This document shows positions 1-64,000 of a stretch of 64,000 nucleotides of DNA, piece by piece. The DNA comes from Hyaloraphidium curvatum SAG 235-1 (Eukaryota > Fungi > Monoblepharomycota). Each line of letters opens with the position of its first letter. Within the stretch, counting starts at the first letter, position 1. The notes under the pieces are model-generated. The model was given only the letters and a program-made list of their open reading frames with translations. It made no database searches and had not been told where the DNA came from. A program made the position numbers and the translations under genes. The DNA lies in assembly GCA_025558095.1 (NCBI GenBank), contig JAIVFI010000033.1, forward strand, positions 186,001 to 250,000. The letters are read 5' to 3'.

Positions 1-14
1 GTCCGCTTCCGGGG

Positions 15-1001
15 TTGCACATGCAGATCCGCCGAGCGGGGCTCGGATCGAACGCGGACGCCGAGTGCCTCACCATTGATTCGTACATCAATCCGGCCAA
101 ATCGTGCGCCTTCTACTGCGATCCGCAGTGCAAGAACCTCCTCCTCGGCTTGGCCTCCCAGCTCCACGAGCCCCCGTACTACCCCCAGGCTAATTGCAAC
201 CGGACCTCCTCCACGGCCTCGTGGTGCCCCGCCGCGCTCGCCGTGGCCCTAAACGGCACCCTCCCGTCCCCCCAGATCTGCGAAGCGGTCCCCATGTGCC
301 CGCTGGATCGGGGCGGAAAATACGTCCCGCTCTCGACATGCGTGCGCTCCTGCGACCCCGGCGATAATGGGCACTACTTCATCGCCGTCTCGCTGCCCCC
401 CGTTAACCGAAACACCCCCGTTCGCACCGCCTGCGCCGGGCCAAGGAACGGCACCATAGTGCCGGGTTTGGCGTTCGAATCCGGCACCGCTTGCTCCTGG
501 TTCTTGGACCCGGCGTGCACGGTGCTGGCGCCGGGAGAACCGACGCCGGCGGAGATGGCCAATGACCGCGTGGTCGCCGGAGTGTTGTGCCCGCTGAAGG
601 AGCAGGGCGTGGTGAGGGGCTCGTGGTGCGACAGGGCGGAGGAGGCCTTTGAACCGGGGGGAGTCAAGACCGTTCTGCCATGCGGGGCGAAGAAGACGAC
701 GACGGAGCTGCAAATGACGTCGACAAGGGCGGCGACCTCGACGGCGGCACAAACGACCTCGACGGCGGCACAAACGACCTCGACGGCGGCACAAACGACC
801 TCGACGGCGGCGCAAGCAACCGCGACGGCGGCGCAGGCAACCTCGACAGCTGTGCAGGCGACGCCCACCCAGGCAACGTCACCCGTAGGACAGGCAACGT
901 CCACACGTGTGCCATCGGGCGCTGGACGCACGGGAGCGTCCGAGGAGGTGGCATGGATGGGGACACTGGCGGCGCTTGCAGCGATCGTTGCGGCGGTATG
1001 A
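15..1001 (+). CDS. Cys-rich secreted/cell-surface protein with Thr/Ala-rich stalk and probable GPI-anchor signal (true start probably upstream of the window)
   Basis: Many Cys, two similar C-x-(F/W)-x-x-DP-x-C segments, TSTAAQT heptad repeats, hydrophobic C-terminus (VAWMGTLAALAAIVAAV) after a small-residue omega region. Confidence 0.7.
   Translation: MHMQIRRAGLGSNADAECLTIDSYINPAKSCAFYCDPQCKNLLLGLASQLHEPPYYPQANCNRTSSTASWCPAALAVALNGTLPSPQICEAVPMCPLDRGGKYVPLSTCVRSCDPGDNGHYFIAVSLPPVNRNTPVRTACAGPRNGTIVPGLAFESGTACSWFLDPACTVLAPGEPTPAEMANDRVVAGVLCPLKEQGVVRGSWCDRAEEAFEPGGVKTVLPCGAKKTTTELQMTSTRAATSTAAQTTSTAAQTTSTAAQTTSTAAQATATAAQATSTAVQATPTQATSPVGQATSTRVPSGAGRTGASEEVAWMGTLAALAAIVAAV
734..845 (+). repeat. 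21-bp coding tandem repeat (ACCTCGACGGCGGCACAAACG; TSTAAQT)
   Basis: Three near-perfect copies plus degenerate copies visible in the sequence. Confidence 0.9.
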
Positions 1002-1143
1002 TCTTTTCGTGTGGTTCTCGTGGTGTACAGAGATCTGTGACGTCAGGCTGCTGTACCACGGACCGCGGTCCCCGTTCTCAAGGCCTCCATCGGCAGGCTG
1101 CTCCATGTTGTCCGAAACCACCCCGTACGCAAAATGCGGCCGA

Positions 1144-1733
1144 TCACTGGGCCGGAGCGGATCCGCAGGCGTTCCGGTGCTCCGCCCAGTCCAACCTCTG
1201 GCACTCTTTGGAGCAGTATACCACGGCCTTGCACCTTTGGCACCTTTTGAACTTGCCGTTGCCGTCGACGGTGGGCGGGTTCGGAACGTTGCAGAACGAG
1301 CAGAACCTCCTGACCTCTGGGTCGAATTGGTGCGGGACGCCGAAGAATCCGTCCAAACCAAGTCGTTTGCGGACGATGGGCATGATGTGGTCGACGTCGG
1401 TTCCCGTCTTGATCAGCTCGGGACCGTCCCAGACTTCGATGGAGAGCGAGTCGACGACGTTGGCGAAGATCGCAGCCGTCCAGTTGATAACAATCTCTTC
1501 GGCGGACGTCAGCGCGCTGCCCTGGGCGCGCCGGGCGGGAAAGTGAGCCCACCGTCCGTGACTTTCTCCAGGTGTTCGCGCGTAGCCGGACGGGCCCATA
1601 CTTTGTTGAGGCGGGGGCGCGAATGCGCAACCGCAAAGAGGAGCGAGCCGGCATTCTTCCTGATGCTCATGTCTGCGAACACGCTGCCGGGCAACTTGTA
1701 GGTGATGCGGAGGTCCACGTCGTTAGCGGCCAT
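1144..1733 (-). CDS. MYND-type zinc finger protein (one intron, ~1497-1552)
   Basis: CSFC...KRCQRCKAVVYCSKECQRLDWAEHRNAC; upstream exon starts MAANDVDLRITY; GT...GCTGAC...AG intron joins the frames. Confidence 0.8.
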
Positions 1734-2049
1734 TGCAGGTGCGGCGGGGAGCTTCGGCGCGGGGTGCGGATCGGAGCGATGCGGCCGGGGCGGCCGGCGA
1801 GATCCGTCCGTCACGGGGCGGTGGGGGGGCGCAGAGACACGAGGCAAGCAGACGCGCGGCGGCGGCGGTCAAGAGGTGCCGCCGTGGAAGACTCAGAGGC
1901 AGGTTTGCGCGGGACGGTTTGGTGTTGGTCGCGCGCGAGTCACTGGTCCCGCGCGCGCCAGGCTCTTCAGTCTCGGCTTTTGCATGAACTTGTGCAACGT
2001 CTTTCTTCGATCTTCTCTCGCTTTACATCAACGTCACTCGATCTGGGGA

Positions 2050-3263
2050 TCATTTCCACACTCTGATTGCCATCTTCCATTTCTCCCTGCACTTCGGACA
2101 GCGGCGACTCTTTTCCACATCCCGCACGCAGCCCTCGCACAGCACCATGTGCCCGCACGGAACCACGGCATGGGTCCGCTCCCTTTCCCAGCACACAATG
2201 CAGCTGCCTTCTTCTTCCTCGGCGGGTGCCGACGGCCTCTCGTCCAGAGCTGCCAGCCCATCCAATAGTGCGTTCATGGACGGTGGGGTACCGCGGGCAA
2301 TCAGGGAGTCCAGAGCTTGCAGGATGAGGCACAGGCGGTAACCCATGCTGCGGAGCTGTAGGATGGTAGCGCGGTGCGGGCGGTGGTCCGGCTCTAGAAG
2401 ATCATCGTCCCAAGTTTCTTTGCCCTGACACGCGCAGGCAAGTTTCTTCGCAGCAGCTGATGTAAACCGTTCTTCCGAGATTGAAGGCTCCAAGGAATCA
2501 TTCAGATGGTGTTCCATCGGGACGCTATTCAGCAACCGTCGTTTCTTCCTCGGTGTCGGCAGCTCCGAATCTGAATCCAAGTTTAAAATCGGCGGTAACG
2601 GAGCCGCACGTGGCTTCTTTCTCGGTGACTGCATCTCCAGAAGCTCGTCCGAAGACGACGGCGAAGATGCCGAAAGTGTCCGCTTCGTTGGAAAAGGCGG
2701 CTTGATGGTCGCTTTCGCAAAATACTCAGCGCGGGGGCCATCCTTCCTAGGTGGCGCCGGGAGCTTCCAGTACACGGCATTTGAGCCCAAAGTTCTCCTC
2801 GGCGAGGTATCCACCAAGCGCCGCTGGCCCGGGCGGGAGTCTCTCTGACGCTTCTTTGCTTCGGGAACCACGGGCGCCTCCGAGGCCTCGTCCTCCGAAG
2901 TGCTCCTATCTGCGAGCCCGTCCCTGCCCTTGCCTGGAAAGAACAGCGTTCCGCGGGGTCGGAAGGCCACGATGGGGTCGGCACCGCTCGCAGGACGACG
3001 CGCCGTGGCCGACGGCTGGGCGCCTCCCGTGACGGTTTCCCTTCTCCGCCGCTCGTGCAACGTAGGTTTGTAAACTTTAAGAATGAGCCGTTGCCGCTAA
3101 AGGTCGTTGCCTTCCGAGTGCCACAACGGAACTCACTCATGTTCGACGGACCCCTCAGGTCGCCCGGCGCGGGTGTCCTCCCATGTTCGGTCTTGCAAGC
3201 GCCCTCCTCGGCCTTCAGCTCCTTCCTAATAGCCTCCCGCTCATGTACGCGTCGCCCGAGCAT
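2050..3263 (-). CDS. Protein with C-terminal C3HC4 RING finger (probable E3 ligase); 5' end uncertain
   Basis: CIVCWERERTHAVVPCGHMVLCEGC...CPKCR at the C-terminus, preceded by a disordered region with NLS-like basic clusters (PRKKPR, PRKKRR). Confidence 0.7.
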
Positions 3264-3797
3264 GGCACAGAGGGCCCTGCACGCGGCGAATTCGGCGGGT
3301 AGTTGACGGTAGCTGGATTTCTCGCGGAGACCGATCCCCAGCGAAGTGGCTCATGATGAGGAGGACCAAGACGGTCGATGGAATGTCCTCCATGTCGTGC
3401 ACTGATCTGGAGGCTCGAAGAGCGACTCATTGCGAAGACTCCGACGTAGGGACACGCATTCCCCACGAACTCGTGGCAGTTGGCAAAAACAGCTGATGTC
3501 GGCAGCTACTTGAGCTCTTATACTAGCTTTTGAAGACGTTCTATGGGCGCCGTGACGATGTGCAGGGTGGACCTGAGGACATCTTGGCGATCGGGCACGC
3601 GAGGCGCACTGGAGACATGCACTGTAGGCGAAACCGGCCAGAGCACAAGAGAAAGAAACTCAGTCGATCAATTTGAAAGCCTCTGAACAGAGTTGCGGAC
3701 AGAAAGACTGCGACATTTGCTGGGGGACACCGACGTGGAAGTCGCGTGTGGCGGCGCCGCCCGCCGGCCCGATCCTCAACCCGAGACAGGCTCAACC

Positions 3798-5934
3798 ATG
3801 ATGCTCCTGCGCGCTCTCGGCAGACGCGGGCTCGCCACTGCGGCGTCCCCCGTGGCGACGGCCGGCCGGCTGCCGGCTGCGGCGGCCAACGCGGCGCCCA
3901 GCACGGCTTTTGGGGGCATGCCGGTCGCCAGTTCCTACACCGGCTTCTTCCAGGCTCCCCCCGCGCTGGAGAACCAATGGACCGCAGACGCCGTGCTCCG
4001 CTCGATCCTCAAGAGCTCACTGGGCGTGCCAGGCGAGATGTACGCGGAATGGGACGCCGACCTGCACCGCTTCGGCGACCTCATGGTCAGCCCCGCCCTC
4101 CTCGAGCACATCCGCGAGGGCGAGGAGAACCTGCCCAAGATCGTCCAGTTCGACGGCTGGGGAAAGCGCGTCGACAAGCTGCACACCTCGGCGGCCTGGA
4201 AGGAGATGAAGAAGCTGGTGGCACGCGAAAAGCTCATCTCAATTGGTTACGACCGCGCCAAGTGGGGCCAGCACGCCCGGACCTATCAATTCGCCAAGGA
4301 GCACTTGTTCTCGCCTTCGTCTAGCTATGCCGTATGCCCCCTTGGCATGAGTGACGCAGCTGCACGATTGATAGAGCTGCACGGTCGTGGGGTACCCGAA
4401 CTCGAGGAAGCTTACGACAGGCTCACGACGAACGACGAGACCCGCATGCAATACACAGGGCAGTGGATGACTGAAAGGCCGGGCGGTTCCGACGTGTCGC
4501 GGACCGAGACCCAGGCGTTCAAGGCCGATGACGGATCCTGGCGCATCCACGGCTTCAAGTGGTTCACATCTGCGGTGGATTCCGACATGGTATTCCTTCT
4601 CGCGCGGCACGTGGATCCTCAGAACCCGCAGCTCTCGGACTTTTCCTCCTCCAAGGGCCTCTCGCTCTTCTTCGCGTGGATGCACGACCCTGCGAGCCCC
4701 AACGGCCTTAACGGGATCCGTGTCCACCGCCTCAAGAACAAGCTCGGCACGCGCCCCCTCCCCACCGCCGAGCTCGAGCTCGACGGCATGCGCGCCTCGC
4801 TGGTCGGCAAGCCCGGGCGCGGCGTTGCCCAGATGGCCACGATGCTCAACCTCTCGCGGCTGCACTGCTGCGTCTGGTCCTCGGGATACGTCGCTCGGGC
4901 GCTACAGCTGGCCGCGGACTGGAGCGCGAAGCGCTACGCGTTCGGTAAGCCGCTCTACCGACACCCCCTGCACATGCACCACATGTCGAAACTCGCGGCC
5001 ACGTACCGTGCGATCCTGCACCTGACGTTCCATTCCGTCGCGCTTGTCGGCAAGACCGAGGTGGACGAGCTTGCGGGCAACCTGAGCGAGGACGACAAGT
5101 GGATGCTGCGGCTGCTGACCCCCGTGTCCAAGGCCTTTGTCAGCCTCGAGAGCGTGGCGGTGGTGCAGGGCGCAATGGAGGCCATCGGCGGGCAGGGATT
5201 CATGGAAGACGCCGGGCTGGCGCGTCTGTACCGCGACGTCATGGTGGTGAGTTGCCTTTCGACAGAGTTGCTCGTTCTTCTCTGATCGCTCGCGTCTCCT
5301 TTCGCAGAACACCCTGTGGGAAGGCACGGTCAACGCCCTTTCCCACGACCTCCTCAGGGTCTTCCACCAGACCTCGGGCCGCGCCATCGACCTCCTCCGC
5401 TCGTCCGTGCTGGCCCGCATTTCGCCTGCCGCTTCGGTCCCGGAGCTCCGCGGCGCGGCCAAGGCCGTCGAGGAGGCCACGGACCTCGTCGCGAGCTTCT
5501 CTGGCGAGATGATGCGAACGGCCAGCGCGGACGGCAAGGAGGTGGACCCAGGGATGGAGAGGCTGCTCAGGGAGCTCACTCTGAGCATCGGCCGTGTGAT
5601 CTCCGGCAGCCTGATGGTGGGCCAAATACTTTGGCCGTCCGCGATCAGTCGTGCTCACCCAACCGACCCGTGCGACCCGCAGATCGAGCACGCAATCAAC
5701 ACTGGCGACGCCTCCGACGTCGTCGCTGCGCAGCGCTGGAACCGGGGAAGCAACCTCGCCGGCGTGCTCCGGGACGAGACCGAGCTCCTCCGGGCGGGCG
5801 GGTTTGGCGTGCCGGAGCTTAGGGGAGATAGGAGCGCGGAGAAGGCGTGGCTCGCGGGGGACGCGAGGGTGGAGCTGGGAGATGCGTTGCTGGGGATGGA
5901 CATGTTGGTGAACCGGCCTCAAGTGGCCGCGTAA
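3798..5934 (+). CDS. Acyl-CoA dehydrogenase, AidB/ACAD11-like, probable mitochondrial presequence (2 introns)
   Basis: GQWMTERPGGSDV, HGFKWFTSA, RLKNKLGTRPLPTAELEL, EAIGGQGFMED, LYRDVMV|NTLWEGT; N-terminus MMLLRALGRRGLATAA. Confidence 0.9.
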
Positions 5935-6093
5935 AGGTAGCTTTGTCAAGTGATCCGTGATAGAAGATGGTTTGGACGCAACTAGGCAACTGGGTTGTAT
6001 CGCTGAGGCAGATAATCTGGAATCCATCTCCATTGACTTCAACAACGCGCTTACATCCAAATTCAAGCCTGCTGTACAGCCCTCTATAGATCT

Positions 6094-8660
6094 TTACCTC
6101 TTGCGGTAGTTGCGCGAGAACATCAAGCCCGTCAGCGACATCAGCGAGAAGAAGATGAACAGGCACACTGGAGGCGGCGGGGTCAGCCTGGGAAGAGCGG
6201 CTGGGCAGCGAAATCGAACGCACCGTTCACAGCGTACGCAATGTTGGTGGCCGCGGGGTTCTCGGGCGACAGGTCGCGGTACGTCTTGATGAAGTCCGCG
6301 CCCTGGCCCACGGGGCAGTAGTACCCGGGAGGGAACAGGGAGGGGTCGCGGGCGATGGCGCTGGCGATCGACGACGAGTTGCGGTACATGGGGAAAGCGC
6401 CGATGGCGTTGCGGTACTGGGCGGGCTCCGAGAAGTTGTTCGGGGTCGTGGTGAGGGGAGCGATGGTCGAGGCCAGCTGGTTGTTGATCGCGAGCAGGTT
6501 GGCCTGGGTGGCGGGAGTGGCGTCCGCAAGACCCGAGGTGGCGGCGTTGGCGGACATGATGCCCACGCCCTGCCAGAACTGGGCGACCTGGACGTCGTTC
6601 GAGGGGGTGGCGAGGAAGGTGGCGTTCATGGCGCCGGCGAAGCCGCCCGCGACGGGGGCCGCGAAGATGGTCGAGGGAAGCGTGGGGCACTCCATGATGT
6701 AGTCCTTCATGACCTGCCAGATCTGGAGAGGAAGATCGGGGTCAGAATGATCCTTGCATTCCGCAGGTCCGATCAGGTACTCACGACGAACTGCAGGCAC
6801 CAGCGCCAGTAGTTGATGTCGGCGAGCCAGCGGAGGGCGGGCGACACGGTGCCGAGGGCGGCCTGGGTGCCCGAGAAGGCGTAGAAGATAAGGCCGGCGG
6901 CCCAGAGGGCAGTGTAGGCCTGCACGAGGGTCTTGCACCACGCCGACCAGGCCTGCGACACGGCGGTGGCGAGCCACATCTGGAGCAGCATCATGGGGTA
7001 GATCAGGCCGAAGTACTTGGCCTCGAAGCCGGCCATGAAGAAGATGATGACCATCTGGATCGTGGTGATGACGGTGGTGAAGCAGCCCCTACAATGCGAG
7101 CTGTTAGCGCCGTGGCGCCGAAAGATGCACGTTGAAGACCCACTCGATGAGGAGGTAGGTCAGCCAGAACGGAGGGGTGTGGTAGAAGGCGGTGTCGAGC
7201 TCCTGCAGGTAGAGCTCGCGGTCCTCCAGGAACTGCGGCACGGCGGCGATGGCGACGAAGATGGCGAGGAAAGCGAACGTCGTCGTGAGCGAGAGCCGGT
7301 TGCGGATGCCCTGGATGTCGTTTTGCAGCTGGTGGAAGACCAGTCAGCGCAGTGCGCTGAGGAATCAGCGGGGAAAGCTCACGTTGAAGAAGAGACCACC
7401 GAAGAGAAGCGCAAGCGCCGTGAACATGAACAGGCGGCCCCACGAAGTCGAGGGGTTGCGCCAGTAGCGGACGAGGCAGCGGTAGCCGACGAGGCCGATC
7501 TGGTGGTACCAGGGGCGCTCGACGATGTACTCCGAGTACCGGACGGGGCCGTATGTCTGGCTCTTGAGGCGGGCGATCTCGGCCATGTTGGCGGCGGCGA
7601 GCGGCGACTTGTCATAGTACTCGGCGGCGGCCTGGGTGTTGGCCGAGATGACGTCGAGGTAGTGCTCGATGGGGTTCTGGAGCTTGGGCGTCGGGTAGCC
7701 CATGGTCGTGAAGTACGACTCGGCGGCGGCGACGGGGCCGAAGAAGCAGGTGCGGCCCTCGGACAGAAGCATGCAGTTGTCGAACAGCTTGAAGACGGCC
7801 TCGCAGGGCTGGTGGATGACGATCACGACGCAGACGTTCTCCGACTTGACGTATTTCAGCACGAGCTCCATGGTGAAGCGAGCGCCGAAGTCGTCGAGGC
7901 CGCTGGAGGTGGAATCGCCCGTCAGCAAAGGCGCTCGCTGCCCGAGACAGCCGGGCAGACAACTCACGAGGTGGGCTCGTCGAGGAAGAGCATGCGAGGG
8001 CGGGCAATCATCTCGGTGGCGACCTCGGTGCGCTTCTTCTCGCCGGACGAGACACCGCGGATCAGCTCGTCGCCGACGGGGGTGTTCTGGGCGTTGGTGA
8101 GTTTGAGGCCGGAAATGACCTCGTCGACGCGGGCGATGCGCTCCTCCTTGGTCGAGTGGCGGGGCATGCGGCACTCGGCCGCGAACATGAGGGTCTCGCG
8201 GACGGTCATGGTCGGGATGTGCGCCATCATGGTGGTGATCTGGCCGAGCCGCTTCTTGAAGAAGACGTCCGGCTTCTCGCCGTTGACGAGGACCTCGCCG
8301 GTCAGCTCGCCGAGCGACTTGCGCTGCGACAGAATGTCTGGAGGCAAGGCAGAGGAGGGTCAACAGATGGCCTAATCGCAGGAGACACGCTGTCACCCAC
8401 CGACGAGCGTGGTCTTGCCGGCGCCCGAGGGGCCGATGATGGCGAGCGACTCGCCGGGGCGCGCGAAGCCATAGCTGTCGATGAGCGAGTGCACGATCTT
8501 CTTCTCGCCGAAGAGGTTGCCCGACTTGAGCTTGCAGTTGACGTTCTCCCAGGTGACCTGCGGAGCGCCGGGGATCAGCGGGGCCGGGCGTGCGCGCCGC
8601 GCGGCACCGCACCGTGTAGCCGGCGTGGCTCGCGGCGACGTCGGCGGCGGTGTCGGCCAT
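6094..8660 (-). CDS. ABCG-family half transporter (NBD-TMD), multi-exon
   Basis: Walker A GPSGAGKTT, signature VSSGEKKR, Walker B LFLDEPT, H-loop IHQP, NPIEHYLD, YWRNP entry into the ABC-2 membrane domain. Confidence 0.9.
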
Positions 8661-8769
8661 CGTTGCGTCGCTATGCTACGAGGCTGCGGAGCGACAAGGT
8701 GGTCCGTTTGGCGTTGTGCGGAGAGCTTTGGCGCCGGCTGAACCCGAGCAAAGGGAGACGGACGGGGAT

Positions 8770-8787
8770 CCCCGCAATAAAAATAAA
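8770..8787 (-). promoter_or_regulatory. Possible Mig1/CreA-type site (TTTATTTTTATTGCGGGG) in the divergent ABCG promoter
   Basis: Matches the AT-box + SYGGGG consensus; further CTGGGG/GTGGGG boxes at ~9433-9480. Confidence 0.3.
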
Positions 8788-9786
8788 CTCGAGCCCCCAT
8801 CCGACCACCACCCTGCATCGCGGACGCCAAAAGCGCTTGAATCCCCCAAAAGTGGCAAACGCAACTCAGTCGTGAAAATGAAATGTCGATGCCGATTTCT
8901 TCGACCTCCTTGTATTGAAGTTTCGCGACGTTTTCCAACCCCGATCCCATGTCCCTTTGGCCGGCCCGAGATCGCGCATCGCCGCGCTGCACGAAGCACC
9001 TGGAGCGTTCGATCGGACGCGATCGGACGCCAAATCATCCTCTTTTTGTAACCTTGGAAGTTTACTGGCTCTCGTCCATCGTGCTGCCCGGGGTGTGGGT
9101 CCGATCGCGCCCGGTGAATCGACCATCACACGCTGACGTGGGCTATATTGAGGGCCACGGGTCCGTCGACTCGACCCAACCGTCCGCAAACGATCGCCCG
9201 GGCCAGGGAACGACATTTCGACGCGCTTTTTGGCGCAAACCAAGGACGATCGGTGGCTTATCTCGTGCCATTGCGGCGGGAGGCACGCGGGGGGACAGGC
9301 GATCTGCCGGGGTCCCGCGGCAGAAAATCGAGGGAAGAAGGAACATCCAGCCCGGAACATCCAAAATGCAATTTCAATCTGCCCTCTACAGGTGCTCTAT
9401 CCCACCAGCGCAGTAATATGTGGCAATATTGGCTGGGGAAAAAAAGACCAAGTGGGGGCCATCCGCTGGGCGTGGGGGCCCGGCGTTGGGTTTTCCCTTG
9501 TCTCCCCGACAGAGCGCTGCAGACCGGCCAATCTCCACCTCCAACACATTCTCGGACGTGGGTGTCCTTGCCCGGCGGCTGCAGTCTCTTTCCAGGCAGT
9601 TCCGCTGCCGAGAACGGAGACTGACAGCGAGCCGCGTCCGCGCATCGTTCGGTCGCTCACCGTCGGTTCCCGCCGTCGCCTCCCTCGCGCCACGACTCCG
9701 AATCTCCTGTCGACCTCGATTACCTTCGGCTCCTTGCGTATCGCACGCTGCCTTTCGCTCCCAGTTCGCGCACGGACCACAGCACC

Positions 9787-12569
9787 ATGGCCACCGTGCC
9801 CGCCGAGACCGTGGCCGCCAACGTCGCGGACGCTGCGAACGTCGCGACCGAGGTCGCCGACAAGGCCCTCGCGCCCACCGAGACCTCGATTGCCCTGCCC
9901 AAGGCCAGCGAGAAGATCGCCCGCCTGGCGTCGTGGGCCGTCACGGACCCGAACCAGCTCAACCCGGCCTTCTTCTCGTTCAAGGACATCAGCTGCGTGC
10001 TCAAGTCCGATGGCAAGCCCAAGGTCCTCCTGGACATGGTCTCGGGCTACTGCAAGGTGCGCTGCCCCGTTCAGCGTTGCGCCGCAGCCCGGAGCTGATC
10101 CCGCTCGCCCCGCAGCCCGGCGAGACGCTCGCCATCATGGGTCCCTCGGGCGCCGGCAAGTCGACCCTTCTCGACATCCTTGCCTTCCGCAAGACCACCG
10201 GCAAATGGACCCAGGACATCCGCCTGAACGGCGCCCTGCTCACCAAGCGCACCTTCGTCAAGGAGTCGGGCTACGTCACCTCGGACGACCTTCTCACCCC
10301 CGAGCTGACCTGCAAGGAGATGCTGCGCTTCGGTGCCGCTCTCCGTCTGCCCGCCGACTGGAGCGAGCAGGCCCGCGAGGCTAGGGTGCGTGCCACCTTG
10401 GTCTGATCTCGCGATTGTTGCTGATCGGCCCGCCCTTGCAGATCAGCGACGTGCTCGAGGTCATGCGCCTCGGCTACTGCGAGAACCGCCGCATCGGTGG
10501 CGCCCTCCAGCGCGGTCTGTCCACCGGCGAGCGCAAGCGCCTCAACGTCGCCATGGAGCTCCTGCCCGTCGCTTCGGTGCTCTTCCTTGACGAGCCCACG
10601 ACCGGCCTCGACTCCAACACCGGCCGCGAGATCATCGCCAACGTCGTCGAGGTCACCCGCCTCCGCAAGCTCGCCTGCGTTGCCACCATTCACCAGCCCT
10701 CGTACACCGTGCTGTCGCAGTTCGACTACCTGCTCGCGCTCGCCAAGGGCAAGCTCTGCTACTACGGCCGCGTCGTCGACGCCATCCTGTACTTCGAGTC
10801 GCTCGGCATCCCCGTCGCCGGCAACCCTGGTGAGTTCTTGCGTGTGTGCCGCGGCCGGAGATCTCGCTGATCATCGTCGTGGACTGCCAGCCGAGATCTA
10901 CGCCGACGCCCTCGCCGCCCAGCCCGACCGCCTTATCGAGGCCTGGGAGGGTTCGGCCGAGAGGACCATCCTCGACAAGAAGGTCGAGGCAATCCACTCG
11001 GGCCAGGGTTCGATCAACGACGTCGTCGCCAAGGCCGACGAGGTCCCCACCTTTGGCGACCGCCTCGGTTTCTACCAGCAGGCCCCCGTTTGGGTCCAGT
11101 TCTGGCAGCTCCTCAAGCGCCAGGTGCTCGTCTACCTCCGCAACCCCATCATGTCGACTTCCCGCTTCATCGCCGGCATCTTCACCGCCCTCTTCTTCGG
11201 CGGCGCCTTCTGGCAGCTCGGCCGCAACGTCGGCGGCTACGACGCCCGTTGCGCCGAGGGTTTCGCGTACAAGCTCATGGTTCCCGGCTACGGTTCCGCC
11301 GCCATCGCCTACTGGGTCGAGAAGCGCAAGCAGTACTACCACGAGGAGGCCGCCGGCTACTACCACCGCCTCGGCCACCTTCTCGTCATGTTCTTCGTCG
11401 AGTGGCTCTTCGTCTCGGCCGTCATGGTGAGCTCAACGGCGCCGATCTTTGTCGGACCGTTGCTGATCTCCTCGCCTTCAGGCCGTCGTCGGTGGCATCA
11501 TGTTCCCCATGTCGGGCTGGCTGCCTAACAGGATCGGCTACTACATCGCCTACATGATCTGCGAGGCCTTTGCTTCGACCGGCCTCAACCTCGTGTGCGC
11601 GTATGCCGCCGCCTCGATCCCGTACGCCAACGCCACCTTCACCCTGCACTACTTCTACGGCATTCTGCTCGGCGGCTACTACATCACCGATATCTTCCTG
11701 TTCACCCGCCACCCCTCCGTCGAGGCCTTCTGGCAGTGGTTCTCGTGAGTAGCCGCGATGCGCTTGGCCGTCTGCGGATCGCTGACGCTCGGTTCGCGCA
11801 GGTACGACCGTCTGTGGTTCGTCCCCACCATGCGTGAGGAGCTCTACGGCCAGAACCTCACCTGCCTCGAGACCGAGAAGTTCCCCTTCGACGTCACCGG
11901 CATGTCAGTCCGCGGTATCGGCGGTGCGGCCAAGAACGTCACCACCCAGGCCGTGTCTGCCAACCCCAGCCTCGTGGCTGCCATGAACTCGTTCGGCCTC
12001 TGGCAGGACGCTTCGGCGGACGTCAACGCCACCGTCAACTCGCTCTACCGCACTAGCAACACCCTGCAGAACCTGCAGACCTCGCGCGCCGCCGCCGTCG
12101 CCAACAGCAGCCCGCAGGCCGTCATCGACAACCTCGACTCGCTGACGAGCGTCGCCCGCGCCGCCTTTGCCTCGGCGGTCAACATCCCCGTCACGAACGA
12201 GGCCGCCCTCTCGACGGCGCTCACGCAGGCGAACGAGGGCTCGTACTACCTCGGCTTCGCCAACTTCCTCGCCGCCAACCCCCTGCCCTCGGCCATGACC
12301 TGCTTCTACGCCGACGGCGAGGCCTACATCGTCAACGCTCTGGGTGAGTTGCCGATTGCCCTCCCAGTCACGAGACGTGCTGATCTGCTCCCTTCTCAGC
12401 CTTCGACTGGATCACCCGCAACGCGTCGGGCGCCATCGTCCAGTACGACATCGACCACTTCAACACCACGTCGACCGGCTTCTACGTGGCCGTGGCGTTC
12501 ATCACCGGCATCGGCTGGTTCATCATTGCGTACATCTGCCTGTGGCTCTGCAACTTCCGTCAGAAGTAG
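9787..12569 (+). CDS. ABCG-family half transporter (NBD-TMD), multi-exon, divergent from the first
   Basis: GPSGAGKST, LSTGERKR, LFLDEPTTGLD, IHQPS, YLRNP, six-TM ABC-2 domain with a long extracellular loop. Confidence 0.92.
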
Positions 12570-12778
12570 GCGGCTTTTGGAGTGCGGGGGCTGCGGTCTT
12601 TGGAGAAGATGTAAATTCCGGATAGAGTACGGATCTGAACTCTTCTGCTTTCGATTGTCCCCTGTATCCGACCGCTTTGCGTTGGAGATTCGGGCGTGCT
12701 GATGTTGGGCGGAGTCGGACTTTGCCATGCGCGCCAACCCGAATCTGTGGACTTTCTCGCCGCGGCCTGCTGGCCGCC

Positions 12779-13707
12779 ATGGCCCGCCTGGACGCGTCGC
12801 AGCTCGCCTTCTACCGCGAAAACGGCTACCTCCTCCTCCCCGGCCTGCTCACCCCCTCCGAAGCCGCCTCCCTCCGCGCCGAATCCCACGCGCTCATCGC
12901 GCGCCTGCGCAGCGCCGGGAGCGGCGACGTCGAGGCCGCGTGGCCGGCTGCGCGCAGGATGAAGGAAGCGGCGCCGGGCGGTGCGAGCGTGCTGCACTGC
13001 CACAACGTGCAGTTCCAGTCCGCGGCGCTGGGGAGGTTGCTTTTCGACGAGAGGTGGACGGGGCCGGTGGCGGACATCATGGGGACCGGGAACGTGCAGC
13101 TGCACCGTGGGTTCCTTGCCGTCGGCTTGCCTGGCCTTCTCCTGATCGTGCCTGCTGCTGGTCCGGCCGCCTGCCTCCGGTGATCGCGGTTCCAGACAAC
13201 AAGCTGTTCATCAAGCCCCCGTCCATCGGTTCCCCTTTTCCCGTTCACCAGGATTATCCGTTCTTCCCGCACGACCGGCACTCGATGCTCGCCGTCGTCT
13301 TCCATTTCGACGACGCACCCCCGGAAAAGGGACCCTTCCGGGTCTTTCCCGGCACCCACCTGCGCCCTCTCCCGCACCTCCCCGACGGCGGGCACCACCT
13401 CGACCCCGCGCACTTCCCGCTGGACCGCGCGGTCCCGATCCCGGCCAAGGCGGGGGACGTGCTGGTGTTCTCGTACCTGCTCGCGCACTGCTCCGGGCCC
13501 AACGTGTCGGACGAGGCGAGGACGACGCTGCTGGTGCAGGTCAGGGACCCGGAGGACCGGCCCACGGAGATGGTGCACCTGAGCAGGGGGCAGGGGATGA
13601 TGCTGCGGGGCGTGGACCCCAGGGCGGGCATGGAGTGGGGACCCCGGGCAGCGCCGGCGCAGGGGGGGATGGGGATGGGCTCGGTGCCGGCGTCGATGCG
13701 CGGATAG
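12779..13707 (+). CDS. Phytanoyl-CoA dioxygenase (PhyH) family Fe(II)/2OG dioxygenase (intron 13107-13195)
   Basis: FYRENGYLLLPGLL, HQD motif (VHQDYP), AGDVLVF...LAHCSGPN.S...R. Confidence 0.88.
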
Positions 13708-13752
13708 CTCCGCTCCCTGCAGCAAGAAACTCCGATTCCGCGCGCCGGCAAA

Positions 13753-15158
13753 TCACATGCACACGTCCTTCCTCTCGTCCTCCTCCTCCATCCGTGCCGC
13801 CCCCGGCCCCGGCCACGCCGTCCGCCGCACGTACCCCCACAGCACGCTCCCCGCGCCGAGCCCCCCCGCGGCGGCGAAGAACACGCCGACGTTGAAGCTC
13901 ATTACGATCAGCATGAGGAGGTAGGACCACGCCGGCGCGGCGGTGCCCAGGACGAAGCGCGCGGCGTCGCGGCCGAGCCCGCGGGGCCAGTACGAGCCCG
14001 GGGGGAGCGGGGCGAGGTCGAAACGGCGCTCGGCGAGGGAGCGGAGGAGGTGCAGGCCGTCGGAGACGAGGCCCATGAGGAAGACGGCGACGAGGGAGAG
14101 GGCGTACTGCCACGCGTTGCGGGGGACCCAGGTCTCGAAGGCGAAGTACGTGTTGATGTTGGTGCTGCAACGCTGTGGTGAGCGGACAAACATTGGGGTA
14201 TCGGGCCGGGGACTCACTGGAAGTACATGAGCATGGGCGGCGTGTCGAGCTGGCTGCCCGGGATGGTTGGCGGTGGGACCGTCGTGTCCTGCCCGCCCGT
14301 GAAGACGCCGGTGCAGTAGGGCGAGCTCGGCGTGCCCGTGCACATCGTCTGCCGCACCGACCGTGAGCAACGGACCCGCGCGCAGCGGGACAACCCACCT
14401 TCCACGCCGTGCACTGCGACATGCCCGGCATCTCCCTGCAGCTCGCCGACCAGTCCGCCAGCACGTCGCAGTCCAGCATCTTCCCCCCCGAGTCGGCGTA
14501 CGACGGGCACAGGTCGCAGCTGGCCATGTTGGGCATGGCGAAGCACACGGAGATGTACTGCCCCTGCACCTTCATGTGCTCCAGGCTGCCGTTCTCCAGC
14601 GGCGGCGCGGCGCACGCGTGGATCCGCGTGCCGTTGCCGCAGTAGGCCGCGAACGAGGCGCAGCCCGGGGTGCCCGCCGCCGAGGGGTCCCTGCACGCCG
14701 TGAGCAGCAGGGTCCAGGCGTCGCAGTAGCCGGCGGGGAAGTAGGCCGGCGTGGCGCGGCACTGCGCCGACAGCGAGCACGCGGGCAGGCGGGGGAGCGC
14801 GCCGCACACGGCGGACAGGTCGGCTGCGGCGCGGTCGGCGGGGTACACGAACGCCGCGCACGCCATCGACGTGGGCTGCGGGCGCCGGGTCGGGGAGCGG
14901 GTGGCCAACGGGGGGGAATGGGAGGCACCATCGGGGCCGCACCCGGCGGGCAGTCAAGCGGCGGGTTAACGCAGATTAAGCCGGGATTAGGCGGGATTCG
15001 GGGAGGGAGAGCGGTCAGACGGGGGCCAAAGGCGGCGGCGGCGGCCGCACCATCTGCCGGCACGGCTCGACGAGGTCGGCCTGCGCGGCCGCCGGCGCCG
15101 CGAGGGCCGGCAGGAGCGCCGCCGCGAGCAGCAGCGCCCGCGCTCGTCGGGCGCCCAT
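13753..15158 (-). CDS. CTR-family copper transporter with signal peptide and Cys/Met-rich ectodomain (3 introns)
   Basis: MxxxM in TM2 (YLLMLIVMSFN), GxxxG in TM3, MLMYF before TM1, C-terminal Cys; ectodomain motifs CFAMPNMASC and CREMPGMSQC. Confidence 0.88.
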
Positions 15159-15511
15159 CGCGGGGCGGGTGGGATGGGGGTGAGTTGTCGGCGGGGGCGG
15201 AGCGTCGGAGGTGCGCCTGGGCCGCCGGCTCGATCGCCTGCCGCATGCACCCGATGGGGCTTGCTGCACGTCGGGTTCGCTCTGATCGGCCTCGGAACGG
15301 TGCGATCCGATGCTTTGCTTGCTGGAATGATGCGCCGAGGGGCGGGCAGGCGGAGAGAGACACGAGGCATGACCGGGCGAAAAGCTCTCGCGGGGTCCCC
15401 GGCTGGCGTGGAAGCCCCTCTACGGCAACACAGCGACGTGATGCCACTGCTAACAATCGATTGATTCCCAAGCAATCTACTTCGCCGCATCAGGAATGTA
15501 CGCCGATCGTC

Positions 15512-16901
15512 TCACTTTCCCGGCTCGGCCGCGGTGGACCCGGTGCCCTCGGACGACCCGGCCCCCTCGGACGACGCCGCGCCCACCGACACCCCGCCGT
15601 CCTCCGAACCCCCCCTCGTCGCCTCCTCCGACCCGGCATCGCCATCCACCTTGGCTGGGGGCGCCTTGGCATCCCCTTCGGGGCCATCCACCACCACCAC
15701 CTGCACCCCCTTCTTGCTCGCCTTGAGCCGCACGACGGCGTCCGCGAGCCCCCACGCCTCGCCGCCGACGAGCCACGCGAGCACCCACGACGCGCCGATG
15801 AACAGCGCGGGGTAGAAGGTGCCCTCGGGCAGCTGGTAAATGGAGCCGTAGCGGAGGAACCCGAGGACCAGCGTCGGCACGGCGGTCAGAAGCGCCAGCA
15901 GCCCGATTGAGCGGTGCAGCGTGTTGCGCAGCGGCCTGGGTGCGCCCGTGGCGGTGCGCCGAACGTGGATGTACCACCCCAGGGCGGCCTGCAGGAGGGA
16001 GAGGAGGACGAAGGCGAGGCCGAGGGCGGCGTGGGGAGTGTTGAACTGGGTGCGGCCCGAGAGGGCGACGTAGGCGACGCCGAGGGCAAGGCCGAGCAGA
16101 GTGAGGCCGAGGGCGGCAAAGAGGATGTACCACTGTGGGGCACGATGATGGGGACGTCAGTGGAGAAACCGACCTCCCGCTCGAAGTACCCACGTGCGAG
16201 GCGAACCTGACCCTCCTGTACCGCGCCACCCACGCCCCCACGGGCGCCAACCCCACCCACGCCACGAACATGATCACCGCATGCGCCACCAGCACCGCAT
16301 TGTTCGGATCCGCGGCCTGGAGGTCCGGCTGCCCGCTCCCTCCGCCCCCCGCCGACTCCCCCCCCTCGGACGGCAGCAGCTCGAACCGCATGCTCTCGTG
16401 CGCGTCGTGCATCCCCAGGTCCTCGTCCACGCCTGCGTCGCGCGGGGGCGGCGGGCCGTACCGCCACGCCCAGGCGTAGTCCCGCACGCCGCGCACGAAC
16501 GGCTTGTCCATCGGGTCGGCGGTCACCAGCGGCCGGCGGAAGTGCACGAGCATGCTGCCGTCTGCGTTGACGGCCGAGTCGGGCAGCAGCTCGATGTCCT
16601 GCGAGGCGTCGACGGCGGGCGCCGAGAAGGAGCGCGAGAAGCGGTCCGACGCGCGCACCGCGCCCGGCCCGCCGGCTGCCGGGTAGAACGCCAGCTGGTC
16701 GGCGTCGGGCATCGACGCGCCGATGGCGAGCGAGAGCCACCAAACGCCGGCCGGAACACGCACGACGACGTCGGCCGCCCCATCCGACACGGTGCCCGTC
16801 ACGCACAGCGCGGGCAGCACCGCGGAACAGAAAGTGCCCGCCATGGCCGGGGTGGCGCCGGCCGCGGCCATGAGGCCGGCTAGCACTACACGGGCCCGCA
16901 T
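15512..16901 (-). CDS. DOMON + cytochrome b561 membrane reductase (signal peptide; 1 intron)
   Basis: DOMON Met (ASMPDAD) and His (GMHD); four b561 His after splicing (VAHAVIM, FASHW, TPHAALG, TLHRSIG). Confidence 0.85.
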
Positions 16902-17101
16902 CGCTGGGGAGGGGCCTGGGGGAACGCACCGCCACTCCGAAGCCCTGTCTGCCGCTCTGCAGCTTCCGATCACGCACAGCAACCTGGCAAAGCATCAAAC
17001 GGCCAGGGCATGGAGCTCTGTTTAGATAGCCAACGACACCATCCGCCAAAGGACCAAAGAGAATAGAGCCTGCCCGAAAGATCCCATCTCTGCCCCTACC
17101 C

Positions 17102-20100
17102 TCACCGCCCCCTGTTCCCCCGGTCGCCCTTGGGCCCCGCGCGGATCTGCGCGACGCTCTCCTTCATCGGCCCCAGGAACTTGGCCACCTGCGGGCACTC
17201 CTCGGCCACCAGCTCGTCGAACAGCTTGGGCGTCACCCTGCGGGCCGAGGGGGTCAGCGTCGCACCGCATCGTGCTTGCGATCGAGCTCACCATCGGCCC
17301 TGCACGTGGTGCGCGCCGATAAGGATGTCCACGTCGGGGCTGTCCGACCGTGCGCCGACGGGGTTCACCCCGATCGACCGCGCGAGCTTCGTCCTGCAAC
17401 CGTCGGCACGTCAGCTTCCTTGTCTCCAGCTCCGCATCGGAACGACCCACCAGTTGACCCACCCCGTCTCCCGGTCCCACATCACCACCGCGTTCAGCCC
17501 CGGCACGGTGTACATGTACGCCCGCACCGTGCGGCCCTTGCCCGCGCCCGAGACCTCCTCGATCTCGGAGCGGAAGTTCCTGGCTGACGTCCCCGCCGGC
17601 GGCTCCGTGCCGCGCGCCGCGGGCCTGCTGCGGGCGGCCCGGCGGCGCGGCGGCTCCGAGGACTCCGAGGTGGACGAGGAGGAGGGGGAGGGGGAGCGAG
17701 GGGGGCGGGCGGGGAGGGAGGTGCCGCGCTTGCGCGGGGGAGGGGAGGGGGATGGCGTCCGCACGCGCGGTTTGGGCGGCGGGATCTTGGCCGCGGGCTT
17801 CTTGGCCGCCGCGCCGCGGGGTCCCTTGGCCGGCTCGGGCTCCGATTCGAAGAAGGCCTCGACGGCGCCGCGGAAGTTGGCCATCAGCTCCGGCGTGGGC
17901 TCGAAGCTGCCGTAGACGCCGATCATGCCCAGAAACTCCTTGGTCCGGTCCGCCGGGTCCCCCGAGATCTCGGCCACCATGCTGCGCAGCGGGCTCGAGG
18001 TGCCCTTGCCCATCTGGTCGTGCACGAGCCGGGCGAACCGGTACCCCTGCTCCCACATGTGCGGCATCTTGATGCACTGCCGGAGGAACTCCATGAGCGT
18101 CGACACGTCGGGCTCCACCTTGGGCAGCTCGGGGACGACCGAGGCAGACGGTGCCCTGCCGCGCGGCGCGGCGGTCCGCCCGCGGGGGCGGATGACCACG
18201 GGCGCGTCCTCGTCCTCCCCTTCCTCGGGGCTCGAGCTGTCGAGCTCGACGTCGGCGCGGGCGCCGCCGCCGGGGGTCCGCGTCAGCGCCGCGCGCTTGG
18301 GACGCCGGGCGACCGCTTCGTCCTCGGAGGAGGAGGCCTCGGCGTCCCTCTTGCGCCGCGCGCCCTTGGCAGCGGCGGGCGACGGGCCGGCCTTGCCTTT
18401 CGGTTGTTCGGCCCCGGTCCGCCTGCGCTTGCTCGCCGGCGCGGGAACCTCGGGCGACGACCCGTCCGAATCGGTGCTCACGAGGTCCTCGTCGTCGGAA
18501 ACGGCGGGCTTGGGACGGCGCAGCCCGTTGGCCTGCTCCTTAGGCCTGCCGTTCGCCAGCTCTTTCGGCTTCCCGTTCGCGAGCTCCTTCGGCTTGCCGT
18601 TCGCCTGCTGCCTAGCAAACCCGGCGCCGCCCTTGCCAGCTCCCTCCTGGTCAGAGCGGGCGTGTCAGCCCGTGAATCAACCTACGATGCCAGGCGGTGC
18701 CCACCTCCGTCTTTGCCTCCACGGGCTGCACTCCGTTCTGGCCGCCTTTCTCCTCGCCGTCCTCGTCCTGCAGGACCCACTCGGCGGGCGGGGCGCCGAT
18801 CTCGATGGGAGCATTTTGGTAGCTGGGCCCCTTGGGGTAATTGACGTCGTGGACGGCTGCATCCCGGCGATGTCAGCGGCGCACGTTTTCGCGCCCCGGC
18901 GCACGCGACCCACCGAGCCCGGGAACCCCGTCCAGGTGCGGGAACCAACCCGCCAGTATCACCACGCCCTCGGGCACGGGGTACTTTGCGAAGCTGGCCT
19001 GGCGCGACCGCATGCACGCGATGCAGTTGCAGTCGTCCCGGCAGCGGGGGCACTTCCACGTGCGCCCGCGGCGGCGGCACTCGCCGATCTTCTCGGCGAA
19101 GCGGTTCCAGAGGCAGGCGGAGCAGAGCTTGGTCTCGCAGTGCGGGCACGCGATCCAGTCGGTCTTGGCGCTCTTGCAGGCGTGGCACATCTTGGGCTGC
19201 GGCTGAAGAGGGAAGGAATGAATCGCCAGGCGGATGCAAAGCCCGCGAAGTGTCTCCCACCTTTTGCAGGGAGAGGTGCAAGGAGTACGCAGCAGTCGCT
19301 GCGCTGGGTATCGGCAGCTCCTGGACGAAGCTTCGAAAGGAATAAGAACTCCAGCACCGAGCACCTCCAACAGACGCGAGAACGCACTTGTACAGCTTGT
19401 CCAGCGGGTTCGGGAGCGGGTGCAGCCTCACGGCCTCGTCCAGGATCACATCGCTGCCCGGCTCCCCTGCCATCCTCTGCAGCTCGTCCAGCGCGGCGTT
19501 GTAGATCTCGTGGAAGCGGTGGAGGTACTTGCGGAGGCGGAAGATGAGGAGGTAACCCTTGAACTGCATCTGGGCCGGGTGCGCGCACGAGCGGCCGAGC
19601 ATGTAGCAGTTGCTGCACAGGTCAAAGTGGCGTTCGGATCCGCCGGGCGACGTAGCGCGGTCCTTGCCCCCGCCGTCCTCCGCCCCCGCTCCCGCGCTCC
19701 CGTCCTCTTCGCCGCCCGGCGGGCTGCAAATGACGCAGGTCCACCCGCGGTTCCAGATGTCGCAGCGGCAAAAGTCGCAGGTCCGCGAGTGCGGGTCCTC
19801 CTGGTGCTCCGGCCACATGTCCACCGCGTCGCAGTCCATGTTGGGAAAGTCGCCGTGCTTGTTGGCCACGAGCTCGTCGCGCACCATCTCGGTCAGCAGC
19901 GGGAGGAGGATGGAGAGGCTTTCGACCCAGTGGAGGAGATCCTTGAGGCAAGGAGAGGGCGCGTCCGACGGCGGCGACGTGGAAACGCGCGTGCCGTCGG
20001 AGGGAGAGGAAGCATCGCGCAGCATGAACGGCTTGCACCACTTGTAGACCTTCTCGGCGATGGTTCGAGTGGCAAAGTAGATCTGCGCGCTGACCCTGTA

Positions 20101-21290
20101 GATTTCGGGCTGTTGCATGGCCGATGTTAGCGTTGAACGAAAGCTTCGGCGCCCCTGCGTTCACCTTGAGCACCGCACGATACCGAGGCAACACCTCCCG
20201 GTAGGACACCCTCAAGCTGTCCGCCGTGGTGCGGTTCCAGGAAATCTTGAGGTTGAATCCGGGGCTCTTCGCTTCTCCCTCCTCACCCGCGTTCTTGCCC
20301 CCGACATTGAGCACCTGGTGGGCGCAGTCGGGAGGCAGGATGACAAAGTCCCCTTTCCGCTGCTCCAGGACAAGGATCGGAACGCCGCGCGATCCCTGCT
20401 GCTTCAAGGTTTCGATGGGGCAGAAGTAGTTGTCCAGATGAAGTGAAGCTTTCTGGCCTGGCATTTCGGCAGTCAGTTTCCGCAGACAACTGGAATGCTT
20501 GCAAATCGTGAAGACGTACTGCGCCAGATGTCCTCCGCTTTGTGTTTGTCGTTGGCCTCGAAAAGAAACCAGAGCGCGTAGGCTCCGGGGTCGGTGTGGA
20601 GCATGAGGTTGTGACCAAGGCTGGAGTTCGATCAGTAATGGAACAGAGCGTGAGCACGCAGCTCGAAAAACACCTTCCGCCGATGTCGTAGTGGCCGGGA
20701 GTGAAGGTTCCGTCCCCTCCTCCGTACAGCATCAGGTTCACGGGCTGGAGCTTCTCCGGGAGGTAGTGGGCAAAATCGTGCGGCCCCAGGTACTGGAGAT
20801 AGGGCGGAAGAATGTCCCTCAGGTGGTCCTCGAGCTGCTTGGGACATGTCATGTCCTTGGCGTAGAGCACCGACGATTCCGGAGTCCCGGGCGGCCTGGT
20901 CCCGTTGCGCAGATGGTCCACGACGCTCGAGAGCGTGCCCGCAACGTAGTCCTCGGCCGACGTCACGTCGCGCAGGCTCGCCGGAATGTCGGCGCAGTTG
21001 TCGACGAGCCACTGGGGGTCCGCGAGTGCCGGGTCCCAGCCAAAGTACTCGAGCGCGTTGGAGAGCACGATGGGCAGGCCCTTCTCCATCACGTTCTCCT
21101 TGACGATCTTGATGACGTCGTCGCGGGTCATGTCCAGCCTCAGCTCGAAGCGCGGCGCGTGGCGGAAGTGGTCGTGCTGGCCGACCAGCTCGTCCGCCGA
21201 CGGCACCGCGTCCGTGCTCGGCACGTGCGGCGTGAAGTTGGGCTGCCGCCCCGCAAGGCGGACCTTTTTCCCGCGCCGCGTTCCCTCCAT
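17102..21290 (-). CDS. JmjC-domain protein with Cys-rich zinc fingers (zf-4CXXC-like) and C-terminal APSES/KilA-N-like domain; multi-exon
   Basis: YAKDMTCP, TPGHYD (HxD), QRKGDFVILPPDCAHQV; CDFCRCDIWN; CHAC..CPHC..LCSACL..WKCPRCRDDCNCIAC; VMWDRETGWVNWTKL...VQGRWV. Confidence 0.82.
18527..18612 (-). repeat. 24-bp coding repeat (ANG(K/R)PKE(L/Q)) in the JmjC gene linker
   Basis: Three to four imperfect copies of gttcgc(c/g)agctc(t/c)ttcggctt(c/g)cc on the + strand. Confidence 0.7.
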
Positions 21291-21926
21291 CCCGCCCCCT
21301 GTGCCAAGAAGGGAGTGAGCAAGGTGACAGGCACGCGGTGTCTCCGTTGACTGACGTTCGATCACGCCCTCACTCCCCAATCCTTGCAGACACAGCGTAT
21401 CGGTGGGGCGGATGGCGGATGATGAAGGAGCTGTTTCGCTTCGACCGGATGAGAAGGCTAGCTTGGTGTATTTGCATGTACATCTAAGGAGTCTCCCATG
21501 ATTTCGCGCTTCGGTCGTGCTTGATTGAGTCCCGTGACCTGTGATGGAGCAGCGGTCGACTTCCCTTAGTCCCCAGATCTTGAACTTGACTCCGTTCCCG
21601 CCGAGTCCGTCGCTCGCGGGCCTTTTCAGCCGGCTTCTGCAGTTTCGCGGAAGTAGCGGCACGCGGCGACAACCGCCGCCGCCGGAAATGACGCGCGCCG
21701 CGCGCTTGACGACTCTGAACACTTCGCCCCGCGCGGGCCGTTCCCCCACGGACACGCTGCCGCCGCGCCGCCCGGCGCCCGCACTGCCGCGGTAGCACGC
21801 ACTCGAACTCAGACTCTGCCGCGGACCGCACATCCGCGCTCGCCGAGAACCCTCGGGCTGTACATACTCCTCGCCACACTTTAGCACCGATACCCTCTTT
21901 GTCGACTTAGTTGCCCGGAAACAGCG

Positions 21927-23171
21927 ATGGCCTCGGCGGTCTCGCACGCGCACGACGCCGCGCCGTCGGCGCACCGCCTGCCCGACCGGCCCAGGGCCCC
22001 GCAGAAGCAGCCGGCGCCGCACGCCACGCCGGGCAGGACTCCCGCCGAGAAGCCAGGCGGCGGCGCCGCCGCTTCGGATAAGAAGCAGAAGAATGGACAG
22101 GCCGGCCAGGCGGGCCGCGCTGCGACACCGACGCTGCGGCCCGGCGGGGCCAAGCCCGCGAAATCTCTGTCGGACCCCGAGTCGCCCTCGAAGGACGCCG
22201 CTGGGCGCAAGAAGACGCCAGCCAAACCCAAACCGGCACAGACAGCGGACGAAACGGGCAATCGTGCCTCGGGAAAGCCGCCCGCAAACGGCGGCCGCAG
22301 CGGGGCCGGCCGCAAGGGTCACAACCGATCCTCCTCCTTTTCTGCCGGTACCGGCATTCCCGAACTCGACGCGCAAATCGCACGGCAGAACCAGGCCTCC
22401 AACCCGAACCATAATGCGGCTGCCGCGCATACGATTCCCCCCGTGCCGCCCGGCTTCAGCGCTGGAACAGGCATCCCAGAACTGGACATGGAGATTGCAC
22501 GCGCACAAGCGCAGGCCTCCACTTCGATGCCCTCGTCGTCGACCCCGGTCAAGCAGCCGCGAGCACCGGGTCCCGCAAAGTCGGCGACCGTCTCGGGCAA
22601 GTTCGACCACTTTTACGCGGCCGGCACCTGGACCAACTCCCCCGCGCCATCTGCGCTTCCTATCCCTGCCTTCAAGCGGGAAGGGGGCACTCCCAAACCA
22701 TCTCCCGATGCGGACGGCTCCCCGCTATTTTCTTCGGACCCCGCGGGCCGGAGCCCCGAAATGCGCGCAGGCACTCCAGGCAGCCGCACGCGCCTCGTCG
22801 ACGACGCCTTCAACCCCTTTGCCCCCGGCCCGTCCGCCCCCGCGGCGCCGCAAACCTCCCCCGCCATGTTCCACATGGAAATCGACGCCCCCGCCGCCCC
22901 GCGCACGGACCTCTCGGACCGCGAGCGCGCGGAAAAGTCGCTGCAGCTCATGAACCTCCTGCAATCACCCGCCCCGCAGGCGGCCCCCTCCCCCGCGAAG
23001 CCCCACCCGCTCGTGGAGATGTGGGACCGCGAAGCGTCGTCGTCCGCTGCCGCAGCTCCGGCTCTCGGGCCGGTGCTCGTGCCGCTCGTAACCCAGCCTC
23101 CCCCGCCCAAGAAGGATCCCTCGTTGGACGATGCCACTGGAGCGCTCAAGAGCCTCCTCAGGATTTCTTGA
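21927..23171 (+). CDS. PNRC/Edc1-type mRNA decapping co-activator (disordered, Pro-rich)
   Basis: YAAGTWTNSPAPSALPIPAF resembles the YAGxxF..SP.PS.LPxP motif; C-terminal LKSLLRIS helical Leu-rich motif as in PNRC proteins. Confidence 0.75.
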   Translation: MASAVSHAHDAAPSAHRLPDRPRAPQKQPAPHATPGRTPAEKPGGGAAASDKKQKNGQAGQAGRAATPTLRPGGAKPAKSLSDPESPSKDAAGRKKTPAKPKPAQTADETGNRASGKPPANGGRSGAGRKGHNRSSSFSAGTGIPELDAQIARQNQASNPNHNAAAAHTIPPVPPGFSAGTGIPELDMEIARAQAQASTSMPSSSTPVKQPRAPGPAKSATVSGKFDHFYAAGTWTNSPAPSALPIPAFKREGGTPKPSPDADGSPLFSSDPAGRSPEMRAGTPGSRTRLVDDAFNPFAPGPSAPAAPQTSPAMFHMEIDAPAAPRTDLSDRERAEKSLQLMNLLQSPAPQAAPSPAKPHPLVEMWDREASSSAAAAPALGPVLVPLVTQPPPPKKDPSLDDATGALKSLLRIS

Positions 23172-23474
23172 TCCACGTGCGCAAGTCTCGCACGATTAGC
23201 GGATTTGCGGAGCGGGACAAGTCGCCCGCCTTCAGACCCTTCTTTCTTTCGCACCGCAGTTGCCGCGTCAAGCTTCCGGCATCCACGTGCTTTTCGGGAC
23301 GGTCAAGCTCTCCGGTCCCCTTTTTGAACACACCCGCGTGCCAAGTGCTTAAGTTGCGGGGGCCATAACGATTCCCGGGTGAATGTGCGGACTATCTATG
23401 GCAGGTATCTTTCAGTGTACAGGCCTCTTGAATGGATCGCTTCTCCCGGGAATACCGTTTCGCACTCTTGTCCG

Positions 23475-25099
23475 TCACTTCCTCGACCTCGCCGCGCGCT
23501 TCGGCTTCTTGGGCGTCTCGTGCAGTCCCGCCTCTTCGATTTCATCCACGAGCGCCACGTGCTCGACGTTCCGCTTCTCGCCCGCCCTGATCTTTTCCAG
23601 CGCGGCGGCGGCGGCGGAAGCGAACGCGGGCTCCTTGCCCTTGGGCGTCGGCGTCGGCGGTGCATCGGCCGGCTCGTCGTCCTCGCTGTAGATCTCTTCG
23701 CCGTCGCCTTCCATGACGAGGTGCTTGGTGCCGGGGCGGATGGCGGGAAGCTTGGCTTCAGCCTTGCCCTCGACCTTGACGGCGGACGGTTTCTCGTCCT
23801 TGGCTTCGATTGCGGCGGTGTCGTCGGCGGTGCCTTCGGCAACGACTTCGGCCTGCTCGGCGGCCTTCGACTCGAGGAGCCGCGCAAGAAGCTGGTCCTT
23901 CCTCCCGGCCACCGACAGCTTCCGCCTCCCCAGCTCCTCCTTCAACATAGCCACGGTCATCTTTTCCGGCGTCAGCGTCTCCGTCCCCTCCTTGGCGCAG
24001 TGCGAAACGAACACCTTGGCGCCCTTGGCCCCGTCCACGGCCTTGGCCTTTTCGGGCGACACCAGGCGCCGATCGAGCGGCTGGCAGTCCGGGCACGCGT
24101 ACGCCGTCCGCCCGCCCATCTTCCAGCTGCGGACCTGCGCCCCGCACCGGCAGCGGGCGTGGTTGTAGATATAGCGGCGGGTCCACGGGGCGCGGGCGTC
24201 GCCGGGGTCGACGGTGAGGATGGAGCCGGTGCGGAAGCCGCGCTGAAGGAGGTCGACGGAGTGGTGCCAGATCGTCTCGAAGGCGGCGCGGGTGACCGTC
24301 GAGGCGGGGGTTTCGGGGTGCACGCGGGATTTGTAGAGGATCTGAGGCGATATTCAGCAGCGCGACGAGAGATCGAAGGACGGAGACCGACTTCGGCGCG
24401 GTAGATGTTGCCAATCCCGGCCACGAAGCTCTGGTCCATGAGCACGAGCCCGATCGGCTTGTTCTTGCTCGCCTGCATCTTGCTCCACAGCCTCTCCTTG
24501 TCCGCGTCCTCCCGCAACGGGTCCGGGCCCAGCTTCTCCGACCACGCGTCGAAGAATGCGATCCCTCCGTGGTCCAGCGTCTGGCATGAAAAGTGCACGC
24601 AGATGCCTAGGCGCGGGTTGAGGAGCTCCAAACGCGTCGTGGGCTTGGTTTCCGGCACGGGGGCCACCTCGACCTCGGGAGGCGACACCGGAGTGTAGGC
24701 GACGCGTCGGGCCTTGCCCGACATGCCGAAATGCACGTGGACGACGACAGCGTCGTTCGATTCGTCGTTCGATGCGTTTTGAGCCGAGGAGGAGGCGAAG
24801 GTGGGGGAGCTCAGGGGTGTAGGCAGCGCCGAAGCGGTGGTGAAGAAGTAGAACAGGTTCTTGCCGATGGATTCGATTCTGTCGAGCTTTCTGCCGTTGA
24901 TGAGCGCTGCACCGTCGGTGAAGCGGCCATTGGGACTGCAAGCAGGACGGGGGGGTTTGAAAGATCGCGAGAGAGAGGATACGATGAGCTGGGCTTCGAG
25001 AGGGCTCAGGACAGCGGACCTCCGAGCCTGGAATTGCTTTCCGAGAAGAAGCTTGCGATGCGCCGCCGCGACGCGTGCAACGCCATGGCCTTCCACCAT
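23475..25099 (-). CDS. Fpg/Nei DNA glycosylase/AP lyase with zinc finger and SAP domain (2 introns)
   Basis: N-terminal MVEGH, GKNLF, VHFGMSG, H2TH LMDQSFVAGIGNIYRAE, CRCG...CPDCQ finger, SAP MTVAMLKEELGRRKLSVAGRKDQLLARL. Confidence 0.9.
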
Positions 25100-25205
25100 G
25101 TTTGCGACAGTGGATCTCCGCCAGCCGACATTCCGTTGCATGATCGTTGATCGCGGTTCCGGATCATCGAAAGTCCCGCTTCCACGCGAATGTCATTGCG
25201 CGACC

Positions 25206-26595
25206 ATGGCACCGCCGCAGCAACCTTTTGACTACTCATCTGGCTTTGAGGATGTGAAATGCGAGCTGGACGAGTCTTCGGGAGTGCTTCTGGTCACCCT
25301 GAACCGGCCTCAGAACCTCAATGCCATGAGCGGGCTCATGGTCGGTGTCTGGCTGCCGATGGCTGTCCAAGGGCATGGCGATGACGTTTCAAAACAGGTC
25401 CTTTCTCTCATGAAGGCGTACTGGATGGCTGACTTGGATGACCGGGTCAAGGTGTGAACATGCCTCCGCGTGTCTCCCGCGTCGTGCCGGGAACTCATCT
25501 GCTAACTCGCGGTACCGCTGCACCTCATGTCTTTACTCTCCTGGCAACGCATTCTGTCATCCATAACATCCTCCTGGATCCACTTTATCGCAACAACACA
25601 CAAGGTCGTTGTGCTCACGGGCGCCGGACGTGCTTTCTGTGCTGGCGCGGATCTCTCCGGGGGAGGTTTCAAGACTGCCGAAAAGCCAAACATCAATGAC
25701 GTTCGTGATGGCGGCGGCCAGAGCTCGATGGTGGGTTACCAGGTCTCCGGATGGCGTCGGCCGCCTCTTTCGCGCGCCGACCTTTGGCCTTGTGACTTAC
25801 GTACGCTTTGCAGGTCATGTACAAGTGTAGAAAAGTGACAATTGCGGCGATCAACGGCGCGTGCGTCGGCGGAGGCTTCACCATGACTCTGTGAGTGGAA
25901 CGCTGCTGACCCTTTCTAATTCTGACTGGATCTCCCACAGGCCGCTCGACATCCGCATCGTCTGGAAAGACGCCAAGATGGCTTTCCCGTTCGTGCGTCG
26001 CGCAATCGTGCCGGAATCGATGTCGTCGTACTTCTTGCCGAAACTCGTCGGCTGGTCGCGAACCCAGGCCCTCTTCATGACGGGCAAGACTTTCCCGGCC
26101 AAGCACCACCTATTTGATGGACTATGGTACGAAGTCGTCGACGAGCAGAGCCAGGTTTTGCCCGCTGCTATGGAGCTCGCCAAGGAGCTTGCGAAGGAGG
26201 TCTCGCTCGTGTCGGTCGCCCTCACCAAATCGCTTGTCGTGGGTGCTAACGACAACGGCGATATCGAATACGTCTGAGCCCCGCGTCCTCAGCACCACGG
26301 GTTCGACGATCCCGCCGAGGCCCACTTCATGGAGAGCAAGCTTGTGTACTACTGCGGCAACTCCCTGGACTCAGCTGCCGGCGTCGAATCCTTCCTTAAG
26401 AAGACATCGCCCTCGTACCCAGGACGCGTGACCGCCCGCGGGTCGACGCCCCAAGCCTACGGCATGCCGGACCTGTGGCCTTGGCACAAAGAGACGGACA
26501 TTCGCGGAAAGGACTACCCCAACGGCCTGCACGACGTCGACGAGTACATTGCGCGGATGAAGCAGGCTCGGGAGGCGGCCAAGGCGAAGATTTGA
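25206..26595 (+). CDS. Enoyl-CoA hydratase/isomerase (crotonase) family protein, multi-exon
   Basis: LVTLNRPQNLNAM, VVVLTGAGRAFCAGADL, TIAAINGACVGGGFTM, FVRRAIVPE. Confidence 0.9.
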
Positions 26596-26676
26596 AACAG
26601 TTCTATGTCTCCTCACATGACAATTGACAGAGTTTGACGCAGTATGACGCAGCGACCAAAAGTCCAATTCCGTTCA

Positions 26677-27519
26677 TCAATGGCCAATGAGTGCACCCCG
26701 CCCGCGGGAGCACCACGAATCCGGGCTCGAATACCCGGTGTCGCCGCCATAAACCTCGGCGTGCCTGTGTCCACACTCCAAGTACGGCGAGTAGGTTGTG
26801 GCGGTCCTCGCAAGCTCTAAGCACTGCTCGAAGGTAGTGGCGAAGAGGCAGTGTGTGCTGTCAGCCGAAAGGCATGCGATTTCGTTTCCCGCGGTGACCT
26901 TGAGCGGCGTCAGAACGGCAGCGCCATGCGAGTCGGCGGGCAAGCAAGTGAATGCCGAGCCGCCCAGGTCCGTCGTGCCCACTGGGGCGGCGGACGGGCC
27001 CACGGGTGCGGGGGCGGAGGCCGCAGCCGCAGATGCGCCAGGCGCCTCTGCAGGAGCACCCGTCTGTCCGACAGAAGAGCAGTCCACGACCGTCCAAGTC
27101 ACAGGCCTCCTCGTGGGAGTCTCTCCAACGGCCCGGCGGAAAGTCTCATAGGTCATATCGATGTGTCCGTAGCCGCACCCCTCGCAGCGGTCGAGGATCT
27201 GGCAGTAGCCGCAGCCGGCATCGCCGCACACGCGCACGCATTGTCCGCACAGCGACGACTTCCAGTCGCCGTTTTTGGTTGCGTCGAACAACTGGTCGGA
27301 GATGGCGCAGGCGCCGGGGTATTGGGCGGTTGACAGCTGCGTCCCGCACGCTCCCCAGACGCCGAGCCCGCCGGTGCCTGGAAAATAGGCAGTGCCATCG
27401 ACGCCTGAAAACGATAGAGCCCTCCGTTGCAGGTTTGAACGTTGGGGAAGCGCTGCGGCGTCGGCCGCACCGGCAGCGAGTGCGGCCAGCCCGACGGCGA
27501 GAGCAGGGCCGAATCTCAT
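26677..27519 (-). CDS. Secreted expansin-like/loosenin (RlpA-like DPBB) protein with an extra Cys-rich C-terminal module
   Basis: Signal peptide; GTAY...GACG, CGQCVRV, ILDRCEGC...HIDMT; linker; then CLSADSTHC...CGHRHAEVYGGDTGYSSPDSWC. Confidence 0.85.
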   Translation of the reverse strand: MRFGPALAVGLAALAAGAADAAALPQRSNLQRRALSFSGVDGTAYFPGTGGLGVWGACGTQLSTAQYPGACAISDQLFDATKNGDWKSSLCGQCVRVCGDAGCGYCQILDRCEGCGYGHIDMTYETFRRAVGETPTRRPVTWTVVDCSSVGQTGAPAEAPGASAAAASAPAPVGPSAAPVGTTDLGGSAFTCLPADSHGAAVLTPLKVTAGNEIACLSADSTHCLFATTFEQCLELARTATTYSPYLECGHRHAEVYGGDTGYSSPDSWCSRGRGALIGH

Positions 27520-27872
27520 TGTGAGCGCCCTCGCAGGAGGACTGTAACGACGCTGTGAGGTACGGCTCAAGCGCAGAGAGCAGGAGCCGTGCCGCAGTGT
27601 TGACCTGTCAAAAGCAATGGCGCCTGGGAGCGGGAAAGCGGGGGGATCGGCCTGGGCTGGTGATGCTGATCGGGCGGGTGAGGGGAAAGAGGAAGGCCAC
27701 CTCGCTGAAATGATACTGGGCGCCCCGACAAGTCAGAGACAGCGGACGTGGGCTCGCTGAATCGTAGACCCACTCTGCGCAGATCGACGCAGGCGGGACA
27801 GGTTTTGTGCACTTCTGGGCGAGCAAGAACGGTTCCTTTCGGTCCCCCTTTCAACACCGATGAATTGGCAAA

Positions 27873-29778
27873 CTAAACAAGAAACGATCCCTCCTTGCCC
27901 ATCGGGAACATCGCCAGCACCTCATCCATCAGCTGGCTCTGCTCCGCCGAGCCCACCGAAACCGGCGACACCAGCGCCCGCATCACCTGCGCCAACGAGC
28001 CGAGCGCCGGGGCGCAGGTGGCCACGTACTCGAGCGTGCGGATGTGCACTGCGAGCTTGGTCCGGAGCATCTTGGTCAGGTCCGTCTCGCCTTCGCCCTC
28101 GGCGCGCTTGAGCCGCCGGATCAGGGCGACGAAGAGGAGCGAGACCTTGACCATGCAGGGCCAGAGCACGAAGGGGAGCCGATCGAGCTCGCCCGGGGTC
28201 GCGCAAAGCGTCTCGAGCGAATCGCACACCCCGGACGTGGCCTCGAACGCGGTCACGAAGGAGCTCGAAGAGACCCAGCCCGATTCGTCCATGAGGATGT
28301 CGCGCACCGTCGGGGGCGAATATAGGATCACCTTGATGGTGTTTGCCAGCATCAGGAGGTGGTGCAGCTTAACGAACGTGAACCGCCCTTCCGCCGCCTT
28401 GGAGTCGGACGTGAGCGAGGCCGGGCTTCCGTCGGCATCCTGAGCCGCGGTCAAGTTCGCGATGATAGCGTCCAGAAGCTCCCGTACGAGGAGCACACCC
28501 GGGTCCGAGGCAAGCAAGAGGTTCATCAACGAAGTGGGTCCCGCGTTGGCTGCCTGCCACCGGCCGATCCGCGATCGGAGATCGAAGAGGAGCGCCTTGA
28601 TCGCGTAGCCATTGAGGAGGGGAAAGATCGCCGTAAGCTGCTCCGGCGTCTGGATCATGTCCAGGGTTATGGGCGCGTCGACTTCCACTGTCGAGTAGTT
28701 CCCTGGCAGCGCCACCCCCGATATCAGGTGCTCTGGGAACATCCACGCATGGTGGGTAGCCTGCATGACGCCGCTCCGGTCGTAACCGTACATCGCCCAA
28801 AGCAATCGGCGAGCAAGTTCGCCGTCGCGCGTGCGCGGCACGGGATCCAGCTCGGGTGCGAGGGCAACGGCCATGCGGAAGAACCTCTCGCCCATCTTGA
28901 GGTCGTTGTGCAAGAAGACGGCGGCGAAAACCGAGTGGATGAGCCCGATGATGATGTCCGCGGGGGACGAAGGCGTCGACACGGGGATGGGGATCATCGC
29001 GTTGCGGATCAGCTCCGTGGCACGGTTCATGCAGGAAGACGCAAACTCGGTCCACTCCTGCGGGGACTGCGGGGCAAAAGGTCCAAGCGACGTCGTGTTG
29101 GCCGGCGAGGGCGGCAAAGATCCGCCGCGCAGGCTCAGGAGCGCCTCCTCAGCATCCAACTCGGAGGAATCTCGCGGAATCTGCTGGTCCGAAGAGACGA
29201 CATCCATGAGGCAGAATCCTCCAGTCGCCATGACGACGTTGAAGACCATCTCGGAACAGCGGAGCCCAAAGTCTGCGTTGAGTATGGACGGATCAACTGC
29301 AGTGCCGTTAGAACGGGGCGCAACGGATTCCCAGAGTTCGCTCACGTAGAGGAATGGAGCCCAATGCAAAGTCCCTGTACGCTTCAATGATCGTCGCAAT
29401 GAGCTCGGGGGACATCGACTCGACGCTGAACTTGTGCCCGTGGCTCTTAACCCCGGCGTTATCGGCGCTTCGCATGCTCTCTCGGTCGTCGACCGAAGCC
29501 GCGGCCTTGCGCTTCTTCGGCTTTGGCGCCACCAGGCCCAGAATCTGCTCCTTTGCCGCCAGGATCTTGTCGACGGCGCGCCTGTCCGGCGTCATGTACA
29601 CGCAGGGGATGCCGCGGCGCACGCAGCGCTTGCACGTCAGGTTGTCGACCTTGAGGTGCGAGCCCGAGCCCGACGAGCCGGGCGTCGGCGGGGCCTCCGC
29701 GTGCGAGATGATCAGCTCCTCGAGGTCGCACGGCCTGCGCCGCGTGCGGCAGCCGGCGCACATCAGCCGCGCGCGCAT
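27873..29778 (-). CDS. Zn(II)2Cys6 fungal transcription factor with middle homology region (intron 29297-29345)
   Basis: CAGCRTRRRPC...CKRCVRRGIPC; ELARRLLWAMYGYDR fungal-TF motif. Confidence 0.85.
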
Positions 29779-30003
29779 CTTCGGGCGGGCGGCGGGGTTG
29801 CTTGGATGTGAGTCGAAGGGGCGTGGACACGGAAACGGAGACAGCGCTATGGCGCACGACCGCGCTATATTGTTACTCCGATCCCCTCGAAGACTTCAAA
29901 ACTTCGCGATTGGTATCTGCTTCATCTACAGAATGACTACAATCAATTGCCTTGACCGGGATCGCACGAAAGGTGGATGGCCCAAACTGTCCTACTAGAA
30001 AAG

Positions 30004-31188
30004 CTAACAATACGGGCAAGTGCTCTTGTCCGTCACGTCCTGAATGCAATCGCGGCAGAGCTTGTGCGAGGGTTTCCGGCGGCAAGACCACTTGCAGCAG
30101 CCGGGTTCGCTTGCGGTGGACCACGCACATTCCGGCGACTTGCAAACGATCGATTGGCAGCTCTTGCATTTCCACCGCCCCTGCGCCTGCGAGGATCGAG
30201 TCAGGAAGCGAGCCAATCAGCCTCTCCAATGGCACCCACGACATGAAGCTCGCAGATGAAAACGGGAGTGCTTCGGTCCGACAGCGAACCCTTGCAGAGC
30301 AGATCCGGATCGTGGATGACGCAAAGGTACTCGTAGCAGCTTTCCTTCCCACTGCACTTCTTCAGAACGGTTCGTTCCTGCTTTTCGTTGTTGCAGGAGG
30401 GGCAGAGGTACTCTCCGGTGACCGGATCTTGAATCGGTGCCTCGTCGCTTCCAGACGTATCGTCGTTCATTGTCTCCGACTGCGACGGCGACGGCGCAAC
30501 CGGCCCGCCGTTGTGCGAGTTCGTGGAAGTCTGGCGATCGGGAACTTCGGCGTCGCCCGGCGCCTTTCGCTTCTTGGCGGTCGACGCGAATTCCTTCTTG
30601 TCCGTGCGTGCCGCGGCCTCCTTCTTTATCACGACGCCGGGTTCGTCCTTGATTTTCTCCTCCTTCTTGGCCTTGCCTTTCGAAGGCTCGGTGAGCTGCG
30701 AGACCAAAGTCTCGGGGACTTCCTTCAGGAGCTGGTGCGCGGCCTCCACGGCCACCCCTCGCTCGCGCTGCTTGTGCTTCTGGATCCAATGGGGCATAAC
30801 CAGATTCTCCTCGCTAAACTCGTGTACCTCGGCCTCCTGGACCATCCCGAAGATGTTCTCGCCCCTACGTCACGCGGATCAACTCGGTCGCGGGTTGTCG
30901 GATCTCCAGCCAACACCAACAAGTATTTCACCGGCACGGTGCCATCCTCCGGCGGGGCGTCCTCCAACGTCTTGCGAATGCTCTTGTCCTTTATGTCCTT
31001 CACGGGAGGCAGCAGCAGAACGGGCCTGAACCCCACGTCGACGAGAAGGAGTCCCAAAGACATCCGTAGACCCCGAGGAAGAGCGAACGCGCGATTCAAA
31101 AGCAACAAAACGCAAACAGCCGGTATTTGGAGACAGAACGACGTGTTAGACACCAGGCGGGGGAGGGAGGTCTGTTTCACGGCACCAT
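30004..31188 (-). CDS. Hypothetical protein with Cys-rich (zinc-binding) C-terminus; exon structure and start uncertain
   Basis: Successive ORFs with CPSC..C..C...C, CKSC...C..C, CC...C, CRDC...CPYC; Lys-rich middle region. Confidence 0.55.
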
Positions 31189-31386
31189 GGCGGGAAGTCC
31201 GGGCGCGGGCCGGAAAGCGGTATCACGACCGCAATTTGACCGGGCTTGAACGGAAACGCGGCGTTCGCCCTCTTCGGCGGCATTTTGAGCGGGGACTGGG
31301 GGACCTTTTCGGCAACCAGAAGTCTGATGGAGTCCGCAGCGATCCGCGCTGGACAATCGTCCGATCCGAATCCAACTCCGCCGGAA

Positions 31387-31713
31387 ATGGCGAACTCGCC
31401 GGCAAAGACCACGAAGCAACGCTCTTCCGCGTCATCAGCACCTCGCTTGCCGCAGAAGAAGGCGGCCCAGCGCTCTTACTTTGCGCGGAATCCGGACCTG
31501 GCAGGCATCGCCCTCTTCTTCTTAGTCGTTGTTCTCGCCATAGCTTATGGAATCTACGTGATGCGCGACTACTGGACCATGTTGATCATGGAAGGACGCT
31601 TGCCCGACGCCATGGAAGGAGAGGGCCGTATTTGGCAGTCGATCCGAAGCTATCTGGAAGCCAGGAACCTTGCGGCGGGGGAGGGTCGCCTTGGGAAGAA
31701 GACGGAGCTTTAG
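31387..31713 (+). CDS. Small single-pass membrane protein ending in KTEL
   Basis: One TM (GIALFFLVVVLAIAYGIYV), basic N-terminus, KDEL-like C-terminus. Confidence 0.6.
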   Translation: MANSPAKTTKQRSSASSAPRLPQKKAAQRSYFARNPDLAGIALFFLVVVLAIAYGIYVMRDYWTMLIMEGRLPDAMEGEGRIWQSIRSYLEARNLAAGEGRLGKKTEL

Positions 31714-32166
31714 CTGGAGATGGCGCAAGTGGAATGATGAACTCGGATCAGTGTTAACTCATGGTGGATGAATGTGCGATCGTCTTCGTCCTGAGGCGTA
31801 TAGTTGAAGAACGAAATCAAACAAAGCTGCTGCTGATTGATTAATGGCTCATTTGCATCAGTCGCCTCGGTAGCATCTTCGCATTGCTAGTACCGTCGGG
31901 AGTGTGATCGCCCTAGGACGACGGCCGCCCGCCGCCGGACCCTGGCGGTTGGCCGGCGCCAACATCAAGGGCCCCCAATCTCCTCACGTTCGCGCGCGCC
32001 TGCTCCCTGTTCATCTGAAGCCGCCTCCACCAAAGCACGTTCGTGTCGATCCAGTTGGCTCCCCGACCCAAGGTCGAGCGCATCGCTCCCGACGAACAAC
32101 TCCAGTCGCTCTGACATCGTTCCTGAGTAGAAGCTCCTCCCAGCCTTCCCCGAGGCCGAGGCCAAA

Positions 32167-33292
32167 ATGACCGAGACAATCAGCAATATGAGCGCGGCGA
32201 CAAAGGAGGTCTGTTTCAGCGGGATTCGTCGCCTCACAAGGGCGCCCAGCTGACGGCACGCGCACCGGGCAGACGATGGAGCTGGTCCAATCCATACAGG
32301 CTCTGAGCGCTCAATCGGGGCCTACGGTGAAGATCTTTCAAAACATCGCCGACGTCTTCACGTGGAAGAACGTTCCCGTGACCCTCGGCGTCTGCGCCGC
32401 CTGGGCCGTTCTCTGTTTGGCTCCCACGACCTTCATCATGTTCGGGCCCCATGCTTTCGTGCTCTGGGTGAGTGCGAATTGCGCCTTGGACCCAGGATGC
32501 CTGCTGACTTGGTTGTGCAGGTACTCGGAGTTGTCCTGTCAAAGAAGATCCGGAAGACGAAGCCGACAGAGGCACAGTTCCAGGCTGACATGCAGAGAGA
32601 GATGGAGGAGAAGGCAGCTGCTGAACGGGCGGCGGCAGCTGCCAAGAAAGCCGCGGAAGAGTGGGTGATCGTTTTCGTACCCCCTCGCTTGGCTCACTTT
32701 GTCTTCCTTTGTCTTTCCTTCCAGGGCCGAGAAGGCCAAGCGTGGTGAGTTGCGAGCACGAGCTTACTTCGCCTCCTTGCTCATTTTCTCTGTCTCTTCA
32801 GCAAATTGGGGTTACCTCCAGACTGGCCTCAACTTTGCGACCTCGAGCGTGTTCTCTGTGACCAAGACTGCGGCATCCTTCCTGCCCGTTGACCTTCCTG
32901 ACATACCCAACCTCGGCGACGTCGCGAAACAGATCGACGGGATCCAGAAAACCGTTGACAATGGTAGATTAACGGACGGCTTGATCCGTACCACGTTGCT
33001 GATCGATCAATCTGCAGCGACGAACCAGCTTGCCACTGTCAACCAGTTTGTTCACGACCTGAGCTGGGCGGATGAACAAAAGACCTACGACCTTGTCGAA
33101 AAGATTCTCCTTTCCTGGGTCGTCTGGGTCATCATTCTCTACTTTATTCCCTTCAAGTTCATCGCCCTGATCCTCGGCGAGCTGGGCCTCTTTGCGCTCT
33201 CGGAGACCGGCGGCCTGGCGATCGCCAAGATCTCGAGGATGGCGGCGGGCTCCGCACCCGCAGCCAATGGCGACGCCAAGAAGGTCGAGTGA
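32167..33292 (+). CDS. Membrane protein with reticulon-like/Pex24p(Pex28-32)-type hairpins; includes a 20-nt micro-exon (~32725-32744)
   Basis: DVFTWKNVPVT and DLSWADEQKT motifs, each followed by a long hydrophobic hairpin; canonical introns. Confidence 0.55.
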
Positions 33293-33552
33293 CGGAGGAG
33301 CTGCTGCTGGGGACGATCAGACTCGTGGTCATGCTGTTGTTCGCATTCTGTAACTTGCCGTTATATGTATGGGATAGATCGGAAACCGCCCCCAGGAGCC
33401 GAACGGGGGCGGTCCGTTGATCGGTGCGGTGCAGTGCGGTGCGGCAGCCAGGACCCCGATCGTCCGACCCCGACCGCCTCACACACTCCTCCTCCGCTGG
33501 TACTGACGTTCTCTGCCGGCGCATCGTCGCTCTTCGCATTCTTCTGAACGCA

Positions 33553-34437
33553 ATGGGTCCGTGTTCCGGCGTTCCTCCGCCCCTCTGCGTCTGACATCAC
33601 CCTGTTTCGATGTCCCTGGCTCCTCCTCGCTCGGCATCCGGTTTCGGTTCCTCTTTACTGCCACGCCACGGCGTGTGACGCTCTGTTCCTATTGTGGTGT
33701 TCCTCCTTACGCCTGACCACGGCCTCGTTACCCTGTTCCGGTGTTCGCGCCTCTTCCGTTCACGCCGTCGACGACTGTTCACTCTCACCGCACGTCTGTC
33801 TTATTCTGGCGTTCCTCTCTACTCTTACGCACGGCGTTTGGGCACCCACTCCCGGGCTTGGTGCAATTCAACGCGCGGCATCCTGCAGGCCCCGTCACGA
33901 TCAAGCTCCGGGCCCGCGGACTGACAAAGAATGACCTTCTTGGCAAGGCCGACCCGTACTTGAGAATATCCAAGAAGACCCCGGGAAAGGATGAATGGGA
34001 CATGGTCTTCAAGGGAGGGTTCGTGAAGCAGACGCTCGACCCCGATTGGCCGCAGTTCCAGCTCTCGCTGGAGGAGCTCGGCGGGCCGGATGCGCCGCTG
34101 CTGTGGGAGGTTGGCCTGTCATTGCCTGCTTTCGGGGGCTTCGTGGCCTGATCGCTCTGCAACGGCGAAATAGGTCCTGGACTACGACACGACCCACAAG
34201 ACCGGCCCCGAGGGAATGCAGGTTTGTACGACATGTCTTCCTCGCCAACACGTTGCTGAATGAGCTCGTCCGTTACCGCAGGACGACTACCACGGCTTCC
34301 TCGAGGCCAGCTTGAACGAACTCAAGGCCAAGCCCTCGCACAAGCTGTACAACCCGCTGCGGGAGGAGGCCATGCAGAAGGCGGGCAAGCCGTACGAGGG
34401 CGACGGGGATTTGCTGGTGGACCAGGTCATGTTCTGA
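33553..34437 (+). CDS. Small C2-domain protein (copine C2-like); only ATG+G of the coding sequence precedes a 332-nt intron
   Basis: MG|PVTIKLRARGLTKNDLLGKADPYLRI...VKQTLDPDW...LLWEV|LDYD. Confidence 0.8.
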
Positions 34438-34741
34438 GGGCACGGGGCTATTTCATTAGATGCTAGAGTATTGCTTCCGCGGACTGTGTTCGGAAGCGTC
34501 TATGTCAAAGGTCCCTCTTTTCTTCGTTTCGAGTGTACAGCCGATTGGTATCGCAAAGCGCGCGAAGGGGGCGGCACGAGCAGAATGACCAAGATTTCAG
34601 AGTGTCAGAAGAAGTGGTTATGGAGACGGGTTAGCAACAAGGCCAGCGAAGAATCCGCCAATAGCTAAACTCCGAGGTCCTTGCAGCTCGCTTTAGCGCA
34701 CACTGCCTGCCCATGTCCTGTCCACGTCCATGTCCAAGAGA

Positions 34742-36343
34742 TCACTCCACGACCGCATACCTCGGCAACCTCGCCCTGAGCTCCTCCTGCGCCGACGGTG
34801 AGCACTGCGCGGCCACCCTGGAGAGCACGTACCATCTGGTAGTCGGCGTTCGAAAACACGATCCGCTCGCGCGCGAGATCCGGGGTGTCCGTGCGCGGGG
34901 GGAGCTGCGTGAGGTCGGGCGTACCCAGCCGCGGAAGCCTGAGACCGTTGGCGATACCAGCCGGCACTGCGAAGGCCGCGCGCGCCGCGGCCCCGTTGGC
35001 AAGTGTCGGCGCGCCGTTCCCGTTCCCGCTCCCGTCCCCCGACGTCGCGCTGTCGGGCGAACCGCCCCCCACCGCCCCGTTCTCGGGCGTAATCTCGCCC
35101 GGCTCCGTCTTGACCACCACGTCCGGCGTCCCTGTCCTCGGCCTCTTGGCCGCCGGCTCCTCCGACTCCCCCCTCCTCTTCCTCCCCGAGCCGTCCGCCG
35201 GTTCTACAGGTTCGTCCCCGGGAACCGGCTTGACGGACGCGAGCAGCTCCTCGATCTCGCGCATGCGCCGGCGGACCTCCTCCCGCTCGCGCTCCTCCTG
35301 GAGCTCCTGGAACCGCGGGTTGACGAAAACCTTGGTCGGGACCGGGGATGGGGGGATGGGAGGGAGCAAGGGAGGAGGGGCGAATGGCGGGGGAGGCTGC
35401 GGCGGGGGCGACGACGGGGCGGGGGAGAACTCGGTGCGCAGGCGCGCGAGAACGTCCGGGGATGCCGAAGAAAGCAGGGCGCGGAGCTCGGCCTGGATGG
35501 CGGCGACGTCCGGTGCTGCGGGGGGAGGTTGCGGTGCTGCGGGCGGGGGTGCGGCCGGGGCTGCAGGAGGCGGCAGAGGGGGTGGAGGCGGCGGCGCCAG
35601 CGCGTGTGGGGGCTCAAAGTCCGCAAACATGTTGGTGTGCTTGTTCAGGGAGTCGAGGAAGGACTGCGCTGAAGGGACGTCGGAAAACTGCACGCGGTAG
35701 CGGCCCTTTGCGATCGTCCGGACGGAAAGCGGCCTTCCAAACAGCGAAGCGAGGTGCAGCAGGAGCGCGTCCGAGTTGTTTGCCCGCGAGTGGGTGACGA
35801 TGACGACGGCTGCCGGCGGTCTGCGATGAAGGAAAAGTAAAGCGACACGGATTGCGGCGGACGCACAGTTGGGCGGCTCGCGGTGTTGCCGCGGATGGGT
35901 CGTCGCCTGGTTCGTTCCCCTGTCGCAGAACTCGACGCGCAGGCGAGCCTGCTCCGCCTGCATGGACATCTTGGCACGCCTCATTGATCCATCATCCATG
36001 AACTCTATGTTGACCTTTCGCAGCTCTGCCGAACGCGTGTTGGCGTGCTTGGGCGTCGCGTCGCCGTCGACCACCACCCACGCGAGAGGAATGCAAAGAG
36101 TTTGAAGCCGTCCTGCTGTGTAGCCCATTGAAATGCTGCTACCAGATCGAGAAGCGTTGCCGATTCCCGCAGCACGACGTGCAGAACGAACTTCTCGGCG
36201 TCGAGGGATGTGGGGGAAGAGAGCGCGCCGAGCGGCGTCAGCGGCAGCGACGGCGGCGGTCCGGGGCCCGGCGGCGGCGGCGGCAGCCCCGGCGGGAACG
36301 CCGAGGGGTACAGCGGCGCATGCCCGCCGGGCGGCGCCTCCAT
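34742..36343 (-). CDS. Pro-rich hypothetical protein, possible degenerate RRM-like segment
   Basis: Long biased ORFs; YRVQFSDVPSAQSFL segment; KVFVNPRF motif; basic NLS-like clusters. Confidence 0.55.
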
Positions 36344-36484
36344 CGCCCAGCTAGATGAACGAAAAGTGTCGGGGAAAGGGATCGGAACCATATCGAGGAC
36401 ACGACGACTCGGCTGCCACGTCCGGAGCTCGCAGGGCACGGTCCGCCGAAGCCAGCTCCTCCTCTCCACTTTCCTGCGTCTGCG

Positions 36485-37627
36485 ATGGCGGCGGCGGCGC
36501 GCTCCGCCGGCGCCAAGCGGCTCATGCGCGAGGCCGCCGAGCTGCAGGCCGACCCGTCGCCCGCCTACACCGCGCACCCGCTCGAGGAATCGCTGTTCGA
36601 GTGGCACTTTTCCGTGCGCGGCCCATCGGGCACCGCGTTCGAGGGCGGCATCTACCACGGCCGGATCCTGCTGCCCCCCGAGTACCCGTTCAAGCCGCCG
36701 AGCATTATCTTCATGACGCCAAACGGGAGGTTCGAGGTCGGCAAGAAGATCTGTCTGTCGGTGACGGGGCACCACCCGGAGTTCTGGCGGCCGGCGTGGG
36801 GCAGTGGGTGTTGTTTTGGCTGCAGGTTGCCTGCCAGGACGTGGTCTGACTGGACGCCTCCTCCCCCAGTCCGCACCGTGCTCCTCGCCGTCATCTCCTT
36901 CATGCCAACCCAGGGCGAGGGCGCCATTGGCGCGCTCGACTACAGCGACGAGGAACGCAAGCGCCTGGCACGCCGCTCTCTGGACTGGAGCTGCCCGCAG
37001 TGCGGGCGCAACGCGGACGCGCTGCCAGCCGAGGCGTCCGAGGAGGCCGGCGGCGAGGCCAAGGCGCGGGACGAGCGCGAGAGCGGGGAGCTGCTGGCGA
37101 TGATGAACTTTGCCTACGAGGGGAACAAGGCGCCGCCCGCAGCCGAGTCGGCAAAGGCGGACGAGGGCGCAGGGACTGCACAGGCGCCCGCGACACCTTC
37201 TCCGGCACCCATACCTGCGCCAGCCAGCGCGCCCGGGGGTGACGATGCCGGGCAGCCCACGCCAACCTCCGTGGACAAGGGGAAGGGGCGCGCCGTGGAC
37301 GCCCCGACGCCGTCGGACGCCTCTCTTCCCGCTCCCGCCCCCGCACCGGCACCCGCACCCGCATTTCCTCCTCCTTCTGCACCCGCACCCGCCCTTGCTG
37401 CCGCGCCCCGCCCCGCGCCGCGCGCCGCCCCGCTCGCTGCCGCCGGACCCCGACCGACCGCCGCGCGCCCGCACCAGGCACCCCAGCCGACGCCCGAGGA
37501 GCAGCGCAGGCAGATGGAGCGCGAGCGGATGATGATCGACGCGGCGATCGCGGTGGTGGTCGGGCTGATCGCGTGGCTGGTCAGCAGGCGGATCGGGGGT
37601 TGGCTGGCGATGCTGGGGAAGAAGTGA
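36485..37627 (+). CDS. UBE2J1: Tail-anchored ubiquitin-conjugating enzyme UBE2J1/Ubc6 (66-nt in-frame intron 36804-36869)
   Basis: KRLMREA, EWHF, YHGRILLPPEYPFKPP, TPNGRFEVGKKICLS (catalytic Cys), WRPAW, C-terminal TM. Confidence 0.9.
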   Translation: MAAAARSAGAKRLMREAAELQADPSPAYTAHPLEESLFEWHFSVRGPSGTAFEGGIYHGRILLPPEYPFKPPSIIFMTPNGRFEVGKKICLSVTGHHPEFWRPAWGSGCCFGCRLPARTWSDWTPPPPVRTVLLAVISFMPTQGEGAIGALDYSDEERKRLARRSLDWSCPQCGRNADALPAEASEEAGGEAKARDERESGELLAMMNFAYEGNKAPPAAESAKADEGAGTAQAPATPSPAPIPAPASAPGGDDAGQPTPTSVDKGKGRAVDAPTPSDASLPAPAPAPAPAPAFPPPSAPAPALAAAPRPAPRAAPLAAAGPRPTAARPHQAPQPTPEEQRRQMERERMMIDAAIAVVVGLIAWLVSRRIGGWLAMLGKK

Positions 37628-37796
37628 GAGGCGGCTGATGCGTTACATGCAATGCTGTATATTCTTGACTTGCTGAAAATGAGGAGGAAGGCCTTTTCTC
37701 GCGTCTTTCCTGCTCGGCCACGCAGGCCACGCAAGGGACGAGTCGGGACGAGTCGGGACGCGTCGTCGCTCGAATCCACAATCTGCCCCTGAAAAG

Positions 37797-38867
37797 ATGG
37801 CGGACGCGACGCCTCCTGCCCCTTCGTCTTTTGAATCCTTGAAGCTCCGGCACTCTGTCGCCGCAGCCCGCGCGTCCCTGGGGCTGGCGCGCCCTCCCGC
37901 GCCGCCCGCTCGCGACCTCGTTGGCGGCGACCTTTCCGCGGTCACGCCTCCCCGAGACCGCGCCGGATCGCCCGCGCCCGCATACGTTCCTGCGGCCCCC
38001 CTTTTGCCCGTCGCGCGGCGGTTCCTGCTGACCGGCTGGGACACCGCGCTCACCTTCGCGTCGTCGGCACCGGTCACTGCCACGCAACTCGTGGTCGGCG
38101 CAGCCCTCACCGTCGCGCTGGGCGTCGGCCTCGCGCGGGAAAGATCGGTGCTCTTTCACCCGGCGCTTTTCGGCCCCTCGACGCTGCTCACGCCTCTCAG
38201 CGCGGCCCTCGCGCTCGGCACGGGCCTGTTCGAGGCCGGCCGCCGCGGTTACAACCTAGTCGTCTATGGCGGCGAGGTCGAGCGCATGCTCGGCGGCCCA
38301 GGCGACGTCTGGCGAGACGGACGCGTTGTGGAAGAGGGCCCGGCGCGCCTCGGACCAGACGGCCAGCGCCGCCCGTTCCTCGAATGGCTGCTCTCGTCGC
38401 GCTACCTTCGCCTGCAGGCCGCGGCGCTCGCCTGCGTCGTGGGCTTCGAGCTGCTCACCAGCCCCTCGACCGTCCTGCGCGGCGGCTCGCCCAGGCCCTA
38501 CGCGCTGTCTTCGGCCCTCGAGTACTCGGCCATGTTCCTCTTCAGCTTCCTGGCCCCTCCGGCATCCACCGTTTCTTTCCTCGGCGTCCTCCCCTCGATG
38601 CCCACGATCGCGATCCCGTACCTGTACTGCGCCTCGGGCTTCTTCGGCGACATCCGCGGCATGCTCGCCGGGCTGGCGGGCGCCCTGGCCGCGGCCAAGT
38701 TCGCCGGGCTCAAGCGCGGCAACGGCGAGGACGTGGTGACGTGGTACAAGGGGGAGATCGAATACTGGTCGCGCACGGCGATGGAGCTGGTCGGCGGGGA
38801 CAAGAGGCCCGGGATCGGGGGCGGGCCGTCGTTCGGGGGGGCTGGGCGGAGGCTCGGGAGCGCCTAG
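37797..38867 (+). CDS. Derlin-like (rhomboid pseudoprotease-like) membrane protein with C-terminal SHP box
   Basis: Several TM segments; P...VSFLGV...IPYL resembles derlin TM4-5; C-terminal FGGAGRRLG matches the FxGxGxxL Cdc48/p97-binding SHP box. Confidence 0.55.
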   Translation: MADATPPAPSSFESLKLRHSVAAARASLGLARPPAPPARDLVGGDLSAVTPPRDRAGSPAPAYVPAAPLLPVARRFLLTGWDTALTFASSAPVTATQLVVGAALTVALGVGLARERSVLFHPALFGPSTLLTPLSAALALGTGLFEAGRRGYNLVVYGGEVERMLGGPGDVWRDGRVVEEGPARLGPDGQRRPFLEWLLSSRYLRLQAAALACVVGFELLTSPSTVLRGGSPRPYALSSALEYSAMFLFSFLAPPASTVSFLGVLPSMPTIAIPYLYCASGFFGDIRGMLAGLAGALAAAKFAGLKRGNGEDVVTWYKGEIEYWSRTAMELVGGDKRPGIGGGPSFGGAGRRLGSA

Positions 38868-39255
38868 GGAGGCGGAGCACGTTGGATGATGCTTCGAGAT
38901 TGCTACATGGGGCTTGTTTGTGGTCGATAGCGCACGGATCGGGGAAAGATCGGGCAATGGGCTAGTTGTCGCTGCTGCTGCAGAGCTTTCGAATGACACT
39001 GAATCGAACATAATGCATCGTCACCCGGCCCAGCTTCTTCAATTGTTCCAAACGCCTCCGTTTGACCGGTGGCCAGAAAGCATGTGTCCGGGACTGCGGA
39101 GGTTCGAGCTCAGCCACTCGGGATGCGGAACGAGTTCTTGCGGGCCCAAGCCGGAGGGATCTCGGGAACAAATACTGCCCTTCCTTCCGAGCGCACAGAA
39201 AAGCATCTTTCTCCACTCTACTCCGCTTCGTCCACCCACGCTCTACCCAGCAACA

Positions 39256-40585
39256 ATGGCCGAAGTCTCTATCGAGGCCCCGAAGCTCAACGAGCAGCCG
39301 CAGACCGTCACGGTCGTGCGCACCGAGCCGGTGCTCACCCCGGAGCAGGAGACGCTCCGGGCCAAGAAGGAGCGCGAGCTCTACTACTGGAACATCGCCA
39401 TGGTGCGTTGCCCGCCCACGGCCCCCCGCCGGATCTCCTCCGGAACGCTATAACGCATCCCCCCGCCCCGCCCCCACCAGACCGTCCTCCACGGTCTCCA
39501 GGCCGTCATCGCCCTCGGCATGGGCCTCGCCATCACCCGCCTCAAGAACTTCCGCACCCCGCTCATCACCACCTTCCCCGCCTGGACCCGCGGCTACCCC
39601 GAGCCCGCGCTGCAGGTCGTCGGCTCGCTGCCGTTCGTCCCGGTCACCTCGGGCTTTGCGTTCCTGTCGGCGATATTCCACGCCTTCACTCTGATCTGGT
39701 ACAAGCAGTACATTGCCGATCTGCGCAAGGGGATCGTGGGTCGGCCGCTTTCGCCGGGGTTGACGTCCGCTGACTGTCTACCCTCCCTCAGAACAAGTTC
39801 CGCTGGATCGAGTACGGTTTCTCGTCCTCGCTCATGATTGGCCTCATTGCCCAGCTGTTCGGTGTCTGTGGGTTTCGCATGTCGGCTCCGTGCCTGGCCG
39901 CGATCTGACCAGGGTCCGCCCATCGCAGACGACGTCATGACCCTTGTGACGATCATGAGCGTCAACGCGTGCATGAACTGTGGGTCGAATCGAATGTTCT
40001 GGTGACGTTGGTGTGGTTGCTGATGGTTTTGCTTCCTCCGCCGCCCCTCCGCGCACCGATCTCTCTGAAACCGCACATCACTCCCCTCCAACTCCCCTCA
40101 ACGCCTTCTAACGTCTCCGTATCGTTCCCTATCGTCATTTTGCAGACTTTGGGTATATGATGGAGTTGCAGAACCAAACAACCGACTACGTCGACTGGAC
40201 GGCCTTCTGGTTCGGCTGCTTCGCCGGCATCGTGCCCTGGGCGGTGATCGTCGCCCAGGCGGCCGGAACTCCCGGCATTTCTGCCGCGCCCGCCTTCGTC
40301 TGGGCCATCCTCGCCGTCTACTTCATATTCTTCAACACCTTCCCGATCAACATGATCCTGCAGTACCGCAGGCAGGGCCGCTTCGCCGACAACCTGTTCC
40401 CGGGATCGGGATACTACCTCGGCGAGAAGATCTACCAGATCCTTTCGCTGGTGGCCAAAGTGCGTTGTTGTAGATCGTGTTTGTTTGCACCGAGCTGATG
40501 CCGATCCCCAATCCAGTCGCTCCTGCTCTGGCTCGTCATTGGCGGTTCCAACCAGCCTTCGGCCGCCAACCCGCAGCCGCTGTAA
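39256..40585 (+). CDS. Heliorhodopsin (5 introns)
   Basis: Spliced product carries WN...LHGLQ (helix A His), LSAIFH (helix B His), NKFRWIEYGFSSSLM (helix C counterion Glu), FGYMME, FFNTFPINMILQY, GEKIYQILSLVAK (retinal Lys). Confidence 0.93.
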
Positions 40586-40678
40586 ACTAGTGGACTGCTC
40601 GATCAGGAGGGTGGATGTTGCTTTATGTAATGGCTCTGTCGAGGAACACGGTGCCTTTCCTCCAGCATTGACCATCGC

Positions 40679-41257
40679 TCACAAGATGCGGCTCGGGTAG
40701 AAGTTGACGACCCGCGCCGCCGCCGACTTCTTCCTGGGCCCCTTCTGGAAGATCTCCACGTAGTCTTTTCTCCCTTGCAAGATGTACCTCTTCTCCGGCA
40801 CCCCGTTTGCGTCCTTCTGCCAGTCCGTCTTGCGCTTCTTCTTCTTCCGCTTCTTCTTCGCTTCCTCCGGGCCCAGTGCGGCCTTCTGTTCTTCCGTGTC
40901 CATTTCCTCGCCGCTCTCGGCGTCCTCCCAGCCCTCATCGCCGTCCTCGTCGTACCATGCCGGCCCTTCCTCGTCCTCGCCGTCCGATCCGGCAATGTCC
41001 GCCGGCAGGGCCGACCGTTTTGGCTTTTCCAGCGCCTTCAGGACCTTCCCCGACTTGACCGAATGCAGCTTCGTCTCGGAAGCGGGTTGCTTCGCCTGCA
41101 GCCGCTTCGCGGGGGCCACTTCCGGCTCCAGGTCCGAACCGCCGAGTTCCGCGTCCGACGAGCCTCCAGGGGCGTCCGGGAGCGAATTGCGGGTAATCTT
41201 CTTAAAGTCCCGCTCTTTTCGCGACAGGCGCTTGTGGAATTTGGCGCTGCGGCCCAT
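40679..41257 (-). CDS. Basic/acidic small nuclear-type protein (MGRSAKF...LQGRKDYV)
   Basis: Single-exon ORF with Lys-rich NLS-like tracts and an acidic tract. Confidence 0.65.
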   Translation of the reverse strand: MGRSAKFHKRLSRKERDFKKITRNSLPDAPGGSSDAELGGSDLEPEVAPAKRLQAKQPASETKLHSVKSGKVLKALEKPKRSALPADIAGSDGEDEEGPAWYDEDGDEGWEDAESGEEMDTEEQKAALGPEEAKKKRKKKKRKTDWQKDANGVPEKRYILQGRKDYVEIFQKGPRKKSAAARVVNFYPSRIL

Positions 41258-41348
41258 CGCAAATGCCGCCGCACGAGGGCAGGGGTGGTTGTTGTCGATT
41301 GTTTCCAATCACCCTCAAAGCAACCGAACTCTTCCACGCGTTCCGGCG

Positions 41349-43078
41349 ATGGCGTCCGCTTCGGCGCCTTCCGGGCTACCGGCGACGCTCCTCGCCATCC
41401 TTCGCGATCTGAACACGCCGGCGGTCCGCGCATCGCTCGCCACGTTCGCAGCGACGTCTGCCGCCTTCCTCGTCGCGGCCCAGCTCTCGCGGCGCAACCG
41501 GATTCGCAAGCTCCGGGAGCAGCTCTCGAACGAGCTCGGGAGCGGCATCGTTACCCCATTCGAGACGTCGTTCTCGGGCTCGGACCCGTTCTCGGCGGGC
41601 CTGCGGCCGATCGCAGCCCCGGACGAAACGCTCGTGCGAGAGCAGCTGGCGCGGTGCTACGCGTTCTTCGGGGACGAAAAGATGGCCCGGATCAGGGGCG
41701 CGTTCGTCGTGGTCGTCGGGCTCGGTGGCGTGGGGTCGCACGCGGCCAACTTGCTCGCGAGGTCGGGCGTCGGGAGGCTCCGGCTCGTGGACTTTGACCA
41801 GGTCACACTGTCCTCGCTGAATCGGCACGCAAGTAGGCATTGCAGTTGGAGGGTCTGCCATGTGAAACTCGGGGCTGATTTGTGGTTCTCAGTGGCGACC
41901 CAGGCGGACGTGGGGATCCCAAAGGCGGTCTGCATCCGGAATCATCTCCAGCGGATCGCACCGTTCGTCGACGTCGAGATCGCCGTGGAGCTTTTCAACG
42001 CCGAGTCTGCGGACAAGCTGCTGGCGGGGAATCCGGATTGGGTTCTCGACTGCATTGGTGCGCAACCCGGAGGACGGGACGCTTTCGAACCGAGGAGCTG
42101 AACGTGTCCGGCAGACAACATCGACACGAAAGTCGACCTGATCGCGTACTGTGTGGAACACAAGCTGCAGATCATGAGCTCCATGGGGTCGGGAACAAAG
42201 TCGTGGGTGGAACAAGCGCGCGCAACTGGGTCGAGCTCATGCTGTTCGCCCGATGCCAGTGATCCGTCACAGATCCAGATCGGTGACCTCTGGCAATCAC
42301 AGGAGGATCCACTGGCCCGAACCGTTCGCCGTCGGCTAAGGGTCCAGAAGGGAATTGAGGAGGGCGTAACAGGTACTTGCGGCGCCTTGAAGCGGCCTAT
42401 CAGTTTGCTCATGCTCGGTTCAGTCGTTTTCTCCACCGAAAAGCCCGGTCCGGTGAAGCTCCTTCCCCTCCCCGACGACGTCTACGAGTCCGGCACCGCC
42501 GACGACCTCGCTCCTCTCCCGGACTTCCGCGCGCGGATCCTCCCGGTGCTCGGCACCCTTCCCGCCATGTTCGGCGATGCTCTTGCCGGCGCCGTGCTGC
42601 TCAGGATCGCTGGCTGGGAGTCGTTCGATCCGCTGCCGGTGAAGGGGCGGGAGAAGACGTACTCGAGGGTGTACCGGGACCTCAGGGCCAGAGACGAAAA
42701 CCATTACCGGGCAAAGTGGGTTTCTACGGGCTGCAACTGCCAAGAATGACACTCATTGGTGTTTGCAGTCCCGTCTGCCCCTATATCAACGTCGAAGAGG
42801 CCGGCTATTTGGTCGACGAGGTCTACCGCGGCTTCTCTGTCCTCTCGCGGTCGCACGACCGCCTCAACCTCGCGCGCTGGGACGTCCGGCAGGAGAGCCG
42901 GATCGAGAACCTGGTGCTCATGACCAAGAGCGAGGCCGACAAGCACGACAAGGCCTGGGCCGAGGCGATCGCCAGGGGGGAGGAGCTGGACCTCGTGGCG
43001 AGGTACGGGGAGGACGTCGTCGCGCTGGTCCGCAAGAGGCTCGATCAGGTGAAGCGGGAGATGAAGTGGCGGACTTGA
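41349..43078 (+). CDS. TCD1: tRNA threonylcarbamoyladenosine dehydratase (ThiF/E1-like, Tcd1/Tcd2 type), multi-exon
   Basis: N-terminal TM; EQLARCYAFFG; VVGLGGVGSH; LVDFDQVTLSSLNRH; DCIDNIDTK; DPLARTVRRRL; RILPVLGTLPAMFG. Confidence 0.88.
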
Positions 43079-43226
43079 CAGCGTCCTGCATTAGGAGTAT
43101 CTACAGATCCTACTAGTAATCGGAACGATCGGGTATTCTGCGCCGCACGGCGCGTTTCCAAATCATCACGCAACAACCGACCGAGTCCAGCTGGGGTATC
43201 ATTCGCCGACTTCCCACCGCAGCGTT

Positions 43227-44365
43227 TCAATGGGACGGCGTCGCGACCGGGCGGTTGGTACCCAGGGCGACGTGCACTTCCTGCCCAGGCAGCCAGCCAA
43301 GCTTCCGTGGCGTGAGGCCGGTGTCGATCTGGCGGTATTTCCCGCTCTCCACGCGGACCGCGAGGCCGATGTTCTCGGGGTCCCCGGCCAGGTCCTTGAA
43401 GTAGATCGGGATGGCCCTGAGCAGGCGTTTGTTCAGGGGCGTGTCGACGGGGACGCGGAAGGTGGCGCGGTCCTTGTGCCTCCGCACCACCACGCGCACC
43501 CCGAAGCGGTCGTCGGGAAGGGCGATGTGGGGCCTCTCGGCAGGCTTCTTGGGCACCGGCCGCGCCTCTTTGGGCGGCGTGAGGCTGGGCGAGCCGCCCC
43601 GAATGGGCTGTCGCGGTTCGTTTTCCTGCTGCGCGTCCTCAAACATGGTCGGCTCGTCCGGGAAGTGAGGAGGGGAAGGCGGCCGCGGGTCCGGCTGCGG
43701 CGGCGGCGCCGACCGGCCGGGCGAGGGGTATCGGAAGGCAGCGTCCTGCACCGGCACCGGCGTGGCTGCCACTGACGAGTTCGGGGCGCTCTGCGGCGGC
43801 AGGGCCATGGGCCGCGCCGAGACGGACGCGGCCGAGGTCGGCGCCTCCGTGCGGTATCCGTGCCGCGGTGCCGGCCGCTCCGCGCCCACGACTTCCACCT
43901 CGACGATTTCGTCGTCGCGGATCGCGGTAATCGACCGCACCTCGCCGCGGGTCGAGGTGAGCAGCAGCCGAATGTCCGTCCCCGGTGCCAGGCCCAGCTC
44001 GCGTACGCACATCTCCTTGAACTCCTGGAAGACGCGCACCGTTGTTAGAAGTATTAAATCAGTCGAAACCGGTCGGCACGGGACGGTGCGCACCTCCAGG
44101 GTCTCTGGCAGGTCTAGCGTGATTCCGCCGTAGTCCTCCGAGTGCGGCGCGCCGCGCAGCCTGACTGTTCGGGGTCAGACGCGGCGTTTGCGTGTGCCCG
44201 GCGGCGCCTACATGTCACGCGCGGCGCGGCGGCGAACGGCATTGCCGGGAACATGGGCGGGTACATGGGCGCGGGGTAGAACATGCCGCCGCGCGCCGCC
44301 CCGAGCCCCGGCAGCCCACCGCCGACCGACGGGCGCCCGCCGGCTGATCGTCGCTGTGCGCTCAT
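43227..44365 (-). CDS. Hypothetical protein with possible ubiquitin-like domains separated by a Pro-rich linker
   Basis: IRDDEIVEVEV and VRVVVR...ATFRVPVDTPL...TPRKLG segments resemble beta-grasp folds; canonical introns. Confidence 0.5.
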
Positions 44366-44570
44366 CGCTCGCGCGCGGCCAGGGCGCTGTTTGGCGAGGT
44401 CCGCCTCGAAGCTTTGGAAGCGGTCGCGGTTGCGGGGGCGCGCCTCCACGTCAGGTCCAAGCAACGCCCCACTTCAAGTACGTGGCCGCTTACGCCCCGG
44501 CATCACGCATGTATCAGAGATTCGGCTCGATCTTGGGTCTAACGATCCGTTGGATGCCCGGAAAGGTTGA

Positions 44571-44821
44571 GAGGCGAACCAGTGCGCCGGCCGGGCCATC
44601 TCCTGGCCTCCCTTTCCACCAGACTGGACTATCTTCTGACTCACGGAGCTATCAAGGGACCAGAGGCCCATCGGCCTTGAATTTGGCTCACGGCGGGCTG
44701 GTGGTTCGGGTTTTCGCTGCGTCACGGCTTCAAGGACGACCAACAAAGTCGATTCACGACCCATTGCGCTGGGCAGTGCGCTCATCGCCGATCCCGCGGC
44801 GTCTCCGGGGGCGTGGGAACT
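44571..44821 (+). repeat. ~250-bp direct repeat, copy 1 (downstream of malQ)
   Basis: Aligns end to end with 47127-47375 with only a few substitutions and two small indels. Confidence 0.97.
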
Positions 44822-44929
44822 ATCACCAGCCAGGGTGGCAATAGCACGACAATCTGCATTCTACTCTGTACATATCAGTAGTGGGGTTCTAGACGAGCTT
44901 TTGCCTCGCGCCCAACCCGATCGGCCGCC

Positions 44930-46788
44930 TCAGTTCCGCACCGACATGGCCACCATCTCCTCGACAATCTCCCCGTCCAAAGTGTCCTCGTCCACCATCG
45001 AGTCCGGGTAGTTGAACCACCGCTTGGATCCGTGGCACCTCCCCGTCTTCTCCGCCTCGCGCTTGATCCGCGCCGCCAGCGCCTTGGTCAGCTGCCTCTC
45101 CTCGTACCTCCACGCCCAGTTGCCGTCCGCGACCCCGGGCACGTTCATCCGGCCCTCGCCGCCCAGGCCGAGGTAGTCCTGCAGCGGGACGATGACCCAG
45201 CGCGATTTCGCGTGGTACGCGTACTTGATAAAGTCCCAGTTGATCTCGTTGCCGTCCGCGTGCAGGTACTCGCGGATCAGCGCCTGCTGCTCCTTCTCTA
45301 TCGAGCGGAACCAGCCGACGAGGGTATTGTTGTCGTGGGTATCGGTGTAGCAGACCTGGTTCTCGGGCTTGCTCGACGGATCGTACTGGCGCGGGTCAAA
45401 GTCGGTGAACTCGAACTGCAGGATGCGCATGCCGGGGAAGTGGAACGCGTCCCGGAGCTCTTCCTGTGAGTCATCGAGCGATGCTTGTCAGCGATAAAGC
45501 CACTGGCACGGCACCCCGCCACCCACCACTTCGCGCGTGATGATCCCCAGGTCCTCCGCGATGATCGGCAGCACGCCAAACTCATTCAGCATCGACTCGA
45601 ACAGCTTGAATCCCGGCGCAGGCACCCATTTGCCGTTGATCGCCGTCTTTTCGCCCGCTGCGACCTCCCAGTAGGCCTCGAAGCCGCGGAAGTGGTCCAG
45701 CCGGACGATGTCGACGGCCTCGAGCGTCGCGCGGATCCGGGAGCGCCACCATTTGAAGTCGTCCTCGATGTGCTTTTCCCAGCGATAGAGGGGCTGGAGG
45801 GGAAGGGGGGTCAGATGGGTTGAAAATCCAAACCAGATCCGACCCACGTTGCCCCAGAGCTGTCCGGTGGCGCTAAAGTAGTCCGGCGGGACACCGGCAA
45901 CGACCGTTTGGTATCCATGTTCGTCAAGGAGGAACTGCGAGCAAGGAGATCATGGAGTGAGCAGGCACAGTGGACGCGATGACTGCTGCTCGCCACAAAC
46001 CAGGTCCCTGTGTGCCCACACGTCGCAGCTGTCACCGGACACGAAGATGGGTATGTCGCCGATGATCTTGACGCCGCGTGAGTTGGCGTAGCTGTGGAGC
46101 TTGGTCCATTGGTACCAGAAGAAGAACTGGCCGGCCTTGATCTGCGAGCACCGGCGACCATGGCTGTTCAGCCGAAGCTGGCGGGCCTCACACACGTTGT
46201 GCCCACCCTCTGAATCTGGACCGCGTGCCGGGCCTTGAACTCCGCCAGGGTCTTCTGGTCCCGGTCGCGGAACAGCTTCTCCCACTTCCACCAGTTCTCC
46301 CCGTCAAACACCTCCTTGAGCTCCTCGAACAGCGCGTAATCCTCGAGCCAGACCTCGTCGTTGACCTCGCAGAATGTCGCGAAGGAGCGGTACCAGATGT
46401 CCGTCTTTGGCCGCTGCACGAAGCGTTCCGCGACCTTGTCCAGCGCGGCCACCTTTGTCTTGTGCACGAGCTCAAAGTCGACCTTGATCGTGTTGGTTCT
46501 CGGCAGCGGCTTGAGCCAGTCCACGATGTCGGACGACACGAAGCCGTCGGCGACCAGGTCCTCGAAGCTGATCATGATCCGGTTCCCGGCGAACGACGAG
46601 TAGGCCGAGTAGGGCGAGTTGCCCGCGGCCGGCGGGCCCAGCGGCAGGATCTGCCACAGCGACTGGCCCGACTCGTACAGGAAGTCGACGAACTTGCGGG
46701 CGCCGGGGCCGAGGTCGCCCACGCCGTTGCCGCCCGGGAGCGACGTGGGGTGCAGCAGCACCCCGGCCAACCGCTCCTTCGAAGTCAT
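44930..46788 (-). CDS. malQ: 4-alpha-glucanotransferase / amylomaltase (GH77), 4 introns
   Basis: GVLLHPTSLPG, WQILPLGP, SPYSAYSSFAGN, IIGDIPIFV, GVPPDYFSATGQLWGN, RLDHFRGF, IIAEDLG, THDNNT, RMNVPG..GNWAWR. Confidence 0.95.
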
Positions 46789-47126
46789 GGCTGCGGCTCT
46801 GCCGCGTTCGGTGGGCGGCCGACCGGGTGGAGCGTTGAATGCGGGGGTTTGGCTTGGCCAGGGACGTGGGTGGCGGACGATGCGCCCGCGGTTGCACGCT
46901 GTAAGGGGCGGCCCACGATGACCCAAGCCAAACAGCGCGCTGACGTGGCCATCCCATGCCACGCTGACCTGTCCATCATCTCAGCCTGCCATCCAGGTGT
47001 TTCTGGCCCGATTTCGCACCCAAATACCGCCGATTCTAGTGAACGGCCATCGATAGCTCTGCCATCACTGCCGCACGGAGCGCTGCCTTGCGGCCCGGAA
47101 GCCGATTGAACGGGTGGGAAATTTGG

Positions 47127-47375
47127 GAGGCGAACCAGTGCGCCGGCCGGGCCATCTCCCGGGCCTCCCTTTCCACCGGACTGGACTATCTTCTGACTCA
47201 CGGAGCTATCAAGGGACCAGAGGCCCATCGGCCTTGAATTTGGCTCACGGCGGGCTGGTGGTTCGGGTTTTCGCTGCGTCACGGCTTCAAGGGCGACCAA
47301 CAAAGTCGATTCACGACCCATTGCGCTCGGCAGTGCGCTCGCCAATCCCGCGGCGTCTCCGGGGGCGTGGGAACT
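47127..47375 (+). repeat. ~250-bp direct repeat, copy 2 (upstream of malQ and of the C2H2 gene)
   Basis: Near-identical to 44571-44821, same orientation. Confidence 0.97.
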
Positions 47376-47663
47376 CTGGTCTGCGCGAGCTTGCGGCGCG
47401 TCGGACGCCCGCAGCACGGGATTCGGGCCTGCTTGACAGTGCCTGAGCTCGGGGTCCCCGAACGTCCGCGTCTTCGGTCGCGTTTTCGGGCCTCATCAGC
47501 GAGCCACCGACCTCCGGTGACCTGCTGACGCGCCGGAAAGGCACCAAGGACCGTCCTGACAGCCGCAACGCGAACCAGGTTGGCAGGAGACCCCGTTCCG
47601 GTTCGCTCCGAGCCTAACGGAGAATAACCTTCCGCTCAGCTTTCGAAGCTCCACCACGCGCAA

Positions 47664-48954
47664 ATGGCGGCGTACCTGCAAGCCGAGGAACTCTTCAACT
47701 TTCCCGACGACGGCGTCTCGGAGGAGGGCGCCTACTGCTCGGATGGCTGCGACTCGAGCACCCACGACGACGACAGCGAGTCGGCCCTCGCCGGCGACTT
47801 CCCCTGCCTCTCCTTCCCCTCTCCCTCCGCATCGTGGTCGTCCTTAGACGACGGCGACGACATGCTGCAGGCTGCGGCCGACGATTCGACGGACTGGCGC
47901 TTTGCGTCCATCGGGCTTCCGGCCGCACCGGCCGCGCCCATCGCCCGCGCAATGCGGCGCACCAACTTCTGCGAGGAGCTGAAGAGCATGTCCTCGGGCC
48001 TGTCGCTCATGGATGTCGTGCCCTCGTCGATCGGCTGCGGCGTCAGCCTGCAGCGCGAGCTCTTCACCTTTGACGTGGAGGCAGGAGCACAGAGCGACGA
48101 CGAGGAGGACTCCTTCGGCCGCCTGCTGGCGGACTCGATCGCCCGCGCGGATGCGGATGCGATGCTTCAGGCCGCCGTGCGCGATGGCGCCCTGACCGGC
48201 GCAGTCGACGCCAAGACGATGTTCCCCGACGTCACGTATACCCACGAGGCGGCGCAACAGGCTGCGTGGAAACCCAAGCCCAAGCATCTGGCGGTGGCCA
48301 TCGTGAAGACCGAGTCGCACGACGAGGACGACGGCGAGGACACAAAGACCCTCGGCAGCGCGCGCGAATGTCGCGACGGCGCCGAGAGCGTCAGCGACAA
48401 CTCGTCCGAAAACACCCTGCGCAACAGCCCCGCGCGCTCGTCCGGAGGCGACGTCTCCGTGTACGCCGCGCAGGACGACGGCGATGCGGAGCTCTACGAC
48501 GACTCGGTCTCGAGCGACGAGGAGAACGGCATGGACGACGAAGACGTCGAGTGGGGCTACGGCAAGGGCCGCGGATCGGGCTCCAAGGCCAACCGCAGCA
48601 GCTCGAAGTCTGCGCTCTCGCCGACTTCCGCGACCGGGGCCAAGCCTAAGAGGCCGCGCGCCAAGGCCGCACCAAGGCCTCCCAAGCCGGTGCCGACGAC
48701 GCCGCACGGCAGGCCGTATACGTGCGAGTTCTGCCCCGCGGGCTTCATCCGGAAGCACGACTTGAAACGCCACGAGCGCATCCACCTGGGTAAGCATCGA
48801 TCGGCCGCGCAATGTACCGCGGACGGGTTCCTGACGTTTCCTTTTCCGACCAGGCATCAAGCCCTACTCGTGTGCCACCTGCTCCAAGTCCTTCTCGCGC
48901 TTGGACGCAATGAACCGGCATTCCGTCGTCACGGGCTGCCGGCCCGCACGCTGA
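47664..48954 (+). CDS. Transcription factor with two C-terminal zinc fingers (C2H2 + C2HC); 1 intron
   Basis: RPYTCEFCPAGFIRKHDLKRHERIHL|GIKPYSCATCSKSFSRLDAMNRH....C; acidic N-terminus. Confidence 0.88.
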
Positions 48955-49262
48955 GGTGCACAGACCTGCCGTTGGTCTTGGGGGGCGCCGGCGCCGCGGG
49001 CGAGGGATGCCCGCGGCCGTCGTGCAGATGCCATTTTTGCTCTGACAGCTAAACCTCTTGCACTATTGCGTGTAGTCAGTCAGTTGTAGATTATATCCCG
49101 GGGGCTCTCAGTCATTGTCGTCGTCGCCGCCCCGAGGAGCCGAGTCGCTTGATTGGGGACACACGTCCCCTAGCTCGTCCGCACTCGGAGCCCGACGCTT
49201 CGTCGCTTCAAAGCTCCTCTAAGCGGCGCAGAAAGTCGAATCATCTACGGCGGACTATCAGG

Positions 49263-49899
49263 ATGGTGCAAATCCTGATCCACGGGCCGCCGCAGTGGCC
49301 GCAGGACCCTAACGGCCCCGCGCCGTACCCGGACGAGCTGTTCCTGCTCGAGCTGCAGGGCACGCTCGAGACCTCCGAGTCGGGCGCCGACGCGCTGGAC
49401 GGGCAGCCGCTGGGCACCATCGAGTGGCAGAAGGACAAGAACGTGGGATTCGCGTGCCTCTTTCGGGTGTCCTGAAGCTCACGCCCCCCCCGCGGTGCAG
49501 AAAGGGCCCGTGCTCCGAATAGGCCACCACCGGCTCGAGGGCAAACTCACGCAGCTGCCGCAGCCCTTTGCGGTGATCCGGAAGCGCGCTCTGCCGCCGG
49601 ACGACGCCGACGAGGAGATGCTGGATGCGGGCGCCTCGGACGACGCGCACTTCGGGGGGAGGAGGCGGCGCCGGACGGGTTTCGGGGGCATGGCGGGCTT
49701 CACTTCGTCGGCGCCACCGTCGTCGACGGCCCCGACTGCACCGGCGTCGCCGTCGAAGGACAATGACCCGGACGCGGCGCAGGCAGAGTACGACGTGCTC
49801 ACGATCGTGCGGTACAAGTACTTGTTCAAGAGCAGGCCGGAGATCGTCGTAGGAGAGGCATCGAAAACAGGAAATCTTGTCGTCCGTCCGAAGACGTGA
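49263..49899 (+). CDS. CTF8: Chromosome transmission fidelity protein 8 (1 intron)
   Basis: LLELQGTL, LRIGHHRLEGKLTQLPQPFAVI, IVRYKYLFKSRP. Confidence 0.88.
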
Positions 49900-50080
49900 C
49901 CGTGGCTAATTACAATGAATACTCAGATCTGGTGCTCGGGTATCCGCCGGGATGTCCGCGGCGCGCAAAACTACGGTCTAAACCAACCCACCCCCGCCGA
50001 CTTCCCGCTCTCAATACCCTGCCGTCCGTGCCTTCGTGCGGCATGCCGCTTGCTCAGTGGTTCAGTGGGGTATGCGCGCT

Positions 50081-52018
50081 TCAGAAGGCCAGCATGGCCG
50101 CCACGGCGCCGAGGACGGTGTAGAGCATGCCCGCGGGCGAGAGCTTGAACGAGGCCGAGGTCTGGCCCGTCGTGGTGGCGACGGCGGCCCGGGTGGTGGT
50201 GGCCTCCGGGGCAGCGGCCGAAGTCGTGGTCGCGGCGGCGGAGCTGTACAGGGGGGGTGCAGTCAGCCTCGCATCCGGATGGATCACCCCGCTATGAAAC
50301 GTACCTGGTGGCAGCGGCAGCGGACGAGGTGGCGGCAGCGCTCCTCGAGGTCGCGGACGAAGCGGCGGCCGAGGTCACGGCAGCCGAGGTCCTGGAGGCA
50401 GAAGCGGAAGCCGAGGCCGTGGCGGTCCTGGTGGCAGCGGCCGAGGACGTGGCCGTCTGCGCCGTGGGGTTGTAGCCCGCGTTGTCGTCGGCGAGGGCGG
50501 CCTTGCGCAGGTTCACGAGGGACACCGAGGTGGGCGTGGTGATGAAGGCCTGCTCGAGGTTGGCCGGGTTGATCATGATGCTGACGATGTTGCGCTCCCA
50601 GTTAGGGTTGCCCATGCGCAGCTGGATCACGTTGCCGTCGACGTCGAAGGCGCGGGGCTGGGCCGGGGTGTTGTGCGGCAGGATGAAGAAGTCGGACGAC
50701 CTGGGCACGGCGACGACCGAGCCGGTGGTGGCGGAGAAGACGGTGAAGGACTTGAGCACGTCGCCGTTGGCCTGGTCGAGCGAGACGACGGAGCCGCCGA
50801 CGACCATGAAGAGGCCGCCGTTGGTGTTCATGCCGAGGATGTTCTTGCCGTTGATCTGGGCCTGAGCGGTGTACTGCGGGTAGAAGCGGGTGAAGAGGAC
50901 GTCGCCGCCCTTGCTAAGCTTGACCAGGTAGGGGTGCATGGCCTTGGACGAGCCTATGCGCGATGCATCAGATACCGCGCCGCGGTGGTCAAGGCGGATG
51001 GGACCCACCGTCGTGGTTGCCCTCGATGTTGTTGGCCACACCGGCGACCCAGATGGTGTTGGGCGTCACGACTGCGTTCCATCGCAATCGACGTTAGGAT
51101 GCGTTCGACGGCGGCACGCATGCGCAGGCACCCACGGACGGACCCCGCGGTCGCATAGTCGCCGGCCTTCCACTTGGCGGTCCAGCGGTTCGCCCCCGTG
51201 GTGGCATCGTAGCTGTCCAACATACACTCTCCCGCGGCGCCGGCGGCGAGCTCGCCGCTCTGCTGGTTGTAGTTCATGTTGCAGTAGGCGGGGTAGATGA
51301 CGTTGTCCTCGCAGCCCATGGCGTCGAGCGTCGGGCGGATGTACGACTGCCGGATCGGATCGGTCAGGCAATGGAGGGGGAAGAGATGCCGTGGCGGTGC
51401 CCACGTTGAGGCGGATGGTGTTCTGGTACGCCGCGTTGTCCCTCATGTTGATGGCCCACCCGAAAGCGTTCTCCCCTCCCCTGCGGGATCGGATGTTACC
51501 GGCCTCATCGGTCGCTCGTAAACAGTTGCAACTTACTGGGGACGGAACTGGATCCCGTCAAACATGCCCCCGGCGGCGGTGAAGCCGTTGCTGCGCCCGC
51601 AGATGAGCGAGGTCTTGTACCCGTCCTTGTAGTCCTCCGACGCCAGCAGGCGGCCGTTGGCGGCATCGATGACATCGTACTGTCGCCTATCTGTCAGAGA
51701 ACTGCGTCTGCCTGCGCAGCGGGCGGCCTCACGTCGACGCTGGCCCCGTCCCCGGACACCCGGTCCGCGTACACGCGGGTGGACGAGGCGCCGAGGCCCA
51801 GGTACCGCGAGCCCCCGGCGGGGGCGTAGCTCCACACCTCCTCGAAGGTGTACCCGTAACCGCCCTGCGGGAGTGCGTGAGCGGGGGCAGTGTTTGCCCG
51901 CCGCGGGGGTGCGGCGGGGCGCGGGGCGACCCACGGGCCAGAAGGGGACGGCCTGCGAGAGGGCGCCGATGGGGGCGAAGACGAGGACGGCGAGGGCCGA
52001 GGTTCCGAAGCGGCGCAT
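50081..52018 (-). CDS. Secreted, probably GPI-anchored PQQ-like beta-propeller protein with Ser/Thr/Ala stalk; many short exons
   Basis: Signal peptide; repeated DAANG, DATTGANRW, LDQANGDVL propeller motifs; S/T/A-rich stalk; hydrophobic tail. Confidence 0.7.
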
Positions 52019-52141
52019 CGTTGCGGCGTGTGCGATGGGCAGTCAGATTTGGGAGGTCCAAACAAGGCCCGGCGTCTATTTGAAGCGATCATCCGCGCCT
52101 CGATCCCTTGGGGTCTTCGCGCAGCTCTCGACTCCGCCCCG

Positions 52142-53167
52142 ATGGCCAGCAGCGCCGCAGCGGAATGGGTTCCCGTGTGGGACGACAACTACAAGGCGTA
52201 CTATTACTACAACAGATCGACGAAGGAGACGACGTGGACGCCGCCCGACGGCGTCGAGGTGCCCGCTGCGGACGAGTCGGACGCGTCCGAATCGGCCTCG
52301 GAGGGCGGCAGCGGCGACGAGGAGGCGCCGCAACCGCCGTCGCTGAAGCGGAAAGCCGCGTCGGAGAGGAGTTCGGAGGGCGGGCGTGAGGACAGCCCCG
52401 AGCAGCCCGCGGGATCGCCCCCGCCCGACGACCCCCCGCGGAAGCGCGCGCGCACGCCGCCCCCGGACCCCGCGGCGCCCTCCCTCCCCTCGTACGCGAA
52501 ATTCTACGCCGGCGTCGCGGCGGCCTCGCAGCCCGCGCCCGTGTCGGACCCCGCCAGCGGGCGGTTCCAGTACGCCCCGCGCCCCGCCGCGGAGGGCGAC
52601 GCCGACACGAGCGCGCTGGACTCGCTGTTCGCGCGGATCGACGAGGCCAAGGAGGTGCTGGACCGGATCGCGCCGCCCGAAGAGGGGAGGAGGGGGGATC
52701 CGGACGAGGCGGAGAGGCTGAGGGAGGAGGTGCTGAAGTTGGACGCGGCGGCGGCGCTGGCGCCGCCCGAGGAGGAGGAGGCGCCGTCGTTGCCCGCAGA
52801 TGGTGGGACCGCGCGCGCGGCGGGCTCGTTCAGGTCGCTGAAACCCCCCTGCGGCGCAGAATACCGCGCGGTCGGCTTCTTCGACGCCAAGACGGGCAAG
52901 TTCCGCCGCCCCGACGTCGACGCCCGCGTGGCCGACCCGCGCGACTACTTCCACGACGCCAACAAGGCCGTGCGTCAGATGAACTTCTACTTCGACTACG
53001 AGCAGTTTGCCGAGGAGCGGTCCCGGGACCGGCAGGAGGCCCTGCTCAACCCCGAGGGGCCAAAGAAGCTGACCAAGAAGCAGATCGAGGAGTACAAGCG
53101 CAAGAAGGAGGAGAAGAAGAAGCGCAGGCACATTGCCGAGTACGGAATTGAGTCCGACATTTACTGA
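52142..53167 (+). CDS. WW-domain protein with conserved-looking basic C-terminal region
   Basis: EWVPVWDDNYKAYYYYNRSTKETTWTPP; FDAKTGKF...RQMNFYFD...KKLTKKQIEEYK. Confidence 0.85.
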   Translation: MASSAAAEWVPVWDDNYKAYYYYNRSTKETTWTPPDGVEVPAADESDASESASEGGSGDEEAPQPPSLKRKAASERSSEGGREDSPEQPAGSPPPDDPPRKRARTPPPDPAAPSLPSYAKFYAGVAAASQPAPVSDPASGRFQYAPRPAAEGDADTSALDSLFARIDEAKEVLDRIAPPEEGRRGDPDEAERLREEVLKLDAAAALAPPEEEEAPSLPADGGTARAAGSFRSLKPPCGAEYRAVGFFDAKTGKFRRPDVDARVADPRDYFHDANKAVRQMNFYFDYEQFAEERSRDRQEALLNPEGPKKLTKKQIEEYKRKKEEKKKRRHIAEYGIESDIY

Positions 53168-53244
53168 CCCCCTGGAGCCGACCCGACGTATGCGATGCCA
53201 CGAGGCCAGATGTATCTCAAAGCATCACGCTGTACACTGCCACC

Positions 53245-54031
53245 CTACGACGAGGCGGCGGGCGCGCCGCGGGGCTTGGCCGCGGTGCCTGGACGGACGG
53301 GGAAGGGTCAATTGCAGTCCGCGACGTGCCGGTGCGGGTGCCACCCACCCTCGCGGAAGCCGTTCTTGAATCTCCGGGGCATGTCCTTCAGATGCCGCGT
53401 GCGGCCGGTGCCCGTCGTCTTCCGGCGCTTGCCCTTGACCGACCAGTTGTCTGCGCCCGGGAACCCCGTCAGCCTCCTTTCCGCGCCGGCCCGGGGGCGC
53501 ATCCGCGACACGCACACTTCCTGATCTTGGCGGCCGGGTACCCGCACTGCGCGCACGTCTTCTTCTGCTTGTGGAACGAGCGGTTGCCGCACCGCACGCA
53601 GAGCGTGTGGGACTTTGTGTGCCGCTTGCCGAAGGCCTGCGTGCCCTTCGTCTGCGGGGAGAGGGGCGTCAGAGGTCCGTCCGAAAGAAGGAGGAGAGAA
53701 AGGGAGGGGGAAACGGGGAGGGGCGGGCTCGGGGGCAGGGGCTCTCCAGAACCCGGGAGGAGAAGGCCAGCCTGCCCGCATCCCATGCCAGTGCGCCCGC
53801 GATGGCCCACGGGCACGCCCAACAGAATGCCGTGGTCCCACATGCCGAGCCCTGCCGCAGCCCCGCAGCCAGCCGGGAACGCCAGGCCGTCGACAAGAGG
53901 GTGCCGAGGGAGGCCGACCAGTGACCTGGCCTCCGCCCAAGCCGGCCCCGCGCCCCGCCAGTGTGCAGCCCGACAGCCGCGCTTCCGCCCGAGCCGCCCC
54001 TCCCGCGTCCGCCGGTCATGACACGAACCAT
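53245..54031 (-). CDS. RPL37: 60S ribosomal protein L37 (only the ATG precedes the first intron; 3 introns)
   Basis: M|[39 protein letters not shown]...[16 protein letters not shown]...[10 protein letters not shown]. Confidence 0.95.
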
Positions 54032-54129
54032 TGTGGCCGAGAGCTGTGGTGAGCCGGGTGATCGTCGGACCAACAGTATGTGTGGGTTACCCCAACCTAG
54101 CCGGCCGCCGATCGACAACAACCAAAAGC

Positions 54130-55467
54130 ATGCGGCCGCGTGCGCTGCCCCGCGCGCTGGCGCGGACCTGCGGGCCCCAGCAGCGCGGCGCGGGGAGCGG
54201 GGCGATGCCGGCCGCCGTGTGCGGGGGCGTGCTCTGCCGGGCGGCGCCTCCTGCCCCGCCGATGGCCTTCCGCGGACCGCGTGCTGGGTGCGCACCCGCC
54301 GCCCGCAGACGCGGGCTGGCCACGCAGGCCAAGGCAGCGGACACCGGTGACGCGGCAGCCGGCGGAGCGGTGCCCGACGTGGTCGACGCGGAATGGCTGG
54401 CGTCGCGGCTCGGGACCCCCCGCCTGGCGGTGTTCGACGCGACGTGGTTCCCGCGGCCCGCGCTGACCGAGGACGACGACCGCTACTGGCGCCGCGGATT
54501 CCGCGAGGCGCTGTACGGCCAGAACGCGGTGCGCGACGCGTGGACGCCCAGGGACGCAAAGGCGCTGTTCGCCGCCCGCCGCATCCCCGGCGCCCGCTTC
54601 CTCGACATCGACGGCCTCTCGGACGCCGTGGCAAAGGGCACGCGGCGGCTGCCGATCGCGGAGGACTTTGCACAGCGCGTGTCGGACATGCGCGTGTCAA
54701 ACGAGGACCACGTCGTCCTCTACGACTCGCGAGGCATGCTGTCGGCCCCCCGCGCGCACTGGCTGTTCAAATGCTTCGGCCACGCGCGCGTCTCGGTGCT
54801 CGACGGCGGGCTGCCCGCGTGGCTGGCCGAGGGCAGGCCGGTCGACGAGGGCGAGCCCGATCGTCGCCCCCCCGTGGGGCCGCCCACACGCTACGTGGCC
54901 CGCCTGGACGACCGCCTCTTCCTGGACTACCAGCGCATGTGGGACTGCGTGCTCAACAACTTCATCGACCCCGACGCGCACCAGGTGGTCGACGCCAGGC
55001 TGCCCAGGGTGTGGGTGGTCCGCCGGCCCGCCGGGTCTCTTTCCATGCCTAACCGCCCCCGGCTTCCAGACACCGCGGCGAGCTGCTCGACGCCATCCAC
55101 GGCCCGCGCACCCCCCGCGGGCACATCCCCGGCTCCACCAACGTCCCCTACCCCGCCGTCCTCGGCGCCTCGGGCCGCCTCCTCCATCTGCCGGACCTCG
55201 CCGCGCTCTTCGACCGCGCCCGGATCGACCTCTCGGGCCGCATCGTCGTCTATTCCGGTACGCCGCGCCCGCATGCCCCCCGCGTTCCGTCCTGACGGCG
55301 GTTCCCGCCCGCACGCAGGGAGCAACGTCACGGCCGCGCTGGTCCGCCTCGCCCTCCTCCGCGCCGGCGCCGCCCCCGAGCGCACCGCGCTCTTCGACGG
55401 GGGCTGGGCCGACTGGGCTTCCAAGCGCGATTCGCCGATAAAGGGACGCAGGCCCGCGGTCGGGTAG
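54130..55467 (+). CDS. Tandem-domain rhodanese / 3-mercaptopyruvate sulfurtransferase-like protein, mitochondrial presequence, catalytic Cys replaced by Ser
   Basis: RIPGARFLDID, VVLYD, VSVLDGGLPAW, VVDAR, GHIPGS, LFDGGWADW; active loop reads YSGSNVTA. Confidence 0.85.
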   Translation: MRPRALPRALARTCGPQQRGAGSGAMPAAVCGGVLCRAAPPAPPMAFRGPRAGCAPAARRRGLATQAKAADTGDAAAGGAVPDVVDAEWLASRLGTPRLAVFDATWFPRPALTEDDDRYWRRGFREALYGQNAVRDAWTPRDAKALFAARRIPGARFLDIDGLSDAVAKGTRRLPIAEDFAQRVSDMRVSNEDHVVLYDSRGMLSAPRAHWLFKCFGHARVSVLDGGLPAWLAEGRPVDEGEPDRRPPVGPPTRYVARLDDRLFLDYQRMWDCVLNNFIDPDAHQVVDARLPRVWVVRRPAGSLSMPNRPRLPDTAASCSTPSTARAPPAGTSPAPPTSPTPPSSAPRAASSICRTSPRSSTAPGSTSRAASSSIPVRRARMPPAFRPDGGSRPHAGSNVTAALVRLALLRAGAAPERTALFDGGWADWASKRDSPIKGRRPAVG

Positions 55468-55496
55468 GCGCCCTCCTTGGCTTGGGGGGGGGGGGA

Positions 55497-56046
55497 TCAG
55501 CCGGGGCCGACCTTGCTGTAGCGGAAGGAAGGTCGGCGTGCGGCCGCAACGGGGGGATAGAGGCTCCACCCACGGGATGTCGTAGTGCTCCGGGATCTTT
55601 TCCAGCTTCTCGTTGTACTCTGCCACCCGGTCCTTGTGCGACTTGGCCGCCATCTTGGAGATCTTGTCCATTTGCTGCCCTCCGACGGGGCGCGTCAGCC
55701 TCCCTCCGGGCCATCCGGCGACGGAGATCGACGCACCCGCTTGCGCTGCGCCTCCTCGAACTTGAGCTGCGCCTTGGTCTTGCTCGGCCCCGCGACCACG
55801 GGCACCGCGCCGGCACCGGGGGACTCGCTCCGCCCGCGCGCGGCCTCGGCCTCCTTCGCCGCCGCGGCCTCCTTCGCCGCGGCCTCGGCGCGCCGCGCGT
55901 CGTCGTCCTTCTTGGGCTTCTTCTTCCTGTGCCGGGATGGAGGCGTTAGGGGGTGCCGGAGTGGGAGGGAGGGAGACGGACTTCTTGACGCCCGCGTCGC
56001 CGCCCTTGAGCTTCAGCCCGCCACCCATGGTCTCGTAGGCGGACAT
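55497..56046 (-). CDS. FAM32A: FAM32A-like protein (3 introns)
   Basis: GGGLKLKG; KTKAQLKFEE; AAKSHKDRVAEYNEKL...EHYDIP|KVGPG*. Confidence 0.88.
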
Positions 56047-56308
56047 GGCGGGAGGAGAGGCGCGAAGATGGGGGTTCCAGGCAGCAGGAAGGGCAGGAGG
56101 CGGGCAGAGCGTTCAGCGTTCAGTGCGTTCGATCGACTTCGCGCAGCGCCGTCGCCTACTGCGATCGTCTCACTCTTGGAGTCGGCAAGGTCCACGCGCT
56201 GCTCCAATCCATCGATTCCAGGCCGCAATTCCTCTAGCTACAACCTATACATGCAGGCTTCCCGCCCGTACCCACACGGCGCATCCGCCGACCGTTCCAC
56301 CGCCGCCT

Positions 56309-57449
56309 TCATGCCGGCGTCTCCTTTTCCCCCTCGTCCCCGCTGTCCCCCGTCGACGGCGGCTCCTCGGGCCCGCGATCCGCGACCGACAGCGGGGCCA
56401 GGTCCTCCGCCAGGTCGTCCAGCGACGACGCGACGGTCACGGCGTGCTCCGGCTCGCTCGCCGGCCCTTCCGCCGCCGGCGACGCGTCCGCCGGCGCGGT
56501 CGCCGGGGAAGGCGACGGCAACGGCGCGTCGCCATCCTGCACGTCCACGTAGTTGGTCGGCACGAGGCCCTTGTCCACCAGCTTCACGCGCACGCGGAGC
56601 TTCCCGTCCTTGTCCAGCCGCACGCGGGTCCGCCCCTGCGCGTTCACCTTCCTGTTGACGCGGCCCTTGACCTTGATCTTGACCTTCAGGCCCAGCGACC
56701 AGCCGTCGGGGTACAGCCGGCGGTAGTCCAGGAAGCGGTCCAGGTCGAGGGCAAAGGACCGCGGGCGCAGGTAGATGGCGACCGACGGCAGCGGCTTGGT
56801 CGGCGAGTCGATCGACGCCGTCCTGTCCTCGGCCGCGGGCTCGGGCACCGACGCCAGCAGCGGCGACAGCAGGTTCTTGCTCATGTCCGCCTCCTCGGCA
56901 AACTCGGGGGCGCCTGCGCGGCGGTCCAGCAGCAGGATGCCCTCGCCCTCGCGCACAGTCATCTCCCACTCGGTCACGCCCTGGAACTCGTACATGGCCT
57001 TTGCCTTTGCGAAGGTGAACTGGTGCAGCACCAGCTTGGCCTCCAGCATTTTGGCCAGGTCCAGGTCGGCCAGCAGCTGGTTGCAGTTGACCTCGACGGT
57101 CTCCTTCGTCCGGCCCCAGCCCGTGGAGAAGTTGGAGCCCAGCGACGACGTCGAGTCGTCGAATGCGTCCATCGAGTTGTCCACGAACTCGCCATCCGAG
57201 CCCGAGCCGTCGCCGTCGGGCGCGCCGTCGTACGGCAGACACCAGTGGCGCGGGTCGGCCGGTGGGTACGCAAAGTCGCGGCGGCGCACGTCGCCCTGCA
57301 GGGACTGCGGACCGGTGAGGGAGGCCGGCGCGCGACGCGCGGGCACCCACCTGCGCCTTGGCACGCAGGTCCGCCGCCGTGGGCGGCCCGTCGGCCGGCG
57401 TATCCGGCGGAGCCGCGTCGGCCGGGCCCGCGTCGTCTCCGTCGGCCAT
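56309..57449 (-). CDS. Protein with a split SH3 domain carrying large loop insertions (1 intron)
   Basis: AKAMYEFQG..EWEMTVREGE ... DGWSLG ... KGLVPTNYV. Confidence 0.75.
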
Positions 57450-57990
57450 TAGGGGGATGCGGGGGAGGGGGCGGGGTGCTCGCTCGAAAGTCGATCGTGC
57501 GCCCCCGCCTCGGTGAAATCGACCCGGTCTCGAACACGGCCCCAATCCAGAGGAAAATGTAGGCAGCCGCACTACTGTTCTCGGTATCCTTAGTACAGAA
57601 GCTGAAGGCTCGTTCCGGCCGTTTCTGGTGGCCTGGGCGGGGCTGCCTCGGGGCCCCACTTCCCTTCTCGTTCCATCACCCAACTTACGAGACATCAGGT
57701 CGAAAGACATCATCCGCTTGCTTTCCAGGATGGTCATCAATGCTCTTGTCGATCCGATTGTCGCCGATGCCGCCGCTATGGTGCTCACTCCCCGTTGCTG
57801 CGATCTTGGCCCATCAGATTACGTCCAAGCTAGCTCGCAACGGCCGCTCCCATCGAGCATCCACGGCATTCAAGGGTCAATCCATCACTCGGCAAATCCA
57901 GAAAACGAATACAGGACATCCGGGTCGGCCGTGAAGTTGGGGACGACATGCCGCCGCCGAAAACCATTCACCCGACTCGCAACTCGCGAA

Positions 57991-58411
57991 ATGGCCGCGG
58001 CTCCCGGTGTGCCCAAGGAGCGGGCCAAGCTCCGCGCGTGTATGCTGTGCGGCCTCCTGAAGGTAGGCATGCCCTTCCCCGGCCGCGGGACCCCGCTGAC
58101 CCCCCGGACGGCGCGCCCAGACGGCCGCGCAGTTCAAACGCGACGGCTGCGACAACTGCGAGGAGCTCCTGCATTACCGCGGCTCCTCCTCCTCGGTGCA
58201 GTCGTGCACCACGGACAAATTCGAGGGCATGATCGGGCTGTTCCAGCCCGACAACTCGTGGGCCGCGCGGAACCTCAACATCGAAAAGTTCGTGCGGGGC
58301 ATGTACGCCGTGCGCGTCGTCGGGAGGTTGCCGGAGGACATCGAGGACCGGCTTCGGGACGAGGGCTACGTGGTCTATCCGCGGGATGGGAGCACGGTCG
58401 AGGGGTCGTAG
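57991..58411 (+). CDS. SPT4: Transcription elongation factor Spt4 (1 intron)
   Basis: LRACMLCGLLK|...F..DGCDNC...CTT..FEG....P..SWAAR.....GMYAV.V.GRLP. Confidence 0.95.
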
Positions 58412-58564
58412 GCATCTGGGGTCTGGCGGCCGGCGACGACGATACCCGGGCGAGGGCACCCTGTAAAGCACCACTGCGGCATGGCACCGGATCTGCGTCT
58501 CTTTCATCTGCGTGTCTGTCTTTCTCGTCTCATCTCTGATCTCCATATCTCCAAGTCTCAAGCT

Positions 58565-61172
58565 TCATCTCTCTTGATTGCCTGTTTCGCTCGCAGCGGC
58601 CCCGTTCTCCGCGGCTTCGCCCTCCTCGTCGCTTTCTTCTTCATCGTCGTCGGCATCGCCGCCCGTCAGAATATCCTTGTCTTTGAATGGCAGCGGTACG
58701 TCCCTGTGCGGCGGCGTCAGCACCTTTCCGCCCCTTGCCCCGGGGAACCCACCGAACTACTCTGAAGTTATCAGTGTTGTTGGCGTGCTCCGTCTCGACG
58801 CGGATCAAGTTCCACTGTCCCCTGCGGCAGACCTCGAGCAGCGCCAGGCCGAACGCCACGAGCGCGCCGTCCACGCCCAGACTCGTCCAGTAAGACGGAG
58901 AGAGCACGAGGATGAAGGAGCAACGCAGGACGGCGTTGGTGGCCATGGCAAAGTAGTAGAAGGACTGCGGGTACGTGAGCTCACCCCGGAGGTACCCGTG
59001 CTCCGGCTTGCCAAGCGCCCAATCCTTGCGGATGTCCCACGTCAGGGAGTAGGCCGTCGAGGCCACAGCGAAGCCGATCCAGACAGCCCAGCTCGCCCAG
59101 CCCTTGTCGAGTTTGGACCCAAACGAGGCGACGATGACGCACGAGCTGGTGAAGTATTTGCCGGCGTTGATGAGGTGGTCGCGGTGCTTGGGGTCGTCGA
59201 CGTAGCCTGGTGGCCCAATGGCACCATCCATCAGCCCCTGAAGGTTTCGCCGACGAATGCGACTCACGTCTTATGCACTGCACGAGGCGGAAAACGTTGG
59301 GTATGTTCAACAGCATCGGGATGAGCCAATCGTGCTCAAGGTTACAGTGCAGCTCCAGGTCCGACCACGAGTGCCGGTACGCGCAGATGAAGGTCGCCAG
59401 CCCCGTGAACATATACGAGCACGAGACCAGCTCGTCGGCAATGAACACGTCGCGGAATTGCACAGGCAGAATGCCCGAGAGCACGGTCGCACGGAGCAGG
59501 CTGCGGACGGCCCATCGCCTCGACGACAGGAAGAAGACCGGCAGGGGATTGAGCATGAGCAGGACGATGAATAGGATGTAGAGCAATGGGTACGCTTCGC
59601 TAGGGACGAGCCCGGCGAGCCAGCTGCGAAGAATTAGTGGCAGCGTGGCCGAATCAAGACGAAACCCACTTGTTGAAGGTGAAGTAGAGACATAGGGAGA
59701 GAATGAGAGCAATGAAGCCAATGAGCTCCATAATCTGAAATGGATTGAGATAGTCTCTTGGATCGAGTTCGAAAATGAAAACGTGGTTGATTCCGTAGCG
59801 CTTCCACACCAAAACGTTCCCGCAGAACAAAAGGAGCAGGAAAATGGGGACAAAAAAGCCTCCGTAAACTAGGAGGAAGTATCGATTGTTCTCGGACGCC
59901 GCAAGACCGCCGATTATGAGCGTGCGCACCGTGCTCACGAGCGGAACCAGCGAAAGCCCCCAAAAGAGCCCGGTCCGGAAGGCGGTCCAGGTATTGTCCT
60001 CGTCCCTGGTGTCCGGCAAGCGCAGTTTGTCCAGGCATTTGCGGTTGCCGCCGTGGAGCCTCAAGAACAACCGCTCCGTGGCCTCGATCATATCGTCCAG
60101 CCTCTTGGAGGACGAAAAATCGGCCTCGTCCACCTTGGGCATGTACAGCGGCTGTGCATCGAAGTAGGCGGCCTCGCTGAACTTCTTTAGCACCTTGGCA
60201 AAGATCATCCGGTTCAAAACGCGGTAGTTCTTGATGAGCTGCAGGTACCGATAGTGCTCCATGACGGCCTCTTCTATCTTGCGCCGTGCAGTCGCGGGGA
60301 AGGAATCCACCTCGCCAAAGGCGTCCCCGTGCGGCAGCGTCGGAGACCCGGGTGCGGAATGGTGGTGACCAGCGACGGGGAGCCTCCCCGCGACGGGAGC
60401 GGCAATCTGCGACACGGAGCCGACGAACGCGGAAATATCCATCTGGAACGTGTCCAGGCTGCCGAAGAAAGTCCCGCCCTTTCCCGATTCGAGACGCTTC
60501 CGAAGCTTCTCGGACGATTCCAAGAGACGCGCGAGCGACGTCAGCTGGCCAGCAAGCGCGCGGAAGCGCTCGAAGGCAATCGACTCCTGCCCTTGGTAAA
60601 AGGTATTCACCTTAAGGAGGGAACACAGGTTGGTTAACTCCCCCGTCAATGCCCGGGACACAGGTATTCACCTTGGACAGCTGCCTATCCAGGTAATGGA
60701 AGAATTCAACCTCAGCGTGGATGCCTCTGACCATAAGAATCACCGACAGAGGCATCGCCCCGTAGTCGATCCTCTGCGGGGCAGGTTCCAGGACCGAAGT
60801 CAGGGTTCGTATTGCATCCCGAAAGCTAGCTTTGCGCTGGAGCGCCTTCGAGGGATCGTTCCTGGATCTCCGATTGAGGGAAGGACGCGAGGCCCCGGGA
60901 GGCGCCAGCAGGGACTCGGTTTCGTCGGGTCGCGGCTCATCCAGGTTGTCTTCCAAGTGCGATTCCACCGCCGGGATGATCGAGATCCCTCCCTGCTCGA
61001 GCATCGCGGAAATCCAGTTGTCCAACGGTCCAGCGATGTCTTCTCCCCGTCTTCGCTTCTCGCGGATCGCGACCTCGACATCTTTGATCTTGGCCTTCAG
61101 CTGCCCGTAATTGGCGTAGCTATGCCGCCACTCCGAGATTCTCTCGTTGCGCAGGTACGTTTCGAACTTCAT
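58565..61172 (-). CDS. SYG1: SPX-EXS protein (SYG1/XPR1/PHO1 phosphate exporter family), multi-exon
   Basis: MKFETYL...EWRHSYANYGQLK; KVNTFY; NYRVLN..F.KVLKK; GINHVFIFE; VQFRDVFIADEL; HLINAGKY; RRGQWNLIRVETEH. Confidence 0.92.
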
Positions 61173-61526
61173 CTTATATGCACCCGCGCGCGACGACGCA
61201 CGTATACCCCAGGGTCACCCAGGGTCACGTCCCGTTGTCCCCAAAACGGGGTAAAGCGGGGTCTCTACCCCCGGGTTTTGCGGGGGCGCGTGGCCCGGGG
61301 TATTCCGGGTGTGCGGTCGTAGTTACAGCGCGATCGTTGACTTGATCACGCCGGAGCCCACCGCCATCGCGCATCACGCGTTCCGGGTCCTATGCCAGCG
61401 CATAGAGCTCTCTACACCTTCCGGAACTGTTTGCAAGCGAATCCTTTTGGCTCACCGGCCGCCTCCGCGACCGCTTGCTTCGTATTCGGCGCGCTTCTCG
61501 TCGCATCTGTGGTCCCGTCGCGCCAC

Positions 61527-61871
61527 ATGAGCACAATGGCCGCTACGCGCCAGGACAGCGTCGTTCTCTACGTGACGACTCCGAACACGGAGGTTGCGAA
61601 GAAGCTTGCCCACGGCCTTCTCGAGAAGAAGCTCATTGCGTGCGCAAACCTGGTCCCCCAAATAACCTCGATCTACACGTGGAAGGACAAAATCGAGGAG
61701 GACAACGAGGTTCTGATGATTTTGAAGTCCAAACAAGAGTTGGTGGACGACATCACCGCCCACGTCAGGGCAAATCATCCCTACGAGGTCCCGGAAGTTA
61801 TCAGCTTGCCAATCACCGCCGGCAACCCGGCGTATTTGGATTGGATAACCCAGAATACAGCTCAGCGATGA
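61527..61871 (+). CDS. CUTA: CutA divalent-cation tolerance protein (in-frame upstream ATG at 61392 could add a targeting peptide)
   Basis: LYVTTP, LIACANL, SIYTWKDKIEED.E, HPYEVPEVI, YLDWI. Confidence 0.92.
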   Translation: MSTMAATRQDSVVLYVTTPNTEVAKKLAHGLLEKKLIACANLVPQITSIYTWKDKIEEDNEVLMILKSKQELVDDITAHVRANHPYEVPEVISLPITAGNPAYLDWITQNTAQR

Positions 61872-63702
61872 CCCTTTTCGACAATTCCTTTCCGGAACGG
61901 TGCCGGAAAGACGTACGGTCCAGGGAAGCGCACTGCCTCGGCCGCTGCCCCATTCTCGCCCATGGTCCGCACACGTTGCCTCGAGTAGTCGAGCAGGCGC
62001 CGTGCCAGCTGCAGCTTGGCTACGACGAGCAAAGTCCATAGCACAGCGAGGCCGCCGACGACCTTGACGAGCCACACCACGCGACCCAGGTAGATAGCTG
62101 GTCCGCTTCCCAAGCCCTCGGAGAACCCGAGAAACTCGCCGATCTGCATGCAGACGCGAATCGCGAGGCATGAAATGGGCAGCACCGAGAAGCCTATCCG
62201 TTTCGCGAGGGCCGGCCCGTGATCGTAGGCGTGCCTCGTTTGGGCGTCTCCATTCTCGGTATGACCACCACCCCGGCTGCGCGTCGGGCCCTTATCCTCG
62301 TCAATGTCGAGGGCAAACTTGTCGGCAAAAGAGCGGTACAGCCGCCGGGGCTCCCACTCTTCCGTCCTCATGTGGGAATTGAATTTGACGACAAAAGCGT
62401 GCTTAAGCCAATCGACGAGGATCTCCGAGGCGAAGATGAGGCCAATCGGGGCCAGGACCTTGAGCAGGAGAGGAATCGAGAGTTCCAAGTGCCCGGCGCC
62501 TTCGCCATCCGAGTCCAGGACGTCCCCGGCCCCGCTGAGCTCGAGGTAGTTGCGGATGCCAACGATGACGAGGAAAACGCTGAGCTGGAAGCGCTCGACA
62601 ATGTCCGCACACGTCAGCTGCCGGAACGCGCGTGAACCAACCTGGTTCCTTTTGAGAAACGAATCGACGTACCTGGAAAAGATTGTCCTTCTCGTACTTT
62701 TTGAAAACCGAGCCCTTGACCTCCACGAACTGCACGGGGAATAAGCTGTGAGCGGACAAAACAGCATGCACGGGGGCAGCAAGGCACCTGGTTGCTCAGC
62801 AACAAAGTAAGGAGGGCATTGTTGAACGAATTGATCGCCACCTGGAGCGTCGTGCACTGGTAAAAGAGCACGAGGGCATGCAGCCAGACATAGACCGTCG
62901 CAACCGCGAATCTCAGCCAGAACGTGAGCATAGCAAGCGGTGCGTTTCGTGATTCGGTTCTGGTGAGGTACAGCGAATCCAAGATGTCGTTGCCGAAGGA
63001 GCAGCAGAGCTTGTCCAGGATTTCTAGGACGTTGAAGATGACATAGAGCTTGACGACGCTCTGGCCGCGGACGCCGTGATAGACGACGGACGTATCGATC
63101 TCGCGCAGAAGCATCGACACAATCAAGATGATTGCCACCTTTACGAGGTCCGAGCGCTGCTGCGGGAGCAGCCGAGGCACAGAAGACAGCCGGAACATCC
63201 TGCTCAACGTTCGGTACGAGCTCAGCACGACCCGCAGAGGCAGGATGGTGAAAATGTAGAGGAAAGCGTCTAGAAGGACGAGGTAGCCAAAGATCACGAT
63301 CCTCTCCACCTCCCCGGGGACCCGGAAGAAGCTGTTGATCCTCTCCACGTTCTCTTCGAGGCCCTGGCCCGAAGGCATCGGGCCGTCATCCCCCACCACC
63401 TCGTCCAACAGATCATCCAAAAAGCTGCTACGCGTTTTGCGTCGCGCGTCGTCCTGTTCCGAGAAGCTTTTCGGCCTCGGAGAATCCTCTCCCGACGCGT
63501 CCCCGGACGACAGGAGGTCGTCTTCCGAGAGGGGATCGTCCGGATATCGACGACTGGTCTCGCTCGAAGGAGAGAAGTTGTACTCCGAGTCCGAATGCAA
63601 GGCATCGTTTGCTTCCGGCGAAGCAGCATCCGGCCGAAAAGCAATTTCCTCTCCGACACCGCTCGCCAAGCGCTCCAACGCGGAAGAGCCCTCCGCGGAC
63701 AT
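61862..63702 (-). CDS. TAPT1: TAPT1/EMP65 (DUF747) ER membrane protein (2 introns)
   Basis: LDAFLYIFTILPLR, YHGVRGQSVVKLYVIFNVLE, LLTLLLSNQ|FVEVKGSVFKK, DIVERFQ, EILVDWLKHAF. Confidence 0.92.
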
Positions 63703-63898
63703 TGGCTTCCAGTTTCCGATCAAAGGCAACAAAGGAAAGGGCAAGGAACTCTGTCCATGAGGCCAAGGCGGACGGACTTGTGCGTCTGACAGATCGCGAT
63801 CGCGATCGGCACCCTCGAACGCTTGCGTTTGGCCCGACCAACCCTCAGCGGGCTGGTTTCAAGACGAGGACAACGTCGTTGGGATCCCGGACGGAGAC

Positions 63899-64000
63899 AT
63901 GGCACCTGGACTGATTTATCCGAAGGACCACGGAGATTTCCAGGCAATAATCGCGTCGCCCAAGTTCACTCTGGTCGATTTCTTTGCGACCTGGTGCGGC
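63899..64000 (+). CDS. Thioredoxin (partial, runs off the window)
   Basis: MAPGLIYPKDHGDFQAIIASPKFTLVDFFATWCG, ending in the start of a WCGxC-type active site. Confidence 0.85.
   Translation, partial: MAPGLIYPKDHGDFQAIIASPKFTLVDFFATWCG

What the first reader, a model, noticed from the sequence alone, without database searches (positions are those of the whole stretch)
39256..40585. Intron-containing heliorhodopsin in a fungal-type genome
Seen: after removing 5 GT-AG introns the protein carries the heliorhodopsin hallmarks, namely His in helix A (LHGLQ), His in helix B (SAIFH), RWIEYGFSSSLM with the single counterion Glu, FFNTFPINM..QY, and the retinal-binding SLVAK. Known: heliorhodopsins have inverted topology and most characterised ones do not pump ions; eukaryotic members are poorly studied. 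Inference: host-type introns show a resident nuclear gene rather than contamination, so this is a candidate light sensor separate from the rhodopsin-guanylyl cyclase known in zoosporic fungi. No obvious transducer is fused to it.
Basis: partly seen in the sequence, partly recalled or inferred. Interest (0 to 1): 0.8.

Follow-up and report, generated by a model that had tools for sequence, protein, structure and literature searches.

The report
Heliorhodopsin gene of a chytrid fungus
This is a real six-exon nuclear gene of the early-diverging fungus Hyaloraphidium curvatum that encodes a textbook heliorhodopsin (a retinal-type light receptor), one of a small, so far undiscussed group of such genes in chytrid fungi whose function and source of retinal are unknown.

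Summary
Window 39256-40585 (+) holds six exons and five GT-AG introns coding for 303 aa. Each larger exon hits Pfam Heliorhodopsin (PF18761), in order and abutting at the joins.

A GenBank protein, 'membrane protein [Hyaloraphidium curvatum]' (P0177), is 100% identical to all six exon pieces and uses the same five introns. It differs only by an upstream ATG at 39082, which composition marks as probable 5'UTR.

As one chain it scores 249 bits (E 5e-74). It keeps the Schiff-base Lys (K281), the single counterion Glu (E141), both His and nearly all conserved core residues. The predicted fold (pLDDT 92) matches solved heliorhodopsins at TM 0.84-0.93.

The gene is single copy and lies in an 11-kb block collinear with a related fungal genome. 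It groups with Gonapodya (98/96). Three other chytrid genes share an exact intron position. It is therefore a resident, vertically inherited gene.

No transducer is fused. The genome lacks phytoene synthase, lycopene cyclase and CrtI but has five carotenoid-oxygenase loci, so retinal supply is open.

No RNA reads could be obtained. Function is inferred: a slow-photocycle sensor or regulator. Verdict: new member of a known kind, moderate interest.

The parts
39082..39255 (+). In-frame 58-codon extension used by the deposited GenBank model (ATG at 39082); probably 5'UTR.
   Evidence: P0177 residues 1-58 map here. GC by codon position is flat at 0.57/0.60/0.60, against GC3 of 0.83-0.96 in the exons. 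No homologue aligns to it.
39256..39402 (+). Exon 1 (codons 1-49): cytoplasmic N-terminus and the start of helix A, including N46. The ATG has an A at -3 and a G at +4.
   Evidence: The tail WNIAM joins TVLHGLQ to give the conserved helix-A N...H pattern.
39403..39480 (+). Intron 1, 78 nt, phase 0, GTGCGT..CAG.
39481..39735 (+). Exon 2 (codons 50-134): helix A with H53 (39490-39492), the AB beta-hairpin, and helix B with S112 and H116 (39679-39681).
   Evidence: PF18761 profile 9-90. Aligns to Cv06 (PDB 9vfc) at E 4e-10.
39736..39791 (+). Intron 2, 56 nt, phase 0, GTGGGT..CAG.
39792..39867 (+). Exon 3 (codons 135-159 plus 1 nt): helix C with N135, R138, W139, the counterion E141 (39810-39812), Y142, S145 and S146.
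   Evidence: PF18761 profile 91-115 at 34.8 bits. E141 aligns to E107 of 48C12.
39868..39928 (+). Intron 3, 61 nt, phase 1 (inside the Y160 codon).
39929..39979 (+). Exon 4 (51 nt): helix D with D161, N172 and N176.
   Evidence: It fills profile positions 116-133 exactly and is 100% identical to P0177 219-234.
39980..40145 (+). Intron 4, 166 nt, phase 1 (inside the Y177 codon).
40146..40459 (+). Exon 5 (314 nt): the end of helix D, helices E and F, and most of G. It holds E183, F197/C201/G204, F239/N240/P243, M246, Q249, Y266, E270, S277 and the Schiff-base Lys K281 (40457-40459).
   Evidence: PF18761 profile 134-230 at 117.7 bits. Matches 9vfc at E 6e-28, and K281 aligns to K241 of 48C12.
40460..40516 (+). 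Intron 5, 57 nt, phase 0, directly after the Lys codon.
40517..40585 (+). Exon 6: the end of helix G (SLLLWLV), the extracellular C-terminus (GGSNQP motif of the eukaryote-type clade), and the stop codon TAA.

Best explanation
Shown: window 39256-40585 is a single-copy, six-exon nuclear gene of Hyaloraphidium curvatum (Monoblepharidomycetes). It encodes a 303-aa heliorhodopsin of the eukaryote-type clade with no extra domain. It keeps the retinal-binding Lys in helix G (K281), the single counterion Glu in helix C (E141), the two conserved His (H53, H116) and the polar network around the Schiff base. The predicted fold is that of solved heliorhodopsins, and the K+R distribution fits N-terminus inside, C-terminus outside. 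Inferred: like the characterised heliorhodopsins 48C12, TaHeR and the closest solved relative Cv06 of Chromera velia, it binds all-trans retinal and absorbs green light. It then runs a seconds-long photocycle without net ion transport. The long-lived state would act on a partner protein that is encoded elsewhere and is unknown. That makes it a light sensor or regulator rather than a pump. Because the genome has no phytoene synthase, lycopene cyclase or CrtI-type desaturase but does have five carotenoid-cleavage-oxygenase loci, retinal is most likely cut from carotenoids taken up from outside (algae, detritus).
For: Gene model and splice sites. Exon-wise Pfam hits are collinear and abut at the joins. 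The deposited protein P0177 is 100% identical to all six pieces and maps on the same exons. The full chain scores PF18761 at 249 bits (E 5e-74, profile 2-240 of 242). PDB matches are Cv06 (9vfc) at E 6e-74, TaHeR at 6e-43 and 48C12 at 3e-40. The residue-level alignment gives N16, H23, P40, S76, H80, Y92, N101, R104, W105, E107, Y108, S111, S112, D127, N138, E149, Q216, Y226, E230, S237 and K241 all conserved. The AF2 model has pLDDT 92.1 and pTM 0.86, with seven helices plus the AB hairpin. The top ten Foldseek hits are all heliorhodopsins (TM 0.84-0.93), whereas type-1 rhodopsins reach only E about 3e-3. K+R counts are 14 on the predicted inside against 4 outside. The gene is single copy. An 11-kb block is collinear with a relative's contig (L018), with the gene in the same slot. 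The clade with Gonapodya has 98/96 support, and the eukaryote-type clade has 100/99. Lys and Glu are kept in all five named chytrid proteins and in L018. The V2HeR3 transport hallmarks are absent (Tyr at the E191 position, Phe at W195, Gln at E205). The retinal-path inventory comes and matches what PMC9616733 reports for Gonapodya.
Against: There is no experimental evidence of retinal binding, spectrum, photocycle or topology for any fungal heliorhodopsin. No partner is identifiable, because neighbouring genes in a eukaryote say little and the neighbours differ between chytrids. With no carotenoid synthesis genes, the holoprotein may form only when carotenoids are available. The heliorhodopsin family itself has several proposed functions and none is settled.
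Confidence: 0.62

Rival explanations
1. [quoted passage not shown]
For: Some heliorhodopsins do transport protons (PMC9448325). The counterion Glu and E270 (the E215/E230 position) are present.
Against: The hallmark gate Glu (E191 of V2HeR3) is Tyr (Y235) here. The neighbouring Trp is Phe (F239). The second proton-accepting Glu (E205) is Gln (Q249). These equivalences were obtained through the 48C12 equivalences given in the paper, so they are inferred. The closest solved relative, Cv06, is described as having a slow sensory-type photocycle.
Confidence: 0.08
2. In vivo it is mostly an apoprotein or has a light-independent role, because the fungus cannot supply retinal. Under this reading the conserved pocket is a legacy, or it binds another lipid or carotenoid.
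For: In a 31.9-Mb assembly there is no phytoene synthase (the only two PF00494 genes look like squalene synthase and NDUFAF6), no lycopene cyclase domain and no CrtI above cut-off. The same pattern is published for Gonapodya (PMC9616733).
Against: The Schiff-base Lys, the counterion and the whole pocket are conserved across Monoblepharidomycetes and Chytridiomycetes, which argues for continued selection on retinal binding. The genome keeps five carotenoid-oxygenase loci. It also keeps a type-1 opsin with a DTD motif and the Lys, which needs retinal too. All six residues of the proposed carotenoid-binding fenestration of Cv06 are identical here, which fits the use of outside carotenoids.
Confidence: 0.15
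3. It mainly serves light harvesting or photoprotection through an externally bound xanthophyll antenna, as proposed for heliorhodopsins in a 2025 preprint.
For: F197, C201, G204, F239, N240 and P243 are identical to the fenestration residues F212, C216, G219, F254, N255 and P258 of Cv06. The C-terminus-out topology exposes that site to the outside.
Against: The proposal is a preprint hypothesis. An antenna would not by itself say what the absorbed energy is used for. The organism is a heterotroph.
Confidence: 0.1
4. It is contamination, a recent horizontal transfer, or a mis-predicted or dead gene.
For: Heliorhodopsins are mostly prokaryotic. No RNA reads were available.
Against: The gene has five spliceosomal introns of the local type and host-like GC3 of 0.83-0.96. 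It lies on a contig given as 563,939 bp for P0177 and is flanked by eukaryotic genes for UBE2J-type E2 and ThiF proteins. The block is collinear in a related genome. Its nearest kin are other chytrid and alveolate genes, behind a long, fully supported stem that separates them from the bacterial rows. The frame is intact and every key residue is kept.
Confidence: 0.02

Closest known systems
Cv06, heliorhodopsin of Chromera velia (PDB 9VFC; preprint 10.1101/2025.11.27.691015)
   Same: It is the best solved match: E 6e-74 across residues 36-300, and about 62% identity over exon 5. Both share the eukaryote-type C-terminal motif, the longer FG loop and all six fenestration residues. Both have an N-terminal cytoplasmic extension.
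   Different: The host is a photosynthetic alveolate, not a fungus. The AB loop is shorter in the fungal protein. The fungal protein has never been expressed or measured.
48C12 and TaHeR, the founding bacterial and archaeal heliorhodopsins (PDB 6SU3, 6IS6)
   Same: Same fold (TM 0.84-0.93). Same Lys, single Glu counterion, two His and polar network.
   Different: Only 36-38% identical. Q213 is Met, I142 is Asn and S109 is Gly in the fungal protein. The fungal gene has introns and a 45-residue N-terminal tail. The tree puts it in a separate eukaryote-type clade (100/99).
V2HeR3, proton-transporting heliorhodopsin of Emiliania huxleyi virus 202 (PMC9448325)
   Same: Same family, with the counterion Glu and the E215-equivalent Glu conserved.
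   Different: The fungal protein lacks the E191 gate Glu (Tyr here), the Trp next to it (Phe here) and E205 (Gln here), so transport is not expected (inferred).
AbHeR, actinobacterial heliorhodopsin that binds and regulates glutamine synthetase (PMC9529153)
   Same: It is a possible model for how a domain-less heliorhodopsin can signal: by directly binding a soluble enzyme on the cytoplasmic side.
   Different: That partner was found through an operon. No such genomic clue exists here, and the partner is unknown.
Fungal type-1 opsins (NOP-1/CarO/LR type) and the rhodopsin-guanylyl cyclase CyclOp of zoosporic fungi (PMC9616733, PMC10622942)
   Same: They are retinal photoreceptors of fungi. H. 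curvatum also has one type-1 opsin locus with a DTD motif and the Lys.
   Different: They belong to a different family (PF01036 against PF18761), have the opposite topology and, in CyclOp, carry a fused cyclase. The gene here has no cyclase, and none lies on the opsin's contig. The 2022 survey of fungal photoreceptors does not mention heliorhodopsins at all.

Membership tests
Heliorhodopsin (Pfam PF18761) | Profile match above the curated cut-off over the whole domain | tested here: met
   249 bits against a cut-off of 26.7, E 5e-74, profile 2-240 of 242. Exon by exon the scores are 28, 34.8 and 117.7 bits, collinear.
Heliorhodopsin (Pfam PF18761) | Schiff-base lysine in helix G (K241 of 48C12) | tested here: met
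   K281, codon 40457-40459, aligns to K241.
Heliorhodopsin (Pfam PF18761) | Single carboxylate counterion in helix C (E107 of 48C12) within the RWxEY motif | tested here: met
   E141 within RWIEY aligns to E107. The column is invariant in a 68-sequence alignment.
Heliorhodopsin (Pfam PF18761) | Conserved His pair (H23, H80) and the Ser/Asn/Tyr polar network listed by Kovalev et al. 2020 (PMC7049168) | tested here: met
   H53, H116, N46, S112, Y126, N135, R138, W139, Y142, S145, E183, Q249, Y266, E270 and S277 are conserved. Only Q213 differs (Met), a variant that paper calls common.
Heliorhodopsin (Pfam PF18761) | Seven-helix fold with a long AB beta-hairpin, superposable on solved heliorhodopsins | tested here: met
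   AF2 pLDDT 92.1. Helices at 29-66, 101-131, 136-156, 162-185, 195-217, 226-250 and 265-291, with strands at 74-83 and 90-100. TM 0.84-0.93 to 6IS6, 6SU3, 9LJJ and 6UH3. This is a predicted model, not a solved structure.
Heliorhodopsin (Pfam PF18761) | Inverted topology (N-terminus cytoplasmic) | tested here: inconclusive
   The positive-inside count favours it, with K+R 14 inside against 4 outside, but this is only in silico. Epitope or protease mapping is needed.
Heliorhodopsin (Pfam PF18761) | Binds all-trans retinal, has a slow photocycle and shows no net ion transport | not testable with these tools
   Requires expression, spectroscopy and electrophysiology.
Rhodopsin-guanylyl cyclase (CyclOp/RGC) of zoosporic fungi | Type-1 rhodopsin domain fused to a guanylyl cyclase domain | tested here: not met
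   The protein carries PF18761 only. The twelve cyclase-domain (PF00211) matches in the genome lie on other contigs than this gene (C33) and than the type-1 opsin (C15).
Proton-transporting viral-type heliorhodopsins (V2HeR3 group) | Glu at the TM6 gate position (E191), with Trp four residues on | tested here: not met
   Y235 and F239 occupy those positions, by transfer through the 48C12 numbering. The mapping is inferred, because V2HeR3 itself was not aligned here.

The most novel reading that the evidence does not exclude
Heliorhodopsins are an old, vertically inherited photoreceptor class of chytrid fungi that was missed by surveys of fungal light sensing. They occur in at least Monoblepharidomycetes and Chytridiomycetes and share an intron at K136, phase 2. 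In lineages that have lost carotenoid synthesis, they would work with retinal, and perhaps an antenna xanthophyll, scavenged from algal prey or neighbours, so that light sensing is tied to the presence of phototrophs.
Probability: 0.3. Interest if true: 0.6.

Novelty: new member of a known kind. Interest (0 to 1): 0.42.

Why it matters
The physiological role of heliorhodopsins is still an open question, and almost all work is on prokaryotic proteins. The first eukaryotic structure (Chromera) appeared only as a 2025 preprint.

Fungal members are in the databases under names such as 'membrane protein' or 'hypothetical protein'. I found no paper in the held library that discusses them. The main survey of fungal photoreceptors (PMC9616733) does not list the family.

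A culturable, non-photosynthetic host with one heliorhodopsin, one type-1 opsin, no carotenoid synthesis and several carotenoid oxygenases is a clean system for two questions. The first is what a heliorhodopsin does in a heterotrophic eukaryote. The second is whether it depends on carotenoids from outside.

The result also corrects the deposited start codon. It further documents fast intron turnover in an otherwise conserved gene.

Tried and rejected
**RNA evidence.** An exact look-up of the 303-aa product among called genes found nothing.

**ESM Atlas.** The search with exon 5 gave only bacterial heliorhodopsin clusters at 0.88. It added nothing on eukaryotic kin.

**Joined model.** Searches were run exon by exon by reference. 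After I used the database protein P0177, which turned out to be identical. The relative's gene in L018 was mapped piece by piece, not joined.

**Literature.** Seven searches and several full-text look-ups found no paper linking heliorhodopsin to chytrid genes. One search was badly posed and wasted. Pushkarev 2018 is not held, so an earlier mention in subscription journals cannot be excluded.

**Fungal monophyly.** The quick tree grouped all named fungi at SH-aLRT 89. The careful tree left Quaeritorhiza and Zopfochytrium in a basal polytomy. The AU test does not reject one fungal clade: p 0.50, with the constrained tree 0.87 lnL better. I therefore claim only the monoblepharid clade as supported.

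**Conserved neighbour as transducer.** Neighbours differ between Hyaloraphidium, Gonapodya, Zopfochytrium and Quaeritorhiza, so no partner was proposed and no complex prediction was run.

**Upstream ATG.** The start at 39082 used by the deposited model was considered and rejected on composition.

Full report
**1. The observation**

Reading window 38900-41000 and testing splice sites by script gives one consistent model on the + strand.

- Exons: 39256-39402, 39481-39735, 39792-39867, 39929-39979, 40146-40459 and 40517-40585.
- Total coding length: 912 nt, or 303 codons plus TAA.
- Introns: 78, 56, 61, 166 and 57 nt.
- All introns begin GTGCGT or GTGGGT, end with AG, and carry CTGAC/CTAAC-like branch motifs.
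- Both split codons (joins 3/4 and 4/5) read TAC.

**2. Is it a heliorhodopsin?**

- Pfam PF18761 matches exon 2 (profile 9-90), exon 3 (91-115) and exon 5 (134-230, 117.7 bits, E 7e-34).
- The uncovered 18 profile positions equal exon 4 with its two split codons.
- The PDB sequence search puts the Chromera velia heliorhodopsin Cv06 (9VFC) first for each exon.
- That search aligns the Glu of RWIEY with E107 of 48C12, and the Lys of SLVAK with K241.

A full-library HMMER search with exon 5 was followed by a word search with an alignment of its best full-length hits plus my exon pieces as separate rows. This returned P0177, 'membrane protein [Hyaloraphidium curvatum]', 361 aa. Its residues 59-361 are 100% identical to my six pieces in order. 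The protein maps exactly onto the same exon chain of the window. So the window is from H. curvatum, and an independent deposited model uses the same five introns.

From that point I used P0177:59-361 as the reference for the whole chain.

- PF18761: 249 bits, E 5e-74, profile 2-240 of 242.
- PDB: Cv06 at E 6e-74, TaHeR at 6e-43, 48C12 at 3e-40.
- In 48C12 numbering, these residues are conserved: N16, H23, P40, S76, H80, Y92, N101, R104, W105, E107, Y108, S111, S112, D127, N138, E149, Q216, Y226, E230, S237 and K241.
- Three positions differ: Q213 is Met, which Kovalev et al. call a frequent variant; I142 is Asn; S109 is Gly.

An AlphaFold2 model built on a 68-sequence alignment has pLDDT 92.1 and pTM 0.86, with seven helices and the AB beta-hairpin. 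Its ten best Foldseek matches are all heliorhodopsins (TM 0.84-0.93, rmsd 2.2-2.9 A). Type-1 rhodopsins follow only at E about 3e-3. Lys plus Arg number 14 in the predicted cytoplasmic segments and 4 outside, which fits the inverted topology. No other domain is present.

**3. The start codon**

The deposited model starts at ATG 39082 and adds 58 residues that no homologue shares. GC by codon position there is flat (0.57/0.60/0.60). The six exons show GC3 of 0.83-0.96 and low GC2. The ATG at 39256 has A at -3 and G at +4.

**4. Resident gene or import?**

- The genome (31.9 Mb, 55 contigs) has one copy only.
- A 104-kb contig from another assembly (L018, 54% GC) carries the orthologue in the same slot. 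The gene order is E2 enzyme, unnamed gene, heliorhodopsin, minus-strand gene, ThiF, and further on GH77.
- tblastx shows the block to be collinear from window 35.5 kb to 46.8 kb.
- Pfam confirms the E2 (UQ_con) and ThiF genes beside the heliorhodopsin gene.

Named relatives are Gonapodya prolifera, Gonapodya sp. JEL0774, Quaeritorhiza haematococci and Zopfochytrium polystomum, at 57-66% identity. The next named kin are the alveolates Polarella, Alphamonas and Chromera.

In a careful ML tree:

| Grouping | Support (UFBoot/SH-aLRT) |
|---|---|
| Eukaryote-type clade, on a long stem | 100/99 |
| Hyaloraphidium + L018 + two unnamed proteins | 100/95 |
| That group + Gonapodya | 98/96 |
| The two chytridiomycete genes | unresolved at the base |

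An AU test does not reject one clade of all fungal rows (p 0.50).

**5. Introns**

Mapping the annotated proteins on their own DNA gives these intron positions in Hyaloraphidium numbering, written as residue/phase.

| Genome | Intron positions |
|---|---|
| Hyaloraphidium | 49/0, 134/0, 160/1, 177/1, 281/0 |
| Gonapodya | 49/2, 69/0, 136/2, 238/2, 275/1 |
| Zopfochytrium | 64/1, 136/2, 245/1 |
| Quaeritorhiza | 64/1, 136/2, 164/0, 208/0 |
| L018 | 72/1, 246/1 |

Intron 136/2 is shared exactly by Gonapodya and both chytridiomycetes, and 64/1 by the latter two. This points to an intron-bearing gene in their common ancestor. Hyaloraphidium and its syntenic relative share none of their introns, so turnover in this branch has been fast. 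Three pairs of positions lie only 1-5 nt apart.

**6. Chromophore supply**

- The genome has five loci of the carotenoid oxygenase family.
- It has only two PF00494 genes. By their conserved motifs, read from memory of those families, these are squalene synthase and an NDUFAF6-like protein.
- It has no lycopene cyclase domain and no CrtI-type desaturase above cut-off.
- Galindo et al. report the same pattern for Gonapodya (PMC9616733).
- There is also one type-1 opsin with a DTD motif and the Lys. It is not linked to any cyclase domain.

Two retinal proteins kept intact without carotenoid synthesis suggests that retinal is made from carotenoids taken up from outside. All six residues that form the proposed carotenoid-binding fenestration of Cv06 are identical here. 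That proposal is a preprint hypothesis.

**7. Mechanism**

The sensor or regulator reading rests on analogy with characterised heliorhodopsins and with Cv06, which has a slow photocycle. The transporter reading is weakened because the V2HeR3 hallmarks are Tyr, Phe and Gln here. That mapping is inferred through 48C12 numbering. No partner can be named.

**8. Limits**

- No experiment exists on any fungal member.
- Literature coverage is limited to the held library. There I found no paper on chytrid heliorhodopsins.
- My own joined model was never sent to a search tool. The identical database protein was used instead.

**9. Verdict**

The finding is correct and well read. It is a new, uncharacterised member of a known family in an unusual host. 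It belongs to a small chytrid group that deserves a look by people who study heliorhodopsin function. It is not a new kind of system.

Noticed in passing
window 39082-39255: The deposited GenBank model (P0177) starts 58 codons upstream of the conserved start. That stretch has flat GC across codon positions and no homologue, so the annotated N-terminus is probably 5'UTR.
   Followed up: yes
G000 C15:695381-695795 (locus L004/L005), minus strand: This is the only type-1 opsin locus of the genome. It has the helix-C motif ...YIDWALTTPLLLLDL (DTD type) and helix G ...LDVSAK with the Lys, and is split by introns. No cyclase domain lies on this contig.
   Followed up: partly
G000 C27:459421-460836, C6:517863-519767, C10:123849-125426, C41:280367-282185, C16:13110-14906: Five carotenoid-oxygenase (RPE65 family) loci sit in a genome that shows no phytoene synthase, lycopene cyclase or CrtI. 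The C27 copy is one uninterrupted frame. Which of the five, if any, makes retinal is unknown.
   Followed up: partly
window 39256-40585 against L018:9671-10798: These syntenic orthologues (74% identical over 174 columns) share none of their introns: five in Hyaloraphidium, two in the relative. Across chytrids, three pairs of intron positions lie only 1-5 nt apart (49/0 vs 49/2, 134/0 vs 136/2, 245/1 vs 246/1). This may reflect intron sliding or repeated gain at the same sites.
   Followed up: partly
L020:3269-5025 and L023:4083-5232: A histidine-phosphatase (His_Phos_2) gene lies next to the heliorhodopsin gene in both Zopfochytrium and Quaeritorhiza, in different relative orientations. It is not next to it in Hyaloraphidium or Gonapodya.
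   Followed up: no
window 44930-46788 and L018:17301-19248: The GH77 amylomaltase-like gene that other readers flagged as a transfer candidate is also present at the collinear place in the related genome. It is therefore not an assembly contaminant and predates the split of the two.
   Followed up: partly
L019:9962-10002: The annotated Gonapodya prolifera protein (P0206, 254 aa) is truncated at the N-terminus. An upstream exon ending ...SLWRWNLA plus a split Met codon continues the frame, so the deposited model starts inside helix A.
   Followed up: partly
L021, L022 (JGI metagenome contigs of 406 kb and 72 kb): An intron-free heliorhodopsin (P0187, 316 aa, 59% identical) sits in a very compact, apparently intron-poor eukaryotic genome found in several metagenomes, beside coatomer, MINDY and OST3 genes. 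The organism is unknown.
   Followed up: no
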